Assembly (NCBI GenBank): GCA_036268615.1
Contig: DATATV010000051.1
Location: 22,759-86,758 of the forward strand
Direction of reading: 5' to 3'
Origin: Pseudonocardiaceae bacterium
GTDB taxonomy: Bacteria > Actinomycetota > Actinomycetes > Mycobacteriales > Pseudonocardiaceae
DNA: 64,000 bases
This document shows, piece by piece, positions 1 to 64,000 of this stretch. Position 1 is the stretch's first letter. Every line of letters begins with the position of its first letter. The notes beneath the pieces are model-generated. The model did not search any database. It had not been told where the DNA came from and was given only the letters and a program-made list of their open reading frames with translations. The translations under genes were made by a program, and so were the position numbers.

Positions 1-1339
1 TCCGGCCGGCGCGGATGACTTCCTGGGCCATCCGGGCGATCTGCACCACATCGTCGTCGGTCTCGGTGGGCAGGCCGCACATGAAGTAGAGCTTCACCTG
101 CCGCCAACCGTTGGCGTAGGCCGTGGTGACGGTCCTGATCAGATCTTCCTCGGACACCATCTTGTTGATGACCCGGCGAATCCGCTCGCTGCCGCCCTCC
201 GGCGCGAACGTCAGCCCGGATCGGCGGCCACCGCGGGACAGTTCGTTGGCCAGGTCGACGTTGAACGCGTCCACCCGGGTGCTGGGCAGGCTCAGGCCGG
301 TGTTCGTGCCCTCGTACCGGTCGGCCAGGCCCTTGACGATCTCGCCGATCTCGGAGTGGTCGGCACTGGACAGGCTGAGCAGGCCGACCTCCTCGAAGCC
401 GCTCGCGGCCAGGCCCTGGGCGACCATCTCGCCGATGCCGGTCAGCGAGCGCTCGCGCACCGGTCGGGTGATCATCCCGGCCTGGCAGAACCGGCAACCC
501 CGGGTGCAGCCGCGGAAGATCTCCACGCTCATCCGCTCGTGCACGCTCTCCGCGAGCGGCACCAGCGGCTTCTTCGGGTACGGCCACTCGTCCAGGTCCA
601 TCGTGGTGCGCTTGGCCACCGTGGCCGGCACCCGGTCGCGGTTGGGCGTGACGCCGGTGAGCGCGCCGTCCTCGGCGTAGTCCGCGTCGTAGAAACGCGG
701 CACGTAGACCCAGCCGGTCGCGGCCAGGCGGGTCAGCAGCTCGTCCCGGCCACCCGGGCGGCCCTGCGACTTCCACTCCCGGATCAGCTCGGTGATGCCG
801 CCGACGGCCTCCTCGCCGTCGCCGAGCAGCGCCGCGTCGATGAAGTCGGCGATCGGCTCCGGGTTGAACGCGGCGTGACCGCCGGCCAGCACGATCGGGT
901 AGTCGGCGTCGGTGTCGGCGGCCCGGTCGGCGCTGCGCAGCGGCATACCGGCCAGGTCGAGGGCGGTGAGCAGGTTCGTGTAGCCCAGTTCGGTGGAGAA
1001 GCTGACCCCGAGCACGTCGAACGCGCCGACCGGTCGGTGGCTCTCCAGGGTGAACTGCGGGACCTGGTGCTCCCGCATCAGCTCTTCCAGGTCGGTCCAC
1101 ACGGCGTAGGTGCGCTCGGCGAGCACGCCGGGCATCTCGTTGAGGACCTCGTACAGGATCATCACGCCCTGGTTGGGCAGGCCGACCTCGTAGGCGTCCG
1201 GATACATCAGGCACCATCGGACGTCGGCGGACTCCCAGTCCTGCACCGTGGCGTTCAGCTCGCCGCCGATGTACTGGACCGGTTTGCGCACCCGCGGCAG
1301 CAGGGGCTCCAACCTGGGGAAAACGGACTCCACAGACAC
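1..1339 (-). CDS. B12-binding-domain radical SAM protein, TIGR03960-like (N-terminal part; C-terminus lies beyond window start)
   Basis: Absent from the ORF track because it runs off the window. Reverse-complement translation from GTG at 1339 reads VSVESVFPRLEPLLPRVRKPVQYIGGELN..., later FRGCTRGCRFCQAG (CxxxCxxC radical SAM motif). Confidence 0.8.
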   Translation of the reverse strand, partial: MSVESVFPRLEPLLPRVRKPVQYIGGELNATVQDWESADVRWCLMYPDAYEVGLPNQGVMILYEVLNEMPGVLAERTYAVWTDLEELMREHQVPQFTLESHRPVGAFDVLGVSFSTELGYTNLLTALDLAGMPLRSADRAADTDADYPIVLAGGHAAFNPEPIADFIDAALLGDGEEAVGGITELIREWKSQGRPGGRDELLTRLAATGWVYVPRFYDADYAEDGALTGVTPNRDRVPATVAKRTTMDLDEWPYPKKPLVPLAESVHERMSVEIFRGCTRGCRFCQAGMITRPVRERSLTGIGEMVAQGLAASGFEEVGLLSLSSADHSEIGEIVKGLADRYEGTNTGLSLPSTRVDAFNVDLANELSRGGRRSGLTFAPEGGSERIRRVINKMVSEEDLIRTVTTAYANGWRQVKLYFMCGLPTETDDDVVQIARMAQEVIRAGR

Positions 1340-1386
1340 AGCACCAGGGTAGACGGTCCCCTGCGGACGGCTCCTGGCCCAGGTCG

Positions 1387-2139
1387 ATGGGCCGCCCGCA
1401 GCGCCCTGGTCAGCAGGGCATCTATCGTCACGGCGTGGACGAACCGCTGACCGGACCCGCCGAGACCGCACCGCCGACCTACGCCGAGGACCGCGCCGCG
1501 CGGCGGCCGCTGTTCGTCTGGCTCGGGCTGGGCCTGCCGGCGCTGATCGTGGCCGGGGTCGTGGTCGGCAAGATCACCGAGCAGCGCTGGGCCATCGCGG
1601 TGGTCGCGATCGCGATCTTCGGGTGGATCTTCAGCAACAGCATGTACATCTTCGTGAACTGGCCGATCGGCATCCGGCTCGACGAGCAGGGCGTGCGGAT
1701 CGGCAACGTGCGCGACCCCGACATCAACGAGGGCCGCCGGCCGGCTCCCTCGTTCCAGGCGTACCGGCTGTTCTCCTGCCCGTGGCCGGGCGTGCTGTCC
1801 ATGCGGATCAGCCAGGACATCGCCGAGCTGCGCAAGTTCCGGCTGCGCAGCCGGCAGGCGCCCAAGGGCAACGTGAAGGCGCGCGGCGGCCAGTCCGTGG
1901 GCTACTACCTGGGCATTCTCGCGCCGCCGTTCATGCGCGCGGCGCTGATCATCGAGGTGGACGAGGACTACGCGCGGTTCCCCGAGTTCCGCACCCGGCA
2001 GGTGCTCGCGGTGGCCAACTCGCAGGTCGGCACGCCGTCGCTGACCTGGGTGGTGCCCACCCGGCAGCCCGAGCGGCTGGCCGAGGTGGTCGCGGCCATC
2101 ACCGACTCGCCGCAGTGGGTCGCCCGCCGGATGGGCTGA
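1387..2139 (+). CDS. hypothetical membrane protein (start uncertain; alternative GTG at 1435)
   Basis: 250-aa ORF with two hydrophobic helices (LFVWLGLGLPALIVAGVVVG, AIAVVAIAIFGWIF). Codon usage is consistent with its neighbours. No recognisable motif. Confidence 0.5.
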   Translation: MGRPQRPGQQGIYRHGVDEPLTGPAETAPPTYAEDRAARRPLFVWLGLGLPALIVAGVVVGKITEQRWAIAVVAIAIFGWIFSNSMYIFVNWPIGIRLDEQGVRIGNVRDPDINEGRRPAPSFQAYRLFSCPWPGVLSMRISQDIAELRKFRLRSRQAPKGNVKARGGQSVGYYLGILAPPFMRAALIIEVDEDYARFPEFRTRQVLAVANSQVGTPSLTWVVPTRQPERLAEVVAAITDSPQWVARRMG

Positions 2140-2193
2140 GCCAACCGGCGCCACCCCGTTGAAGTGGGTCTTGTCCCCGCCTTAAATCCTGAT

Positions 2194-2205
2194 TGGTCTA
2201 GTCCA
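2194..2205. promoter_or_regulatory. DasR-responsive-element / chi-box-like site 1 (TGGTCTAGTCCA)
   Basis: One mismatch from the palindromic core TGGTCTAGACCA known upstream of Streptomyces chitinase genes. Lies 77-88 nt upstream of the GH18 gene. Confidence 0.5.
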
Positions 2206-2211
2206 AAACCC

Positions 2212-2240
2212 TTGACACCGGAAATGGTCTAGGCCACATT
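2212..2240 (+). promoter_or_regulatory. putative promoter of chitinase gene (-35 TTGACA, weak -10 CACATT after a 17-nt spacer)
   Basis: TTGACA at 2212-2217 lies between the two dre-like boxes. The second box overlaps the -10 region. Confidence 0.3.
2225..2236. promoter_or_regulatory. DasR-responsive-element / chi-box-like site 2 (TGGTCTAGGCCA)
   Basis: Second copy, one mismatch from TGGTCTAGACCA, 31 nt downstream of site 1 and 46 nt upstream of the GTG start. Confidence 0.5.
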
Positions 2241-2281
2241 CGAAGCACGGGAAGGGGGCGGAACTTCAGCGAGGAGGGCAC

Positions 2282-3538
2282 GTGAGACGTTCAACCACGC
2301 TGGCCGCGGCCGCGATGGCCGTGTTGGCAGCCGGCACGATGATCGCGTTGGCCGAGACCGGGAGCGCGGCACCGGCGGTGCAACCCGCTGCCGTGGCGAC
2401 GAACTGGTACGGCGCGGCCCCCTACGTGATGCCGCTGGACAACAACCCGCCCGACCTCAGCCAGGTCATGGCCGCCACCGGCCAGAAGACCTTCGAACTC
2501 GCCTTCGTGCTGGCCGACGGCGGCTGCAACGCCGCGTGGGGCGGCACCGCCGACGTCTCCGCCGACACCACGGTCGCCAACCTGATCAACGGGGTGCGCT
2601 CGGCCGGCGGTGACGTGTCGGTGTCCTTCGGTGGCTACGGCGGCACCAAGCTCGGCCAGGTCTGCGGTTCGGCGGCGGCCACCGCGGCGGCGGAGCAGGC
2701 GGTGATCAGCAAGTACTCGCTCAAGGCGGTCGACTTCGACCTGGAGGAGCCCGAGTACGAGAACACCACCGACATCAACTACGAGATCGGGGCCGCGCAG
2801 ATCCTGCAGCAGAACAACCCCGGCCTCTACGTCTCCATCACCACCGCCGGCACCACCTCGGGCACCGGCTACTTCGGCCAGAACGTGCTCAACACCGCCA
2901 AGGGCATGGGCTTCACGCCGAACAACTTCTCGATCATGCCCTTCGACGGCGGGTTCAACGGCGCGGCCAGCCAGACCAGCGCGCTCGACCAGTTCCACAC
3001 GCTGCTGATGAACACCTTCGGCTGGACCTCGGCGAACGCGTTCGCGCACGAGGGCTTCTCCGGCATGAACGGCCGTTCGGACTCCGGCGAGTACTTCTAC
3101 CAGGCGGACTTCCAGACCGTACTGAACTACGCGCTCAGCAACGGCCTGTCCCGCTTCACCTTCTGGGCGGTCAACCGGGACCGCCAGTGCAGCCCGCCGG
3201 ACAACAACGGCACCACCTCGGGCACGTGCAGCAGTGTCACCCAGAACAGCTGGGACTTCACCAAGTACACCGCGCAGTTCGGCGGCGCGACCCCGCCCAA
3301 CTCGCCGCCGCCGACCACCACCACGACCGCCCCGCCGACCACGACGACCACCACCTCGGGTGGCGGCGGGTCGAGCTCAGGGCAGTGCGCGGGAGTGGCC
3401 GCGTGGAGCTCCGAGTCGACCTACAACGGCGGTGCCACGGCGACCTACGACGGTCACCTGTGGACGGCCAAGTGGTGGACGTACAACGACGTGCCGGGCG
3501 GCCCGGCCGGTGTCTGGACTGACAACGGCGCCTGCTGA
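2282..3538 (+). CDS. secreted GH18-family chitinase with Thr/Pro linker and C-terminal CBM5/12-type chitin-binding domain
   Basis: Signal peptide MRRSTTLAAAAMAVLAAGTMIALAETGSA. GH18-like catalytic stretch AVDFDLEEPE. PPPTTTTTAPPTTTTTT linker. C-terminal AAWSSESTYNGGATATYDGHLWTAKWWTYNDVPGG. RBS GAGGAGG before the GTG. Confidence 0.8.
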   Translation: MRRSTTLAAAAMAVLAAGTMIALAETGSAAPAVQPAAVATNWYGAAPYVMPLDNNPPDLSQVMAATGQKTFELAFVLADGGCNAAWGGTADVSADTTVANLINGVRSAGGDVSVSFGGYGGTKLGQVCGSAAATAAAEQAVISKYSLKAVDFDLEEPEYENTTDINYEIGAAQILQQNNPGLYVSITTAGTTSGTGYFGQNVLNTAKGMGFTPNNFSIMPFDGGFNGAASQTSALDQFHTLLMNTFGWTSANAFAHEGFSGMNGRSDSGEYFYQADFQTVLNYALSNGLSRFTFWAVNRDRQCSPPDNNGTTSGTCSSVTQNSWDFTKYTAQFGGATPPNSPPPTTTTTAPPTTTTTTSGGGGSSSGQCAGVAAWSSESTYNGGATATYDGHLWTAKWWTYNDVPGGPAGVWTDNGAC

Positions 3539-3555
3539 CCGGTCCGATTAGGGGA

Positions 3556-3589
3556 GAACGGGTCCGGGGGCCGATCCCCGGACTCGTTC
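3556..3589. terminator. hairpin between convergent chitinase and ABC permease genes
   Basis: GAACGGGTCCGGGG / CCCCGGACTCGTTC, 14-bp stem with one mismatch and a 6-nt loop. Confidence 0.5.
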
Positions 3590-3605
3590 CCGTATCGGCG
3601 AGATT

Positions 3606-4463
3606 TCAGCGCAGCAGCAACACTTTGAGCCGCCGGGCGGCGCCGAACCCGCCCAGCCCGGCCATCACCACGAAGTAGAGCACGTGGCCCAGTGCGCCGA
3701 TGCCGACGAAACCGGTGGTCAGCGAGCGCATCAGCTCGATGCCCTGGTACAGCGGCAGGCACTCGACCACCACCCGCAGCCAACCCGGGTAGACGGTGAT
3801 CGGGTAGAACGTGGTGGAGAAGAAGAACATCGGCAGGATGGCCAGCTGCACCAGGTCGAAGTCCTGCCAGGAGCGCATGTAGGTGGTCGCCCACATGCCG
3901 ATCGAGGCGAAGCCCAGCGCGATCAGCAGCGCGGCCGGCAGCGCGAGCAGCGCCCACGCCGAGGTGATCAGCCCGGCCACCGCCATCACGATCAGGAAGC
4001 TGGTCGCGTACAGGCCACCGCGCAGCAGCGCCCAGCTGATCTCGCCGATCGCCACGTCCACCGGACCCAGCGGGGTGGCCAGGATCGCGTCATAGAGCTT
4101 GGCGTACTTCAGTTTGTGGAAAATGTTGAAGGTCGCGTCGTAGACCGCGCCGTTCATCGCCGAGGACGCCAGCAGCGCCGGCGCGACGAACGCGACGTAG
4201 CTCATCGGCGAGCCGTCGGGCCCGGTCACCTGGTTGACCAGCTTGCCGAACCCGACGCCAAGGGCGAACAGGTAGAAGACCGGCTCGAAGAACCCGGACA
4301 GCACGTTGAGCCAGGCCCGCTGGTTGACCAGCATGGCCCGGTGCACCAGCATCCGGGCCCGCCCGACGTAGAGCGCCGACGGGATGACCCGCAGCAGCAG
4401 CCCGGTGCGCGGCGGCGGGAACGTCCGGCCGGCCTCGGCCTCGGTGAGCACGTCCTGTGCCAT
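3606..4463 (-). CDS. ABC-2 type transporter permease
   Basis: Real start taken at MAQDVLTEAEAG (ATG at 4463); the upstream part of the 460-aa track ORF looks non-coding. Six hydrophobic segments typical of DrrB/NodJ-like permeases. Confidence 0.75.
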   Translation of the reverse strand: MAQDVLTEAEAGRTFPPPRTGLLLRVIPSALYVGRARMLVHRAMLVNQRAWLNVLSGFFEPVFYLFALGVGFGKLVNQVTGPDGSPMSYVAFVAPALLASSAMNGAVYDATFNIFHKLKYAKLYDAILATPLGPVDVAIGEISWALLRGGLYATSFLIVMAVAGLITSAWALLALPAALLIALGFASIGMWATTYMRSWQDFDLVQLAILPMFFFSTTFYPITVYPGWLRVVVECLPLYQGIELMRSLTTGFVGIGALGHVLYFVVMAGLGGFGAARRLKVLLLR

Positions 4464-4477
4464 CTCTCGCCTCTCCC

Positions 4478-5299
4478 CTATCCGGCCAGCCGCGACCGGA
4501 ACCGCGCCCGCGCGATCACCGCGCCGACCGCGAACAGGACCAGCAGGTAGGCGATGTGGCCCACCGCCGGCCAGAGCCCCAGCGTGCCCAGTTCTATCCC
4601 GCGGGACAGTTCGGTGCCGTGCCACAGCGGGGTGATCCAGGCGACCGGCCGGACCCACGCGGGCAGCTGGGCGATCGGGAACATTGCGCCGGAGAACAGC
4701 GTCATCGGCACGACGATGAACCGGAAGATCAGGTTGAACTTGACGCCCTCGTCGTTGACGGCGGCGGCGAAGGCGACCACGGGCCCGGCGAAGCCCATCC
4801 CGCACAGCACCGCGAACAGCAGCGACACCAGCACCATCGGGCTGGTCAGCGCGCCGACGGCGGCGGCGATCAGCAGGTAGACCGCGCCGGAGAAGAGCAT
4901 CCGCAGCGCGATCCACAGGAACGTCGCCCGGACCAGCTGTCCCGGGGTGATCGGCGTGTTGGTGATGCCGATGAAGTTCTTCTGCCACTTGAACCCGGAC
5001 AGGATCGGGAAGGTGCCCTCACCGGCCGCGTTCTGGATCGCGCCGGCGGCCAGCAGGCCGGGCGCGATGTACTGGAGGTAGGTCAGCCCGCCGGTGAACG
5101 ACGTGGAGTGCACCTGGGAGCCGAACCCGAGGCCCATCGCGATCAGGTACAGCACCGGGATGCCCACACTGGACATCACGGTGGCCTTCCAGTTGCGCCG
5201 GTACCAGGCCCAGTGCCCCTCGATGACCAGCATGCTGGCCTGCCACGGGCTGACCGCGCGGCCGGTGGAACGTGCTTGGGTGATCGTCTCGGCAGCCAT
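4478..5299 (-). CDS. ABC-2 type transporter permease (second subunit)
   Basis: Start at MAAETITQ (ATG at 5299), 1 nt after the ATPase stop. Multi-helix hydrophobic protein, paralogous in layout to 3606-4463. Confidence 0.75.
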   Translation of the reverse strand: MAAETITQARSTGRAVSPWQASMLVIEGHWAWYRRNWKATVMSSVGIPVLYLIAMGLGFGSQVHSTSFTGGLTYLQYIAPGLLAAGAIQNAAGEGTFPILSGFKWQKNFIGITNTPITPGQLVRATFLWIALRMLFSGAVYLLIAAAVGALTSPMVLVSLLFAVLCGMGFAGPVVAFAAAVNDEGVKFNLIFRFIVVPMTLFSGAMFPIAQLPAWVRPVAWITPLWHGTELSRGIELGTLGLWPAVGHIAYLLVLFAVGAVIARARFRSRLAG

Positions 5300-5300
5300 C

Positions 5301-6245
5301 TCAGTCCACCAGGCTTCGGCCGGTGAGGCGCAGGAACACGTCCTCAAGGCTGCTGCGCCGGACCAGGCTGGACACCGGCCGCACGCCCCGGTTGATCGCC
5401 GCGGCCAGCGCCGCCTCACCGTCGGCGGTGTAGAGCAGCAGCCGGTCGGGCAGCACCTCGGTGCGCTCGGCCAGGTCGCTGAGCAGGTCCACCGCGTCGC
5501 CCTGGTGGTCGGGCGGGAAGCGCAGTTCCAGCACCTCGCGGGTGGAGTGGGCGGCGATCAGTTCGGCCGGGCTGCCGCCCGCCACGATCTTGCCGTGGTC
5601 CATCACCACCAGGCGGTCGCAGAGCTGCTCGGCCTCATCCATGTAGTGGGTGGTGACGATCAGCGTGACACCGGCCTGCTTCAGCCGGAACAGCCTGTCC
5701 CACAACAGATGTCGGGCCTGCGGGTCCAGTCCGGTGGTGGGCTCGTCGAGCAGCAGCAGCTCCGGATCGTTGACCAGCGAGCGGGCGATGGTCAACCGCC
5801 GCTTCATGCCGCCCGACAGCGGTTCGACCTCGTCGTTGGCCCGGTCGGTGAGCTGGGCGAACTCCAGCAGCTCGGTCGCCTTGGCCCTGACGTGCGCCCG
5901 GGGCAGGCCGAAGTACCGGCCGTACACCTGGAGGTTCTGCCGGACGGTCAGCTCGAAGTCGAGGATGTCGTCCTGCGGGACCACGCCGATCCGGGCCCGG
6001 ATGCGCGGCCCGTCCACGTCCGGGTCCATGCCCAGCACCCGCAGGCTGCCCTCGGAACGCGGCGACACACAGCCGACCATGCGCATGGTGGAGGACTTGC
6101 CGGCACCGTTGGGACCGAGGAAGCCGAACGCCTCACCCCGGCGGACCTCCACGTCGATCCCGTCGACCGCGGTGAAGCCGCCGAAGCGTTTCACCAGGTT
6201 GGTCGCGGTCACCATCGGCGGGCCGGACTCCGCTGTCATCGTCAC
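5301..6245 (-). CDS. ABC transporter ATP-binding protein (DrrA/NodI-like)
   Basis: Walker A GPNGAGKSS, signature LSGGMKRRL, Walker B LLLLDEPTTGLD, H-loop TTHYMDEA. Confidence 0.9.
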   Translation of the reverse strand: MTMTAESGPPMVTATNLVKRFGGFTAVDGIDVEVRRGEAFGFLGPNGAGKSSTMRMVGCVSPRSEGSLRVLGMDPDVDGPRIRARIGVVPQDDILDFELTVRQNLQVYGRYFGLPRAHVRAKATELLEFAQLTDRANDEVEPLSGGMKRRLTIARSLVNDPELLLLDEPTTGLDPQARHLLWDRLFRLKQAGVTLIVTTHYMDEAEQLCDRLVVMDHGKIVAGGSPAELIAAHSTREVLELRFPPDHQGDAVDLLSDLAERTEVLPDRLLLYTADGEAALAAAINRGVRPVSSLVRRSSLEDVFLRLTGRSLVD

Positions 6246-6303
6246 ACGTCCGACGGTATCGGGCGCGGGCGACAGATTTCCAACGCAATTACGGCCGGTG
6301 GGC

Positions 6304-6327
6304 GGGGCTGGGGACGACCCCAGCCCC
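6304..6327. terminator. perfect GC hairpin downstream of ndk
   Basis: GGGGCTGGGG-acga-CCCCAGCCCC, 10 nt beyond the ndk stop codon. Confidence 0.55.
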
Positions 6328-6337
6328 GGTGAAACGG

Positions 6338-6748
6338 CTACAGGCCGGGGAACCAGAGCTTGATCTCGCGGGCGGCCGACTCCGGCGAGTCCGAGCCGTG
6401 CACGAGGTTGTACTGCACCTCAAGGCCGAAGTCGCCGCGGATGGTGCCGGGCGTGGCCTTGTCCACCGGGTCGGTGCCGCCGGCCAGCTGCCGGAAGGCG
6501 CTGATCGCGCGCGGGCCCTCGACCACGGCGGCGAGCACCTGGCCGGTGGTGATGAACTCGACCAGGTCGGTGAAGAACGACTTGCCGTCGTGCTCGGCGT
6601 AGTGCTGTTCGGCCAGCGTGCGCTCGACGGCGCGCAGTTCCAGCGCGGCCAGGGTGAGGCCCTTGCGCTCGATCCGGGAGATCACCTCGCCGACCAGTCC
6701 ACGGCGGACGCCGTCGGGCTTGACCAGAACCAGGGTGCGCTCAGACAC
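6338..6748 (-). CDS. ndk: nucleoside diphosphate kinase
   Basis: [30 protein letters not shown]...[20 protein letters not shown], the canonical NDK sequence with the active-site His in NLVHGSD. Confidence 0.95.
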
Positions 6749-6815
6749 GGGTCGGTTCTCCTTCAGGGATGTACGTGAATGGTGTGGCGCAAGCGTAACC
6801 AGCGGGTTTCCCCGG

Positions 6816-7772
6816 TCATCCGGAGGGCGGCCCGGAACTGCCGGTCGGGGTGCTGGTCGGAGTGCTGCCGCTGGCGTCGCCGCTGGTCGGACGGGACACG
6901 CACGCGTACTGCCCGGAGGTCGGTGCCTGGTAGAACCAGATGTCCGGATTCTGCTGGTTGGTACACGCCGCGCCGACGTTCGGCGCCGGCTGCACCTCCA
7001 GCACCTCCACCGCGGCCGGGTCCGAGCCGCACGTGCTGCGCTGGATCGGCTTGCTGTCGCTGAGCAGGAAACACTGGTCGGGCGGCACGACGAGGGACGC
7101 GCAGTAGGCCACGTTCGCTGTCTCGTCGGGCACCTCGTAGCCGTGTTCCTTGAAGCTGACCGACGGATCGGAGTCGCAGTCGGCCGCGGTCGGCACGACC
7201 TTGTTGATCACGAAGACGGACCGCTGGCCCGCGCACGACACCGGCGCCAGTTCGACGTGTCCCGGGCCGTCGCCGGCCTGCTCGTCGAAGCACGTGCCCA
7301 CGTCGTAGGCGACCGAGTCGCCGCCGGCGCCGCCCGGGGTGGTCGGGGCGCTCGGGCGGGGCTGCTGGGTCGTCGTCGGGGCGGGTGCCGCGGTGGCCGG
7401 CTGCCGGTGGCCCGGTCCGCCGGTGAACCACCAGACCGCCGTGCCGGCGACGGCGAGCACCACCACGGCGGCGACGATCGCCACGCGCCGGCCACGACCG
7501 CGACGCGGCGGCGGAAACGGTGCCGCGGCCGGGGGTGGCGGTGGTGTCTCGGGCGGAGTGGTGCCCAGGCCCTGGTAGGGCGTGCTCGGGAAGTTGTCCA
7601 CCGGCCGGTACTGCGGCGGCTGGTAGCCCGGATCGGTGAAGTCGGGCTCGATGAACTCGGACTGGTCCGGGATCGGACCGGTGTCGGCGGTCTGCCCACC
7701 CGGCAGCTTTCCCCAGGGCTCGCGGTCCCAGCCCTGGCGCCTACGGTCGTGATCGGGAAAAGGTCCCGTCAT
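6816..7772 (-). CDS. Pro-rich single-pass membrane protein with Cys-rich extracytoplasmic domain, unknown function
   Basis: Pro-rich N-terminus, TM helix [20 protein letters not shown], then a domain with 10 Cys. No motif recognised. Confidence 0.55.
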
Positions 7773-7835
7773 TGCGTGCTCGCTCCCGCCCTCGCGTTCG
7801 GAGAGTCCGCCCGGTCGGTGCCGATCGGTGTTCGA

Positions 7836-8255
7836 TCACGCACTCGGCCCGGTCGGCTGTTGACTCGGCAGCCGCCCCTGCGCCATGCGCCGGGCGACGT
7901 CCCGTCTCAGCCAGAGCAGGTAGACCCAGATCGCCGCGAACAGCAGGCCGATCACCCCGACCGGGACCGACCCGATCAGGCACAGCACCAACACGAGCTG
8001 GAGCGCCAACACGACCAGCGCGCTCCAGGAGTAGCGGATCAGCCAGCAGCAGGCGATCAGCGCGACCGCGACCACGCTGACCACGATGCCCAGCGTGGTG
8101 CCGACCCCGCCGTACTGGCGGGACACGAACAGCACGCCCAGGGCGACCACGATCGCCTCCAGCACCAGGGTGCCGGCCATCACGCCGCGGAAACCCTTCA
8201 TCGGGTCGACCGCGGGCGCGGGCACCGATGCGGGTGTCTCGGCCTGTTCTGTCAT
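7836..8255 (-). CDS. DUF4233-like small membrane protein
   Basis: Start MTEQAETPA (ATG at 8255) overlaps the folC stop by ATGA. Four hydrophobic helices. The folC-small membrane protein-ndk arrangement is typical of actinomycetes. Confidence 0.7.
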   Translation of the reverse strand: MTEQAETPASVPAPAVDPMKGFRGVMAGTLVLEAIVVALGVLFVSRQYGGVGTTLGIVVSVVAVALIACCWLIRYSWSALVVLALQLVLVLCLIGSVPVGVIGLLFAAIWVYLLWLRRDVARRMAQGRLPSQQPTGPSA

Positions 8256-9625
8256 GCCGGCTCCTTGCCGAACAACGAGCGGGCCTCGCCGACGGTGACC
8301 ACCGAACCGGTGATCAGCACACCGGCCCCGGACAGCGGCTGACCGGGCTCGGCGGCCTCCTCGGCCAGTCCGACCGCGGTCTCGATGGCGTCGTCGAGCC
8401 GCGCCTCGATGACGATCCGATCCTCGCCGAACACACCCTTCGCCACCGCGGCCAAATCGTCCACCTTCATCGCCCGGGGCTGGTCCACGGCCGTCAGCAC
8501 GACCTCGGCGACAACCGGTTCGAGCGCACCCAGGATGCCCTCGGCGTCCTTGTCGGCCATCATCCCGATCACCGCGATCAGCCGGCGGAAGTCGAACTCC
8601 TCGGTGAGCGCGGCGGCCAGCGCGCGGGCGCCGTGCGGGTTGTGCGCGGCGTCCAGCAGCACGGTCGGCGCGCTGCGCACCGGCTCCAGCCTGCCGGGGC
8701 TGGTCACCTGGGCGAACGCGGCCCGCACCGCGTCGATGTCGAGCTGGTTCTGCGCGCCCGCACCGAGAAACGCCTCGGCGGCGGCGAGTGCCATCGACGC
8801 GTTGGCGGCCTGGTGCTTGCCGTGCAGCGGCAGGAAGACCTCGTCGTAGACCCCGCCGAGGCCCTGCAACGTGAGCAGCTGCCCGCCCACGGCGATCTCC
8901 CGGGCCAGCACGCCGAACTCCTGGCCCTGGCGGGCGACGGTCGCGTCCATCTCGGTGCACCGGTGCAGCAGGGCCGCGGTGATCTCCGGCCGGTCCTGCT
9001 CGGCGAGCACCGCGATCGCGCCGGGCTTGATGATGCCGGCCTTGTCCCTGGCGATGCCGACCACGTCGGACCCGAGGAACTGCACGTGGTCCACGCCGAT
9101 CGGGCCGATCACCGCGACCCGGCCGTCGGCCACGTTGGTGCTGTCCCAGGTGCCGCCGAGGCCGACCTCGATCACGGCGGCGTCCACCGGGGTGTCGGCG
9201 AAGGCGGCGAACGCCATCGCGGTGAGCACCTCGAACTTGCTCAGCGGGATCTCGTTGCGCGCGTCGACCATGGCCACATAGGGGGCCACGTCGTGGTAGA
9301 CCTCGACGTAGCGCTGCGGGTCGATCGGCACGCCGTCCACGCTGATCCGCTCGGTGACCAGTTGCAGGTGCGGGCTGATGAACCGGCCGGTGCGCAGGTC
9401 GAGGCCGCTGAGCAGGGCGTCCACCATCCGGCTGGTCGACGTCTTGCCGTTGGTGCCGGTGATGTGCACCACCGGGCAGGCCCGCTGCGGGTCACCGAGC
9501 AGGTCGAGCAGGGCGGCGACCCGCTCCAGCGTCGGATCGATCTTGCTCTCCGGCCAGCGGGTGTTCAGCTCGGCCTCGACCACCCGCAACGCCTCCAGCG
9601 CGGCAGGGTCCGTTCGCGGCAACAC
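8252..9625 (-). CDS. folC: bifunctional folylpolyglutamate synthase / dihydrofolate synthase
   Basis: P-loop HITGTNGKTSTSRM, Mur-ligase-type middle and C-terminal regions (DAAHNPHGA). Confidence 0.9.
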   Translation of the reverse strand: MLPRTDPAALEALRVVEAELNTRWPESKIDPTLERVAALLDLLGDPQRACPVVHITGTNGKTSTSRMVDALLSGLDLRTGRFISPHLQLVTERISVDGVPIDPQRYVEVYHDVAPYVAMVDARNEIPLSKFEVLTAMAFAAFADTPVDAAVIEVGLGGTWDSTNVADGRVAVIGPIGVDHVQFLGSDVVGIARDKAGIIKPGAIAVLAEQDRPEITAALLHRCTEMDATVARQGQEFGVLAREIAVGGQLLTLQGLGGVYDEVFLPLHGKHQAANASMALAAAEAFLGAGAQNQLDIDAVRAAFAQVTSPGRLEPVRSAPTVLLDAAHNPHGARALAAALTEEFDFRRLIAVIGMMADKDAEGILGALEPVVAEVVLTAVDQPRAMKVDDLAAVAKGVFGEDRIVIEARLDDAIETAVGLAEEAAEPGQPLSGAGVLITGSVVTVGEARSLFGKEPA

Positions 9626-9781
9626 TCACTCCTCGCCGGGGGGTTTGTCAGTTCGTGGGCAGGTCGAGTCTAGGTGACCGGCGGGAACAGGCCCCAACGT
9701 GCGGTGTCCGCCGGCTGTCGGGCACCGGCTGCCTCGACTCGGACCCGACCACGACCCCGCCGGGGCTGCTTTACTGGCCGG

Positions 9782-10075
9782 GTGTTCATCATCGATCTGC
9801 ACTACACCCAGCCGCTGGACAAGGTCGACGAGTACCTCGAAGCACACGTGGCACATCTCAAGCGCCACCTGGACGCGGGCGACTTCATCGCCGTCGGCCG
9901 AAAGAAGCCCCGGACCGGCGGCATCCTGCTGGCCAACGTGAGCGACCGCCCGACGGCCGAGGCGATCGCCGCCGAGGACCCGTTCGTGACGAACAACGTC
10001 GCCACCGCGACCGTGGTCGAGTTCGAGCCGGCCATGGCCGCGCCCGAGTTCACCGCGCTGCTGGCCAAGCGGTAA
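9782..10075 (+). CDS. YciI-family protein (start taken at GTG 9782; track ORF begins at 9674)
   Basis: VFIIDLHYTQPLDKVDEYLEAHVAHLKRHLDAGDFIAVGRKKPRTGGILLA...DPF resembles the ~100-aa YciI fold family. Confidence 0.6.
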   Translation: MFIIDLHYTQPLDKVDEYLEAHVAHLKRHLDAGDFIAVGRKKPRTGGILLANVSDRPTAEAIAAEDPFVTNNVATATVVEFEPAMAAPEFTALLAKR

Positions 10076-10081
10076 CCCCAC

Positions 10082-10108
10082 GGTGGGTGGCGACATTCGC
10101 CACCCACC
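10082..10108. terminator. hairpin between convergent YciI-like gene and valS
   Basis: GGTGGGTGGCGA-cat-TCGCCACCCACC, perfect 12-bp stem. Confidence 0.6.
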
Positions 10109-10114
10109 TGCGGG

Positions 10115-12760
10115 CTAGGCCTGCGGCAGGGCCGCGATCTGCACCTTGATCCGCTCGATCTCGATGCTCGCGGCGTCCTTGCGGGTCTGGATCTTGGCCA
10201 CCACGTCGGCCGGGGCCTTGCCGACGAACTTCGGGTTGCCCAGCTTCGCCTCGGTCTGCGCGAGTTCCTTCTCGGCCACCCCGAGGTCCTTGGCCAGGCG
10301 CTTGCGCTCGGCCTCGACATCGATGGCGCCCGAGGTGTCCAGCCGCACGGTGACCGTGCCGGTGGACAACGCGACCTCCAGCGACGCGGTCGCGGTGAAG
10401 CCCTCGCCGGGCTCGGTCAGCCGGGCCAGCGAGCGCACCGCGGCCTCGTGCGTGGACAGCCCCGCGCAGCAGGCGCCGGACAGTTCGGCCTCGACCTTCT
10501 GGCCGGGCCGCAGCCCCTGGTCGGACCGGAACCGGCGGATCTCGGTGATCAGCTTCTGCACCGACTCGATCCGCACCGCGGCCTCCGGGTCGGCGGTCGC
10601 GCCGGACACCGTGGGCCACGGCGCGATGACCACCGACTCACCGCCGGTCAGCGTCGTCCACAGCGACTCGGTGATGAACGGCGTGAGCGGGTGCAGCAGC
10701 CGCAGCACCACGTCCAGCACGTGACCCAGCACCGAGCGGGTCGCATCCGCCCGCGCGCCGCCCTCGGCCAGTTGCACCTTGGCCAGCTCCAGGTACCAGT
10801 CGCAGAACTCGTCCCAGGTGAAGTGGTAGAGCCCCTCGGCGATCTTGGCGAACTCGAAGCCCTCGTACAGACTGTCCACATCGGACACGAGCGAGTCGGT
10901 CAGGTCGAGAATCCACCGGTCGGCGTCGGTCAGCTCGTCCCTCGGCGGCACCGGGGTGGCCACCGTCGCGCCGTTGGACAGCGCGAACCTGGTGGCGTTC
11001 CACAGTTTCGTGCCGAACCGGCGGGAGCCGTCCACCCACTCCTCGCTGATCGGCACGTCCGCGCCCGGGTTCGCGCCGCGCAGCAGGGTGAACCGCAGCG
11101 CGTCCGCGCCGTAGGTGTCCAGCCAGGTGATCGGGTCCACGGCGTTGCCGTTGGACTTGCCCATCTTCTTGCCGAACTGGTCGCGCACCATGCCGTGCAG
11201 CACGAACGTGCGGAACGGCGGCTGGCCGTTCATCGCGTACAGGCCGAACATCATCATCCGGATGACCCAGAAGAAGAGGATGTCGTAGCCGGTGACCAGG
11301 ACCGTGGTCGGATAGAACTTCTCCAGGCTGGGCGTCTTCTCCGGCCAGCCGAAGGTGGAGAACGGCCACAGGCCCGAGGAGAACCAGGTGTCCAGCACGT
11401 CCTCGTCCTGGTGCCAGCCCGGACCGGTCGGCGGCTGCTCGTCCGGACCGAGGCAGACCATCTCACCGTCGGGTCCGTACCAGACCGGAATGCGGTGGCC
11501 CCACCACAGCTGCCGGGAGATGCACCAGTCGTGCAGGTTGTCGGTCCAGTCGAAGTAGCGCTTGGCCATCTCCGGCGGGTTGACCCGCACCGCACCCGAG
11601 CGCACCGCCTCACCGGCCGCCGCAGCCAGCGAGTCGACGGCGACGAACCACTGCAACGACAGCCGCGGCTCGATCGGCTCCTTGGACCGCTCGGAGTGCC
11701 CGACCGAGTGCAGGTAGGGCCGCTTCTCAGCGACGATCCGGCCCTGCGCGCGCAGCGCCTCACGGATGGCCACCCGCGCCTCGAACCGGTCCATCCCGTC
11801 GAACTCGGTGCCGGTATTGGCGATCCGGCCCTCCTCGTCCATGATCGTCGGCATCGGCAGGTGGTGCCGCTGGCCGATCTCGAAGTCGTTGGGGTCGTGC
11901 GCCGGGGTCACCTTCACCGCGCCGGTGCCGAACTCCGGGTCGACGTGCTCGTCGGCGATGACCGGGATACGCCGGCCGGTCAGCGGCAGTTCGATCTCCG
12001 TGCCGACCATGTCCCGGTAGCGCTCGTCGTCGGGGTGCACCGCGACCGCGGTGTCGCCGAGCATCGTCTCCACCCGGGTGGTGGCGACCACGATGGACGG
12101 TCCGGAGTCGTCGAGGGCGCCGTAGCGCATGGAGACGAGTTCGCCCTCGACCTCCTTGTGCGTCACCTCCGCGTCGGACAGTCCCGACCGGAGCACCGGC
12201 GACCAGTTGACCAGCCGCTCGGCCCGGTAGATCAGGCCGTCGTCGTAGAGCAGCTTGAACATCGTCTGCACGGCCCGGGACAGGCCCTCGTCCATGGTGA
12301 ACCGCTCGCGGTCCCAGTCCACGCTGTCACCGAGGCGACGCATCTGGCTGAGGATCTTGCCGCCGTACTCGTTCTTCCACTGCCAGACGCGCTCGACGAA
12401 CGCCTCACGGCCCATCTCCCGGCGGTTGCGGCCCTCGGCGGCCAACTGCTTCTCCACCAGCGCGTGCACCGCGATGCTCGCGTGGTCCATGCCGGGCAGC
12501 CAGACCGTTTCCTTGCCCTGCATCCGGGCGCGCCGGGTGAGCGTGTCGATCAGCGAGTGCTCGAACGCGTGGCCCATGTGCAGGCTGCCGGTGACGTTGG
12601 GCGGCGGGATGACGACCGAGAACGGCTGCTTCTCGCTGTTCTCGTCGCCGTGGAAGTAGCCGGCGTCGACCCAGCGCTGGTACAGCTCGCCCTCTACCTC
12701 CGCCGGGTTCCACTTCGGCGGGAGGTCAGGGGTGTGCTGGTGGGCTTGGGTCTCGGTCAC
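10115..12760 (-). CDS. valS: valine--tRNA ligase (start probably GTG at 12760; track ORF extends to 12787)
   Basis: HIGH-type motif [19 protein letters not shown]-type KMGKSNGN, C-terminal coiled coil. Length about 880 aa. Confidence 0.95.
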
Positions 12761-12873
12761 CCAACCAATTCTACGAACCTCGCACATCGAGTCTTCCGAT
12801 GGCCACTCGTTCGTCCACGGTGGGCCGCGTCATAGAGTGCGAATTGTTATCCGAGCTGCGCTAACGCTCCTGG

Positions 12874-13905
12874 ATGATCACCCGATGCAAAGTTGTCATG
12901 AGGTACGAGGGGACTGGGGTGACCAGCGGCGGGCGTGCACCCGATGACTGGCTGACCGAGCGAATTCCGGTGCTGGCCGAGCCCACCTGGCTGCCGACCG
13001 CGGAGCAGACTCGCGCGGCGGCCGGTCGGACAGTCCGACCCGACCCCGCGCCCAGGAGAGCCGCCCGGCCGCGCCGGTTGTCGATCACCCTGGTGGTGGC
13101 CGCCGTCGTGCTCGGCATCGGCTTCCTGGTCAACCTCGGCGGCGGCGCCCGCGACGCCGCGACCAACCAGTCGATCTCCACCACCGAGGGCACCCCGCTG
13201 GACCTGACCCGGCCCTTCGCGCAGACCCCGGCCGCGAACTGGGCCGATGGCTCGGCCGGCCTCGTCGTGCCGGCGGCCGGCCCACTCGGCGGCCACAGCG
13301 CGACCGCCGTCGCCGACGCGCTCACCGAGGTACGGGCGGCACTGGTCGCCGCGCACCTGGACGACCGGATGCTGATCAACCACGACCTGTCCACGTATCT
13401 GGCGCTGCTCGCCCCGGCCATCCGGGACCGCGAGCGCGCGGCGCTGACCGGGACCGCCCTCGCCCGCGACGGCGGGGAGGTGACCCTGCTGGCCGGTGGG
13501 TTCACCCTGCTGCCGGTGCCGGCGAAGGTCTCCGGCTCGATGACAGTGTCCACCGACCGGTACGGGCAGCTCGTGGTCAGCGCGAACTACGTGTTCGCCT
13601 ACCCGTTCGCGCCCGCGGACTCCAGCAAGATCACCTCGGCCTGGCAGGTGGTCGCCATCCAGCACGTGAGCGAGGACTTCACCGTGGTGGACAGCGCCGA
13701 CGCCGACGACTACTCCCCCGGCGACCAGGGATTGTGGCTGACCCGCAGCGAGAGCTACTACGACTCGATGGCCTGCACGCCCTCGACCAAGGGCTATCTC
13801 GCGCCCGCGTACAGCCAGCCCGACACCGGACCCGGCCAGGCCGAAGCCCCGGACGCGCTGTACAACCCACAGCACTCCATCACCATCACCCAGACGTGCC
13901 AGTAG
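12874..13905 (+). CDS. unknown single-pass membrane protein, tandem paralogue 1 of 3
   Basis: TM LSITLVVAAVVLGIGFLV. Shares blocks with the next two genes: PFA.TPAA.WADG, ALVAAHLD..ML, YLALLAP, EVTLL, V.GSM.VSTD, NYVFAYPF, GLWLT, LAPA.S. Confidence 0.65.
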   Translation: MITRCKVVMRYEGTGVTSGGRAPDDWLTERIPVLAEPTWLPTAEQTRAAAGRTVRPDPAPRRAARPRRLSITLVVAAVVLGIGFLVNLGGGARDAATNQSISTTEGTPLDLTRPFAQTPAANWADGSAGLVVPAAGPLGGHSATAVADALTEVRAALVAAHLDDRMLINHDLSTYLALLAPAIRDRERAALTGTALARDGGEVTLLAGGFTLLPVPAKVSGSMTVSTDRYGQLVVSANYVFAYPFAPADSSKITSAWQVVAIQHVSEDFTVVDSADADDYSPGDQGLWLTRSESYYDSMACTPSTKGYLAPAYSQPDTGPGQAEAPDALYNPQHSITITQTCQ

Positions 13906-13923
13906 CAGTTCAGTAGGACACCG

Positions 13924-15024
13924 GTGCTCGACCGTGGTCCGCGGGTGGCCACCGCCGAAGCCGACCCATCAGCACCGACCGAGAACACCCTGGAGCCACC
14001 CGTGCCCGACGACAGCGAAGAAGACTCCCTCTTCGCCAGCCATCCCGACCTGGTCGACCCGCAGTGGCAGCGCATCGCCGACCGAGCCACCCGGCAGGCC
14101 GCGCTCGCCCGGCCGCGCACCACCCGCGCGATCACCCGCACCCGGAAGCCGGCCTGGTACACGGGCCGCCGTCCGCTGGGCGCGGCGGTCGCGGTGCTGG
14201 TGTTCGCGATCGTCGGCAGCGGTTACCTCGGCCTGCACGACCGCGTGCCCTCGGCCCAGAACGCGTCGTCGGTGACCGAGACCGGCGCGACGGCGACCGA
14301 CCAACGGCCCGAGCCGATCAACCTGAGCCACCCGTTCGCGACCACCCCGGCGGCCGGCTGGGCCGACGGCATCGCCGGTATCCGGCTGCCGGTGGCCACG
14401 CCGGTCGGCACGCACAGCGCCCAGGACGTGACCGGCGCCTACGCCACGGCCACCCAGGCGCTCGTCGCCGCCCATCTCGACCCGAAGATGCTCGTGGCGC
14501 ACGACCCCACGGCCTACCTCGCGCTGCTGGCGCCGGACGCCCGGGCGCAGGACCAGTCCACGGTGGTGAGTGCGCTCGCGCCCGGCAGGAGCCGCGAGGT
14601 CACGTTGCTGACCACCGGTTTCCCGCTGTTGTCCGTGCCGGTCAAGGTGAACGGCTCGATGTCGATCTCCACCGACGCCGACGACAACCTGGTGGTACAC
14701 ACGAACTACGTGTTCGCCTATCCGTTCAAGCCGCTGAACATGGATACCGTCACCGACGCCTGGCAGATCATCGCGGTGCAGCATTTCGCCGCCGACTACA
14801 CCGTCATCGGCAATACCAGGAAATTCCGGTCGAGTTCGCAGGGCCTGTGGCTGACCCACGTGCAGTCCTACGACTATTCGATGAGCTGTGCCCAGTCCGA
14901 CAAGGGTTTCCTGGCGCCCGCCTTCAGCGATCCGAGCGGTGCCGGCGGCACGCGGGCCAACCCGGACACGCTGTACGACCCGAACCACAGCCTCGACATT
15001 CCCGACGGCTGCGGCCCCAGCTGA
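13924..15024 (+). CDS. unknown single-pass membrane protein, tandem paralogue 2 of 3
   Basis: TM LGAAVAVLVFAIVGSGYLGL. Same conserved blocks as paralogue 1 (HPFATTPAAGWADG, LVAAHLDPKML, NYVFAYPFKP, GLWLTH). Confidence 0.65.
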   Translation: MLDRGPRVATAEADPSAPTENTLEPPVPDDSEEDSLFASHPDLVDPQWQRIADRATRQAALARPRTTRAITRTRKPAWYTGRRPLGAAVAVLVFAIVGSGYLGLHDRVPSAQNASSVTETGATATDQRPEPINLSHPFATTPAAGWADGIAGIRLPVATPVGTHSAQDVTGAYATATQALVAAHLDPKMLVAHDPTAYLALLAPDARAQDQSTVVSALAPGRSREVTLLTTGFPLLSVPVKVNGSMSISTDADDNLVVHTNYVFAYPFKPLNMDTVTDAWQIIAVQHFAADYTVIGNTRKFRSSSQGLWLTHVQSYDYSMSCAQSDKGFLAPAFSDPSGAGGTRANPDTLYDPNHSLDIPDGCGPS

Positions 15025-15065
15025 ATTCGGCACCACGATTCATCGCCGAGGAGCAGAATATCGCC

Positions 15066-16037
15066 ATGCCCGACGACCAGTCTGATTCCGCGGGTCCGTT
15101 ACCCGAGCCGATCCAACCGTCGGCAGCCGCGCCGCGGCCGACCGACCCGGGCCTGCTGCCCCCGACCGTCGGCCGCACCCCGCCACCGCTGTTTCCCCCG
15201 CAGGTGGTCGACGCGAAGCACGGACGGATCGGCAATCTCGTCGCCCGGGTCGCGATCGTCGCGGTGGTGCTGATCGTGGCCGGGGTCTTCGTCGCCACCC
15301 GCGACCTCAAGCACCAGGTCGTCGACAACGCCGACGCGCCGACCGCGCCGACCTTCAGCCAGGACCCCGGCGGTCCGAGTTCGATGGACCCGCAGTACGT
15401 GCTGGAGCATCCGTTCACCGACAGCCCGGCGGAGGACTGGGCCAGCGGCGCGGGCGGCATCTTGCCGCCGACCGCGGTCGCGGTGGGCGATCACAGCGCG
15501 GCACAGGTGGCCGCGGTGGAGGCGCAGCTGAAACAGCTCCTCGTCGGCGCCCATCTGGACAACACAATGCTGGAGGACCACGACTCCAGCGTCTACCTCG
15601 GGCTGCTCGCACCGGCGGCCGCGGAGAGGGACCAGGCCGCGCTGACCGGTGGGCAGGCGCCCGACTTCGGCGGCCAGGTGACCCTGCTCAACGAGGACGT
15701 CCTGCTGTTCCCGACGCCGGTCCGGGTGCACGGTTCGATGTCGGTGTCCATCGGCGCGCAGGACAACCTGTTGCTGCACACCGACTACTCGTTCGCCTTC
15801 GCGTTCCAACCGGACGATATGTCCCAGATCACCAGCTCGACCCACCTCGTCGGCATCGAGCGGGTACAGGCGGACTACCTCGTCGTCCAGGACAGCCGGC
15901 AACCGGCCGCCGAGCAGGGATTTTCCCCGCTGAACGTCACCAAGTCCGCGACGGACCTCGCGTGCAGCCGGTTCGCGGCCGGCTATGTCACCGCCGTCAC
16001 CAGCCAGGTCCCGGGCTCGCCGGGGGCCGGCTGCTGA
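15066..16037 (+). CDS. unknown single-pass membrane protein, tandem paralogue 3 of 3 (most diverged)
   Basis: In-frame ATG at 15066 (MPDDQSDS). TM VARVAIVAVVLIVAGVFVA. Retains HPFTDSPAEDWASG, LVGAHLDNTML, YLGLLAP, VHGSMSVS. Confidence 0.6.
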   Translation: MPDDQSDSAGPLPEPIQPSAAAPRPTDPGLLPPTVGRTPPPLFPPQVVDAKHGRIGNLVARVAIVAVVLIVAGVFVATRDLKHQVVDNADAPTAPTFSQDPGGPSSMDPQYVLEHPFTDSPAEDWASGAGGILPPTAVAVGDHSAAQVAAVEAQLKQLLVGAHLDNTMLEDHDSSVYLGLLAPAAAERDQAALTGGQAPDFGGQVTLLNEDVLLFPTPVRVHGSMSVSIGAQDNLLLHTDYSFAFAFQPDDMSQITSSTHLVGIERVQADYLVVQDSRQPAAEQGFSPLNVTKSATDLACSRFAAGYVTAVTSQVPGSPGAGC

Positions 16038-16074
16038 CCACCGGCGTTGGCGTCCTGGCCACCGGAAGAGGACC

Positions 16075-18393
16075 ATGAAAGGTATGAGCAGGAAACCTCC
16101 CGTAGAGGACGTCGACGAGTCCCAGCTCGACGTGCACGAGCGCAAGACCTACGCGGCCGGTGTCAAGGGCGTGCTGGTGTCACTGCAACGGGCGAACGAG
16201 CAGATGGGCGCCGGTCGGTCCGTGCGCACCCTGCGCCTGCTCAACCAACAGGAGGGCTTCGACTGCCCCGGCTGCGCCTGGCCGGACCCGCAGGGCCACC
16301 GCAAACTCGCCGAGTTCTGTGAGAACGGAGCGAAAGCGGTCGCCGAGGAGGCCACCGTGCGCCGGATCGGGCCGGAGTTCTTCGCCGCGCACCCGATCGC
16401 CGAGCTGGCCGACAAAACGGACTACTGGCTGGGCCAGCAGGGCCGGCTGACCGAGCCGATGGTGCTGCGCGCGGGCGCCACCCATTACACGCCGATCAGC
16501 TGGGACGACGCCTTCGGCCTGATCGCCGACGAGCTGCACGCCCTGTCCTCCCCCGACGAGGCCGCGTTCTACACCTCCGGCCGCACCAGCAACGAGGCCG
16601 CGTTCCTGTATCAGCTGTTCGTGCGCAGCTTCGGCACGAACAACCTGCCGGACTGCTCGAACATGTGCCACGAGTCCTCCGGCACCGCGCTGAAGGAGAC
16701 CATCGGCATCGGCAAGGGCTCGGTCAGCCTGGCCGACATCAGCAGGGCCGACCTCATCCTGGTGGTCGGCCAGAACCCGGGCACCAACCATCCGCGCATG
16801 CTCAGCGCGCTGGAGGAGGCCAAGGAGGCGGGCGCGAAGATCGTCGCGATCAACCCACTGCCCGAGGCCGGTCTGCTGCGCTTCAAGAACCCGCAGAACG
16901 TGCGCGGGGTGATCGGCAACGGCACCCAGCTGGCCAACGAGTTCGCCCAGATCAAGCTCGGCGGCGACCTCGCCTTCTTCCAGGCGGTCGGCCACCAGTT
17001 GCTCGCCGCCGAGGCGACCGCCCCGGGCACCGTGCTGGACCAGGAGTTCATCGCGGAGCACACGCACGGTTTCGAGACCTACGTCAAGAACCTCGCCGAG
17101 CTGGACTGGGACGCGATCGACAAGGCCACCGGCCTGACCCGTGAGGAGATCGCGAAGATCGGCGAACTGCTGATCTCCTCCGAGCGCACGATCGTGTGCT
17201 GGGCGATGGGCCTGACCCAGCACAAGCACGCGGTCGCGACCATCCAGGAAATCGTGAACCTGCTGCTGCTGCGGGGAATGATCGGCAAACCGGGCGCCGG
17301 TGTGTGCCCGGTACGCGGTCACTCCAACGTGCAGGGCGACCGCACGATGGGTATCTGGGAGAAGGTGCCCGACACCTTCCTGGACGCCCTGGAGAACGAG
17401 TTCAACGTGCCGATGCCGCGCAAACACGGCTTCGACACAGTGGACGCGCTGCGCGCGATGCGCGACGGCAAGGCCAAGGTGTTCATGGCAGTCGGCGGCA
17501 ACTTCGTCTCGGCCACCCCGGACACCGAGCTGACCGAGAAGGCCCTGCGCGGCTGCGATCTGACCGTGCACGTGTACACCAAGCTCAACCGCTCGCACGT
17601 GGTGCACGGCCGCACCGCGTTGATCCTGCCCACCCTCGGCCGCACCGAGCGGGACGTGCAGGGCACCGGCGAGCAGTTCGTCACCGTCGAGGACTCGATG
17701 TCGGTGGTGCACCGCTCGCGCGGCCGACTCAAGCCGGCGAGCACGCAGCTGATGTCCGAAGTGGCCATCGTCTGCCACCTCGCCGAGCGGCTGCTCGGCC
17801 CGGACCACGCGGTGCCGTGGAGTTCCTTCCACCGCGACTACGACGCCGTGCGCGAACGGATCGCCCGCGTGGTGCCCGGCTGCGCGGACTACAACGCGCG
17901 GGTGCGCACGCCGGACGGTTTTGTGCTGCCGCACCCGCCCCGCGACTCGCGCACCTTCCCGACCGACACCGGCAAGGCGAACTTCACCGCGAGCGAACTG
18001 TGGTTCCCGCAGGTGCCCGAGGGCCGACTGCTGATGCAGACGCTTCGCAGCCACGACCAGTACAACACCACCATCTACGGCCTGGACGACCGCTACCGCG
18101 GGGTCAAGGACGGCCGCCGGGTGGTGTTCGTCAACCCCGAGGACGTGACCGCCGCCGGCCTGTCCGACGGCCAACTGGTCGACCTGATCAGCGAATGGCC
18201 GGCCGCCGACGGCACGATCACCGAGCGGCGCGCCGAGAAGTTCCGGGTGATCGCCTACTCGACCGCGAAGGGCTGTGCGGCGACCTACTTCCCGGAGGCG
18301 AATCCGTTGATACCGTTGGATTCCGTGGCCGACAAATCGAACACGCCGACCTCGAAGGGCATCGTCGTGCGGCTCGAACCGGCGGGCGCCTGA
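16075..18393 (+). CDS. FdhF/YdeP-family molybdopterin oxidoreductase
   Basis: MKGMSRKPP...[12 protein letters not shown]...FCENGAKAV..., long molybdopterin-binding body. Immediately coupled to fdhD. Confidence 0.8.
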
Positions 18394-19241
18394 TGGGCCG
18401 GGTGACGGTCCGCCGGCCGGTGCTCAAGCTGTCGATGGACGGCTCGTCCCGACGCCGGCCGGACGCGATGGCCGCCGAGGAACCGTTGGAACTGCGGGTG
18501 AACGGCACCGCGTTGACGGTCACCATGCGCACGCCCGGCGACGATGTCGAGCTGGCGCACGGGTTTCTGCTCACCGAGGGCGTGATCGGCAGCCTGAAGG
18601 ACGTGTTCACCGCACGCTACTGCGCCGGCGCGACAGTGGAGGGCCAGAACACCTACAACGTACTGGACCTGCAACTCGCCGAGCATGTGCCGCCGCCCGA
18701 TCCGAGCATCCAGCGCAACTTCTACACCACCTCGTCCTGTGGCGTGTGCGGCAAGGCGGCGTTGGACGCGGTGAAGCTGGCCACCCGCCACTCCCCCGCC
18801 GCCGACCAGATGACGGTGTCCAGCGCGGTGCTGGTCGGGCTGCCGGAACTGTTGCGCGCCAAGCAACGCGTCTTCGACTCGACCGGTGGCCTGCACGCCG
18901 CAGGCCTGTTCACCGCCGACGGCGAACCGTTGGTGGTGCGCGAGGACGTGGGCCGGCACAACGCGGTGGACAAGGTGCTCGGCTGGGCGCTGTTGAACGA
19001 CCGGGTTCCGTTGTCCGGCTGCGTGTTGATGGTGTCCGGCCGGGCGTCCTTCGAGTTGGTGCAGAAGGCCGCGATGGCCGGGGTTCCGGTGCTCGCGGCG
19101 GTGTCCGCGCCGTCCTCGCTGGCGGCCGAACTGGCCGAAGAACAGGGCCTCACGCTGGTCGGTTTCCTGCGTGGCGAGTCGATGAACGTGTACACCGGGG
19201 TTCAGCGCATTCAGCACCAGGTGTCTGCCCCGATCGGGTGA
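18393..19241 (+). CDS. fdhD: formate dehydrogenase accessory sulfurtransferase FdhD
   Basis: ATG overlaps the upstream stop (TGATG). Motifs SSCGVCGK and GGLHAAGLF...GRHNAVDKV are typical of FdhD. Confidence 0.85.
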
Positions 19242-19247
19242 GATTTG

Positions 19248-19291
19248 GGCCGCCCGTTGTGCCAGTTCAGTGGCAGTGACGACGGGCGGCC
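19248..19291 (+). terminator. hairpin after fdhD
   Basis: GGCCGCCCGT...ACGGGCGGCC 10-bp stem enclosing an inner TGCCA/TGGCA stem. Confidence 0.5.
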
Positions 19292-19347
19292 GGCCCGATT
19301 CCCCTGCCCCACGCGCCGGGCCTGATGCCAACTGGGCAACGTGCACG

Positions 19348-19382
19348 CCTGATCAGGTAATAGCGCCCCGCTGATGATCAGG
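19348..19382. promoter_or_regulatory. two TGATCA-core palindromes upstream of the XRE gene (possible operators)
   Basis: CCTGATCAGG (19348-19357, perfect palindrome) and TGATCAGG (19375-19382), 22-56 nt upstream of the 19404 start. Confidence 0.3.
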
Positions 19383-19403
19383 GAAAGGTAACTCTCCTGA
19401 GAA

Positions 19404-20279
19404 ATGGGGGTTGCCGTGGCAAACAGCGAGAACAACAAACCGTTCGGCATCCGAATGCGCCGAGTTTTCCTGGAACTGGCCAGGATGCGTCGCGCGGCGG
19501 AGATAACCCAGTCCGACGCGGCCAAGGCGCTCAGCGTCGTGCCGAGCACGGTCCACCGGATCGAGAAAAGCCAGCGGATGCTCAAGCGCGATGATCTGCT
19601 GAGCCTGCTGATGTACTACAAGGCGAGCCGGCAGATGCGCGAAGCGCTGGTCGCGTTGTACGACAAGGCGGACGAACCTGGCCTGTTGACCAGGGAAGAC
19701 CTGAAGTTGACGGATGACCTGGCCGACTGGATCTGTTTCGAACAGACAGCGAGCAAGATCTGCAACTACGAGCAGCTCTTGGTCCCTGGCCTGATTCAGA
19801 CCATTCCTTACGCCATCGCGGTAATCAGTAGTTACGGCGTGCAGTTGACCGAGCAGGAGGTCAGCGATCGGGTAGCCGCTCGCATTGCCCGCCAAGCACT
19901 CCTACGGCGCCCGGACTCGCCCCAGTTCTCGGTGATCCTCCATGAAGCCGCCTTGTTGCAGGACGTCGGTGGCACGGAGGCGATGCGCGGACAGCTGGAA
20001 TACCTCGCCGAGATCGCGCTCAAACCAAATGTCGACATTCGGGTAATTCCGATGAGAGCCGGCGCCCACCCTGGTCTCGGCGACGGGCCGTTCGTAGTCA
20101 TGGACTATGCCGACCTGCCGAGCCTGGTTCACATCGAGCACAAGGTGGCCAGCGTCTATTTGGAATCACTCGCGGACATCGAGGCATATAAGCTGGCCTG
20201 GGACCGGCTGCGGGAAGTCGCCCTGCCGCCTGCAACTTCGGTGCGGCGGATCGAGGAGATCGCCCGTGGCCTTGGCTGA
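19404..20279 (+). CDS. XRE-family HTH regulator with DUF5753-like C-terminal domain
   Basis: HTH LELARMRRAAEITQSDAAKALSVVPSTVHRIEKSQR. The C-terminal region resembles the actinomycete family that pairs with DUF397 genes. Confidence 0.75.
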   Translation: MGVAVANSENNKPFGIRMRRVFLELARMRRAAEITQSDAAKALSVVPSTVHRIEKSQRMLKRDDLLSLLMYYKASRQMREALVALYDKADEPGLLTREDLKLTDDLADWICFEQTASKICNYEQLLVPGLIQTIPYAIAVISSYGVQLTEQEVSDRVAARIARQALLRRPDSPQFSVILHEAALLQDVGGTEAMRGQLEYLAEIALKPNVDIRVIPMRAGAHPGLGDGPFVVMDYADLPSLVHIEHKVASVYLESLADIEAYKLAWDRLREVALPPATSVRRIEEIARGLG

Positions 20280-20292
20280 GAGGAGCACGGCC

Positions 20293-20526
20293 ATGACCGG
20301 GGCAACGTGGCGCACGAGCAGCCACAACGGCGCCAACACCGACTGCGTGGAGGTCGCCTTCCTGGAATCCGCCTGGCGCAAGAGCAGCTTCAGCAGCGGC
20401 AACACGAACTGTGTCGAAGTGGCTCCGGCCGTTGACCACGTCGGGGTCCGCGATTCCAAGAACGTGACCGGACCCGTCCTCGCTTTCCCGGCGACAACCT
20501 GGCGAGAGTTCCTGAAGCAGTCGTGA
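20293..20526 (+). CDS. DUF397-domain protein with an extra N-terminal half repeat
   Basis: WRTSSHNGANTDCVEVAF followed by WRKSSFSSGNTNCVEVAP...VRDSKNVTGPVLAFPATTWREF. RBS GAGAGGAG precedes the ATG. Confidence 0.8.
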   Translation: MTGATWRTSSHNGANTDCVEVAFLESAWRKSSFSSGNTNCVEVAPAVDHVGVRDSKNVTGPVLAFPATTWREFLKQS

Positions 20527-21020
20527 CCACGCCGAACACCGGGCTCCGCGCCCGGGTCAAACACGCCTACCTGGCAAAGCTCGACGAGACCCAGCGGTCG
20601 GTCCTGGTGGCGTGGGGAGCGTTCACCGGGACGTTCGGCGTCACCAGGGCGATCACCTTCTCGCTGCACCGCGCCGGCGCGGGCGGTTCCGGTGGGATCG
20701 TCATCGCCGGGCGGCACATCCACCACTACAACTTCGGCATCGCCCTGCTGGCGGCCGTGGGTGCGGTGGCGGTGCGCGGCGACGGGCGCAATCGTTTGCA
20801 TCCCGTCGTCTCCAGCGCCTACGGCAGCGGCATCGCACTGATCGTCGACGAGCTCGCCCTGCTGCTCGACCTGAAGGACGTGTACTGGGCGAAGGACGGC
20901 CGGCGCAGCGTGGACGTGGCGGTCGGCCTGATCGGGCTGGTCGGCATGTACCTGGCCGGCGAGGAGTTCTGGCGCGCCGCCGGCCACGAGGTGGCCGCCT
21001 CGGCACGCCGCACTTCGTGA
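20523..21020 (+). CDS. hypothetical integral membrane protein
   Basis: GTG overlaps the DUF397 stop (GTGA). Four hydrophobic segments. Motif GRHIHHYNFGIALL. Confidence 0.55.
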   Translation: MTTPNTGLRARVKHAYLAKLDETQRSVLVAWGAFTGTFGVTRAITFSLHRAGAGGSGGIVIAGRHIHHYNFGIALLAAVGAVAVRGDGRNRLHPVVSSAYGSGIALIVDELALLLDLKDVYWAKDGRRSVDVAVGLIGLVGMYLAGEEFWRAAGHEVAASARRTS

Positions 21021-21105
21021 CAGAACAGACGCCGGACGGGTGGGCCTGCACACGGCCCTGAGCACCAGCGGCAGCCACCACACCATCGGCCGTCGCTGAC
21101 CCGCG

Positions 21106-22050
21106 TCAGCGCGGGCCTGCTCCGGCGGTCCCGGAGCGACCGATCGGTTCCAGCGTCTCCGCCGCGACCTCCGCCACGGCGGGCGCGGCGGCCAGCGCGG
21201 GCGAGTCGAGCTTCCACTGCTGCCAGAACAACGGCACGTCCACCGTGCGCTCGGGATCGAGCAGCACGAGCCGGCCGGCCCGCAGCCGGGGCTCGGCCTG
21301 CACCCGTGGCACCACTCCCCACCCCAGCCCGCCGACGATCGCGTCGAGAAACCCCTCCGACGCCGGCACAAAATGCCGCAGCGGACCGGCGCCACGCCCC
21401 CGGGTGAGCCGGCGGGCGAACCGATCCTGCAACTCGTCCCGGCGGTCGAACAGCACCACCGGCGCGTCCCCGAGCCGCTGCCGCAGCGGCGTGTCCGGCC
21501 AGCCGAGCCACCGGGCGGCGAACGTCGGGCTCGCCACCGGCAGATAACGCAGCTGACCCAACGGATTGACCGAGCAGCCCTGCACCGCCTCCGGTGAGGA
21601 GGTCACCGCCGCCATCACCAGGCCCTCGCGCAGCAGGGCTGTGGTGTGGCTCTCGTCCTCGCGGTGCAGTTCGAAGCAGATCCGCAGTTCCGGCGGCACC
21701 CGGGTGAGCGCGGGCAGCAGCCAGGTGGCCAGCGAGTCGGCGTTGACCGCGATCGGCAGCCGGGCCGGTTCGCCGGTGTCGGTCATCCCCAGTTCGACCC
21801 GGGCGTCGCGTTCCAACCGGGCCAACTGTCGGGCGAACCGCACGATAACCTCGCCGGATTCGGTCAGCCGCACGGGTTTCGTGCGCAACAGCAGGACCCG
21901 GCCGGTGCCCTGTTCGAGGGCTTTGACCCGCTGGCTGACCGCCGAGGGCGTCACGTGCAGGGCGGTCGCGGCCGCGTCGAAGGTGCCCTCGTCGATCACC
22001 GCGAGCAGCGTGCGAACCTGGTCGAGCGGGAGGTCTGTCATCACGAGCAC
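21106..22050 (-). CDS. LysR-family transcriptional regulator, ArgP/LysG type (alternative ATG at 22041)
   Basis: HTH LLAVIDEGTFDAAATALHVTPSAVSQRVKALE. Divergent from a LysE-family exporter, as for ArgP-ArgO / LysG-LysE pairs. Confidence 0.8.
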   Translation of the reverse strand: MLVMTDLPLDQVRTLLAVIDEGTFDAAATALHVTPSAVSQRVKALEQGTGRVLLLRTKPVRLTESGEVIVRFARQLARLERDARVELGMTDTGEPARLPIAVNADSLATWLLPALTRVPPELRICFELHREDESHTTALLREGLVMAAVTSSPEAVQGCSVNPLGQLRYLPVASPTFAARWLGWPDTPLRQRLGDAPVVLFDRRDELQDRFARRLTRGRGAGPLRHFVPASEGFLDAIVGGLGWGVVPRVQAEPRLRAGRLVLLDPERTVDVPLFWQQWKLDSPALAAAPAVAEVAAETLEPIGRSGTAGAGPR

Positions 22051-22086
22051 TAATGATACGTAAGAACCTTTAGCTGGCCTGTAGAG

Positions 22087-22722
22087 ATGGTGCTTCCTAC
22101 CGTTGACGCCATGGGAAACGTCCTGCTCACCGCGGCGGCCGGGTTCGGCACCGGTCTCTCGCTCATCGTCGCCATCGGCGCACAGAACGCCTTTGTTCTG
22201 CGGCAGGGCATCCGGCGCGACTCGGTGCTCATCGTGGTGGCCATCTGCGCCGCGTCCGACGCCGTCCTCATCGCACTGGGCGTCGGCGGGGTCGGCGCGC
22301 TGGTCCGGGAGTGGCCGACCGCCCTCGCCGTTGTTCGGGTGATCGGCGGGACTTTCCTTGTGTGTTACGGAATCCTGGCCGCCCGGCGAGTCGTCAGGCC
22401 GGACGCGCTACGGGTGGTCGGCCCGTCGGCCGGTTCCCGGCGGCGGGCCGTGCTCACCTGCCTCGCGCTGACCTGGCTCAACCCGCACGTCTACCTGGAC
22501 ACCGTGCTGCTACTGGGTTCCGTCGCCGCCAGCCACGGCGCGCTGCGCTGGGACTTCGGCGCGGGGGCACTGGTCGCGAGCGTCTGCTGGTTCACCGCGC
22601 TGGGCTTCGGCGCCCGGCTTCTCACCGGCTTCTTCGCCCGCCCGTCCTCCTGGCGAATCCTGGACGCCCTCGTCGCGGCGACGATGATCACCATCGGCAC
22701 GATCCTGCTGATCGGCAGCTGA
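22087..22722 (+). CDS. LysE/ArgO-family amino-acid exporter
   Basis: GFGTGLSLIVAIGAQNAFVLRQGIRR and LTWLNPHVYLDTVLLLGS are hallmark LysE-family segments. Confidence 0.8.
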   Translation: MVLPTVDAMGNVLLTAAAGFGTGLSLIVAIGAQNAFVLRQGIRRDSVLIVVAICAASDAVLIALGVGGVGALVREWPTALAVVRVIGGTFLVCYGILAARRVVRPDALRVVGPSAGSRRRAVLTCLALTWLNPHVYLDTVLLLGSVAASHGALRWDFGAGALVASVCWFTALGFGARLLTGFFARPSSWRILDALVAATMITIGTILLIGS

Positions 22723-22736
22723 CTATGTCGTCCGGC

Positions 22737-23321
22737 CTACTGAGCTGATGCCATCGTTCGGGCTCGGTCGATCAGCATGGCCAACACCGACGCGAACGGC
22801 TCCGGGCTGCGCAGCGCCCGCGCGGTGACCAAGGCCCCTTCGGTCGCCGCCACCACGGCGTGGGCGAGTTCCCGCGCGATCGCGTTGTCCAGGCCGAGAA
22901 CGATGAGCTGGAAGGCCAAACCCTCCACGATCATGGCGAACGCCCGCCGGACGGCATCCCCGAGCTTCTCGGATTCCTCGTCGGCCTCGACCACCAGCGG
23001 GGCGATCGCGCAGCCACGCCGGTAGTCGCTGTTCACCAGATTGTCCCGGGCGAGCTCGGCATAGGCGCGGACCAGGTCCTCGGGCGCCGTCGCGCTCTCC
23101 GCGGCCCGGTTGATCTCGTCCACCCGGTCCCGGGCGTGCGCCTCGGCCACCTCGGCGACCAACTGCGCCTTGCCACCAGGGAAGTGGTAGTAGACCGAGC
23201 CGCGCGGCGCCGCGCTCCGCTCCAACACGTCGGACAGCGCCGTCGCGTGATAGCCCCGCTCACCGAGGAGCTGGAGAGCCGCGCCGACCATGCGCTGCCT
23301 GGTATCCGACCGCCGACCCAT
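22737..23321 (-). CDS. TetR-family transcriptional regulator
   Basis: Start MGRRSDTRQR (ATG at 23321). HTH GYHATALSDVLERSAAPRGSVYYHFPGGKAQL. Confidence 0.8.
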   Translation of the reverse strand: MGRRSDTRQRMVGAALQLLGERGYHATALSDVLERSAAPRGSVYYHFPGGKAQLVAEVAEAHARDRVDEINRAAESATAPEDLVRAYAELARDNLVNSDYRRGCAIAPLVVEADEESEKLGDAVRRAFAMIVEGLAFQLIVLGLDNAIARELAHAVVAATEGALVTARALRSPEPFASVLAMLIDRARTMASAQ

Positions 23322-23442
23322 GCCGCCACTGTACCGGACATCGAGGTCGGTTATGCCGCTTGTCATAGTATGAGCCGGCCCACTTTGCCAGGTATGTCGC
23401 ACGACATAACATGAGTCGAGCACCCCCGTAGGAAGGACCGCA

Positions 23443-24267
23443 ATGCCTTTCGTCAACATCGCCCTCGCCCGCGGCAAGTCCCACGAGTACCTCGACGGCG
23501 TCTCGAACGCCGTCCATCAGGCGCTCGTCGCCGAGCTCGGCATGCAACCCGGTGACCGCTTCCAGCTCATCCACCAGCACGACCCCGACGAGATGATCTT
23601 CAACCGCGACTTCCGCGGCGGACCACGCTCCGACGACTTCATCGTCTTCACCATCACCGACGGCCTGGACCGCGGCGAGCCGGCCAAGCGGCGGTTCTAC
23701 AAGACGCTGGTCAGACTGCTCGGCGACGGTCCAGGCGTGCAGCCGGCGGACGTGTTCGTCATGATGCAGGTGACTCCCGCGGTCAACTTCTCGTTCGCCG
23801 ACGGCGTGGCCGGCACCGAGGTCGTCGCCACCGAGGCGCTGGACCGGGCGGCCACCGTGCCCGGCACCAGAGACGCCTACACCAAGGCGGAGTTGACGGA
23901 CGCCGTCACCCAACTGTTCAAGCACAACAGCCGCGACCGAATCGTCTCGATGCTGCGCGACGACTTCGTCCTCAAGGTGCCCGATTCGCTGCCCTACGGC
24001 GGGGAGTTCACCGGCCCCAAGGAGTTCGACGCCTTCTTCGCCCGGGTGCTCGCCAGCGACTACTACGAATCCTTCGTCACCGACCTCAAGCGGGTCATCG
24101 ACGCGGAGGACCACCTGATCGCCACGATCACCATTACCGCGCAGGGCAAGACTTCCGGCAACTCGATGTTCGTCGAGAACGCCTGGCTGTTCGAGATCGC
24201 CGACGGCAACTTCGTCCGCGCGCAGATCTATGCCGACACCGCCGTCGGCGTCAACACCGCCGGATAG
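23443..24267 (+). CDS. tautomerase-family domain fused to NTF2/SnoaL-like domain
   Basis: N-terminal MPFVNIAL (Pro-1 after Met removal), about 130-aa tautomerase_2-like region. The C-terminal half (LRDDFVLKVP...NAWLFEIADGNFVRAQIYADT) looks NTF2-like. Confidence 0.6.
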   Translation: MPFVNIALARGKSHEYLDGVSNAVHQALVAELGMQPGDRFQLIHQHDPDEMIFNRDFRGGPRSDDFIVFTITDGLDRGEPAKRRFYKTLVRLLGDGPGVQPADVFVMMQVTPAVNFSFADGVAGTEVVATEALDRAATVPGTRDAYTKAELTDAVTQLFKHNSRDRIVSMLRDDFVLKVPDSLPYGGEFTGPKEFDAFFARVLASDYYESFVTDLKRVIDAEDHLIATITITAQGKTSGNSMFVENAWLFEIADGNFVRAQIYADTAVGVNTAG

Positions 24268-24307
24268 GCGTGTGGCCGCCACCAACCCAGAACCGAGGGG
24301 AACCGTC

Positions 24308-25075
24308 ATGTCGTCCGTACTCATCACCGGTGCGTCCCAAGGCATCGGCCGAGCCATCGCCGTCGAACTGGCCGGCCGGGGCCACCGGGTGATCGCCACC
24401 GCCCGCCGCCCGGAGACCCTGGCCGACCTCCCCGTCGACCAGCGCCTGCGCCTGGATGTCACCGACCAGGACAGCGTCGACCAGGCCATCAACGCGGCCG
24501 GCCAGATCGACGTGCTGGTCAGCAACGCCGGCGCGACCGTGCGCGCGCCGCTGGAAAGTGTGCCGCTCGAAGAGGTCAACCAGCTCTTCCAGCTCAACAC
24601 ACTGGGCGCGCTGCGGGTGGCCCAGGGCGTGCTGCCGGCGATGCGGGAACGCGGGGCCGGCCGGCTCGTCTTCATGTCCAGCATCCAGGGGCGGCTGGTA
24701 CTGCCGATCATCGGCGCGTACGGCGCCAGCAAGTGGGCGCTGGAGGCGATCGCCGAGACGCTCGCGATCGAGACGGGCCACTTCGGCGTCAAGGTGACCA
24801 TCGTGCAGCCCGGCGCGGTCGCCACGAACGGTGCCACCGGCGCCAAGGCGTTCCAGCAGGACGGCGACCCCTACGCCGGATTGTTCACGGCGCTACCCGC
24901 CCTGCGTGGTGAGACAGTCACTCGCGAGGAGGTCGCCGCCGCGGTCGCCGACACCATCGAGCAGCCCGAGCCGCCGTTGCGCGTGCCGGTCGGTGCGCCG
25001 GCCACGGAGGCCCTGCAAGCCCGCAAGTCGGCTCCGGAGGACAAGCCGTTCCGGCTGGCCGAGATCGACTGGTAG
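24308..25075 (+). CDS. short-chain dehydrogenase/reductase (SDR)
   Basis: TGASQGIGRA cofactor motif, NAG, catalytic YGASKWALE. Confidence 0.85.
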   Translation: MSSVLITGASQGIGRAIAVELAGRGHRVIATARRPETLADLPVDQRLRLDVTDQDSVDQAINAAGQIDVLVSNAGATVRAPLESVPLEEVNQLFQLNTLGALRVAQGVLPAMRERGAGRLVFMSSIQGRLVLPIIGAYGASKWALEAIAETLAIETGHFGVKVTIVQPGAVATNGATGAKAFQQDGDPYAGLFTALPALRGETVTREEVAAAVADTIEQPEPPLRVPVGAPATEALQARKSAPEDKPFRLAEIDW

Positions 25076-25101
25076 GTGTCGGGGGGTGCCGGTCCGGTGG
25101 C

Positions 25102-25141
25102 GGCGTCAGTCGATCCGCGGGAACACCGCGATCCGAGCCGG
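25102..25141 (+). repeat. 40-bp perfect direct repeat, copy 1 (orphan duplicate of the 3' end of gene 26971-27618)
   Basis: GGCGTCAGTCGATCCGCGGGAACACCGCGATCCGAGCCGG is identical to 26967-27006. Similarity continues imperfectly for about 12 more nt. Confidence 0.9.
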
Positions 25142-25154
25142 ACCGGGAACGCCG

Positions 25155-25799
25155 CTAGCTGTCAGGTGTGCGCTTACCTCGCGTGTCCCGGCCGGCCACC
25201 TCGACCAGCACTTTCTGGTACTCGTCGTCGAGTACCTGATGGAAATTTCGTTCAAATTTGGAACCCGCGCTACGCAGTCGCAGCTCGCGCGCATCTGCCC
25301 AGAAGCGACGGCCCGGATCACCCAGGAACACGATGTGCGAGACCGCGCGAAGGTGCACCTCCGTCATCGAGCCGAACTCGCACATCATCCGCCAGTGCTC
25401 AATGATCAGATTGATGTACATGTGTTGCCGTTGCGCCACATGGTCATCGTCGTCGAAGAACGGCCCCCAGCTCTCGGCGTACGCGTGGTCCTCCATCGCC
25501 ATCTTCATGAGGTCCAGATGCAGCGAACGAAGAGCTTGGTCCCTACTCGCCTTCGCTTCGCGCGCTTGGAAGAACAGGGAGCCCGCGACACCGGTCAAGG
25601 CGAGCACCGAAATCAACGCCGAGGCGGCTCCGTAGGTCTGGCCGATGTTACCCAACCTGGCCCAATAGTTTGTATCGCCGCTCAGCAAGCCGAGTACGGC
25701 CGGAGAGAGGACAATAAAGGCAAGAACGACAAAGATCGCGGCGACTAATATCACCGCGATCCACCCGCGCTTCCACGGCGGTCTGATCAACCTGTTCAC
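25155..25799 (-). CDS. DUF6082-like membrane protein
   Basis: Two N-terminal TM helices and LSPAVLGLLSG...WARLGNIGQTYGAASALISVLALTGVAGSLFFQ, matching my recollection of the actinomycete DUF6082 family. Lower G+C than the flanks. Confidence 0.6.
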   Translation of the reverse strand: MNRLIRPPWKRGWIAVILVAAIFVVLAFIVLSPAVLGLLSGDTNYWARLGNIGQTYGAASALISVLALTGVAGSLFFQAREAKASRDQALRSLHLDLMKMAMEDHAYAESWGPFFDDDDHVAQRQHMYINLIIEHWRMMCEFGSMTEVHLRAVSHIVFLGDPGRRFWADARELRLRSAGSKFERNFHQVLDDEYQKVLVEVAGRDTRGKRTPDS

Positions 25800-25825
25800 C
25801 GATGCTGCCAGCTGCCTACCGCCGC

Positions 25826-26431
25826 CTAGCCTTTTGCCAGGTCCGGTGGCGGCAGGTGCGCGATCTCCCTTTCGAAGAATGGTCGAATATCTTCACCAAC
25901 CGCAAAGAGTTGGTCGAGATCGCGACGAACACCGGAAATCAGTTCGGTCGAGTCAAACCGCCTCGCGCCCGCATGCGTACCTTCGTTGTCGTAGAGGACC
26001 TCGTACACGGCGAGATCACCGAGAACCACAAGTTCCGGCAGGCCGCCCGCGCCGCCGTACTGCTCGACCTCCGCCGGAGAAACCACCTTGATCTCTTCCC
26101 CGACATCGGCACGCAGTCGCAGGAAGTTCAGCTCCCATTGAAGGTAGGGAGTGACCGGCAGGGTCACCAGCCGGACACGCCGACGAGCAAAATCTCCCTG
26201 GGACAGCTCTTTCCCGGCCTCGGCTTGCATGTCGCCCATGAGCCGGAGGGAGTGTTCCCACTGACCGTCCTGGAATGCCTCCCAACTCGGCACGCCCGGC
26301 TCCCGGAAGTGCTGATAGGTCTCCAGTTTCCAGAACACGTCCTTGATCTTCTGGTAGTACGGCCAGAAATCGTCGATGTAGCCCCTGGAATCAAAGGCTA
26401 CACCTTCGACCGTCTTCAGCTTCTCAATCAT
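25826..26431 (-). CDS. DUF6879-like protein
   Basis: VTPYLQWELNFLRLRADVGEEIKVV...LPELVVLGDLAVYEVLYD...EREIAHLPPPD resemble conserved blocks of the Streptomyces DUF6879 family (from memory, not searched). Confidence 0.6.
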   Translation of the reverse strand: MIEKLKTVEGVAFDSRGYIDDFWPYYQKIKDVFWKLETYQHFREPGVPSWEAFQDGQWEHSLRLMGDMQAEAGKELSQGDFARRRVRLVTLPVTPYLQWELNFLRLRADVGEEIKVVSPAEVEQYGGAGGLPELVVLGDLAVYEVLYDNEGTHAGARRFDSTELISGVRRDLDQLFAVGEDIRPFFEREIAHLPPPDLAKG

Positions 26432-26714
26432 TCGGTATGTCCGATTTTGCAGAAAGTATCATATCGCGAGGAAGTACGACAAGACGCTCATCCGAGCCAA
26501 TAGAGACACCCATTGGCAGACGATCCGCGTAGGCAGGAGTCAAATCTCTCCCGATCATGGCGAAATCACCATTGTCAAGTTCCCAAATATCAGGGCAAGT
26601 TGGACTTCCGCTGGTATTGCCCAACTCCAGAGCGGACTTTCCGATTCGACGTTTGAAATCAGCTTTCGGATCAGCTTCCCACGGGCGACGTTCGACAGCC
26701 ATTATTGCTCCCAT
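26424..26714 (-). CDS. small hypothetical protein, translationally coupled to the DUF6879-like gene
   Basis: 96-aa ORF overlapping the next start by 8 nt. RBS GGGAG 6 nt before the ATG. AT-rich upstream region with TTGACA/TAGAAT-like hexamers. Confidence 0.5.
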   Translation of the reverse strand: MGAIMAVERRPWEADPKADFKRRIGKSALELGNTSGSPTCPDIWELDNGDFAMIGRDLTPAYADRLPMGVSIGSDERLVVLPRDMILSAKSDIPND

Positions 26715-26966
26715 TCTATTAATTTGTCAACGTAACGCCGTGCTTGCCAGTATGACACCGTGGTATGTTTCATACAATAGAACGAATGCCCGGACCCGCA
26801 GGCCATCGACGCGCGGAGCGACCCACCCCGGTGATGCCCGATACCTGGATGGGCAGGTAGGACTGCGACCCGTGGCCGAGGAGCCACCCAATCGGGGCTC
26901 AGACAAGCCGAACGGATGACTGCAACAGCGTGGTCGCCAGGCACCGACGGTCACAGTCAGTTCGAA

Positions 26967-27006
26967 GGCGTCAGTCGATCCGCGGGAACACCGCGATCCG
27001 AGCCGG
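26967..27006 (+). repeat. 40-bp perfect direct repeat, copy 2 (covers stop codon and last 12 codons of gene 26971-27618)
   Basis: Identical to 25102-25141. Encodes ...GPARIAVFPRID-stop on the minus strand. Confidence 0.9.
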
Positions 27007-27618
27007 GCCGGACACGTCCCGCACCGTCGGCCGAATCCCGCCGAGCCGGCAGAACAGCTGCACCACGTCCAGCCGATGGTAGTTTTCCGGGTCCGCGTCG
27101 AACACCTCAGGATCGGTGATTCCCATGGCGGCCAACGGTTCCCGCAGCACCTCCGGTTCGGCGCCGAACGCCGAGCTGGGCGCGTTCTCGTCCAGGCCGG
27201 CCAGTTCCACGCCGTCCCGACTGACCACGAACGCCACGTCGGAGTTGATGCTCTGGTAGGCCGTCACCGCGAACGTGCCGGCCGAGAGGTCCGGCCGGCT
27301 CACCGCGGCTCCGTCGTTGTCCTCGACCAGCAGCGTGTGCGGCCCGAGTGCGAACGCCGCTACCGCCTGAAGGCGGTAGCGCGCGGTGTAGAGCGGCTGA
27401 CCGGTGGCTTGGGCCTGCCGGGCGGCCTCGGCGTTGGCCTGGGCGAGCAGCGCGGCCCAGGTGCCGTCGGTGATGACGGACTCCGCGACCCCGAACCGGC
27501 GCAGTACCTCGTCCGGGTCGGTGTCGCGGACCGCCGTCACGCCGTACACGCCTTGGGGCGCGAGCACGTCGTCCAACCACGCCGACCACACCGCGGGATC
27601 GGCAGAATCGTCTGTCAC
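26971..27618 (-). CDS. hypothetical cytoplasmic protein (possibly DUF6461-like)
   Basis: 215-aa ORF with backbone-like codon usage. No catalytic motif recognised. Weak recollected resemblance to the actinomycete DUF6461 family. Confidence 0.5.
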   Translation of the reverse strand: MTDDSADPAVWSAWLDDVLAPQGVYGVTAVRDTDPDEVLRRFGVAESVITDGTWAALLAQANAEAARQAQATGQPLYTARYRLQAVAAFALGPHTLLVEDNDGAAVSRPDLSAGTFAVTAYQSINSDVAFVVSRDGVELAGLDENAPSSAFGAEPEVLREPLAAMGITDPEVFDADPENYHRLDVVQLFCRLGGIRPTVRDVSGPARIAVFPRID

Positions 27619-27637
27619 CGGCGCATCGTAGCCAAAG

Positions 27638-29242
27638 CTACAACCGCATGCTGCCGGGTAGGACGAAGTAGTAGAACAGCCCGATCAGGATCAGGTAGAC
27701 CAGGATCACCAGCGTCCAGCCCATGTTGTGGCGGATCACCTGGCCCTCGTTGCGGACGAACTTCGTCGTCGCCACGCCGACGCTCGCGGTCTGCGGCGCG
27801 ACCGGCTTACCCACCTCGGCACCCAGCGAGTTCAGCGACGGGAACAGCAGCACCGGCGCGTGCAGCAGTTTCGCCACCGAGTACTGGAAGTGGCCGAAGA
27901 CCGCGTTGGACGAGGTGTTGCTGCCCGACAGCGCGACCGCGATCCAACCCAGGATCGGCGAGAGCACCACGAACCACGTGCCCAGCTTGGCGAAGCCGTT
28001 GGCCATCGAATTGGCCATGCCGGCGTAGTTGTAGACGTTGGCCAGGCCGAAGATGAGCGGCGCGACCACCAGCGCGCCCCACATCTGCTTGAACGTGTTG
28101 CGGAACACCTCACCCAGTTGCCGGAGGCTCGGCCGCAGGAACAGCGCGATCAGAATCCAGCTGACCAGGATCGCCGTGCCGGCGACGAACGGTGAGAACT
28201 TCAGCGAGACCGACGATGCCGTGTGGTCCAAGGAGGACACCGCACTGACCTTCGGCGCGAACGGCACGATGTTGCCCAGGGTGGACCACGGACCGGTCCA
28301 CGCGACCACCACGACGATCAGGATCACGAACGGCAACAGCCCGCGCAGCGGCGCCCGTTCACCGATCGCCTCCACTTCCGGGTTCTCGATTTCCTTGCCA
28401 CCAAAGCCAAGTGTCACCTTCGGCCGCCACACCTTGAGCAGGCCGAGAAGCGCGGCGAAGCACACCAGCGAGCCGATCACGTCCGGCAGGTACGGGCCGA
28501 GGAACTGCGAAGTCGGGAACTGGCCGAGGATGTAGCCGAACGAGCCGACCAGCGCCAGCGGCCAGCCCTCGCGGAACCCGCGTCGGCCGCTGACCAGGTA
28601 GATCAGAATCCACGGCGGTGCCAGCGCGAGAATCGCGACTATCTTGCCGATCGACGCGGACAACGGGTCCACCGGCAGCCCGGTCACCGCGGCCAGACCG
28701 ACGATCGGCGCGCCCAACGCCCCGAAGGACACCGGTGCGTTGTTGGCCAGCGCGGCCACCCGGATCGCGGCGATGTCGGCGATGCCGAAGGCGATCAGCA
28801 CCGGCGCGACCACCGCCCACGGGTAGCCGAAGCCGACCAGGCCCTCCAGCAGCGCGCCGAAGGCCCACGCGATCAGCAGGGTCTGCACCCGGATATCCGC
28901 GGTGGCCTGGGCGATCAGCCAGCGTTTGAACGCGTCGAACGCACCGGTGACCACCATGGTGTTGTAGATGATCACACCCCAGAACACGATCCAGTCGACC
29001 GACCAGAATCCCGTTCCCGCGCCCAGTCCGTAGGCCTGCATCGTTTGGCCGAATGGCGACCGCCAAATGGTCACCCCGAGCACGACGGTCACCACCGCGC
29101 CGATCAGCACGGCCTGCCAGGCTGATAATCGCAGCACTGCCAGCAGCAACAACAGGACCAACACCGGCACCAGCGCGAGCAACGTGCTGCCCAGCACGGT
29201 GTGCGCGGGGTCGAGAACCTGCGAAAACGCCGAAGCGAACAT
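27638..29242 (-). CDS. L-lactate permease family transporter
   Basis: Start MFASAFSQVLDP (ATG at 29242). About 534 aa, at least 12 hydrophobic helices. N-terminal region typical of LctP/LldP. Confidence 0.8.
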   Translation of the reverse strand: MFASAFSQVLDPAHTVLGSTLLALVPVLVLLLLLAVLRLSAWQAVLIGAVVTVVLGVTIWRSPFGQTMQAYGLGAGTGFWSVDWIVFWGVIIYNTMVVTGAFDAFKRWLIAQATADIRVQTLLIAWAFGALLEGLVGFGYPWAVVAPVLIAFGIADIAAIRVAALANNAPVSFGALGAPIVGLAAVTGLPVDPLSASIGKIVAILALAPPWILIYLVSGRRGFREGWPLALVGSFGYILGQFPTSQFLGPYLPDVIGSLVCFAALLGLLKVWRPKVTLGFGGKEIENPEVEAIGERAPLRGLLPFVILIVVVVAWTGPWSTLGNIVPFAPKVSAVSSLDHTASSVSLKFSPFVAGTAILVSWILIALFLRPSLRQLGEVFRNTFKQMWGALVVAPLIFGLANVYNYAGMANSMANGFAKLGTWFVVLSPILGWIAVALSGSNTSSNAVFGHFQYSVAKLLHAPVLLFPSLNSLGAEVGKPVAPQTASVGVATTKFVRNEGQVIRHNMGWTLVILVYLILIGLFYYFVLPGSMRL

Positions 29243-29423
29243 TGGCCGGCCTCCCACACATCGTTGTGTGGAAAAATGTGTACCGAATTGATCGTTGCGG
29301 CGTCAAGGGTTACCGCCGGGAGAGATCGAACGAACCATCGATGAAGCGGTAGCGTGAGCAGACCTGCGACCCCCCGATGTTCAGGGCCGTTCGGCCGGTC
29401 GACCGAATGAAGGTGGGGATCTC

Positions 29424-29858
29424 GTGAACGACCCGACTACTTCGACGGGCGTCACCGGCGCTCCCGCGCTCCTGATCATCATCGGGATCATCGTGGTGAG
29501 CGCGCTGCTCTACTTCCTGCCCACCATCATCGGCAGCGTCCGGCGCGCCCCGTCGCTGCTCGGGATCGTCCTGGTCAACATCTTCTTCGGCTGGTCGATC
29601 ATCGGCTGGATCGTCGCGCTCGTCCTGGCGCTGCGCACCCGGCAGCCTGGCTACCGGCGCCGGACGGTCGACGAGATCCAGCGCTGGCCCGGCCTCTCCC
29701 CCGGTTACCGGCAGGGCAGCGACGTCGAGCGCCAGCTCCGCCGCGAGCAGCGGTCCACCGACGCGGCACCCGGCGGCTACCAGACCCAGTTCGACCCGAA
29801 CCTGATCCAGCACCTCAACCAGCAGCCGCCGACGGACCAGCCGCCACCCGAAAAGTGA
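29424..29858 (+). CDS. superinfection-immunity (Imm)-family small membrane protein with disordered tail
   Basis: YFLPTIIGSVRRAPSLLGIVLVNIFFGWSIIGWIVALVLAL matches the two-helix Imm_superinfect pattern. Confidence 0.6.
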   Translation: MNDPTTSTGVTGAPALLIIIGIIVVSALLYFLPTIIGSVRRAPSLLGIVLVNIFFGWSIIGWIVALVLALRTRQPGYRRRTVDEIQRWPGLSPGYRQGSDVERQLRREQRSTDAAPGGYQTQFDPNLIQHLNQQPPTDQPPPEK

Positions 29859-29891
29859 TCAGCGGCAGACCTGGGCTGGTGGCATGAGTAG

Positions 29892-30110
29892 ATCGCGGCC
29901 GAGTTCCGGGCCAACGACGGCGTGGTCGGCGGCCACTTCGAGGGCAGGCATCCGCCGTTGCCGCATACCGTCGGCCGGCGCAGCGGGCTGTCCCGGCTCA
30001 ACCCGCTGGTGTTGCAGCCGACGGCGAGGGCTTCGTGGCCCGACGTGCCCGGCTACGAGGCCCGGACGAGCCGCACGTTTCCGGTGTTTGGCCTCGCCCC
30101 GGTCGGCTGA
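29892..30110 (+). pseudogene. remnant of a deazaflavin-dependent nitroreductase (Ddn-family) gene with an internal deletion
   Basis: After an in-frame TAG the frame reads IAAEFRANDGVVGGHFEGRHPPL..., then jumps to C-terminal-like WPDVPGYEARTSRTFPVFGL. About 70 central residues are missing. Confidence 0.5.
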
Positions 30111-30128
30111 CCCCACCCGGACGCAGAA

Positions 30129-30160
30129 GTGGCGATGCCCGGCGGACCGGACATCGCCAC
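30129..30160 (-). terminator. hairpin downstream of clpX
   Basis: GTGGCGATG...CATCGCCAC 9-bp stem, 43 nt past the clpX stop. Confidence 0.4.
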
Positions 30161-30202
30161 TCAGCTGTCTCGCGCGTGCTTGTGCGCGGGCTCGACCCGC
30201 GT

Positions 30203-31486
30203 TCAGGCGGACTTCTCGCGGCGCTCCCGCCGGTTGGGCTGACGCGGCACGATCGTCGGGTTCACGTTCTCCCGGACCGTCTGCTCGGTGATGACCACCT
30301 TCGCCACGTCCGAGCGGCTCGGGATGTCGTACATCACCGGGAGCAGCGTCTCCTCCATGATGGCCCGCAGGCCACGGGCGCCGGTGCCACGCAGGATCGC
30401 CTGGTCGGCGATGGCGGCCATCGCGTTGTCGCTGAACTCCAGCTCCACGCCGTCCATGTTGAACAGCCGGTGGTACTGCTTGACCAGCGCGTTGCGCGGC
30501 TCGGTGAGGATCTTGATCAGCGACTGCTTGTCCAGGTTGGTCACGCTGGCCACGACGGGCAGCCGGCCGATGAACTCCGGGATCAGGCCGAACTTGATCA
30601 GGTCCTCGGGCATCGTCTCGGCGAAGAAGTCGGTCGTCTCGATCTCGGCCTTGGACCGGATCTCGGCGCCGAAACCGAGGCCGCGCTTGCCGACCCGCTC
30701 CTGGATGATCCGGTCCAGCCCGGCGAACGCGCCGGCCACGATGAACAGCACGTTCGTCGTGTCGATCTGGATGAACTCCTGGTGCGGGTGCTTGCGGCCG
30801 CCCTGCGGGGGCACGCTGGCGGTGGTGCCCTCCAGGATCTTCAGCAGGGCCTGCTGCACGCCCTCGCCGGACACGTCCCGGGTGATCGACGGGTTCTCGC
30901 TCTTGCGGGCGATCTTGTCGACCTCGTCGATGTAGATGATGCCGGTCTCGGCGCGCTTCACGTCGTAGTCGGCGGCCTGGATGAGCTTGAGCAGGATGTT
31001 CTCGACATCCTCACCGACGTAGCCCGCCTCGGTGAGCGCGGTGGCGTCGGCGATGGCGAACGGCACGTTGAGCATCTTGGCCAGCGTCTGCGCCAGGTAG
31101 GTCTTGCCGCAACCGGTCGGGCCGAGCATCAGGATGTTCGACTTCGCCAGTTCGACGGCCTCGTCGCCGCGACCCTCGCGACCGCGCTCGCCGGACTGGA
31201 TGCGCTTGTAGTGGTTGTAGACGGCCACCGCGAGCGTGCGCTTCGCTTCGTCCTGGCCGATCACGTAGGAGTCGAGAAAATCGTGGATCTCGGCGGGCTT
31301 GGGCAGCTCGTCGAGCTTGACGTCACCGGCCTCGGCGAGTTCTTCTTCGATGATCTCGTTACAGAGGTCGATGCACTCGTCGCAGATGTACACGCCGGGA
31401 CCGGCGATGAGCTTCTTGACCTGCTTTTGGCTCTTCCCGCAGAACGAGCATTTCAACAGGTCTCCGCCATCCCCGATACGAGCCAT
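30203..31486 (-). CDS. clpX: ATP-dependent Clp protease ATP-binding subunit ClpX
   Basis: [42 protein letters not shown] zinc finger, Walker A GPTGCGKT, Walker [10 protein letters not shown]. Confidence 0.97.
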
Positions 31487-31681
31487 GACCGTTGACCTCT
31501 GTCCCCTCCGGTGAGCCGGTGCCGACTGGCTCGCCTTCGTCATCCTGGTGACCCGACCAAAACACTCTGAGCCGGGTTGCTATCCCCTGACGTTACCCGC
31601 CCTGCCCTGCAGACAGGGAGCACTTGACGCCCTGTGACACGCCGAGCGGCGGTTTTTTCCCCCGCTCGGCGTGTCGCGGGA

Positions 31682-32311
31682 TCAGGGTTGGGTGGAAAGC
31701 TTGCGGTACGGGAAGATCTCATCCACAATGCCGTACTCCTTGGCATCTTCCGCGGTGAGAATCTTGTCCCGCTCGATATCCAACCGAACCTGCTCCGGGG
31801 TCTTGCTGGTGTGCCGGGCGAGGGTGGTCTCCAGCAGGCGACGCATCCGCTGGATCTCGTTGGCCTGGATCTCCAGGTCGGACACCTGGCCGTAGACACC
31901 CTCGATGGCCGGCTGGTGGATCATCACCCGGGCGTTGGGCAGCAGCGCACGCTTGCCGGGGGTACCCGCCGCCAGGATGACCGCGGCGGCCGACGCGGCC
32001 TGACCGAGGCAGACCGTCTGGATGTCGGGACGGACGTACTGCATGGTGTCGTAGATGGCCATCAACGAGGTGAACGAGCCACCCGGGGAGTTGATGTACA
32101 TGATGATGTCGCGGTCGGGGTCCTCGGCCTCCAGCACGAGCAGCTGGGCCATCACGTCGTTGGCGGACGCGTCGTCGATCTGGACGCCGAGGAAGATGAT
32201 GCGTTCCTCGAACAGCTTGTTGTACGGGTTGGATTCCTTGATCCCGTAGCTGGTGCGCTCGACGAACGACGGCAGCACGTACCGGGACTGCGGGAGATGA
32301 AGCTCGCTCAC
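31682..32311 (-). CDS. clpP2: ATP-dependent Clp protease proteolytic subunit 2
   Basis: GTG start preceded by [38 protein letters not shown] (Ser), MIHQP (His). Confidence 0.95.
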
Positions 32312-32333
32312 TTGTTTCTCCTTGACTTCTTGC

Positions 32334-32954
32334 TCAGCGGTTCCGGCTGCCGTTGCCACTCGGCACGCTGTGCGGGGCGGCCACGTGATCGACGAAGCCG
32401 TAGTCCATGGCTTCCTCGGCGGTGAACCAGCGGTCGCGGTCCGCGTCCTCGGTGATCTTCTCGACGGGCTGGCCGGTCTGCTCGGCGGTGATCTTGGCCA
32501 TCTCCTGCTTCCACCGGTTGTAGACCTGCGCCTGGATCGCGATGTCCGACGCCGTGCCACCGACACCGGCGGAGGGCTGGTGCATCATGATGCGCGCGTG
32601 CGGCAGGGCGTAGCGCTTACCCGGCGCACCGGAGGAGAGCAGGAACTGACCCATCGACGCGGCCAGGCCCATCGCCCAGGTGGCCACGTCGGGCTCAATC
32701 AGCTGCATGGTGTCGTAGATCGCCATCCCGGCGGTGACCGAGCCACCGGGCGAGTTGATGTACAGGGTGATGTCGGATTCGCCCTCTTCGGCGGCGAGCA
32801 GCAACAGCTGCGCGGTGATCCGATTGGCGACCTCGTCGTTCACCTCGGAACCGAGGACGACGATGCGCTCCTGAAGCAGTCGCTCATACACCGAGTCGGT
32901 CAGGTTGAGGCCCGAGGTGCTGGTCCGCATCTGGGGCGGGAGCTGCTGCGTCAC
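32334..32954 (-). CDS. clpP1: ATP-dependent Clp protease proteolytic subunit 1
   Basis: [38 protein letters not shown]. First gene of the clpP1P2 pair. Confidence 0.95.
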
Positions 32955-33081
32955 GTCTGCCTGCCTTCTGACTTCTCAACACGACCATCCCGGTACCGCC
33001 GGGTGCCGTAACGGGGGTTTCCTGCTGTCTGACACCGACACTAACGAAGGCGGGCGGCCGGGAAGTCCCGACACCGCCCGC

Positions 33082-33095
33082 GTTCGCTGATAGCG
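33082..33095. promoter_or_regulatory. ClgR-operator-like motif GTTCGC-N5-GCG upstream of clpP1
   Basis: GTTCGCTGATAGCG lies 128-141 nt upstream of the clpP1 start. Matches the consensus reported for Streptomyces clp/lon promoters. Confidence 0.45.
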
Positions 33096-33181
33096 TGTAA
33101 AACCTGCCAAAAAAGGCCAATGACCAGCACCACCGAGGCGATTCACGTTATTCCACGGTGGCGCCGGTCACGCCGGGAGGG

Positions 33182-34576
33182 TCACTCCGCGGCCACGGGC
33201 TCCTGTGCCGACTCGTCGGTCGGCTCGGCCGGAGCGGTGTCCTCCGGCCCGTTCTCCTCGGCCCCGAACAGTGCGTCCAGCTCCACCTCGGCGCCGTTCT
33301 CGTCGGTCACCTTGGCCTTGCGCACGACCTGGGCCAGCGCCTTGCCGCGGCGCACGTCGGCGAAGATCGCGCCGAGCTGGCCGGACTGCTGGGCCCGCTG
33401 GACGTACTCGTCCGGGCTCACGCCGAACCGCTGGGCCTGGTAGACGATCCGCTCGGTGAGCTCGGTGTCGCTGACGTTGACCTTCTCGGCGTCGGCGATG
33501 GAGTCGAGCACCAGCTGCGTCTTGACCGCCTTCTCGGCGTCGGCGCGGGTCTCCGCGTCGAACTCCTCGATGCTCTGGCCCTGCTCGGTCAGCCACTCGG
33601 CGAACTTCGCCTCGTCGTGGTCGAACGGGTGGATGGCGTCGTGCTTGCGGTTCTCGATCTCGCCGGCGACGACGGCCTCGGGCAGCGGCACCTCGGTGGC
33701 CTCCAGCAGCGCGTCCAGGACCTTGTCCCGGGCCTGCACGGCCTGCTGCATCTGCTTGACCCGGCCCAGCCGTTCGCGCAGGTCCGCCTTGAGCTCCTCC
33801 AGCGTGTCGAACTCGCTGGCCAGCTGGGCGAACTCGTCGTCGGCCTCGGGGAGCTGACGCTCCTTGACCGACTGCACGGTCACCGTGACCTCGGCGTCCT
33901 TGCCGGCGTGGTCGCCGGCCACCAGCTTGCTGGTGAAGGTCCTGGCCTCGCCGGCCGACGCGCCCACCAGGGCGTCGTCGATGCCGTCGATGAGCTGGCC
34001 GGAGCCGACCTCGTAGGACAGGCCCGTGGTGGCGGCCTCCTCGACCTCGGCGCCGTCGACGGTGGCCGACAGGTCGATGACGACGAAGTCGCCGGTGGCC
34101 ACCGGGCGCTCGACGCCGGTCAGCGTGCCGAACCGAGCGCGCAGCTCGTCGACCTGCTCGTCCACGTCGCTCTCGGCGGTCGGCGCCTCGTCCACGGTCA
34201 CCGCGAACCCGTCGAACGCGGGCACGGTGATCTCCGGACGCACGTCCACCTCGGCGGAGAAGGACAGCGTCTCGCCGTCCTCCAGCTTGGTGACCTCGAT
34301 GTCGGGCCGGCCGAGGGTACGAACCTCGCCGCCGTTCACGGCCTCCATGTACTTCGCCGGAATGGCCTCGTTGACGACCTCATCCAGCACGACACCTCGG
34401 CCCAGCTTGCTCTCCAGCACACGGGCCGGGGCCTTGCCGGGACGGAAACCCGGGATACGTACCTGCTTGGCGAGCTTCCGGTAAGCGCGGTCGAAGCTCG
34501 GCTTGAGCTCGTCGAACGGCACCTCGACGCTGATCCGGACCCTCGTCGGGCTGAGCTGCTCGACGGTGCTCTTCAA
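33182..34576 (-). CDS. tig: trigger factor (start taken at TTG 34576 behind GAGGAG; alternative ATG at 34603)
   Basis: (L)[49 protein letters not shown]..., the canonical actinobacterial Tig N-terminus, with an acidic C-terminal tail. Confidence 0.93.
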
Positions 34577-34742
34577 CGTGATCTCCTCGTCGGAACATGA
34601 CATGTAACACCCACGCGCGAAACCCACGGAGGATGCCACCCGAGTCTACGATGCCGGCCGGTCCGCCCAGCCGGCGCACCGTGCCTTGTGACCTCGGTGG
34701 GTGAATCCTGGTCAAATCCGGACAACCACACCGGGAACCTGT

Positions 34743-37289
34743 ATGGTACAGCCATCTCCATCGGCGCAGTTCGCCGCGCGGTTCACGGACCCGGGGCGGG
34801 AAGGGAGACTGGCTCGAGTGCGGCCCAACCCCTTGCTCCACTCGTACCCGGCTCACCAGCAGCCGAACCCCACCCGCGCGATCCCGGCCAGGGCGCTCAT
34901 CGTGTCCGCCGACATGGGCGAAGGACACAATGCCACCGGCCGGGCCCTGGATGAAGCCGCCGCCACGCAGTGGCCGGGTGTTGTCACCCGATGGGTGGAC
35001 ACGCTGGATGTGATGGGCCGCGGGGTCGGCCCGCTGTTCCGGCAGATCTATGTGGCCAATGTGGAGCGCACCCCCTGGCTGTACGAGTTCTTCTACGACT
35101 CACTGTGCCGGATGCCCTGGTTCGCCTCGGCCTCCAAGAGCTTCGTCGGCATCTGGGCCGGCCCCCGGCTGGCCCGCCAGGTCGCCGAGTTCCAGCCCGA
35201 CGTGGTGCTGTCCACCTACCCGCTGGGCACCGCCGGACTGGCCTGGCTGCGCCGGCACGGCAAGCTGGACGTCCCGGTCGGCGCCTGGGTCTCCGACTTC
35301 GCGCCGCACCCGTTCTGGGTCTACCGGGACATCGATCTCAACCTGGTGATGCACCCGGTCGCGGTGGCCAAGGCCGCCGAGTGGGTGCCCGGTGCGCCGG
35401 TCGCGGTGTCCGCGCCGCCGGTGGTCGGCAGGTTCGGCCCGGGCGACCGGCTCGACGCCCGCCGCCACCTCGACCTCGCACCGGACGCCTTCCTGGCCTT
35501 CGTCTCCTGCGGCTCGCTCGGCTTCGGCAGCGTCGGCTCCGCGGTCGCCACACTGCTGGCCGCCGATCCCCGGGTGCACGTCGTGGTGGCCTGTGGTCGC
35601 AACGCGGCGCTGCGGGCGAGTCTGCTCGCCGACGGCGACCACGACGGCCGGCTGCGCGCACTGGGCTGGACCGATCAGATGCCCGCGCTGACCGTGGCCA
35701 GCGACGTGGTGGTGACCAACGCCGGCGGCGCGACCTCGCTGGAGGCGCTGGCCTGCGGCCGGGCGGTGCTGATGTACCGGCCGATCGCCGCGCACGGCCG
35801 GGCCAACGCCGAACTGATGGCCGCCGCCGGACTCGCCGAGGTGTGCGAGGACGAGCGGGAACTCACCGCTGCCGTGCGCCGGCTGCTCGACCAGCCGGAC
35901 ACGTTGGCCACGATGGAGCGAGCCGCTCTGGACAATGCGGAGGAACAACAGGTGGGTGACGGCCTGGACGCCCTGCTCGACCGGGCCGAACGCGACCGGG
36001 CACCCGAGGTGCGCCGGCTGCGGCCGGAGGACGCGCTGTTCGTGCACGTGCAGAACGACCAGGTGCCGCAGGTCATCGGCGCGGTCCTGGTACTGGGCAA
36101 CAAGGCGGACGGCAGCCCTCCCACCTGGGAGGACGCGGTGTACCTGATGGACGCCGCGCCGGGCCTGCACGGCTGGATCGACCCCGGCTCGGCCTGGCAC
36201 GGCCCCAGCTGGCGGGCCGACCCGTCGATCACCACCGCCGACGTGGTGGAGGAGAGCTGGCTGGACCGGCCGGCCGACCTGAGCACGGTGATGGACGACT
36301 TCTTCTCCACCCCGCTACCCGTGCTCGCCGGGCGCATCCGGGCCGGTGAGGCGCGGTTGGTGCACGGCTTCGAGCCCTACGGCCCGGACAACGCGCGGTC
36401 GGCGCTGCTGCTCAAACTGCACCACGCCACCGCGGACGGCATCGCGGTGATCGGCGCGCTGGTCAACCGCACCCGGGACAAGCCGTTCATCGTCGAACAC
36501 CCGGACCAGCCGATCGGTCCGCGCGGGTTCAAGGCCCGGCTGGCCGACACGGGTGAGCTCGTCCGCGGCCTGGTCGCGCTGGCCTCCGCGGGCCGGGCGA
36601 CTCCCTCACTGCTCAACGGTCCGGTCAGCAGCGGCGCCCGGCATCACGCCGTGGTGGATCTGCCGCTCGCCCAGCTGCGCGCGGCGGCTCGCGGATTCCA
36701 TTGCACCACAACGGATCTGGCCACCTCGCTGGTCGCCGACGCACTGCACCGGGTGCTGCACGAGCACGGCCCGGGGCCGGAGCGGCTGCGGGTGATGATG
36801 CCCCGCTCGACCCGCACCACCAGCACCTTCCGCACCGCCGGCAACCGCACCGGCGCCGCCTCGGTCGACCTGGCCGTCGGCCCGATGCCACTGGCCGAGC
36901 GAGTGGCCGACACGGTCTCGGCGACCAGCCGGCAGATCGCCTCCAGCGCGCCGCACGCGGCCCACGCGGTCGTCCGCGTGCTGGGTCTGCTGCCGCCCTG
37001 GCTGCACGCGATCCTCGCCCGGTGGGTCTACCGGTCCACCTGGTTCAACGCGATCGCCTCGGTGCTGCCCGCCGCGCGCTCGGCGGTGATCCTGCGGGGT
37101 TCCCGGATCGGCCCGGTCTATCCGGTGCTCGCGCTCGCGCCGGGGGTCCGGCTGTCCATCGGCGTGATGACCTGGGGGGACGACCTGACCGTGTGTGTCA
37201 GCGGGGACGCCGGCATCGGCGGCACGATCGACGGGCTCGGTGAGGCGATCCGGGTGGCGTTCAAGGAGATGCGGACCGCGCACTCGTGA
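34743..37289 (+). CDS. fusion protein: GT28/MGDG-synthase-like glycosyltransferase + WS/DGAT-family acyltransferase
   Basis: N-terminal half ALIVSADMGEGHNATGRAL...VVTNAGGATSLEALACGR (UgtP/MGDG-synthase-like). C-terminal half has the WS/DGAT catalytic motif HHATADG (36418-36438) and a DUF1298-like tail. Confidence 0.75.
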   Translation: MVQPSPSAQFAARFTDPGREGRLARVRPNPLLHSYPAHQQPNPTRAIPARALIVSADMGEGHNATGRALDEAAATQWPGVVTRWVDTLDVMGRGVGPLFRQIYVANVERTPWLYEFFYDSLCRMPWFASASKSFVGIWAGPRLARQVAEFQPDVVLSTYPLGTAGLAWLRRHGKLDVPVGAWVSDFAPHPFWVYRDIDLNLVMHPVAVAKAAEWVPGAPVAVSAPPVVGRFGPGDRLDARRHLDLAPDAFLAFVSCGSLGFGSVGSAVATLLAADPRVHVVVACGRNAALRASLLADGDHDGRLRALGWTDQMPALTVASDVVVTNAGGATSLEALACGRAVLMYRPIAAHGRANAELMAAAGLAEVCEDERELTAAVRRLLDQPDTLATMERAALDNAEEQQVGDGLDALLDRAERDRAPEVRRLRPEDALFVHVQNDQVPQVIGAVLVLGNKADGSPPTWEDAVYLMDAAPGLHGWIDPGSAWHGPSWRADPSITTADVVEESWLDRPADLSTVMDDFFSTPLPVLAGRIRAGEARLVHGFEPYGPDNARSALLLKLHHATADGIAVIGALVNRTRDKPFIVEHPDQPIGPRGFKARLADTGELVRGLVALASAGRATPSLLNGPVSSGARHHAVVDLPLAQLRAAARGFHCTTTDLATSLVADALHRVLHEHGPGPERLRVMMPRSTRTTSTFRTAGNRTGAASVDLAVGPMPLAERVADTVSATSRQIASSAPHAAHAVVRVLGLLPPWLHAILARWVYRSTWFNAIASVLPAARSAVILRGSRIGPVYPVLALAPGVRLSIGVMTWGDDLTVCVSGDAGIGGTIDGLGEAIRVAFKEMRTAHS

Positions 37290-38239
37290 GCGCGGTGGTC
37301 GAACTCGCCGCCGGCGCCAGCAGCCAGGCGGCGCAGGACACCACGCACCTGTGGATCGCCGTCCCGGCCGCGCTGGCCAGCGCGTTCTGCTTCGGGCTGA
37401 CCGGCGCGCTGCAGTACGCCGCAGCCGCCCGGGTGCCGTTCCGGCCGGCGCTACGCCCGTCGCTGCTGTTCGACCTGGCCCGCGAACCGATCTGGCTGAT
37501 CTCGCTGCTGTCCAGCGGCGCCGGCAGCCTGCTGCAACTGCTCGCCCTGGGCACCGGTCCGCTGGTGCTGGTGCAGCCGCTGCTGGTCAGCGGGCTGTTG
37601 TTCGCGGTGGTCATCCGCAGCATGTTGGCGCACAAGACTCCGCCCGCCTACGTGCTGGGCGGCGCCAGCCTGTGTGTCGCCGGGCTCGCGGTGTTCCTGC
37701 TGCTGTCGCGGCCCAGTGGCGGCATCAACTGGATCACCCTCGGCGCGGTGCTGCCCCTGGGCATCGGGCTGGCCGTGATCCTCACCGGCTGCCTGGTCGT
37801 CGCGGCCAGGCACAGCGGCCAGGCGCACACGTTCGCGCTGGCGCTGGGCGCCGGCGTGCTCTACGGCGTGACCGCCGGGATGATCAAGCTCGCGCTGGGC
37901 CAGTTGCAGACCGGTGGCATTCCGGCGCTGCTGACCAGTTGGCCGCTGTACGCGGTGATCGTCTGCGGCCCGGCCGGTTTCCTGTTGAACCAGAACGCTT
38001 ATCAGCACAACAAGCGGATGGCCCCTGCGCTCGCGGTGATCACCGTGACCGATCCGCTGGTGGGCATCGGCGTGGGTGTGCTGTGGTTGGACGAGCAACT
38101 GCGCAGCGGGGCCGGTTCGGTCGTCGGCCAGGTGCTCGCGCTGGCCGGACTGGTGACCGGCGTGTGGCTGCTCGCGCACGCCGCCCCGCAGGTGGCCGCC
38201 AAGCACCAGAACTCGACGGACAAGGTGGGCACCGGGTGA
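37286..38239 (+). CDS. polytopic membrane protein (DMT/EamA-like?)
   Basis: GTG overlaps the upstream stop (GTGA). About 9-10 hydrophobic helices. No diagnostic motif seen. Confidence 0.6.
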   Translation: MSAVVELAAGASSQAAQDTTHLWIAVPAALASAFCFGLTGALQYAAAARVPFRPALRPSLLFDLAREPIWLISLLSSGAGSLLQLLALGTGPLVLVQPLLVSGLLFAVVIRSMLAHKTPPAYVLGGASLCVAGLAVFLLLSRPSGGINWITLGAVLPLGIGLAVILTGCLVVAARHSGQAHTFALALGAGVLYGVTAGMIKLALGQLQTGGIPALLTSWPLYAVIVCGPAGFLLNQNAYQHNKRMAPALAVITVTDPLVGIGVGVLWLDEQLRSGAGSVVGQVLALAGLVTGVWLLAHAAPQVAAKHQNSTDKVGTG

Positions 38240-38976
38240 ACCTCGACGGAGCGACCGTGCTGGTCACCGGGGCGTCCTCGGGCATCGGTGCGGCCACCGC
38301 CGAACTGCTGGCCCGCCGGGGCGCCAAAGCACTGCTGGTCGGCCGGGACACCGACGCGCTGACCGCACTCGCGCAGCGCACCGGCGGCCGGTTTCTCGCC
38401 GCCGACCTGGCCCGCTCCGACACGGTGCCGGCGATCGTGGACTGGGCCGGCGAGGTGGACGTGTTGGTGTGCAACGCCGGCGTCGGTTTCGCCGGGTCGC
38501 TGGCCGACATGCCCGAGCACTCGGTGGACGAACTGGTCACCGTCAACCTGACCGCACATCTGCGGTTGACCAGGCTGCTGCTGCCGGCGATGCTCACCCG
38601 CGGCCGCGGGCAGCTGGCCTTCGTGTCGTCCATCGCCGGCTGCCTCGGGGTCGCCGACGAGGCGGTCTACTCGGCCACCAAGAGCGGGCTGCGCACGTTC
38701 GCCGACAGCGTCCGGCTGGCCGTGGCCGGTTCCGGGGTCGGCGTGTCCGTGCTCGTGCCCGGCGTGGTGGACACGCCGTTCTTCGACCGCCGCGGCCGGC
38801 CCTACGACCGCAGCCGCCCCCGCCCGGTGCCGGCGACGAAGGCCGCCGCGGTGCTGGTGGCCGCGATCGAACGCAACCGCCCGGAGGTCTTCATCCCGGC
38901 CTGGCTGCGCTTCCCGGCCCGGCTGCACGGCGCCGCGCCCGCCCTGGTCCAGGCGCTGGAACGGCGCTTCGGCTAG
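38236..38976 (+). CDS. short-chain dehydrogenase/reductase (SDR)
   Basis: GTG overlaps the upstream stop (GTGA). TGASSGIGAA, NAG, YSATKSGLR. Confidence 0.85.
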   Translation: MNLDGATVLVTGASSGIGAATAELLARRGAKALLVGRDTDALTALAQRTGGRFLAADLARSDTVPAIVDWAGEVDVLVCNAGVGFAGSLADMPEHSVDELVTVNLTAHLRLTRLLLPAMLTRGRGQLAFVSSIAGCLGVADEAVYSATKSGLRTFADSVRLAVAGSGVGVSVLVPGVVDTPFFDRRGRPYDRSRPRPVPATKAAAVLVAAIERNRPEVFIPAWLRFPARLHGAAPALVQALERRFG

Positions 38977-38988
38977 CCCCGGACACGC

Positions 38989-39021
38989 CGCTGCCCCGAC
39001 CGGAAACCGGCCGGGGCAGCG
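38989..39021. terminator. hairpin between convergent SDR gene and hpnH
   Basis: CGCTGCCCCG(a)CCGG-aaa-CCGG(c)CGGGGCAGCG, followed by TGTTT on the plus strand. Confidence 0.6.
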
Positions 39022-39033
39022 TGTTTCGCAGCT

Positions 39034-40044
39034 TTACTGCTCGCGCATCGCGCGGATCGACTCCCGCAGCGAGGACGTGGTCGCCAGCACGGCGCTGGGT
39101 TCGTAGCCGCAGTGCGCCATGCAGTTGTTGCAGCGCGGGTCCTTGCCGCGACCGTAGGAATCCCAGTCGGTGGTCTCGATGAGTTCCTTGTAGGTCTTGA
39201 CGTAGCCGTCGTTCATCAAATAGCACGGCTTCTGCCAGCCGAGCAGCGAGTAGGACGGGATGCCCCACGCGGTGCACTCGAACTCCACCTTGCCCTCAAG
39301 GAAGTCGAGGAACAGCGGCGAGTGCGAGAGGCGCCACTTCTTGCGCCGGCCGTCCGCGAACGCCTTGCGGAACAGCTCCTTGGTCTCCTCGATGCCCAGG
39401 AAGTGCTCCTGGTCGGGAGCCTTCTCGTAGGCGTATGCCGGCGAGATCATCATCTCGTCGACCTTGAGGTCGTCGTTGAGGTAGTTCATCACGTCGATCA
39501 CGGTCTGCGGCGTGTCGGTGTTGAAGAACGTGGAGTTCGTGGTCACCCGGAACCCGCGGCTCTTCAGCTCCTTGATCGCCTCGACCGCCTCCTCGAACAC
39601 GCCCTCCTTGGAGACCGACTCGTCGTGGCGTTCCTGGAGACCGTCGATGTGCACGGCCCACTGGAAGTACGGGGAGGGCTTGAAGTTGAACTTGTCGATC
39701 CGCTTGCGCACCAGCATCGCGTTGGTGCACAGGATGACGAACTTCTTGCGCTTGACCAACTCGTTGACGATCTCGTCGATCTGCGGGTGCATCAGCGGCT
39801 CGCCACCGGCGATGGACACGGCCGGCGAGCCCGACTCCAGCACCGCGCCGATGGCCTGCTCCACCGGCATCCGCTGGCGCAGGATCTCATGCGGGTGCTG
39901 GATCTTGCCGCAGCCGTTGCACGCGAGATTGCAGGCGAACAGCGGTTCCAACTCGACCACGAGCGGGAACTTCTTCACGCCCTTGATCTTGTTCTTCATC
40001 ACGTAGGCACCGATGCGAACGGCCTGGCGAAGGGGTACTGGCAT
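39034..40044 (-). CDS. hpnH: adenosyl-hopene transferase (radical SAM) HpnH
   Basis: LEPLFACNLACNGCGKIQHP radical SAM motif. Overall similarity to HpnH and location in the hopanoid cluster. Confidence 0.85.
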   Translation of the reverse strand: MPVPLRQAVRIGAYVMKNKIKGVKKFPLVVELEPLFACNLACNGCGKIQHPHEILRQRMPVEQAIGAVLESGSPAVSIAGGEPLMHPQIDEIVNELVKRKKFVILCTNAMLVRKRIDKFNFKPSPYFQWAVHIDGLQERHDESVSKEGVFEEAVEAIKELKSRGFRVTTNSTFFNTDTPQTVIDVMNYLNDDLKVDEMMISPAYAYEKAPDQEHFLGIEETKELFRKAFADGRRKKWRLSHSPLFLDFLEGKVEFECTAWGIPSYSLLGWQKPCYLMNDGYVKTYKELIETTDWDSYGRGKDPRCNNCMAHCGYEPSAVLATTSSLRESIRAMREQ

Positions 40045-41564
40045 TACTGACGCACCTCCTTGGGGAGCGTGAAGCGAATTGTTTCGGTTGTGGTGGACCG
40101 TTCGGCGATGTCCAGCCGGCCGAGCCCGCCGATAGCGGTGACCAACTCGTCGACGAGCGCGTGCGGGGCGGACGCCCCGGCGGAGACCCCGATCCGGCGG
40201 GCCCTGCTCAGCCAGTCCAGCTCGACCTGGCTCACGTCGTCGACCAGGAAGGCGTCCACGCCCTCCCGCCTGGCGACCTCGACGAGCCGTCGCGAGTTCG
40301 ACGAGTTCGCCGAACCCACGACGAGAAACAGGTCGACATCCTTCGCCACGGACACCACAGCCCGTTGGCGATTGGTTGTCGCGTAACAGATGTCGTCCGA
40401 GTTGGGACCGGTGAGCGCGGGGAACTTCGCGCGCAGCGCACGCACGATGCCCTCCGCCTCCTCCACCGCGAGGGTGGTCTGCATCAGGTAGCTGACCCGC
40501 TCCGGATCAGGCACCCGCAGATCGTCCACTTCGGACTCGTCCTGGACGAGAATGGTGTGCTCCGGCTCCTCGCCCAGCGTGCCTTCGGTCTCCTCGTGGC
40601 CGGCGTGCCCGATGAACAGGATCGTGTTGCCCTGCCGGGCGTACCGCCGGGCCTCGTGGTGCACCTTGCCGACCAGCGGGCAGGTCGCGTCGACCACGTC
40701 CAGCCGCTTGGTCTGCGCGACAGACCGCACGCTCGGCGCCACCCCGTGCGCGGAGAACACCAGGGTGGCCTCGTCGGGCACCTCGTCCAGTTCGTCCACG
40801 AACACCGCGCCGCGCCGTTCCAGGTCGGCCACGACGGTCGCGTTGTGCACGATCTGCTTGCGCACGTAGACCGGACCGGGCCGGCTGTCCAGCAACCGCT
40901 CGACGATCTCGATGGCCCGGTCCACACCGGCACAGAACGACCGAGGACTGGCCAGCAGCACCTCTCGCTCGCCGACCGCCGCCGCCCAGGCGAGCAGCGC
41001 CGGTCCGATCCGGCCGAGCACCGACAGCGCGGCCAGCCCGCCGGTCACCGTCGCCGGCCGGACCAGCGGCCGGGACGGCGTGTCCACGATCGCCCGGACC
41101 ACCGCGAACGGCGCGTCCCCGGCGGCCGGTGCGAGCGCGGCGGACTCCATGTCCACCGCGAGCGCGCCGCCGGCGGCGAGTTCGGCCCGCTCCGCGCCGT
41201 GCACCACGTGGTCCACGCCGGCGATCGGTCCGGTGTGCACGGTCAATCCGAGCCGACGCAGTGCGGCGGCCAGCAGCGGAGCGCTCGGACAGGGCAGCGT
41301 GCCACCGGCCCAGCGGATCTCGGTGGCCACCACGAGGTCGCCGGGGGAAAGCTGGTCGGTCAACGCCCCGGCCACCCCGGCCACGGCGAGCGCGGCCGGC
41401 CGGCGGGCGGCCAGTCGGGGAAACGCCCGAGCCGAGCGGGTCGGTCCCATGCCGGTGCGCAGCACGAGGTCACCGGGCAGGCCCCGGCGCACCGCGAACG
41501 CCTCCACCGAGAGCGGCGCGGCAACGACCAACCCGGACTCGGCCGACCCGGGATCAGCCGTCAT
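40044..41564 (-). CDS. ispH: fusion: hopanoid-associated phosphorylase/nucleosidase (HpnG-like) + 4-hydroxy-3-methylbut-2-enyl diphosphate reductase (IspH)
   Basis: N-terminal about 200 aa nucleoside-phosphorylase-like (LAVAGVAGAL...LAVDMESAALA). The remainder is IspH (SPRSFCAGVDRAIE, DATCPLVGKVH, FIGHAGHEE, GSANSSNSRRL). Confidence 0.8.
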   Translation of the reverse strand: MTADPGSAESGLVVAAPLSVEAFAVRRGLPGDLVLRTGMGPTRSARAFPRLAARRPAALAVAGVAGALTDQLSPGDLVVATEIRWAGGTLPCPSAPLLAAALRRLGLTVHTGPIAGVDHVVHGAERAELAAGGALAVDMESAALAPAAGDAPFAVVRAIVDTPSRPLVRPATVTGGLAALSVLGRIGPALLAWAAAVGEREVLLASPRSFCAGVDRAIEIVERLLDSRPGPVYVRKQIVHNATVVADLERRGAVFVDELDEVPDEATLVFSAHGVAPSVRSVAQTKRLDVVDATCPLVGKVHHEARRYARQGNTILFIGHAGHEETEGTLGEEPEHTILVQDESEVDDLRVPDPERVSYLMQTTLAVEEAEGIVRALRAKFPALTGPNSDDICYATTNRQRAVVSVAKDVDLFLVVGSANSSNSRRLVEVARREGVDAFLVDDVSQVELDWLSRARRIGVSAGASAPHALVDELVTAIGGLGRLDIAERSTTTETIRFTLPKEVRQ

Positions 41565-43467
41565 CGCCCACCGCCGTCAGGAACCGGCCCAGCGCGGACA
41601 GCGGGAACACCATCCGGTACAGGTGATAGTTGAGGTAGAAGTCGCCGGGGAAACCGGTGCCGGTGAACTGCGGCTCGTCCCACGAACCGTCCGGCCGCAG
41701 CGTCTCCGAGAGCCAGACGACGCCCCGGTTGACCTCCTCGCCCAGTTCCCCCGCCGCCAGCAGGGCAAGCAGCGCCCAGGCGGTCTGCGACGCGGTCGAG
41801 TCGCCCCGGCCGTGCCACTCCGGGTCGGAGTAGGAGCGCAGGTCCTCGCCCCAGCCGCCGTCGGCGTTCTGGTGCTCGCGCAGCCAGCGCACCGCCCGCC
41901 GGATCGACAGGTCCGAGGTGGGCAGCCCGGCGGCGACCAGCGCCGGCACCGCGGCACCGGTGCCGTAGACGTAGTTCGCGCCCCACCGGCCGAACCAGGA
42001 CCCGTCGGTCTCCTGGTTGTCCAGCAGCCACCGCACCCCGCGCCGGGTCGCCTCCAGCTCGGAAAGTCCTTCCGCGGCAAGCATTTCCACGATGTGCGCG
42101 GTCACGTCGGCCGACGGCGGGTCGATCACCGCGCCGAAGTCGCAGAACGGCAGCTTGGTGGCCAGCGTCCGGGTGTTGTCCACGTCGAACGCGCCCCAGC
42201 CACCGTCCTTGGACTGCATCTCCAGCAGCCAGGCGACCCCCCGGTCGATCGCCGGCCGCAGCCGGTCCGGGTCGGCGTGCCGCGCCCGACGCAACGCGAG
42301 CACCACCTCGGCGGTGTCGTCGGTGTCGGGATAGATGTCGTTGGCGAACTCGAACGCCCAGCCGCCCGGCTGCACGCCCGGCCGGCGCACCGACCAGTCA
42401 CCCGGCCGGCGGATCTCCTCGCCGAGCATCCAGTCCACCGCGGCCACGATCGCCGGATGGTCGGCCGGCGTGCCGGCGTCCAGCAGCCCGGTGACCGCGA
42501 GGCAGGTGTCCCAGACCGGCGACTGACACGCCTCCAGCCAGCGGATCGGCCCCTCCGGCGTCTGCTCCCGGACGGTGAAGCCCTCCAGGCCGTCGATCGC
42601 GTTCTTCAGCACCGGGTGGTCCAATGGATAGCCCATCAGGTGCAAAGCCATGATCGAGTATACCCAGGGCGGCTGGATGCCGCCCCAGCCGCCGTCGGAC
42701 TCCTGCCGGGCCACGATCCACTCCGCGGCCTGCCGCATGGCCATCCCGCGCAGCGGCTTCACCGGCAGCTTCTGGTAGCCGTGCAGCACCTTGTCCAGCT
42801 GCTCGAAGATCCCGCCGATGGAGAACAGTGGCGTGCTGGACCTGCGGGCCGTGCCGGTACGCAACTCGGCGACGGTGATGCCCAGCGAGCGGACCGGCCG
42901 GATCGCGTTGACGATGGTCAGCGGCACCACGGTCTGCCGGGCCCAGCAGCCCCAGTCGTAGACGTTGAGCGGCACCCATTCCGGCAGGAAGATCAGCTCC
43001 GGCGGCATGATCGGCAGGTCGTCCCAGGACCACTCGCCGAACAGCGCCAGCCAGACCCGGGTGAACACCCTGGTCTGCTCGATGCCGCCGTGCGCCAGGA
43101 TGAACTCCCGGGCCAGCCGCATGTGCTCGGCGTCCGGCGGGTCCCCGGCCAGCTTGAGCGCGACATACGCCTCCACCGTGGTGGACAGCTCCGCCGGGCC
43201 GCCGTGGAAGGTCGCCCAGGTGCCGTCCGCGCGCTGCTGCGAGCGGACCCAGCGGGCCGTCTCCTCGGTCTCCTGCGCCTTCCTGATACCCAGGAACTGG
43301 CGCAGCATCAGGTCTTCCGCGTCCATCGTGACGTTGGTCTGGAGATTTCCCTTCCACCATCCGGTGTCCTTCTGGATGGAGAGCAGGTAGTCCCGGGCCA
43401 GGTCCACGGTGTGTCGGGCGCGCCCGACAACGGAGTCCTCGGTCTGGCCGACCAGCAGCGAACTCAT
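41554..43467 (-). CDS. shc: squalene-hopene cyclase
   Basis: Start MSSLLVGQ (ATG at 43467, ATGA overlap). DxDD motif in YPDTDDTAEV. Repeated QW motifs (ADGGWGE, KDGGWGA, DGSW). Confidence 0.93.
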   Translation of the reverse strand: MSSLLVGQTEDSVVGRARHTVDLARDYLLSIQKDTGWWKGNLQTNVTMDAEDLMLRQFLGIRKAQETEETARWVRSQQRADGTWATFHGGPAELSTTVEAYVALKLAGDPPDAEHMRLAREFILAHGGIEQTRVFTRVWLALFGEWSWDDLPIMPPELIFLPEWVPLNVYDWGCWARQTVVPLTIVNAIRPVRSLGITVAELRTGTARRSSTPLFSIGGIFEQLDKVLHGYQKLPVKPLRGMAMRQAAEWIVARQESDGGWGGIQPPWVYSIMALHLMGYPLDHPVLKNAIDGLEGFTVREQTPEGPIRWLEACQSPVWDTCLAVTGLLDAGTPADHPAIVAAVDWMLGEEIRRPGDWSVRRPGVQPGGWAFEFANDIYPDTDDTAEVVLALRRARHADPDRLRPAIDRGVAWLLEMQSKDGGWGAFDVDNTRTLATKLPFCDFGAVIDPPSADVTAHIVEMLAAEGLSELEATRRGVRWLLDNQETDGSWFGRWGANYVYGTGAAVPALVAAGLPTSDLSIRRAVRWLREHQNADGGWGEDLRSYSDPEWHGRGDSTASQTAWALLALLAAGELGEEVNRGVVWLSETLRPDGSWDEPQFTGTGFPGDFYLNYHLYRMVFPLSALGRFLTAVGDDG

Positions 43468-44486
43468 CGATCCCTCCTGGTCACGAAGAGCGTGATCGCC
43501 CGCAGCGCCTCGCCGACCGGCGTGGGCAGGTCCAACTCGTCCAGGCAGCGCAAGGATGCCTCGATGTGCCGGTCGGCCTCCAGCTCGGTCCACTTCAGAC
43601 CGCCGGCCCGCTCGACCAGGTCGGCCATCAGCACCAGCCGGGCCTCGTCGTCGGTGACGTCGGGCGCGAAGTACAGCTCGGCCAGCCGGGCGCCGGACTC
43701 GGTGCCGGAGTTGAGCGCGGCCACCACCGGCACGGACTTCTTGCGCGCCCGCAGGTCGGCGAGTCTGGGTTTGCCGGTCACCTCGGGTTCGCCCCAGATG
43801 CCGAGCAGGTCGTCGACGAGCTGGAAGGCCAGGCCGAGATGGTCGCCGTACTCGGCGAAGGTGCGCACCACCGACTCCGGCGCCCCGACCGCGAGCGCGC
43901 CGATCTCCACCGCGCAGCGCATCAGCGCGCCGGTCTTGCCGGCCGCCATCGTCAGGCACTCGGCGACCGACACGTCCGACCGGCGCTCGAACTCGACATC
44001 CGAGCTCTGCCCGACGATCAGCCGCTGCACCGCGTCGTTCAGGCAGCCGACCACCTCACCGGACAGGGTCACCTCGGTGCCCCGGCGGGCGGTCTCCACG
44101 GCGAGCGTGAGCAACGCGTCGCCGGCCAGGATCGCCGCCGGCACACCGAAGACCGTCCACGCGGTCGGCCGGTGCCGCCGCTCGGTGTCGTTGTCCATCA
44201 CGTCGTCGTGCAGCAGCGAGAAGTTGTGCACCAGTTCCACCGCGATCGCCGCCGGCACCGCGGGCTCCGGGCCACCGCCGGTGGCCTGCGCGGCCAGCAG
44301 GGTCAGCGCCGGCCGCAGCGACTTGCCGCCACCGCCGGGGGTGTCCTGACCGTGCTCGTCGGCCCAGCCGAGGTGGTACCGCGCGACGGTGCGCATGGAC
44401 GGAGCCAGCTCGTCGATCGCCTTCCGCAGCGCCGGATCGACCAGTTCCCTGGCCGCCGTGACCTCCGCGGGCAGCGTCGCGGTCAT
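43464..44486 (-). CDS. polyprenyl diphosphate synthase (hopanoid-cluster FPP synthase type)
   Basis: Start MTATLPAE. First and second Asp-rich motifs LLHDDVMD and FQLVDDLLG. Confidence 0.88.
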   Translation of the reverse strand: MTATLPAEVTAARELVDPALRKAIDELAPSMRTVARYHLGWADEHGQDTPGGGGKSLRPALTLLAAQATGGGPEPAVPAAIAVELVHNFSLLHDDVMDNDTERRHRPTAWTVFGVPAAILAGDALLTLAVETARRGTEVTLSGEVVGCLNDAVQRLIVGQSSDVEFERRSDVSVAECLTMAAGKTGALMRCAVEIGALAVGAPESVVRTFAEYGDHLGLAFQLVDDLLGIWGEPEVTGKPRLADLRARKKSVPVVAALNSGTESGARLAELYFAPDVTDDEARLVLMADLVERAGGLKWTELEADRHIEASLRCLDELDLPTPVGEALRAITLFVTRRDR

Positions 44487-45826
44487 GCCGCGCTCCCGAC
44501 GACCCGGTGCGCGAGGTGCGCCCCGACGACTCGTGCCGCTTCGTTTCCGCTTCGCACAGCACCCTCCATCGTGTCGGGCCATCCGGTCGCGGTCCACGCG
44601 CCGGCCAGCACGCAACCGGGCAACCCGGTACGCGCGGCAGGACGCAACCGACCACTTCCGGGCGACTGCCGGAACGTCGCCCGCCGTTCGCGGGTGACGA
44701 AGAACGCGGTGTTCACCGCGTTCCTGGCCCTGGGGAACAACCGGAGCAGCTCGGGCAGGAAGACCTCCCGCAACCGAGCCGTCGGCTCGTCGATCCACTC
44801 CCCCGCCGCGGACAACGACACGGCGAGGTACTGCCCACTGTCCACACCGGATATATCACTCCGGTCGAAGACCCACTGCACCGGGGAACCCACCACGGCG
44901 ACGAACGGCAGCTCGGTGACCGGCCGGTCATACACCGCGTGCACGTTGACGATCGGCGCCGACCCGAGCGCGCCGAGATCGGTCCCGGCCGGCAACGCGC
45001 CGGCCGGCAGGATCTCCGCGGTCGCCTCCGGCGGCGCGGCCACGATCACCGCGTCCACGTCGAGGGTCTGACCGTCCACATCGATCTCGTAGCCGGCGTC
45101 GGTCGGCTTGATCGCGCGGGCCGAGGTGCGCAGTTGGACGGTCGCGCCGTGCGCCCGCAGGTAGTCCGCGGCCGGGTCGCCGTGCAGCCGGCCGAGCGGG
45201 ATGCGCGGCACGCCGATGTCCGAGGCGTCCGCGCGTTCCAGCAGCGCGGTCCGGAAGACCATCGCGCACAGGGCGAGCGAGGCCGAGGCCGCGTCGGTGT
45301 TCAGCGCGGCCACCGTGATCAGGTCCCACAGCGCCTCGATCGCCGCCGGCCGCTGGCCGTGCGCGGTGAGCCAGTCGGCGAAGCTGCGCTCGTCGGTGCG
45401 CGGGTCGGCCGGGTCCACCGTGCGCAGCATCGCGGCCGCGTAGAGCACCCGGGCCCGGTCGGCCGGCGGCAGCAGCCGGTAGCGAGCGAGGCTCGACCCG
45501 AGATGCAGCGGCGCCGGCAGGCTGGTGCGGGACAACTCGCCGTACCGGCCGTCCCGGGTGATCACCGGCACGCGGAACCGGTCCTGCAGGTCGATCTGGT
45601 CGCCCACGCCGATCAGGTCCAGAAAGGCGCGGTACTCGGTGTAGCAGCGCAACAGCACGTGCTGCCCGTTGTCCACGGCCAACCCGTCCCGGTCGAAGGA
45701 GAAGGTCGCGCCACCCAACCGGGCACGCGCCTCCAGCAAGGTGACCTGATGCCCCTGCTCGGCCAGCTTGCAGGCGGCGGCCAACCCGGCCAGCCCGCCA
45801 CCGACCACCGCGACCGAACCGCTCAT
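44483..45826 (-). CDS. hpnE: hydroxysqualene dehydroxylase (FAD-dependent) HpnE
   Basis: Start MSGSVAVVGGGLAGLAAACKLAE (dinucleotide-binding GxGxxG). Amine-oxidase-like body. Position between hpnD and the polyprenyl synthase. Confidence 0.85.
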   Translation of the reverse strand: MSGSVAVVGGGLAGLAAACKLAEQGHQVTLLEARARLGGATFSFDRDGLAVDNGQHVLLRCYTEYRAFLDLIGVGDQIDLQDRFRVPVITRDGRYGELSRTSLPAPLHLGSSLARYRLLPPADRARVLYAAAMLRTVDPADPRTDERSFADWLTAHGQRPAAIEALWDLITVAALNTDAASASLALCAMVFRTALLERADASDIGVPRIPLGRLHGDPAADYLRAHGATVQLRTSARAIKPTDAGYEIDVDGQTLDVDAVIVAAPPEATAEILPAGALPAGTDLGALGSAPIVNVHAVYDRPVTELPFVAVVGSPVQWVFDRSDISGVDSGQYLAVSLSAAGEWIDEPTARLREVFLPELLRLFPRARNAVNTAFFVTRERRATFRQSPGSGRLRPAARTGLPGCVLAGAWTATGWPDTMEGAVRSGNEAARVVGAHLAHRVVGSAA

Positions 45827-46692
45827 AGCGCCGCCCCCGCCAGCGACCGCACCGCGACGGCGGCCTTCTCCCAGCCGGGCAGCGACATCCGCGAGCGCAG
45901 CACGAGCCACGGGCGGGCCATGATCCGCTCCAGCAGCCGCTGGTAGATGCCCGCCATCGCGGCGCAGCAGGCGCGGCTGCGCGCGTCCAGCATCGGCAGC
46001 AGGGTCAGCCCGGTGGCGTACCACTCCTGCGCGCGGGCCGCCTCGAACTCGATCAGCGCGGTGAGCGCGTCCTCGTCGTCGGTGAACCGGCCCTGCTCGT
46101 CGAGGTCGAAGGTGCAGCCGAACTGGTCGAGATCGCGCTGCGGCAGGTAGATCCGACCGTTGACCCGGTCCTCCAGGATGTCCCGGAGAATGTTGGTCAG
46201 CTGGAGCGCGACGCCCAGCGCGTCGGCGATCGAGTCGGTCTGCTCGCGCTGCCGCTGCACCGCGGGCCCGCCGAACACGGCCAACGAGAGCCGGCCGATC
46301 GAACCGGCCACGCACCGGCAGTAGCCGTGCAGATCGTTGAACGTGCGGTAGGCGGTGCCCCGCACATCGGCCTCACAGCCGTCGATCAGCTCGTCGAACG
46401 CGGAGATCGGCAGCCCGGTCCGCTGCGCGGTGTCGGCCAGCGCGACCAGCACCGCATCGTCACCGGGATGATCGAGCGAGTGCAGCTGGGTCCGCACGTC
46501 GGTGAGCCCACGCAACCGCACCTCGGCCGCGTCGTCACTGTCCCCGATGTCGTCCACCCGGCGGGCGAACGCGTAGACCGCCGAGAGCGACCGACGCTTG
46601 GGCGGGGGCAGCAGTTTGATGCCGTAGGAGAAGTTGCGGGCCTGCTCGGTGGTGATCCGCTCGCATTCCGCGTAGGCGGCTTCGGTGTTCAC
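45823..46692 (-). CDS. hpnD: presqualene diphosphate synthase HpnD
   Basis: GTG start overlaps the hpnC stop (GTGA). NFSYGIKLLP, YAFARRVDDIGD, ILRDILED. Confidence 0.85.
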   Translation of the reverse strand: MNTEAAYAECERITTEQARNFSYGIKLLPPPKRRSLSAVYAFARRVDDIGDSDDAAEVRLRGLTDVRTQLHSLDHPGDDAVLVALADTAQRTGLPISAFDELIDGCEADVRGTAYRTFNDLHGYCRCVAGSIGRLSLAVFGGPAVQRQREQTDSIADALGVALQLTNILRDILEDRVNGRIYLPQRDLDQFGCTFDLDEQGRFTDDEDALTALIEFEAARAQEWYATGLTLLPMLDARSRACCAAMAGIYQRLLERIMARPWLVLRSRMSLPGWEKAAVAVRSLAGAAL

Positions 46693-47579
46693 CGTGGGCC
46701 TCCGGCGGTGACCAGCAACCGCGTCCACTGGCTCAGCGTGGCGGTTTTGGCCGGTTTCGGCGTGCTGGTGAGCACGTCGTAGTTGGCGTCCGCGATGGCC
46801 TTCGCGGTGGCGAGTCCGCCGGCAAGGTAGCCGCTCACCGCGAGTCGGGCCCAGCCGTGCAGTTGCGGAATCAGCGGAGCGCCGTCGTCGAGCAGACGCA
46901 GTGCGCGCTGCGTCTCGAAGGCGAGCAGCGCGCGCACCGGTGTGGTGGACGGCGGTGACTTGAGTTCGGATTCGGCCACGCCGAACCGATCCAGATCTTC
47001 CTGCGGCAAGTACACCCGGCCCCGTTCAAGGTCTTCCAGTACGTCCTGGCAGTGCTCCAGGATCTGCAGCGCGGTGCAGATCCGGTCGGACAGTTCCCTG
47101 CGCGCCGACGTGAACTGGCCGAACACGTGGAGCACGAGGTGGCCGACCGGATTCGCGGATAGTTCGCAGTAGGCAAGGAGTTCGTCGTAACTCGAGTAGC
47201 GCTGAACGACCTGGTCCTGGCGGTTGGCAGCGATCAGGGCGTCGAACGGTTCGCGAGGAATCGAACAGGTCTGGATCGTGGCGGGGAGATCATGTAGGCT
47301 CCCGTGCCACGGTTCCTGGCCGGCGTAGATGCGATCGAGATCCTGAGAAACCTTGTCCAACAAGGTAATTCGGTTCCCGATTGCTTCGTCGCCGATGTCG
47401 TCCACCAGTCGGGCGAACGAGTACACGGCCAACAGGTGCCGGCGGAACGCGGCCGGCAACAGCCGTGCCGCGACCGAGAAGTTCTCCCCCTCGACCCGCT
47501 CCAGGGGTGAGTTCGACGTGGTACTGTGAGATAAATTCGTCTCATTTTGCTGGGAGGCGTTCAGGTAGCGACGAACCAC
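46689..47579 (-). CDS. hpnC: hydroxysqualene synthase HpnC (start uncertain; GTG at 47579 proposed)
   Basis: ENFSVAARLLP, YSFARLVDDIGDE, ILEHCQDVLED (squalene/phytoene synthase family). The upstream part of the track ORF is AT-richer and looks non-coding. Confidence 0.8.
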   Translation of the reverse strand: MVRRYLNASQQNETNLSHSTTSNSPLERVEGENFSVAARLLPAAFRRHLLAVYSFARLVDDIGDEAIGNRITLLDKVSQDLDRIYAGQEPWHGSLHDLPATIQTCSIPREPFDALIAANRQDQVVQRYSSYDELLAYCELSANPVGHLVLHVFGQFTSARRELSDRICTALQILEHCQDVLEDLERGRVYLPQEDLDRFGVAESELKSPPSTTPVRALLAFETQRALRLLDDGAPLIPQLHGWARLAVSGYLAGGLATAKAIADANYDVLTSTPKPAKTATLSQWTRLLVTAGGPR

Positions 47580-47850
47580 GGCGGTTGACCACTCGCGGCA
47601 TGCGCTCCAAAGTGCCGATACCACCGGGGAACCTCCACGTCCGTTCACACAGGGCACCCATCGTGCAGGGCTTGATCGAGAACCGCAGCTCGAATTCGCC
47701 CCCAATCGGGTGGAGTCAGCGTGAGCGAGGGTGGGCCCAGACGGGCACGCATCGTCCCCGACAGGTCCCCACCGACATCACCGTCGCCGACCAGCACCTT
47801 GCCTTAGCACCGTCATTACCTGCAGTTTTCATCCGAATACTGCTGCGCTA

Positions 47851-47869
47851 TACAGGTAATATGCCTGTA
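47851..47869. promoter_or_regulatory. palindrome TACAGG-N7-CCTGTA in the divergent hpnC / marR intergenic region
   Basis: Perfect 6-bp arms, 46-64 nt upstream of the MarR gene start, in an unusually AT-rich stretch. Confidence 0.3.
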
Positions 47870-47914
47870 CCGTACACGTAGGTACCCCCAACGTGGAAGT
47901 CCCAGGAGGGTGGG

Positions 47915-48421
47915 TTGGCCGTGTCTCACAGACGAAGCCTCGGTAGCGCCGCCCAGAGCGATCCGGTTGATCAAATCGAGACCGAGGTCACCAAGCTGGC
48001 GCGCACCATCGCCATGCTCGGCCGGACACCCGAGCCGAGCCTGGGACTGGACCGGGCCGGGTACCTGCTGCTGCGCACACTGGAGCGAATCGGCCCGGCG
48101 AGCATCAACACCATCGCCGGCGCGGTCGGCCTGGACGGCTCCACAGTGACCCGTCAGGTGTCGACCATGAAGGAACTGGGCCTGGTCGAACGCAAGACCA
48201 ACCCCGGCGACCGTCGTTCCTGCATCATCAGCCCGACCGCTGCCGGCCGCGAGCTGATGCGACACATGCGCCGGGTCCGCCGGAGCAACCTGGACACGGT
48301 GACCAGGGACTGGACCGAGGACGACCGCAGTGCGCTGGGCCGGCTGCTGGCGAAGCTGAACGACTCGATCTCCCGGGCCACCGGCTGCGCCGACCCGATC
48401 GCCGCCCGCCCGGCCAGCTGA
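47915..48421 (+). CDS. MarR-family transcriptional regulator
   Basis: Winged-helix segment INTIAGAVGLDGSTVTRQVSTMKELGLVERKTNPGDRRS. Confidence 0.85.
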   Translation: MAVSHRRSLGSAAQSDPVDQIETEVTKLARTIAMLGRTPEPSLGLDRAGYLLLRTLERIGPASINTIAGAVGLDGSTVTRQVSTMKELGLVERKTNPGDRRSCIISPTAAGRELMRHMRRVRRSNLDTVTRDWTEDDRSALGRLLAKLNDSISRATGCADPIAARPAS

Positions 48422-48675
48422 CCCCCTGCGCTCTGCCTGACCGCCGCCACCGAGCGGCCGCAGCTGCCCCATTCACTTTCCGGCCTCCGTTGATGTCCAC
48501 AATGGAGGAATGTGGGGTCCGCCCGATTCGCGGCGACAAGCACCCCTGGGCCTGGATCGGTCGGACCCGCGCTACCCGGGCCGTCATCCGAACAGGTGAC
48601 CATCGGTAACCGTCCGGAATGTCCGTCCGATCACCATCGTGCCGGCAGCCGCAGGCACGACCCCAGGAGCACCCC

Positions 48676-49014
48676 ATGACCGAACCGGTAGCCGAGAACA
48701 CCATCCCCGTCACAACCGCCTACCACGGCCGAAACATGGACGGGAAGCTCGCCGCCTACACCGCGGTCGACGTGAACGACGCGCGACCGCGAGTCGAGGT
48801 ATCCGACCCGAACACCCGAGCCGTCATGATCGCGATCGCCGAACAGGGCGAGAAGCTGCGCCGTCTGCTGATCATTCTGTTCGTCTGGGTACCGATCGTG
48901 GCCGTGGCGATCTGGCTGGCCGTGACCCTGATCCTCGCGCACTCCCAGGACAGCGCGACCCCCACGAGCAACACATCATCATGCTCAGTGAGCTACGGCA
49001 GCATCGTCTGCTGA
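48676..49014 (+). CDS. hypothetical small membrane protein
   Basis: ATG at 48676 behind AGGAG. One TM LLIILFVWVPIVAVAIWLAVTLIL. No motif. Confidence 0.4.
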   Translation: MTEPVAENTIPVTTAYHGRNMDGKLAAYTAVDVNDARPRVEVSDPNTRAVMIAIAEQGEKLRRLLIILFVWVPIVAVAIWLAVTLILAHSQDSATPTSNTSSCSVSYGSIVC

Positions 49015-49096
49015 CCACTGGGGCTCGCCAGGTCCTGCGAGATCAAGCCCTCTACCCCCGGGCCCACCGAAGCTCCCACCTGCACTTTTCCCACTG

Positions 49097-49170
49097 TCGG
49101 GGTAGCCGGATTTGAACCGGCGGCCCCTCGCTCCCAAAGCGAGTGCGCTACCAAACTGCGCTATACCCCG
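49097..49170 (-). tRNA. tRNA-Pro (anticodon TGG)
   Basis: Reverse complement CGGGGTA-TA-GCGC-AGTTTGGTA-GCGC-A-CTCGC-TTTGGGA-GCGAG-GGGCC-GCCGG-TTCAAAT-CCGGC-TACCCCG-A folds as a 74-nt cloverleaf. Confidence 0.93.
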
Positions 49171-49254
49171 TACACGCCCACCACCGGGTGGTGCGCGTAC
49201 ACAGCTTAGCCTGAGGCGCTAGGCTGGGCGTGCGCCCGGGGGTCCTGGGTGCAC

Positions 49255-49328
49255 GCGGGTGTAGCTCAATGGTAGAGCCCCAGCCTTCCAAGCTGGTCAT
49301 GCGGGTTCGATTCCCGTCACCCGCTCCA
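49255..49328 (+). tRNA. tRNA-Gly (anticodon TCC), CCA encoded
   Basis: GCGGGTG-TA-GCTC-AATGGTA-GAGC-C-CCAGC-CTTCCAA-GCTGG-TCAT-GCGGG-TTCGATT-CCCGT-CACCCGC-T-CCA. Confidence 0.93.
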
Positions 49329-49665
49329 CGAACAGAAGCCCAGGCCACAGGGTGTCCACTGTGTACCTGGCCGTTTGCGTCGGTCGAGTCAGCCCCTCGT
49401 CCGTGCCCAATCCGTGCCCAACGCCCCTCGGTACCGGCAACCGCCGGTGCCCGCTCGACCCACTCGGCCAACGCGCGCCGGCCACCGGACGGCATGGCGC
49501 ACCGGTGCCCGATGCCGCAGAACGAGTGGCCATCCGCCCTGATCGTGGTTGTGCATGTCGTCTCCTTGGGTCGGGAACTGCGTCCACCCCAAATACGCAG
49601 CATCACCCCTGATTTGACGACCAGTCCACCCGATCGACTGACCAGCACGGCCGCCGTCCTCCGGT

Positions 49666-49793
49666 GTCACTCTGCTGTCACTGACGTTTCCGCTGGTCAC
49701 AGTGTGTTGAGTGACAGAGTGACAGTGACGACGTACCTCGGCCGTCACTCCGCTCGGCCCTGGACGGCCGGCGGCCCCGGTCACGAAGGTCAC
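49666..49793. repeat. cluster of nine GTCAC/GTGAC pentamers (includes tandem AGTGACAG-AGTGACAG)
   Basis: GTCAC at 49666, 49677, 49696, 49744, 49780 and 49789. GTGAC at 49711, 49719 and 49725. Non-coding stretch next to tRNA-Gly. Confidence 0.6.
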
Positions 49794-49825
49794 TCCGTGC
49801 CGGGGCCGACATCGTCAGGTCCTGG

Positions 49826-49993
49826 TCAAGAGACGTACTGCCAGGTACACCCTGTCCCGTGATGATCGCCCCAATGATCGCACGCCGCGAACTTGGTGCC
49901 CGCCTTCACGTGGTCTCTCGTCCCGTTGTACTGCGTGCATTCCACAGTGCCGTTTCTGGGCACCGTGTCGCCTGGTTTGTAGGTCTGTGCCAT
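49826..49993 (-). CDS. small Cys/His-containing protein (YjzC-like?)
   Basis: MAQTYKPGDTVPRNGTVECTQYNGTRDHVKAGTKFAACDHWGDHHGTGCTWQYVS. GGAG RBS 8 nt upstream. The KPGD.VP.NG pattern recalls the YjzC family. Confidence 0.5.
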   Translation of the reverse strand: MAQTYKPGDTVPRNGTVECTQYNGTRDHVKAGTKFAACDHWGDHHGTGCTWQYVS

Positions 49994-50166
49994 CGGACAA
50001 TCTCCTGCAATGTCGCCAGTGGAGCCAAAGGGCCTAACCTTGGTTACTCGCAGAGTGACCAACGACCGTTAGCCACATCACTGAAGATGTCCCTGTTCTG
50101 TCACTCCTGTTCTGGACAGCCAGCGGCCCCGCGGCGACATCATCGGCCAGCCATGGACAGAACCGA

Positions 50167-50442
50167 TTACGCGGCCTCTCCCCCGTCGCCACCGTCCACA
50201 CTGTCGCCGTGCTTTCCTTCCTTCCGAGCGGCCTCGATCATCAGATTCAGCGCATCCGCGATCCGCCGGTCTCGCTCGGCGGTCACGTGCTGGTAGATCA
50301 TCGCGGCGCGAATGCTCGAATGGCCGATGCGCGACATGATCTCTTTGAGTGTCGCACCGGTCTGTGCGGTCAGCGTGCCGCCTGTACGCCGTAGGTCGTG
50401 CAGATGCAGGTCCGGATTCGCGCCAGTCTTCGCCGGCGTGAG
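50167..50442 (-). pseudogene. tyrosine recombinase/integrase, C-terminal fragment only
   Basis: Translation LTPAKTGANPDLHLHDLRRTGGTLTAQTGATLKEIMSRIGHSSIRAAMIYQHV... carries the HxLR, GH and catalytic Tyr blocks. An in-frame TAG lies immediately upstream at 50443-50445. Confidence 0.7.
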
Positions 50443-50815
50443 CTATGTCGAGGCGCTGTCATGGCAGCTGTGCGGTATGGCACTCGATCCGAAGTTGGCG
50501 CCCGTTCAGCAGGTTTGGTCCTGATACTGAGCGGCCATCGCGTGGGTCGGAACTGTCATGTGCTGTCGCGGCCATCACGCTTGGTGTCTGAGCTGCGGAA
50601 ACGTGCGCAACAAGATCGTGACAGGTGTCATGAGGGCCTAACGGCCGACTAGAGCAGCTGGTCGAACGCGGGCATCGAAGCCTTCTTCGATCACGATCTG
50701 GCCGTCGTCAACGCTGGGCCAACCCGGCGTCGCACCTTCCGCCGCATGGATGGCGGACCCAGCCCTGACGAGACTTGCTTCCAGCGCCGCCCCATCACTG
50801 TCTGCGTCGATCGGC

Positions 50816-50837
50816 TTCGATTCGGTCACCCGATCCA
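50816..50837 (+). repeat. degenerate direct copy of the tRNA-Gly 3' end (putative attR remnant)
   Basis: TTCGATTC-GGTCACCCGATCCA versus tRNA TTCGATTCCCGTCACCCGCTCCA: two substitutions and one 1-nt gap over 23 positions, same orientation. Confidence 0.5.
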
Positions 50838-51015
50838 GCCACGCCCTTACCGGACCGACGGAGTGGGGCCCGAACACGGACCACGGCCTGGAGCAGTTAG
50901 CGCAGTCGCCCATCCGCACCTCGCAAGAGCACACCACAATGCGCGATAATCCAGCCTGCCTACAGCAGACGCCAGGAATGCTCGACATTGTCCATACCCA
51001 GGGGGTCGCCACGAC

Positions 51016-51870
51016 ATGCAGGTCGCATCGCTTTGGAAAACACTCGAGGAGCAACTTCTTCCAGTCTTCGCTGGATATCGCAGCCGCCTGTCCGAGTTGC
51101 CCATCGAGATCAAAGCTGATCGAACATTGCTGACCGAGGCGGATGTGGCCGTACAGAACCTGATCGTCCGTGAGATCCATCGCGTCGAGCCCGATGCCGT
51201 GATCATCGCCGAGGAAGACGGCCGTACGGATCAGAGAAAGGATGTAATCACGGCGTCTGGTCGGGTATGGGTGATCGATCCGATTGATGGAACAGCTGAA
51301 TTCGTCCGCCCCGAGCGGATCGAGTTCTGCTCCGTGGTGTGCTTGCTCGAGGACTGGCAGCCGGTCGCCGCATTTGTGCTCGGACCGGAACTCGGCGTTG
51401 GCCGGAGCCCCCTGGTGATACGCACGGACGCTGCGGCGGAAGTGTTGCTGTTGAACGAGGAGCCCGCGCCAAAACGAACATCGAGGAACGGCCCGGCATG
51501 GATCTCCGCCACCCGCAGTTCGGACGATCCCGTCCGGGCCTTCGATGACGTCGCCAAACAGGCGGGCTACCAACTCAAGAAACGGACCAGTTCCCAGACG
51601 CTGGACATGGTGCGTACTGCTGTCGACCTGACGGGCCACACCGAGCCCGCGCTACCGGCCTTCGACCTGTTCTGGCGGCGGCAGCAGAAGGTCTGGGATG
51701 GCCTCGCCGGGCTGTGCCTCGGTGCCAACGTGGGCCTGCGCAGCGTCGACGAGCGCGGCGAGGTGCTGCCGCTGGGGCCACAGTTGTTGAGTCAGGCTGA
51801 GCCGACGTTCGACTCGACGGTGATGGGGAGACCGGAGACAGTGTCCTGGTTCTTGGACGCGACACGGTGA
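51016..51870 (+). CDS. inositol monophosphatase / CysQ-family phosphatase
   Basis: Metal-binding IIAEEDG, signature WVIDPIDGTAEF and C-terminal WDGLAG, all family hallmarks. Confidence 0.75.
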   Translation: MQVASLWKTLEEQLLPVFAGYRSRLSELPIEIKADRTLLTEADVAVQNLIVREIHRVEPDAVIIAEEDGRTDQRKDVITASGRVWVIDPIDGTAEFVRPERIEFCSVVCLLEDWQPVAAFVLGPELGVGRSPLVIRTDAAAEVLLLNEEPAPKRTSRNGPAWISATRSSDDPVRAFDDVAKQAGYQLKKRTSSQTLDMVRTAVDLTGHTEPALPAFDLFWRRQQKVWDGLAGLCLGANVGLRSVDERGEVLPLGPQLLSQAEPTFDSTVMGRPETVSWFLDATR

Positions 51871-53132
51871 TGACCCGGCCAAACAACGATGTCCTCATAG
51901 ACGTAACGTCGTTGATCAGTGCCGAGGATTTCATAATCTCGCAAAATTACTCGGTCATGCCGGAAGACCCATTCGCCCGGCAGTGCTTCGTCGAGGTCGT
52001 CCAGTCCCTGATTTTCATGCCGCACGTCTACGTGGCCCATCCCGTCCTGCGCAGCCCGCGACCGGACGACTTCGGCGAGCGTCCGTTGCTGCTGCGGGCG
52101 CTCATGCGGGCCGGGATGCTACGCCCGCTACATCTGGACCGAGCCGAGCAAACGGCTGCGCAGCAGCTGGAGGACGCCGCGTTGGACGACCTCAAGAGCG
52201 CTCACGGCATGATCAGCATGGTGCGCTTCGTCGACCAGACGTTGGCCTGTGATCGGGCGAGTGTTGGCGGGCAAACAGCCATGTCTCAACGCCTGCGCCA
52301 GTGGAGCGGCTTCCAGGACCGGCAGGTACGTTCGACAGTGGGACATCACACCGACCGAATTCCGACCCGAGACGGAGTCGAGGAGGACGGCTTTGGTGAA
52401 TGGGCGCGGGCTGCCGCCGTGATCCTGAGTGGACCGCTGAAGGAAATTGCCCAACCAACGCAAGGGCAGTACGTCATGGCAACGCTCGCCCGAGGACTGA
52501 AGTACCAGGCGAGAGCAGATGCCAGCGCGGTCACCTACCAGTCCCATCCGATGCGCCGTGACTTCTCGCTCACCTTTGACCTGACTCGCGATGGCGTCAC
52601 AGGCAACGTTGTCCTCGGCGTCATCCAGGCCGTACGCGGTATCCACGCCTCGCTCACGGATGCCGGGGGAGCCAATGATTCCCACCGATTCGAACTGCTC
52701 CAACTGGAGCTGCCGCTTCTTGGTGGGAGGTTGTGGCCGCCATCGGAGACCGGGCGGCTCGACGACGATGAATGGATCGCCTTTGTCGTTGAGCGCATCA
52801 AGGACTACCGCATCCGCGCAACGGATCTGCGGCGCGCCGTCGAACTCTGCGTGACCGACGAGGACTATCTGCGCCTGGCTCGTGACATCGACGCAGTAAA
52901 ACGACAGCTACTGGAACGGCTTGGGCTGCGCCAAGTCGAACTGTCGGCGATGGAACGTGAACTGGTCGACTCCGTCGCCTCGGTGGCGCAGGCCGCGCCG
53001 GGGATACCCAAGGTCAGCGGTCTGTGGTTCGGCGCAAGAACGCTGGGCAAGAAATTCCGCTTCACGGGGCAGCCATACCAGAGGTTCCTGTACCGGGAGT
53101 TTGTTGATGCGTGGAAGCGAGCCAGCCACTAA
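51867..53132 (+). CDS. 421-aa protein of unknown function, translationally coupled to the IMPase-family gene
   Basis: Start overlaps the upstream stop (GTGATGA). No motif recognised anywhere. G+C lower than the backbone. Confidence 0.6.
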   Translation: MMTRPNNDVLIDVTSLISAEDFIISQNYSVMPEDPFARQCFVEVVQSLIFMPHVYVAHPVLRSPRPDDFGERPLLLRALMRAGMLRPLHLDRAEQTAAQQLEDAALDDLKSAHGMISMVRFVDQTLACDRASVGGQTAMSQRLRQWSGFQDRQVRSTVGHHTDRIPTRDGVEEDGFGEWARAAAVILSGPLKEIAQPTQGQYVMATLARGLKYQARADASAVTYQSHPMRRDFSLTFDLTRDGVTGNVVLGVIQAVRGIHASLTDAGGANDSHRFELLQLELPLLGGRLWPPSETGRLDDDEWIAFVVERIKDYRIRATDLRRAVELCVTDEDYLRLARDIDAVKRQLLERLGLRQVELSAMERELVDSVASVAQAAPGIPKVSGLWFGARTLGKKFRFTGQPYQRFLYREFVDAWKRASH

Positions 53133-53237
53133 CCGATTGCCTTCAGGCATGACGTTGCTGGTCGTGGGTCAGCGGCCTGCTTGCCCCACGACGAGACCGC
53201 CGAGCCTGACCGTAATTCGACCGGGCCAGCTCGCGCA

Positions 53238-53270
53238 ACGGGTTTCGGGCGACGGGTTTCGGGCGACGGG
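53238..53270. repeat. tandem 14-bp repeat ACGGGTTTCGGGCG x2 plus partial third copy
   Basis: Located in the convergent intergenic region between the 421-aa gene and the HhH membrane-protein gene. Confidence 0.7.
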
Positions 53271-53292
53271 AACGGTCAGACCTGAGGCGGAT

Positions 53293-54048
53293 TCAGGAGA
53301 GCAGGACTGCCCTGTCTCGGATGCTGTCCCAGGTGGTCGTCGGTAGGTCGGCTATGACCAGCAGCTCATCGACGTTGGCGAAGGAGCCGCCGTGGCGGCC
53401 TCGGGCTTCGACGATGGCTGCGCCTACCTCGGGCGGGATGCCGCAGACGTCGGCGATGGTGTGGGCGGGGGCGGTGTTCAGGTCGACCAGCCCACCGTCG
53501 TCGTAGGTTCGGGCCAGGTCGGGGCGGCCGACGTGGAGTTCGCGGGCCAGCATCGGGTCCTCCCGGGCCAGCTTTCGGGACTCCTCGCGGCGGGATCGGG
53601 CGGCCAGGATGGCCTGGACGGCGGGGTCCACCGCCGGAGCGTTGCTGATCAGGGCGCCTTCGTAGACCATGCGGCGGAGGGGGCCCAACTGGATGCAACC
53701 GACGATGATGACGGCGATCGCGAGTAGGCCACCGATCGTGCTGATGAGGCTGTTCGAGGTCGCCTGAGGCTGGCCTGCGGTGTTCTGCGGAGTCAGGGAC
53801 AGGAGCACGTAGATGACTACGTCGAGAGCGCCGTAGATCAGTGCCAGGAGGCGCGATTTCTTGGTACGCAACCGGTGGGCGGCGTGTACGAACGGGACCC
53901 AGGCGAACGTTCCGGCGGTGGCGATGAGGACGACGTAGTACCACCGGCCGGCTATCCGGAAGCCGCGGTGGACGGGCGGTGGGGTTCCCTGGGCGGGATT
54001 CTGCGGGGGTCCTGGGGCCCAGTTCCCTTGTGGGTTGTAGCTCTGCAT
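53293..54048 (-). CDS. 3-TM membrane protein with C-terminal ComEA-like helix-hairpin-helix domain
   Basis: Pro-rich N-terminus. TM helices WYYVVLIATAGTFAWVPFV, LLALIYGALDVVIYVLLSL and LISTIGGLLAIAVIIVGCI. C-terminal GGLVDLNTAPAHTIADVCGIPPEVGAAIVEARGRHGGSFANVDELL. Confidence 0.7.
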   Translation of the reverse strand: MQSYNPQGNWAPGPPQNPAQGTPPPVHRGFRIAGRWYYVVLIATAGTFAWVPFVHAAHRLRTKKSRLLALIYGALDVVIYVLLSLTPQNTAGQPQATSNSLISTIGGLLAIAVIIVGCIQLGPLRRMVYEGALISNAPAVDPAVQAILAARSRREESRKLAREDPMLARELHVGRPDLARTYDDGGLVDLNTAPAHTIADVCGIPPEVGAAIVEARGRHGGSFANVDELLVIADLPTTTWDSIRDRAVLLS

Positions 54049-54081
54049 CGCGTGTCCCGACCTTTCAGCTACTCGACGGGC

Positions 54082-55200
54082 TCAGCCCGCCATGTCGGCC
54101 CAGCCTCGGACGATCTCCAGTGCGGTGCGGATCGAGGTGATCCCGATTCGCGCCGGCCTTATCGAGTTCCGCATCGCCGAGTTCAGTACTTCGACCGGCA
54201 TCATGCGCGTCAGGAGCTCGGATATCGAATGCTCAACCGCGTCGAGTTCGTTCATACTGCCGGCCATCACCTTCAGTTCGCCGGCGAACTCGTCCTTCAT
54301 CTCCGGTGTGCCGAACTCCCTTACCAGCGAGTACAACGCGCGGATCGCCGAGTCCGCCTCGACCGCGCTGTTCTCCCATTCCCGGCCGATATTGCCGATT
54401 CGAGCACTGACATCCTTCATCTCCGGCGCCAGCGACAGCAGTATGGCCTGGCGGGAATCCTCCGGCGCGCTGTTGATCCGCGCGGTCGCGGAATCGAGCA
54501 CCAACTTCCACTCGACCATCGCGTCATACATCTCCTGACCGACGGCGGTCATGCGCTGCGCGGCCGCACCGAATGCCTGGACGTAGTCGAGCAGGCCGGG
54601 ATCATCGTCGTCGAACCGACTGGCGTCCGCGCCGGTCACCATGGCCGAGGCCGGTGGGCCGATCTCCTGGTCCAGGGATGACTCCGCCAGTTCGGTGGCG
54701 TCCACCAGCTTGTTGGCGACCGTGAGCATTGCTCGCCGCCAGGTTGCCGACGTCGTGCCCTCGATGGCCGCGTCTCGGAAGTCGAAGTACTGCCGTTGGG
54801 CGATGACCCGAGCGGCGATGTCGTCGCTGTCCTCGGTGATGTAACCCTGGCCCAGGACCAGAACCGGCAGTAGGAGGTCTGTCACACCGAGGTTCTTCGC
54901 GGCACTGTAGAAGGCGAGGATTTCCTCTCGACAGTATGAACGGTCGAAATACGTACGCGTCACCAGCGGCATGAACACCAGCGCGCCCTCGATGCTGGCG
55001 TTGATCTGTTGACGCCAGTCCTGGCCCCAGCCGATCGACTCCCGGTCGATGAAGACCTGAACCCGCCGACCACGGTCGCCGAAGCAGAGGCCCTCCAGGT
55101 CACGTTTGACGTTGTCCACGAAGCCGAGCATCTCGTCGTCGTTGCGCGAGTAGCTCAGGAAGCATTTGATCGGTGGCTGCTCGGTGGAAATCGCGCTCAT
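54082..55200 (-). CDS. TIR-domain protein with about 230-aa helical C-terminal domain of unknown function
   Basis: N-terminal KCFLSYSRNDDE...VQVFIDRESIGWGQDWRQQINASIEGALVFMPLVTRTYFDRSYCREEI fits the bacterial TIR_2 pattern, including a Glu after S-x-C (E92/E93). Confidence 0.75.
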   Translation of the reverse strand: MSAISTEQPPIKCFLSYSRNDDEMLGFVDNVKRDLEGLCFGDRGRRVQVFIDRESIGWGQDWRQQINASIEGALVFMPLVTRTYFDRSYCREEILAFYSAAKNLGVTDLLLPVLVLGQGYITEDSDDIAARVIAQRQYFDFRDAAIEGTTSATWRRAMLTVANKLVDATELAESSLDQEIGPPASAMVTGADASRFDDDDPGLLDYVQAFGAAAQRMTAVGQEMYDAMVEWKLVLDSATARINSAPEDSRQAILLSLAPEMKDVSARIGNIGREWENSAVEADSAIRALYSLVREFGTPEMKDEFAGELKVMAGSMNELDAVEHSISELLTRMMPVEVLNSAMRNSIRPARIGITSIRTALEIVRGWADMAG

Positions 55201-55320
55201 TACCTGACCTCGTCGCAGGACCCGCCCTCGGCTCGAACACTCAAACTTGTAGCACCGAGGGCCGACGTTTGATCAGCGATGAGGCGAATTGTCCTGCACT
55301 TGACCCGGAACTGTCCACAC

Positions 55321-55366
55321 GCGATTCAGGACAGCGCGATTCGGGACGGCGCGATTTCGGGACAGG
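55321..55366. repeat. three tandem 15/16-bp repeats GCGATTC(A/G)GGAC(A/G)G(C) upstream of the TIR gene
   Basis: GCGATTCAGGACAGC / GCGATTCGGGACGGC / GCGATTTCGGGACAGG, 121-166 nt upstream of the TIR start on the minus strand. Confidence 0.7.
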
Positions 55367-55394
55367 GTGACTCAGAGCAGCTAAGCGCGGAGGA

Positions 55395-55880
55395 TCATCC
55401 CTCGATCGTGAAGCCTGCCGTCTTCATGGCTTCGTCGAAGTTCACAGTCTTGTGTTGGATGCCGTTGAGCAGCCGAGGGATCGGCAGGTCCGCCGACGTG
55501 ACGGTCCACGTGGTGGCGTCGGGGGCGGTGTCGGCGTGGTCGTTGACCGGGGTCGGGTTCGGGAGGTAGACACGGTTGCCGTCCGCGGTCACCAGGAGGG
55601 TGCGCGTGACCGGCGTGCCCCGCCACAGCAATTCGGCCCAGAAGCCGCGGACCTTGGGGTCGGGGAAGTGCGACCACGCGGCCCATTCCTTGCCCCACTC
55701 CTCGCCCCGGTTGGCGTCCGCGCCCCAGGCGAGTGCCACGTCGAGGTCTGCCTTGTGGTGGGCCAGGTACTCGTACGAGCCGGCACCCAATCGCACGGGC
55801 TCGGCGGCCGACCTGTTGAGCAGGGCCCAGTCCGCCGGCTCGCTCTCGTGCACGAGGGTGATCAGCTCTTCGTAGCGCAT
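55395..55880 (-). CDS. 161-aa protein of unknown function
   Basis: Clean ORF, Trp-rich (WGKEWAAWSHFPDPKVRGFWAELLWRG). No motif recognised. Same strand as, and upstream of, the TIR gene. Confidence 0.5.
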   Translation of the reverse strand: MRYEELITLVHESEPADWALLNRSAAEPVRLGAGSYEYLAHHKADLDVALAWGADANRGEEWGKEWAAWSHFPDPKVRGFWAELLWRGTPVTRTLLVTADGNRVYLPNPTPVNDHADTAPDATTWTVTSADLPIPRLLNGIQHKTVNFDEAMKTAGFTIEG

Positions 55881-55931
55881 GGGGAGCAGTCTGGCCGCTT
55901 CCCGCTCGCTACGCCAGGGATGACGACCGGC

Positions 55932-56279
55932 TCAGGCTCGGGCTCGGTTCGTTCGCGTCGGCGGGAGCGGGCGGCGGGGTTCGCGGACGCCTGCCTGTCC
56001 GTCGTCGCCGGACAGCCGGACGGTGACAGTTGAGGCTGCGGGGAGCCAGGCGCCGGGTTCCGGGTGCTGGTCCACGACTGTTCCCTCGTCGGTGGACGAC
56101 TCGCCAGTGGACGGCTCCTCGGTGGACGAGGAGATCACCAGTGCGGCGGGGACGGCCTTGCGGGCCTCGGCCAGGGACAGGCCGGTGAGATCGGGGACCA
56201 GGTTGAGGCCGGCCAGGTCGGCGGGTGGGCGGCTGTAGTTCAGTCTGCGCGCGAGCTTCGTCTTGCCGCTTCCCATCAT
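55932..56279 (-). CDS. small protein with a PASTA-like domain
   Basis: Strong RBS GGAGG before ATGATG. VPDLTGLSLAEARKAV...VVDQHPEPGAWLPAASTVTVRLS resembles one PASTA repeat. N-terminal MMGSGKT is an incomplete P-loop. Confidence 0.45.
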   Translation of the reverse strand: MMGSGKTKLARRLNYSRPPADLAGLNLVPDLTGLSLAEARKAVPAALVISSSTEEPSTGESSTDEGTVVDQHPEPGAWLPAASTVTVRLSGDDGQAGVREPRRPLPPTRTNRARA

Positions 56280-56327
56280 CGACCTCCGGGGTCAGCTGAA
56301 TACATCCACGTTTTCGACCCTACGCCA

Positions 56328-56366
56328 GAAGGCCCGGGCCGTTGGAGAACGGCGGCCCGGGCCTTC
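56328..56366 (-). terminator. hairpin downstream of the GlsB-like gene
   Basis: GAAGGCCCGGGCCG...CGGCCCGGGCCTTC, perfect 14-bp stem, 30 nt past the stop at 56396. Confidence 0.55.
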
Positions 56367-56395
56367 AGCGGATGGAAGTCGGAAGGGAAACGCTG

Positions 56396-56665
56396 CTAAC
56401 TGCGGACCGACCTGCGGCCCACCACCAGGCGGTAGATGCCCAGCACGACGATCGCGCCGACGATGGCCAGCAACCACGTGCGCAGGTTGAAGAAACCGCC
56501 CAGGTCCGTGTGGAAGATGTACTTGCCGATGATCCCGCCGACGAAGCCGCCGATGATGCCCAGCAGCATCGTCAGAATGAGCCCGCCGCCGTCTCTGCCC
56601 GGCATGATGGCCTTGGCGATCGCCCCAACGATCAACCCCAGAACGATCCAGCTGATGATGCCCAT
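56396..56665 (-). CDS. GlsB/YeaQ/YmgE-family stress-response membrane protein
   Basis: MGIISWIVLGLIVGAIAKAIMPG...GGLILTMLLGIIGGFVGG, a canonical family sequence. RBS AAGGGAG. Confidence 0.85.
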   Translation of the reverse strand: MGIISWIVLGLIVGAIAKAIMPGRDGGGLILTMLLGIIGGFVGGIIGKYIFHTDLGGFFNLRTWLLAIVGAIVVLGIYRLVVGRRSVRS

Positions 56666-56811
56666 CGGTGCTCCCTTCTCACTGTCCGCCGGCCCCCGCG
56701 CCAACGGCACGTGCGCCCCTACGGAGCAGTGTGACCCTCCTCTTGACGTCCCGCATCTTTACCGTCCCTTTACCTTCTCACCCGACCGGCGACAGAGCGG
56801 GAAGGGGCTGG

Positions 56812-57231
56812 TCAGGCCGCTCCGGACCAACCGGTCCAGCGGTCCACCCCGATCAGCACCACCGGGCCGGCCGGACGCGTGTCCTGGTACTGGGGGTACT
56901 TGGCCACGAGCCGGGCGAGGGGGCGTTCGGCCGCCTGCTCGTCGGTCAGAATGGTGGCCCGGCCGTCCGCTCGGACCCACCAGAGTTGGGTCCAGTCCTC
57001 GGCGTAGTGGTCGACCAGCAGCGATACCGTGGGGTTGGCCGCGATGTTGCGGAGGCGGCGTAGGTCGCGGGTGGTTTTGGGCTTGCCGTCGACGGCGAAG
57101 GCGACCGTCGCGCCCTCGACGGCGAACACGATGGGGACCAGGTGTGGCCGGCCATGTTCGTCCACTGTGGCCAGCCGGGCCGTGCGGGCGGCGGCGAACC
57201 GTTGTCTGGCCTCGGTTTCGTCGAGCTTCAT
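56812..57231 (-). CDS. PPOX-class (pyridoxamine 5'-phosphate oxidase-like) F420-dependent oxidoreductase
   Basis: ARLATVDEHGRPHLVPIVFAV...NPTVSLLVDHY.EDW..LWWVRADG pattern typical of the TIGR03668-type family. Confidence 0.7.
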   Translation of the reverse strand: MKLDETEARQRFAAARTARLATVDEHGRPHLVPIVFAVEGATVAFAVDGKPKTTRDLRRLRNIAANPTVSLLVDHYAEDWTQLWWVRADGRATILTDEQAAERPLARLVAKYPQYQDTRPAGPVVLIGVDRWTGWSGAA

Positions 57232-57238
57232 CCGGACC

Positions 57239-58051
57239 TCAGCTTCCGGGCTGGCAGGTCGGACACCAGTAGAGGTTGCGACCGGCGGTCACCGTGGTCG
57301 CCACCGGCGTACCGCACACCAGGCACGGCTGACCGGTCCGGCGATAGACGTAGACCTCACCGCCGTGCCGGTCCTCGCGCGGCGGGCGGCCCATCGCGGC
57401 GGGCAGGTGTTCCGGGCGGACCGTGTCGATCCTGCCGATGCGCATGCCCTCGCGCATCAGTTCGACCAGGTCGGCCCAGATGATCTTCCACTGGTCGTGG
57501 GTCAGGTCCCGACCTGCCTTCGCCGGGTTGATGCCGTGCCGGAACAGCACTTCTGCCCGGTAGACGTTGCCGACCCCGGAGATCAGCTGCTGGGTGAGCA
57601 GCAGGACCGAGATCGGCATCCGGGAACCGGAGATGCGGACCCACGACGCCTCCGGGTCGGCGTCCGCGCGCAGCGGGTCCGGGCCCAGCCGCGCGTGCAG
57701 CGCGCTGACCTGCTCGTCGACCATCAGCTCACACGTGTTCGGGCCGCGCAGGTCGGTCCAGTGCGTGCGGCCGACCATCCGCATCCGGACCTGACCCTCG
57801 GGCGCGGCCACCGGCAGCGGGTGCTCGGCGAACGTGCCGTACAGGCCGAGGTGGACGTGCACGGTCAGATCCGGGCCGTAGTTGTGTAAGAGGTGCTTGC
57901 CGTGCGCCTCGGCGGCCAGCAGTACCCGACCGTCGACGGTCGCGGCGTACGTCTCGAACCTGCCCTGCGGGCTGGACACGCGTACCGGCGCACCGGCGTA
58001 CCGGTCCTGGTGCAGCTGCGCCAACCGGTGCAGCGTGTGTCCCTCGGGCAT
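57239..58051 (-). CDS. nei: Fpg/Nei-family DNA glycosylase (endonuclease VIII-like)
   Basis: N-terminal MPEGHTLHR, H2TH region GVGNVYRAEVLFRHGI, C-terminal zinc finger CLVCGTP...YWCPTCQ. Confidence 0.9.
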   Translation of the reverse strand: MPEGHTLHRLAQLHQDRYAGAPVRVSSPQGRFETYAATVDGRVLLAAEAHGKHLLHNYGPDLTVHVHLGLYGTFAEHPLPVAAPEGQVRMRMVGRTHWTDLRGPNTCELMVDEQVSALHARLGPDPLRADADPEASWVRISGSRMPISVLLLTQQLISGVGNVYRAEVLFRHGINPAKAGRDLTHDQWKIIWADLVELMREGMRIGRIDTVRPEHLPAAMGRPPREDRHGGEVYVYRRTGQPCLVCGTPVATTVTAGRNLYWCPTCQPGS

Positions 58052-58053
58052 GG

Positions 58054-58527
58054 TCAGGCCCCGGGCAGAGCCGGGATCTTGCCGGTCCGTTCGTACTCGG
58101 CCAGCAGCTCGATGCGGCGCTTGTGCCGCTCCCCCTCGGAGAACGGGGTGGCCAGGAACGCCTCGGCGATCGTGGTGGCGTCCTCGGCGCTGTGCATCCG
58201 GGCACCGATGCCGACCACCTGGGCGTTGTTGTGTTCCCGGGCCAGGGTGGCCGTCTCCACGCTCCAGGCGAGCGCGGCCCGGCAGCCGGGCACCTTGTTC
58301 GCCGCGATCTGCTCGCCGTTGCCCGAACCGCCCAGCACGATGCCCAGGCTGCCCGGGTCGTCGACCGTGCGGCGGGCGGTCTCCAGGCAGAAGGGCGGGT
58401 AGTCGTCGTCGGCGTCGTAGCTGAACGCGCCGACGTCGACGACCTCGTGGCCCTGACCGCTCAGCTGGGCGATGAGGTGGGTCTTGAGTTCGAAGCCGGC
58501 ATGGTCGGAACCGATGTACACGCGCAC
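58054..58527 (-). CDS. rpiB: ribose-5-phosphate isomerase B
   Basis: MRVYIGSDHAGFELK...GIVLGGSGNGEQIAANKV.GCRAAL, canonical RpiB. Confidence 0.93.
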   Translation of the reverse strand: MRVYIGSDHAGFELKTHLIAQLSGQGHEVVDVGAFSYDADDDYPPFCLETARRTVDDPGSLGIVLGGSGNGEQIAANKVPGCRAALAWSVETATLAREHNNAQVVGIGARMHSAEDATTIAEAFLATPFSEGERHKRRIELLAEYERTGKIPALPGA

Positions 58528-58580
58528 ACGGTGAGTAAACCAGGTGGTGCGCCGGGTACGTCCTGGCAGACTCCTCGAAG

Positions 58581-59348
58581 GTGCCGAACGTGGACGCGAC
58601 CGGCGTGTTCGGCCAGCACGACAGCCGGGTCCGACTTGAGTGGGGCGCGCACGGGGTCGACGTGCTGGCCGGGTTCTGTGCGGTGGTGGTCGTGGTCGAC
58701 GTGCTGTCGTTCACCACATCGGTGGACATCGCGCTGGGCCGGGGCGCGCGCATCCAGCCGCTGCCCTGGCGGGACGAGCCGGCCGCGGCGGCGGCCAAGG
58801 CAGGCGGGGCGGTACTGGCCGGCGAGCAGAAGTGGACGTTGCGGCCGGCGTCCCTGCTCGACATTCCGGCCGGGACACTGCTCGCGGTGCCCTCCCCCAA
58901 CGGCGCGACGCTGTGTACCCGCGTGGCCGGGCGCGGCGCGGTGGTGTTGGCCGGCTGCCTGCGCAACGCGGCCGCCGTGGCCGGGCTCGCGGCCGATCTG
59001 GCCGACGGCGGGCCGATCGGGGTGCTGCCGGGCGGTGAGCGGTGGTGGGTGGACGGGTTTCCGTTGCGTCCCTGCGTGGAGGACCAGTTGGGCGCGGGGG
59101 CGATCGTGGCGGCGTTGGACGATCTGGGCGTGCGGCCGGCCTCGCCGGAGGCGGCATTGGCGGCGGCCGGGTATCGGGCCACCGCGGACGTGCCGGGGAC
59201 GATAGCGGCATGCGTGTCCGGGCGGGAGTTGATCGACATCGGGCACGGGGCCGGGGTCGGGCTGGCCACCGAGATCGGCGTCAGCTCGGTGACTCCGCGG
59301 CTGGTGGACGGCGTGCTGCTGGATGCGTCGGCCAGGCTGTCGGCATGA
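58581..59348 (+). CDS. 2-phosphosulfolactate phosphatase (ComB)-family protein
   Basis: VVVVDVLSFTTSV...SPNGATL...GERW pattern resembles the ComB family. GTG start. Confidence 0.6.
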   Translation: MPNVDATGVFGQHDSRVRLEWGAHGVDVLAGFCAVVVVVDVLSFTTSVDIALGRGARIQPLPWRDEPAAAAAKAGGAVLAGEQKWTLRPASLLDIPAGTLLAVPSPNGATLCTRVAGRGAVVLAGCLRNAAAVAGLAADLADGGPIGVLPGGERWWVDGFPLRPCVEDQLGAGAIVAALDDLGVRPASPEAALAAAGYRATADVPGTIAACVSGRELIDIGHGAGVGLATEIGVSSVTPRLVDGVLLDASARLSA

Positions 59349-60256
59349 GCGTCGACGTGTTGGACGGGCCGACCCGGGATTGGCTGCGGGAGCAGGTGGG
59401 TGCCGATGTCGTCCTGGTGCTGGCGCTGACCGGCGGGTTCACCAACGAAAACCTGCTGGTGCGGACCGATGGCGGCGAACAGTTCGTGTTGCGGCGGTTC
59501 CGGCGGGGCAACAGTTGCGCGGTGGAGGCCGCGCTGGCCCGGCGGCTGCGGTCGGTGGTGGCGGTGCCGGCGGTGGTCGCCGCCGAGCCGGACGCCTCGG
59601 TGGCCGGGCAGCCGTTGTTGCTCTCGGAGTTCGTGCCGGGGGAACTGCTGTCCGTGGTGCTCGCCCGGGGCGCGGGTGATCGTCAGCTCGGCGAGGTCGT
59701 GGGGGCGGCTCTCACGGCCATCGGCGGGGTGCGGTTCGACCGGCCGGGGTTGTTCACCGGGCCCGACCTGCGGCCGGATTCCGCCGACATGTCAACAGGT
59801 CTCACGACGTTCGTGGCGGACTGCCTGGCCCGGAGTGTGGTGCTCAGCGAGCGCGAGCGAGTGGGGCTGCTGGGCCTGGCCGAGCGGGCGGAGCCGGGGT
59901 TGGCGGCGGTCGGTGGGGCATCGTCGCTGGTGCACAGTGACTTCAATGCGAAGAACATCCTGGTTCGGCGGGACGGCGCGAGCTGGCGGGTCGCGGCGGT
60001 GTTGGACTGGGAGTTCGCGTTCAGCGGCCATCCGCTCGGCGACGTGGGCAACATGCTGCGGTTTCGGGCCGACCTGCCGGACGCGTTCGTCGACGGGTTC
60101 GTCGCGGGGCTGGGTGAACTGCCGCCGGACTGGGCCCGGCTGGCCGCCGACCTGGACCTGTTCGCGCTGGCCGACCTGCTGACCCGGCCGGCGGACCATC
60201 CGCTGATGGCCAAGGTGCTGGCCGTCGTGCGGCAGCGGATCGCCGGGACGGCATGA
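59345..60256 (+). CDS. aminoglycoside/choline-kinase-type phosphotransferase family protein
   Basis: ATGA overlap with the upstream gene. Brenner-type motif LVHSDFNAKNILV and DWEFAFSGHPLGDVG. Confidence 0.75.
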   Translation: MSVDVLDGPTRDWLREQVGADVVLVLALTGGFTNENLLVRTDGGEQFVLRRFRRGNSCAVEAALARRLRSVVAVPAVVAAEPDASVAGQPLLLSEFVPGELLSVVLARGAGDRQLGEVVGAALTAIGGVRFDRPGLFTGPDLRPDSADMSTGLTTFVADCLARSVVLSERERVGLLGLAERAEPGLAAVGGASSLVHSDFNAKNILVRRDGASWRVAAVLDWEFAFSGHPLGDVGNMLRFRADLPDAFVDGFVAGLGELPPDWARLAADLDLFALADLLTRPADHPLMAKVLAVVRQRIAGTA

Positions 60257-61068
60257 GCGGGGACCGCTGGGTCGAGGTCGCCGACCGGGTGTTGGTGCGC
60301 CGACACGAGGAGCTCGACCTCAATACCGGGCTGGTGCTCGGCGACGGCGGCTGCCTGGTGGTGGACACCCGGGGCGACGAGGTGCACGGGCGGGAGCTGG
60401 CCGCCGCGGTGCGCGCGGTGACCGCCGATCCATGCACGGTCGCGCTCACCCACTCGCATTTCGATCACTGTTTCGGCACCGCCGCTTTTCTGCCGGCCGA
60501 TGTGTGGGCGCATCCGGGTTGTCGGACCGAACTGGGCAAGGACGGTGTGCGGCAGCGGGCCGAGTGGGCGCGTCGCTATCGGGAACAGGGCCGGTTCGAC
60601 CGGTCGGACGCGGTGGCGGCGGTGCGGATCGTGTTGCCGGACAAGACAGTCGCCGAGTACACGCGGTTGCTGATCGGCGGACGGGACGTCGAGTTGCGCC
60701 ATCTGGGTGTGGGGCACACCGGGCACGATCTGCTGGTCAACGTGCCGGACGTGGGCGCCGTGTTCGCCGGGGACCTGGTCGAGAACGGGCCGGAGGGATC
60801 GTTCACCCCGGAGTCCTTCGGGCCGGACAGTCACGTCGAGCAGTGGCCGGCGACGCTCGGTCGGCTGGTTGGACTGCGGCCGGAAGTTGTTGTGCCGGGC
60901 CATGGAGACGTCGTGGACGCGGCGTTCGTGGCCCGGCAGCGGGACGAGTTGACGATCATCGCGGAATTGCGTCGCGGAGTACTGGACGGGCAGTGCGATT
61001 GGGAGGATGCTGTCCGTCGCTCCCCGGTTACCGAAGAGGTGTTGCGGGCCACACTCGGGGCTTCGTGA
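60253..61068 (+). CDS. MBL-fold metallo-hydrolase
   Basis: ATGA overlap with the upstream gene. THSHFDH zinc-binding motif and later GHTGHD. Confidence 0.8.
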   Translation: MSGDRWVEVADRVLVRRHEELDLNTGLVLGDGGCLVVDTRGDEVHGRELAAAVRAVTADPCTVALTHSHFDHCFGTAAFLPADVWAHPGCRTELGKDGVRQRAEWARRYREQGRFDRSDAVAAVRIVLPDKTVAEYTRLLIGGRDVELRHLGVGHTGHDLLVNVPDVGAVFAGDLVENGPEGSFTPESFGPDSHVEQWPATLGRLVGLRPEVVVPGHGDVVDAAFVARQRDELTIIAELRRGVLDGQCDWEDAVRRSPVTEEVLRATLGAS

Positions 61069-61252
61069 TGCACGCACCGCTGGAGGTTCGCCACCCTCCG
61101 CAGCGATATTACTCCAACCGGGTGATAGCAAAGCAGAATTTACAGACCAAACTGTTATCGAACAGGTGCAAAGACGCGACCTTTCGATACGGTAGTCCCG
61201 CTTCACCCGGGTTGGTCGGGCCCGGTTACCGAAACCGGAGAATGACGAAAAG

Positions 61253-61852
61253 ATGGTGCAGCTGTTCCTGCAGGCTGCCCCTGTCCACTCCCCGCATGAC
61301 GCGGGTGTGCGTCAGGTGGCCGCGCTGTCCGCCCGGCTCGCGTACGTGCTGATGTGTCTGACGCTCTGTTGGGGCGTCTTCGTCAGCACCGGTTGGGTCC
61401 ACAAGCTCAGCGGCCGGCAAGCGACTCGTAGCAGCCACATGGTGTTCGCCACCCTCGCGCTGGCATTCGGTGGACTGCACGCCGCGTCGTTCCTCTTCCT
61501 GACCGACCAGCACTTCAGCGCCCTGATGTTGACCGTGCCGATCGTCGACGGTGGCCAGCTTCGTTGGGCGGCAGGCATTATCGGCTTCGAGCTGATGGTC
61601 GCCATCGCGATCTCCACCGGGCTGCAACGGTTCTTCGCCTATCGGCGCTGGCTGTGGCTGCACCGGTTGGCCTACGTCGCCGTCGGCCTGTTGGTGATCC
61701 ACTCGCTGTTCGGCGCCATTGCCAACGGCCACCTGGAAATCCTGTGGCTGGGTGGACTGACCGTGCTGGTGCCGACGATCGTGCTGGGCGCGGTGCGGTT
61801 CGTGCCGCCGCGGCTGCTGACCGGCGCCGGACTGGTCGAGGAGGAGGCGTGA
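61253..61852 (+). CDS. ferric-reductase-like transmembrane (di-haem b type) domain protein
   Basis: Six hydrophobic helices with spaced His residues (SSHMVFATLALAFGGLHA, WLWLHRLAYVAVGLLVIHS), as in the MsrQ/FRD transmembrane component. Confidence 0.55.
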   Translation: MVQLFLQAAPVHSPHDAGVRQVAALSARLAYVLMCLTLCWGVFVSTGWVHKLSGRQATRSSHMVFATLALAFGGLHAASFLFLTDQHFSALMLTVPIVDGGQLRWAAGIIGFELMVAIAISTGLQRFFAYRRWLWLHRLAYVAVGLLVIHSLFGAIANGHLEILWLGGLTVLVPTIVLGAVRFVPPRLLTGAGLVEEEA

Positions 61853-62082
61853 GACTTCGTCCGCGCGGTGAGCCCGGCCTCCGGGTCAGCGTGAACAACC
61901 GGCGCTGCCACCGCTACGGGGTGTGCCAGATGGAAGCCGAGAACGTTTTCGCCCTCACTGAGGACGGGCGACTTCAGTTCGATCCACAACCACCGATCGA
62001 GGAGTACGAGCCGGCCAGGATGGCCGCTCGAATGTGTCCCATGCAGGCCATCGTCATTGAGGAGTCCCGTGAAAGCCGATGA
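61849..62082 (+). CDS. small ferredoxin (3Fe-4S/4Fe-4S single-cluster type)
   Basis: GTGA overlap with the upstream gene. CHRYGVCQ...CPMQAI cluster-binding pattern. Confidence 0.7.
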   Translation: MRLRPRGEPGLRVSVNNRRCHRYGVCQMEAENVFALTEDGRLQFDPQPPIEEYEPARMAARMCPMQAIVIEESRESR

Positions 62083-63670
62083 ACGGATCGTCGTGGTCGG
62101 CGGCGGCCTCGCCGCCCTCCGCGCCGCCGAACGGTTCCGCGAGCTCGGATTTGCCGGCGAACTGACCATCGTTGGAGCCGAGCGGTACCGCCCGTATCAC
62201 CGACCCGCGCTGTCCAAGCAGATCCTCTCCGGCGAGCTCCGGCTGCGGGACCTGGGTCTGGAGAGCTACGTGGAACTCGACGCCACCTGGCGGTTCGGCA
62301 CCCCCGCGCTGAGAGTCGACCCCGCCCGGCACGTGGTGGAACTGCCTGGCGCCGAAGAGCTTCGCTACGACGGCCTGGTCATCGCGACCGGCGTCGAGCC
62401 GCGGCACATGCCCGGCGCCCCCCGGCACGACCCCCGCGTGCACGTGCTGCGCACCCTGCGCGACGCCGTCGCCGTGCAGCGCAACCTGCGCGCCGGACAC
62501 GGCCCGGTCGTCGTCATCGGCGGCGGTTTCACCGCGTGCGAGCTCGCCTCCACCGTGCGCGACCTCGGTCGCGAGGTGACCATCGTGTCCCGCTCCAAGG
62601 TGCTCTGCGGCCGGGTGTTCGGCCGGGAACTGGGCGAGCGGATCGGTGACCTGCACCGCAAGCACGGCGTGAAGCTGGCGATGGGTGCCGAGGTCACGCA
62701 CTGGATGCCGCAGTCGTGGGGTCTGGGGCTGTATCTCAACACCGGTCAGCTGATCGTGGCCGACTGCGTGATCCTCGCGGTGGGCAGCGTGCCGACCGTG
62801 CAGTGGCTGCGCGGTTCCGGCCTGGTCACCGAGGACGGCGTGCTGTGCCGGCCGTCCTGCCACGTGCAGGGCGCGAGCGACATCGTCGCGGCCGGTGACG
62901 TGGCCCGCTGGCCCAACCTGCGGTTCGAGGCGGTGCCCCGCCGGGTCGAGCACTGGATCAACGCGGTGGAGATGGGCCGGGCGGCGGCGGAAAGCCTGCT
63001 CGCCGGGCCGACCGAGGCGAAACCGTTCACCCCGCTGCCCCGGTTCTGGACCGAGCAGCACGGTGTGCGGTTGCAGGCCGCCGGAATGCCGACGCTGGGC
63101 CAGGACACCATCCGACTGACCGGCAAAGAGGGCAAACGCGGTGTGATCGGGCAGGTCCGCGGCGGCCGGCTGATCGGCGTGGTCGGCTGGGACAGCCCGC
63201 GCAGCATCATCCGGTGGACCGCGGAACTGGAACGCGAACTGCGTCGTCCGTGGACTTCGTCGCAGCCGATCATCCCGGCCGATCTGGCCGACCCGGCGGA
63301 CGAGACGGTGTCGATCAGCCGGCGGGAACCGGAGCCCGAACCAGAGCCGGGCTTCGTCTTCGACGACCCGATCGACGCAGAGGCCGCCCAGCTCAGCGCG
63401 GAGGCCAACCTGCGACCCAACAACCGGTCCAACGGCACCAGCGGCTACTTCGAGGCGCTCAGCGAGCAACTCGCCGAGGCCGAACGCAACGGCGGGCCCG
63501 GAGTTCCGTTCGGCCCACCGCCCACCGCCCGGTCGGCCGAACCCACCGGCCGGTTCGCGCCGCCCACCGGGCGCGGCGGCGGGAGCGGCGGTTTCCGGCC
63601 GGCCCGGCAGCAGCAACTGAACGAATGGCAGGCCAGCAAGCTGGAGCGGGACGAGATCCGGCTGAACTGA
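62069..63670 (+). CDS. FAD-dependent ferredoxin reductase with about 130-aa disordered C-terminal extension
   Basis: GTG behind GGAG. VVVGGGLAALRAAE and VVVIGGGFTACELA dinucleotide folds, AAGDVA motif. The tail is rich in P/G/E/R (EPEPEPEP, GRGGGSGG). Confidence 0.8.
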   Translation: MKADERIVVVGGGLAALRAAERFRELGFAGELTIVGAERYRPYHRPALSKQILSGELRLRDLGLESYVELDATWRFGTPALRVDPARHVVELPGAEELRYDGLVIATGVEPRHMPGAPRHDPRVHVLRTLRDAVAVQRNLRAGHGPVVVIGGGFTACELASTVRDLGREVTIVSRSKVLCGRVFGRELGERIGDLHRKHGVKLAMGAEVTHWMPQSWGLGLYLNTGQLIVADCVILAVGSVPTVQWLRGSGLVTEDGVLCRPSCHVQGASDIVAAGDVARWPNLRFEAVPRRVEHWINAVEMGRAAAESLLAGPTEAKPFTPLPRFWTEQHGVRLQAAGMPTLGQDTIRLTGKEGKRGVIGQVRGGRLIGVVGWDSPRSIIRWTAELERELRRPWTSSQPIIPADLADPADETVSISRREPEPEPEPGFVFDDPIDAEAAQLSAEANLRPNNRSNGTSGYFEALSEQLAEAERNGGPGVPFGPPPTARSAEPTGRFAPPTGRGGGSGGFRPARQQQLNEWQASKLERDEIRLN

Positions 63671-63780
63671 CCCGACCGCACACTGCTGACCGGGACCGCC
63701 CTGTGCGGAAGGAGGACGGCCCCGGTCAGCGGGTGCACCTGCCTGAGGCGTCGACCCAACCCCCGGAAGGGTCGACCCGC

Positions 63781-63814
63781 GCGGTGCGGGGCGGCGCTTC
63801 CCGCCCCGCACCGC
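63781..63814. terminator. perfect 14-bp hairpin between convergent reductase gene and map
   Basis: GCGGTGCGGGGCGG-cgcttc-CCGCCCCGCACCGC. Confidence 0.65.
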
Positions 63815-63832
63815 GCTTGCGTGTCCGGTGGG

Positions 63833-64000
63833 TTACTGGGCCGCCGCGACGTGGTTGGGCCGGGTCAGCACGAGCGGTTCGCCGTCGGTGATGGCGATGG
63901 TGTGTTCGCTGTGCGCGGTCCGGGAGCCGTCGGCGGATCGGATCGTCCAGCCGTCCGGGTCGTAGACGATCCGGTCGGTGCTGCGGGCGATCCACGGTTC
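63833..64000 (-). CDS. map: type I methionine aminopeptidase, C-terminal part (gene continues beyond window end)
   Basis: Reverse-complement translation ...[40 protein letters not shown]-stop, the canonical MAP C-terminus (AHxEHT). Confidence 0.75.

What the first reader, a model, noticed from the sequence alone, without database searches (positions are those of the whole stretch)
53293..55200. Orphan TIR-domain protein coupled to a 3-TM helix-hairpin-helix membrane protein: candidate undescribed defence-type module
Seen in sequence:
- The 372-aa ORF opens with a bacterial TIR pattern: KCFLSYSRNDDE, VFIDRESIGWGQDWRQQI, and FMPLVTRTYFDRSYCREE, with Glu92/Glu93 where TIR NADases carry their catalytic Glu.
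- It continues into an all-helical region of about 230 aa in which I recognise nothing.
- 33 nt downstream on the same strand is a protein with a Pro-rich N-terminus, three TM helices and a ComEA-like HhH DNA-binding module.

Established knowledge: bacterial TIR domains act in Thoeris, CBASS/Pycsar effectors, SPARTA, retron and NLR-like systems as NAD+-consuming or signal-producing enzymes.

Inference:
- None of the usual partners (SIR2/Macro ThsA, STING, SAVED, APAZ/Argonaute, NACHT/STAND ATPase, reverse transcriptase) is present within several kb.
- The pairing with a membrane-anchored HhH protein therefore does not match any described architecture I know.
- The pair sits in a lower-G+C island next to tRNA-Gly.
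Basis: partly seen in the sequence, partly recalled or inferred. Interest (0 to 1): 0.8.

Follow-up and report, generated by a model that had tools for sequence, protein, structure and literature searches.

The report
Standalone TIR protein, unrelated membrane neighbour
The TIR gene is real and belongs to an uncharacterised family of single-protein, probably phage-defence NAD-cleaving enzymes, but the membrane DNA-binding gene beside it is a chance neighbour, not a conserved partner.

Summary
Both ORFs exist as described, on the minus strand and 33 nt apart. The 372-aa protein (54082-55200) has a TIR_2 domain (E=1.2e-13). The 251-aa protein (53293-54048) has three hydrophobic helices and an HHH_3 domain (E=6.8e-9).

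- 17 diverged TIR homologue loci (24-41% identity) have no HhH relative within 10 kb or to the contig end, and most have a convergent gene downstream.
- 83 HhH-family loci have no TIR gene; 43 of them have at least 1.3 kb of upstream sequence.
- The pair occurs only in four 99-100% identical metagenome contigs.

What is there is one member of a coherent, uncatalogued family: an N-terminal TIR with a conserved Glu93 at the catalytic position, a disordered linker, and a conserved ~170-aa five-helix C-terminal domain. That domain has no Pfam or PADLOC model and no specific structural match. It has 657 representatives; 91 of 95 tested carry TIR, and one carries a CBASS-type HNH nuclease instead.

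Some homologues sit in defence islands or mobile elements. The window copy lies in a decayed tRNA-Gly island with an integrase remnant.

Best reading: a single-polypeptide, SpbK-like abortive-infection NADase. This is a new variant of a known kind, of moderate interest.

The parts
54082..55200 (-). Gene for the 372-aa TIR plus helical C-terminal-domain protein. This is the conserved unit.
   Evidence: ORF. Pfam TIR_2 E=1.2e-13. 44 family clusters found with the family profile. About 15 full-length homologues in named actinomycete genomes.
54661..55170 (-). TIR domain (aa 11-180).
   Evidence: The AF2 model has the alternating strand/helix pattern of a TIR fold over aa 11-180. The top Foldseek PDB hits over about 180 columns are TIR domains: SPARTA TIR-APAZ (8qlp, E=7e-3), SNC1, RPPT, RPP1 and SpbK.
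54922..54924 (-). Codon for Glu93, the predicted catalytic glutamate (C90-R91-E92-E93).
   Evidence: Invariant in 41 sequences and at least 90% conserved in 95. It aligns with the Glu of the 'CwdEL' motif in Cat1 and the 'ClmEL' motif in L6. That this Glu is catalytic in TIR NADases is established knowledge, not tested here.
54088..54600 (-). Conserved five-helix C-terminal domain (aa 201-371), not modelled in Pfam, NCBIfam or PADLOC.
   Evidence: pLDDT is about 85-94 over this region. Conserved positions are D283, S340, R344, G353 and W367. The domain-only profile finds 657 representatives, 291 of them at E<=1e-10. PDB matches are only to generic coiled coils.
55288..55317 (-). Sigma-70-like promoter match upstream of the TIR gene.
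   Evidence: 9 of 12 matches; 0.3 expected by chance in the region. This is a consensus match only. No terminator-like site was found on the minus strand in the region scanned.
53293..54048 (-). Gene for the 251-aa membrane protein with three hydrophobic helices and a C-terminal HhH domain. It is probably co-transcribed here but is not a conserved partner.
   Evidence: HHH_3 E=6.8e-9. Hydropathy. At least 150 family clusters across Pseudonocardiaceae. 0 of 83 family loci have a TIR or C-terminal-domain gene.
50190..50430 (-). C-terminal remnant of a tyrosine recombinase (island context).
   Evidence: The translation reads ...HDLRRT...IGHSS...IYQH... with stop codons upstream. Pfam Phage_integrase 28 bits against a cutoff of 27.1, profile positions 127-171 of 172.
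49255..49328 (+). tRNA-Gly(tcc), the likely former integration site of the island.
   Evidence: ARAGORN. The drop in G+C begins here. No att-like repeat of its 3' end was found in the window.
51016..53132 (+). IMPase/CysQ-like gene (284 aa) overlapping by 4 nt with a 421-aa gene of unknown family. This is island cargo, convergent with the HhH gene.
   Evidence: Inositol_P E=2e-21. The 421-aa protein has no hit in Pfam, NCBIfam, PADLOC, PHROGs or PDB. GC3 is 0.74-0.75. Relatives of these two genes were found only in the near-identical contigs.

Best explanation
The 372-aa protein is a self-contained, single-polypeptide effector of an uncharacterised family.

Architecture (shown): an N-terminal TIR domain with an intact catalytic glutamate, a flexible linker of about 20 residues, and a conserved C-terminal bundle of five long helices.

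Proposed mechanism (inferred, by analogy with SpbK and other TIR NADases):
1. In uninfected cells the protein is inactive.
2. The helical domain binds a multimeric phage-derived trigger or otherwise self-associates.
3. This clusters the TIR domains so that composite active sites form between neighbouring TIRs.
4. NAD+ is cleaved, to depletion and/or ADPR-type products, and the infection is aborted.

The HhH membrane gene 33 nt downstream is a separate, widespread Pseudonocardiaceae gene. It came to lie next to the TIR gene only in this lineage, on a decayed island integrated at tRNA-Gly. It is probably co-transcribed, but it is not a required partner.
For: Shown:
- The TIR domain is significant, folds as a TIR, and has Glu93 conserved and aligned to the Glu of the C-x-x-E-L motif of solved TIRs.
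- The C-terminal domain is conserved. 657 representatives carry it, and most of the listed full-length ones are about 340-420 aa with the domain at about 200-370.
- 91 of 95 tested members carry TIR_2.
- One member (P0264) instead has a CBASS-type HNH endonuclease effector at aa 2-161 (E=1.7e-24) in front of the same domain. It lies beside a KAP NTPase and a serine recombinase. This is an effector swap on a constant module.
- The domain occurs once per locus, so it is not an adaptor paired with a neighbouring gene.
- The family has no conserved neighbour, and the downstream gene is mostly convergent.
- The HhH gene is absent from 17 diverged TIR loci. TIR is absent from 83 HhH loci and from three isolate-genome contexts.
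- Defence or mobile context in some members: Microbacterium oryzae L016 sits between a TIR-AAA-TPR protein and a type IIG R-M plus GmrSD; Curtobacterium L019 is beside a resolvase and a PDC-S02 nuclease.
- In several loci the gene's GC3 is lower than that of its neighbours.
- The window copy lies in an island with an integrase remnant next to tRNA-Gly.

Functional precedent: SpbK is a 4-helix-bundle plus TIR NADase activated when a phage portal clusters it (PMC12847820).
Against: - There is no experimental or direct evidence of NADase activity or of phage defence.
- No PADLOC model covers the whole protein. The current DefenseFinder release could not be run.
- In two genera the gene sits in conserved, housekeeping-looking synteny: whiB, a 541-aa gene and Cpn10 in the Actinokineospora-like loci, and a fixed context in four Amycolatopsis species. 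That is not typical of defence islands.
- GC3 of the window gene is host-like.
- The effector-swap argument rests on one sequence out of 95.
- Foldseek E-values for the TIR matches are weak (7e-3 or worse).
- The helical domain has no identifiable relative, so its sensor role is inferred only from architecture.
- The 33-nt spacing, with no terminator found, means co-expression with the HhH gene in this lineage cannot be dismissed.
Confidence: 0.55

Rival explanations
1. In this Pseudonocardiaceae lineage the TIR protein and the membrane-tethered HhH protein have become a functional two-gene operon. For example, the HhH protein could sense or tether invading DNA at the membrane and activate the TIR protein, or it could act as an effector of a TIR product.
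For: The genes are on the same strand, 33 nt apart, with no terminator found on that strand in the region scanned and a promoter-like site only upstream of the TIR gene. The pair is kept intact in four independent 99-100% identical contigs even where the left side of the island differs through an IS3 insertion in L001. The positive-inside rule suggests the HhH domain faces the cytoplasm, where it could meet the TIR protein (inference).
Against: There is no co-conservation from either side: 0 of 17 diverged TIR loci and 0 of 83 HhH loci, 43 of which have enough upstream sequence. Both families are standalone genes elsewhere. The four contigs that share the pair are nearly identical, so they count as one evolutionary observation.
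Confidence: 0.12
2. The TIR plus helical-domain protein is not an anti-phage gene. It would be a resident regulatory or stress-response NAD+-processing or signalling protein of actinomycetes.
For: The gene keeps a syntenic position next to whiB, a 541-aa GroEL-sized gene and Cpn10 in the Actinokineospora-like loci L003, L012, L013 and L018, and a fixed context in four Amycolatopsis species. GC3 in the window is host-like. Two members have an N-terminal XRE-type HTH fused, suggesting a regulatory link. No full-length PADLOC match exists, and no viral contig, PHROG or phage record matches.
Against: Distribution is patchy across distant actinomycete genera at 24-41% identity. Some loci are defence islands or mobile elements. 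An HNH nuclease variant exists on the same domain. In the Amycolatopsis loci the gene has lower GC3 (0.73-0.82) than its neighbours. One copy, L039, appears frameshifted, consistent with a dispensable gene.
Confidence: 0.2
3. The downstream gene is a ComEA-type DNA-uptake receptor, and the locus is a competence-related gene with an incidental TIR neighbour.
For: The HHH_3 domain is present, with weak hits to the ComEA HhH models TIGR00426 and TIGR01259. Some database entries name relatives 'ComEA family DNA-binding protein'.
Against: Scores are far below the NCBIfam cutoffs (22.4 against 53.1, and 19.4 against 152.35). No other Pfam domain was found outside the HhH region. No ComEC-type gene appears among the neighbours listed in the window-equivalent contig or in three isolate-genome loci. 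The charge distribution suggests the HhH domain is cytoplasmic, the opposite of ComEA (inference).
Confidence: 0.08

Closest known systems
SpbK of Bacillus subtilis ICEBs1 (single-protein TIR NADase abortive-infection system; PMC12847820)
   Same: Both are one polypeptide made of a small all-helical bundle plus a TIR domain. Neither needs a partner gene. Both are carried on an integrated mobile element. In SpbK, activation works by the bundle docking on a multimeric phage protein so that the TIR domains cluster, which is the mechanism I propose here.
   Different: The domain order is reversed: the SpbK bundle is N-terminal and about 94 aa, whereas here it is C-terminal, about 170 aa and five long helices. 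No sequence similarity was detected between the bundles. The SpbK TIR appears only as a weak structural hit (9phb_A, E=0.33). Trigger and products are unknown here.
PADLOC candidate PDC-S66 (single-gene TIR candidate)
   Same: It is the best PADLOC hit. 78 of 95 family members match it, with a best E-value of 7.6e-12.
   Different: For the window protein the match covers only the TIR part: protein aa 8-113 against profile positions 146-240 of 282. In PDC-S66 the TIR therefore follows another N-terminal region, and nothing in that model covers the C-terminal helical domain.
Thoeris ThsB, SPARTA TIR-APAZ, and CBASS/Pycsar TIR effectors
   Same: They share the TIR fold and the conserved catalytic Glu. 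SPARTA TIR-APAZ chains are the top structural matches.
   Different: The window has no ThsA, Argonaute/APAZ, SAVED/STING or cyclase within about 10 kb. ThsB models match only 3-4 of 95 family members, and weakly.
ComEA (for the neighbouring 251-aa protein)
   Same: Both have a membrane anchor plus a C-terminal HHH_3 DNA-binding module.
   Different: The protein scores below the family cutoffs. It has three hydrophobic helices rather than one, no other detected Pfam domain, no competence-gene neighbours in the contexts examined, and a probably cytoplasmic HhH domain.

Membership tests
TIR domain superfamily (Pfam TIR_2, PF13676) | Profile match above the gathering threshold | tested here: met
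   52 bits against a cutoff of 28, E=1.2e-13, aa 14-144. 91 of 95 family members also match.
TIR domain superfamily (Pfam TIR_2, PF13676) | Flavodoxin-like TIR fold | tested here: met
   The confident AF2 model has solved TIR domains as its top Foldseek hits (SPARTA, SNC1, RPPT, RPP1, SpbK), with probability 1.00 but E-values of only 7e-3 to 0.3.
NAD+-cleaving TIR enzymes | Conserved catalytic Glu in the alpha-C helix (C-x-x-E-L motif) | tested here: met
   E93 is invariant in 41 sequences and at least 90% conserved in 95. It aligns with the motif Glu of Cat1 and L6.
NAD+-cleaving TIR enzymes | Measured NADase or cyclase activity | not testable with these tools
   This needs a biochemical assay.
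   0 of 17 diverged TIR loci have an HhH relative. 0 of 83 HhH loci have a TIR or C-terminal-domain gene, and 43 of them have at least 1.3 kb upstream. The pair occurs only in 99-100% identical contigs.
Thoeris | ThsB TIR protein encoded next to a ThsA (SIR2 or Macro/SLOG) effector | tested here: not met
   No such domain was found in the neighbours. Only a below-cutoff NCBIfam ThcB4 hit was seen, 18 bits against 220.
SPARTA / short pAgo | TIR fused to APAZ, with an adjacent short Argonaute | tested here: not met
   The C-terminal half is an all-helical bundle, and Pfam, NCBIfam and PADLOC report nothing there. No Argonaute-type domain appears among the neighbours.
CBASS / Pycsar TIR effectors | A SAVED, STING or cNMP-binding sensor domain, plus a cyclase gene | tested here: not met
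   No such domain was found in the protein or its neighbours.
PADLOC PDC-S66 | Full-length match to the model | tested here: not met
   Only profile positions 146-240 of 282 are matched, by aa 8-113, at E=5.9e-5.
FxsC (TIR-like protein of the FxSxx-COOH system) | NCBIfam NF040588 above its cutoff | tested here: not met
   36.4 bits against a cutoff of 130.
SpbK-like single-protein TIR defence | Homology of the helical sensor domain and a demonstrated phage trigger | tested here: not met
   No sequence match between the C-terminal domain and any solved structure beyond generic coiled coils. A trigger cannot be tested here. The resemblance is functional and architectural only.
ComEA (neighbouring protein) | NCBIfam TIGR01259 or TIGR00426 above their cutoffs | tested here: not met
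   19.4 against 152.35, and 22.4 against 53.1. Only the generic HHH_3 domain passes.
Effector-associated adaptor domains (homotypic pairing with a neighbouring STAND NTPase) | A second copy of the same helical domain in an adjacent gene | tested here: not met
   The C-terminal-domain HMM hits exactly one ORF per locus across the window and 43 other loci searched.

The most novel reading that the evidence does not exclude
The conserved ~170-aa helical C-terminal domain is a new phage-sensing or oligomerisation module that can drive either a TIR NADase or an HNH nuclease. That would define a previously uncatalogued family of single-gene abortive-infection systems, seen here mostly in Actinomycetota. 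A less likely extension is that in this one lineage the family has recruited a membrane-tethered HhH DNA-binding protein as an accessory.
Probability: 0.4. Interest if true: 0.55.

Novelty: new variant of a known kind. Interest (0 to 1): 0.35.

Why it matters
If the family is confirmed as a defence system, it would add a single-gene TIR system native to high-G+C actinomycetes. These are antibiotic producers whose phage defences are little explored. It would also add a new helical trigger-sensing domain shared between TIR and HNH effectors. Identifying what that domain recognises would extend the SpbK principle, in which a multimeric phage structure clusters TIR domains, to a different fold and phylum. 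The negative result also matters: tight spacing of two genes in one lineage was not evidence of a system here.

Tried and rejected
- First structure prediction, with a 4-sequence alignment: pLDDT was 60 and the fold search on it returned only noise such as lumazine synthases. I discarded it and repeated with 41 sequences.
- Foldseek of the good model against PDB and BFVD: only weak TIR hits, and nothing for the helical domain.
- Profile searches of the helical domain against PDB sequences: only designed coiled coils, apolipoproteins and chemoreceptor bundles, which I read as compositional matches.
- Search for an att repeat of the tRNA-Gly 3' end, exact and with up to 3 mismatches: none found, so the island's right boundary is undefined.
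- Viral contig scan for the TIR family, PHROGs for all island ORFs, and a phage tblastn for the HhH protein: no hits.
- Plasmid tblastn for the TIR protein: only two TIR-only matches, in Agrobacterium and Caballeronia.
- Adaptor-domain (EAD-like) hypothesis for the helical domain: rejected because no second copy exists in any locus.
- Shared-context test: no HhH-family locus or TIR-family locus shares any other window gene. The only matches were two weak MarR hits at 33% identity in TIR-only Kitasatospora loci.
- Literature: no paper describing this architecture was found. PDC-S66 is mentioned only in two genome surveys. The 2025 language-model preprint on actinobacterial defences mentions TIR only in its reference list. 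'FxsC' plus 'TIR' gave nothing relevant.
Full report
**Observation**

ORF 54082..55200 (-) encodes 372 aa and ORF 53293..54048 (-) encodes 251 aa, with a 33-nt spacer. The first has a Pfam TIR_2 match well above threshold (E=1.2e-13, 52 bits against 28, aa 14-144). The second has HHH_3 (E=6.8e-9, aa 187-245). A hydropathy scan gives three hydrophobic segments in the second protein, at 39-57, 67-85 and 101-119.

**Local context**

- tRNA-Gly(tcc) is at 49255-49328 and tRNA-Pro at 49096-49170.
- Total G+C falls to 0.60-0.65 from the tRNA to about 55.4 kb, against 0.70-0.74 outside.
- The minus strand at about 50190-50430 encodes the last ~80 residues of a tyrosine recombinase (HDLRRT...IGHSS...IYQH), preceded by stop codons. 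It passes Pfam's Phage_integrase threshold over profile positions 127-171 of 172.
- The region is therefore a decayed integrative island. I could not find an att repeat.
- By third-position G+C the clearly foreign part is 49.8-53.1 kb (0.67-0.75). It holds an IMPase/CysQ-like gene that overlaps a 421-aa gene with no match anywhere.
- The TIR gene (0.83) and the HhH gene (0.85) are close to the flanking genes, which range from 0.83 to 0.94.
- A promoter-like site lies upstream of the TIR gene, and no terminator-like site was found on that strand. Co-transcription is likely in this lineage.
- The window is 100% identical to a JGI metagenome contig (L045). The HhH protein is identical to one annotated from a Pseudonocardiaceae MAG.

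**Is the pair a module?**

From the TIR side:
- The word-index search found only four clusters.
- A genome scan found about 15 full-length homologues at 24-40% identity in Saccharopolyspora, Amycolatopsis, Actinophytocola, Actinokineospora, Nocardioides, Microbacterium, Curtobacterium and two MAGs.
- tblastn with the HhH protein, the IMPase-like protein, the 421-aa protein and the 161-aa upstream protein against all these loci hit only the two ~99% identical contigs available at that point.
- Gene calls show that the downstream gene is usually convergent and differs between genera. Examples are a GNAT acetyltransferase, a TPR protein, a PhoD phosphatase, a glycosyl hydrolase and a nucleoid-associated protein.

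From the HhH side:
- The family has at least 150 clusters across Pseudonocardiaceae, some with an N-terminal DUF4236.
- Three isolate-genome contexts are unrelated to one another and lack TIR.
- Six-frame HMM searches of 83 loci found no TIR or C-terminal-domain gene, and 43 of those loci have at least 1.3 kb upstream.
- No locus shares any other window gene.

The pair is seen only in four contigs that are 99-100% identical, which amounts to one evolutionary observation.

**What the TIR protein is**

A profile search enlarged the family to 44 clusters, nearly all 310-420 aa. In the 41-sequence alignment F50, W58, G59, P78, C90, E93, L109, L111, P112 and R351 are invariant.

AlphaFold2 on that alignment gave a confident model (pLDDT 88.8, pTM 0.79). 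It shows a TIR-type alpha/beta domain at 11-180, a disordered linker at about 181-200, and five long helices at 201-371. Foldseek against PDB returned TIR domains as the top hits over about 180 columns (SPARTA TIR-APAZ, SNC1, RPPT, RPP1, SpbK) and nothing specific for the helical half. Sequence profiles of that half hit only designed coiled coils, apolipoproteins and chemoreceptor bundles.

phmmer alignments place E93 opposite the Glu of the C-x-x-E-L motif in Cat1 and flax L6. From established knowledge of TIR NADases, that is the catalytic residue.

**The C-terminal domain**

An exhaustive search of 1.84 billion representatives with the domain alone found 657 proteins at E<=0.001, 291 of them at E<=1e-10. 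Most listed full-length hits have the same architecture, with the domain at about 200-370 of proteins 340-420 aa long.

Of 95 long members:
- 91 have TIR_2.
- 78 hit the PADLOC candidate PDC-S66. For the window protein that match covers only the TIR part.
- Two members add an N-terminal XRE-type HTH.
- One, P0264, has no TIR. Instead it has a CBASS-type HNH endonuclease effector at aa 2-161 (E=1.7e-24) in front of the same domain. Its gene lies beside a KAP NTPase and a serine recombinase.

The domain occurs once per locus. That excludes an adaptor that pairs with a copy in a neighbouring NTPase. The same TIR subtype is also fused to other, longer C-terminal regions in loci L020-L030.

**Is it a defence gene?**

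The evidence is mixed but leans towards yes.

For:
- In Microbacterium oryzae the homologue lies between a TIR-AAA-TPR protein and a type IIG R-M enzyme plus a GmrSD type IV restriction enzyme.
- In Curtobacterium it lies beside a resolvase and a PDC-S02 nuclease.
- In a Propionibacteriaceae MAG it lies near a RelA/SpoT-like PDC-S33 hit.
- In several loci its GC3 is below that of its neighbours.
- One copy, in Amycolatopsis rubida, appears frameshifted.

Against:
- The Actinokineospora-like loci share a whiB, 541-aa gene and Cpn10 context, and four Amycolatopsis species share another.
- No full-length PADLOC model matches.

**Mechanism**

Shown: an intact TIR with the conserved catalytic Glu; a conserved helical bundle tethered by a flexible linker; no conserved partner; one example of effector exchange.

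Inferred: the bundle senses a trigger or self-associates, clustering the TIR domains to form composite active sites that cleave NAD+ and abort infection. This follows SpbK, in which a 4-helix-bundle domain docks on the dodecameric phage portal and brings the TIR domains together (PMC12847820). It is a 'works like' statement only. The domain order is reversed, and no homology between the bundles was detected.

**The HhH protein**

It has a generic HHH_3 domain but falls far below the ComEA model cutoffs. It has no competence-gene neighbours in the contexts examined. Its charge distribution suggests a cytoplasmic HhH domain (inference). Its own function remains open. The data say only that it does not need, and is not needed by, the TIR family.

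**Verdict**

The interpretation as a coupled TIR plus HhH module is not supported. The TIR protein is a member of an uncharacterised TIR(/HNH) plus helical-domain family that is plausibly a single-gene abortive-infection system. This is a new variant of a known kind, of moderate interest (0.35).

Noticed in passing
window 50190-50430 (-): The C-terminal ~80-aa remnant of a tyrosine recombinase (HDLRRT...IGHSS...IYQH) with stop codons upstream. It lies 0.9 kb from tRNA-Gly and marks a decayed integrative island. No att repeat was found.
   Followed up: yes
window 51016-53132 (+): An IMPase/CysQ-like gene (284 aa) whose stop overlaps by 4 nt the start of a 421-aa gene. The 421-aa protein has no hit in Pfam, NCBIfam, PADLOC, PHROGs or PDB sequences. 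At GC3 0.74-0.75 these two genes, with the 78-aa ORF at 49826-50062 (0.67), are the most foreign-looking part of the island. Whether the pair is a functional unit is unknown.
   Followed up: partly
L001:4400-7133 versus window ~50191: A 99.6% identical metagenome contig diverges from the window at about 50191. There it carries an IS3-family transposase (HTH_Tnp_1 + rve) instead of the integrase remnant and tRNA side. The 421-aa gene is called there as two pieces of 207 and 193 aa.
   Followed up: partly
L016:5023-17101 (Microbacterium oryzae): A compact defence island around the TIR-family homologue: a TIR-AAA-TPR protein (899 aa), a type IIG R-M-like protein (815 aa) and a GmrSD/RAMA type IV restriction enzyme (732 aa).
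   Followed up: partly
L130:609-1718 (metagenome contig, protein P0264): An HNH endonuclease effector fused to the same C-terminal helical domain in place of TIR. It sits next to a KAP-family NTPase and a large serine recombinase.
   Followed up: partly
L039:9911-10692 (Amycolatopsis rubida): The TIR-family homologue appears split into an 89-aa piece and a 217-aa piece in different frames. This is probably a frameshifted pseudogene.
   Followed up: no
window 55395-55880 (-) and 55932-56279 (-): A 161-aa ORF with no family match lies 194 nt upstream of the TIR gene. Beyond it is a standalone 115-aa single-PASTA-domain protein.
   Followed up: no
HhH family proteins P0006, P0009, P0013, P0014 and others: Several close relatives of the 251-aa HhH membrane protein carry an extra DUF4236 (PF14020) domain and are 370-395 aa long.
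   Followed up: no
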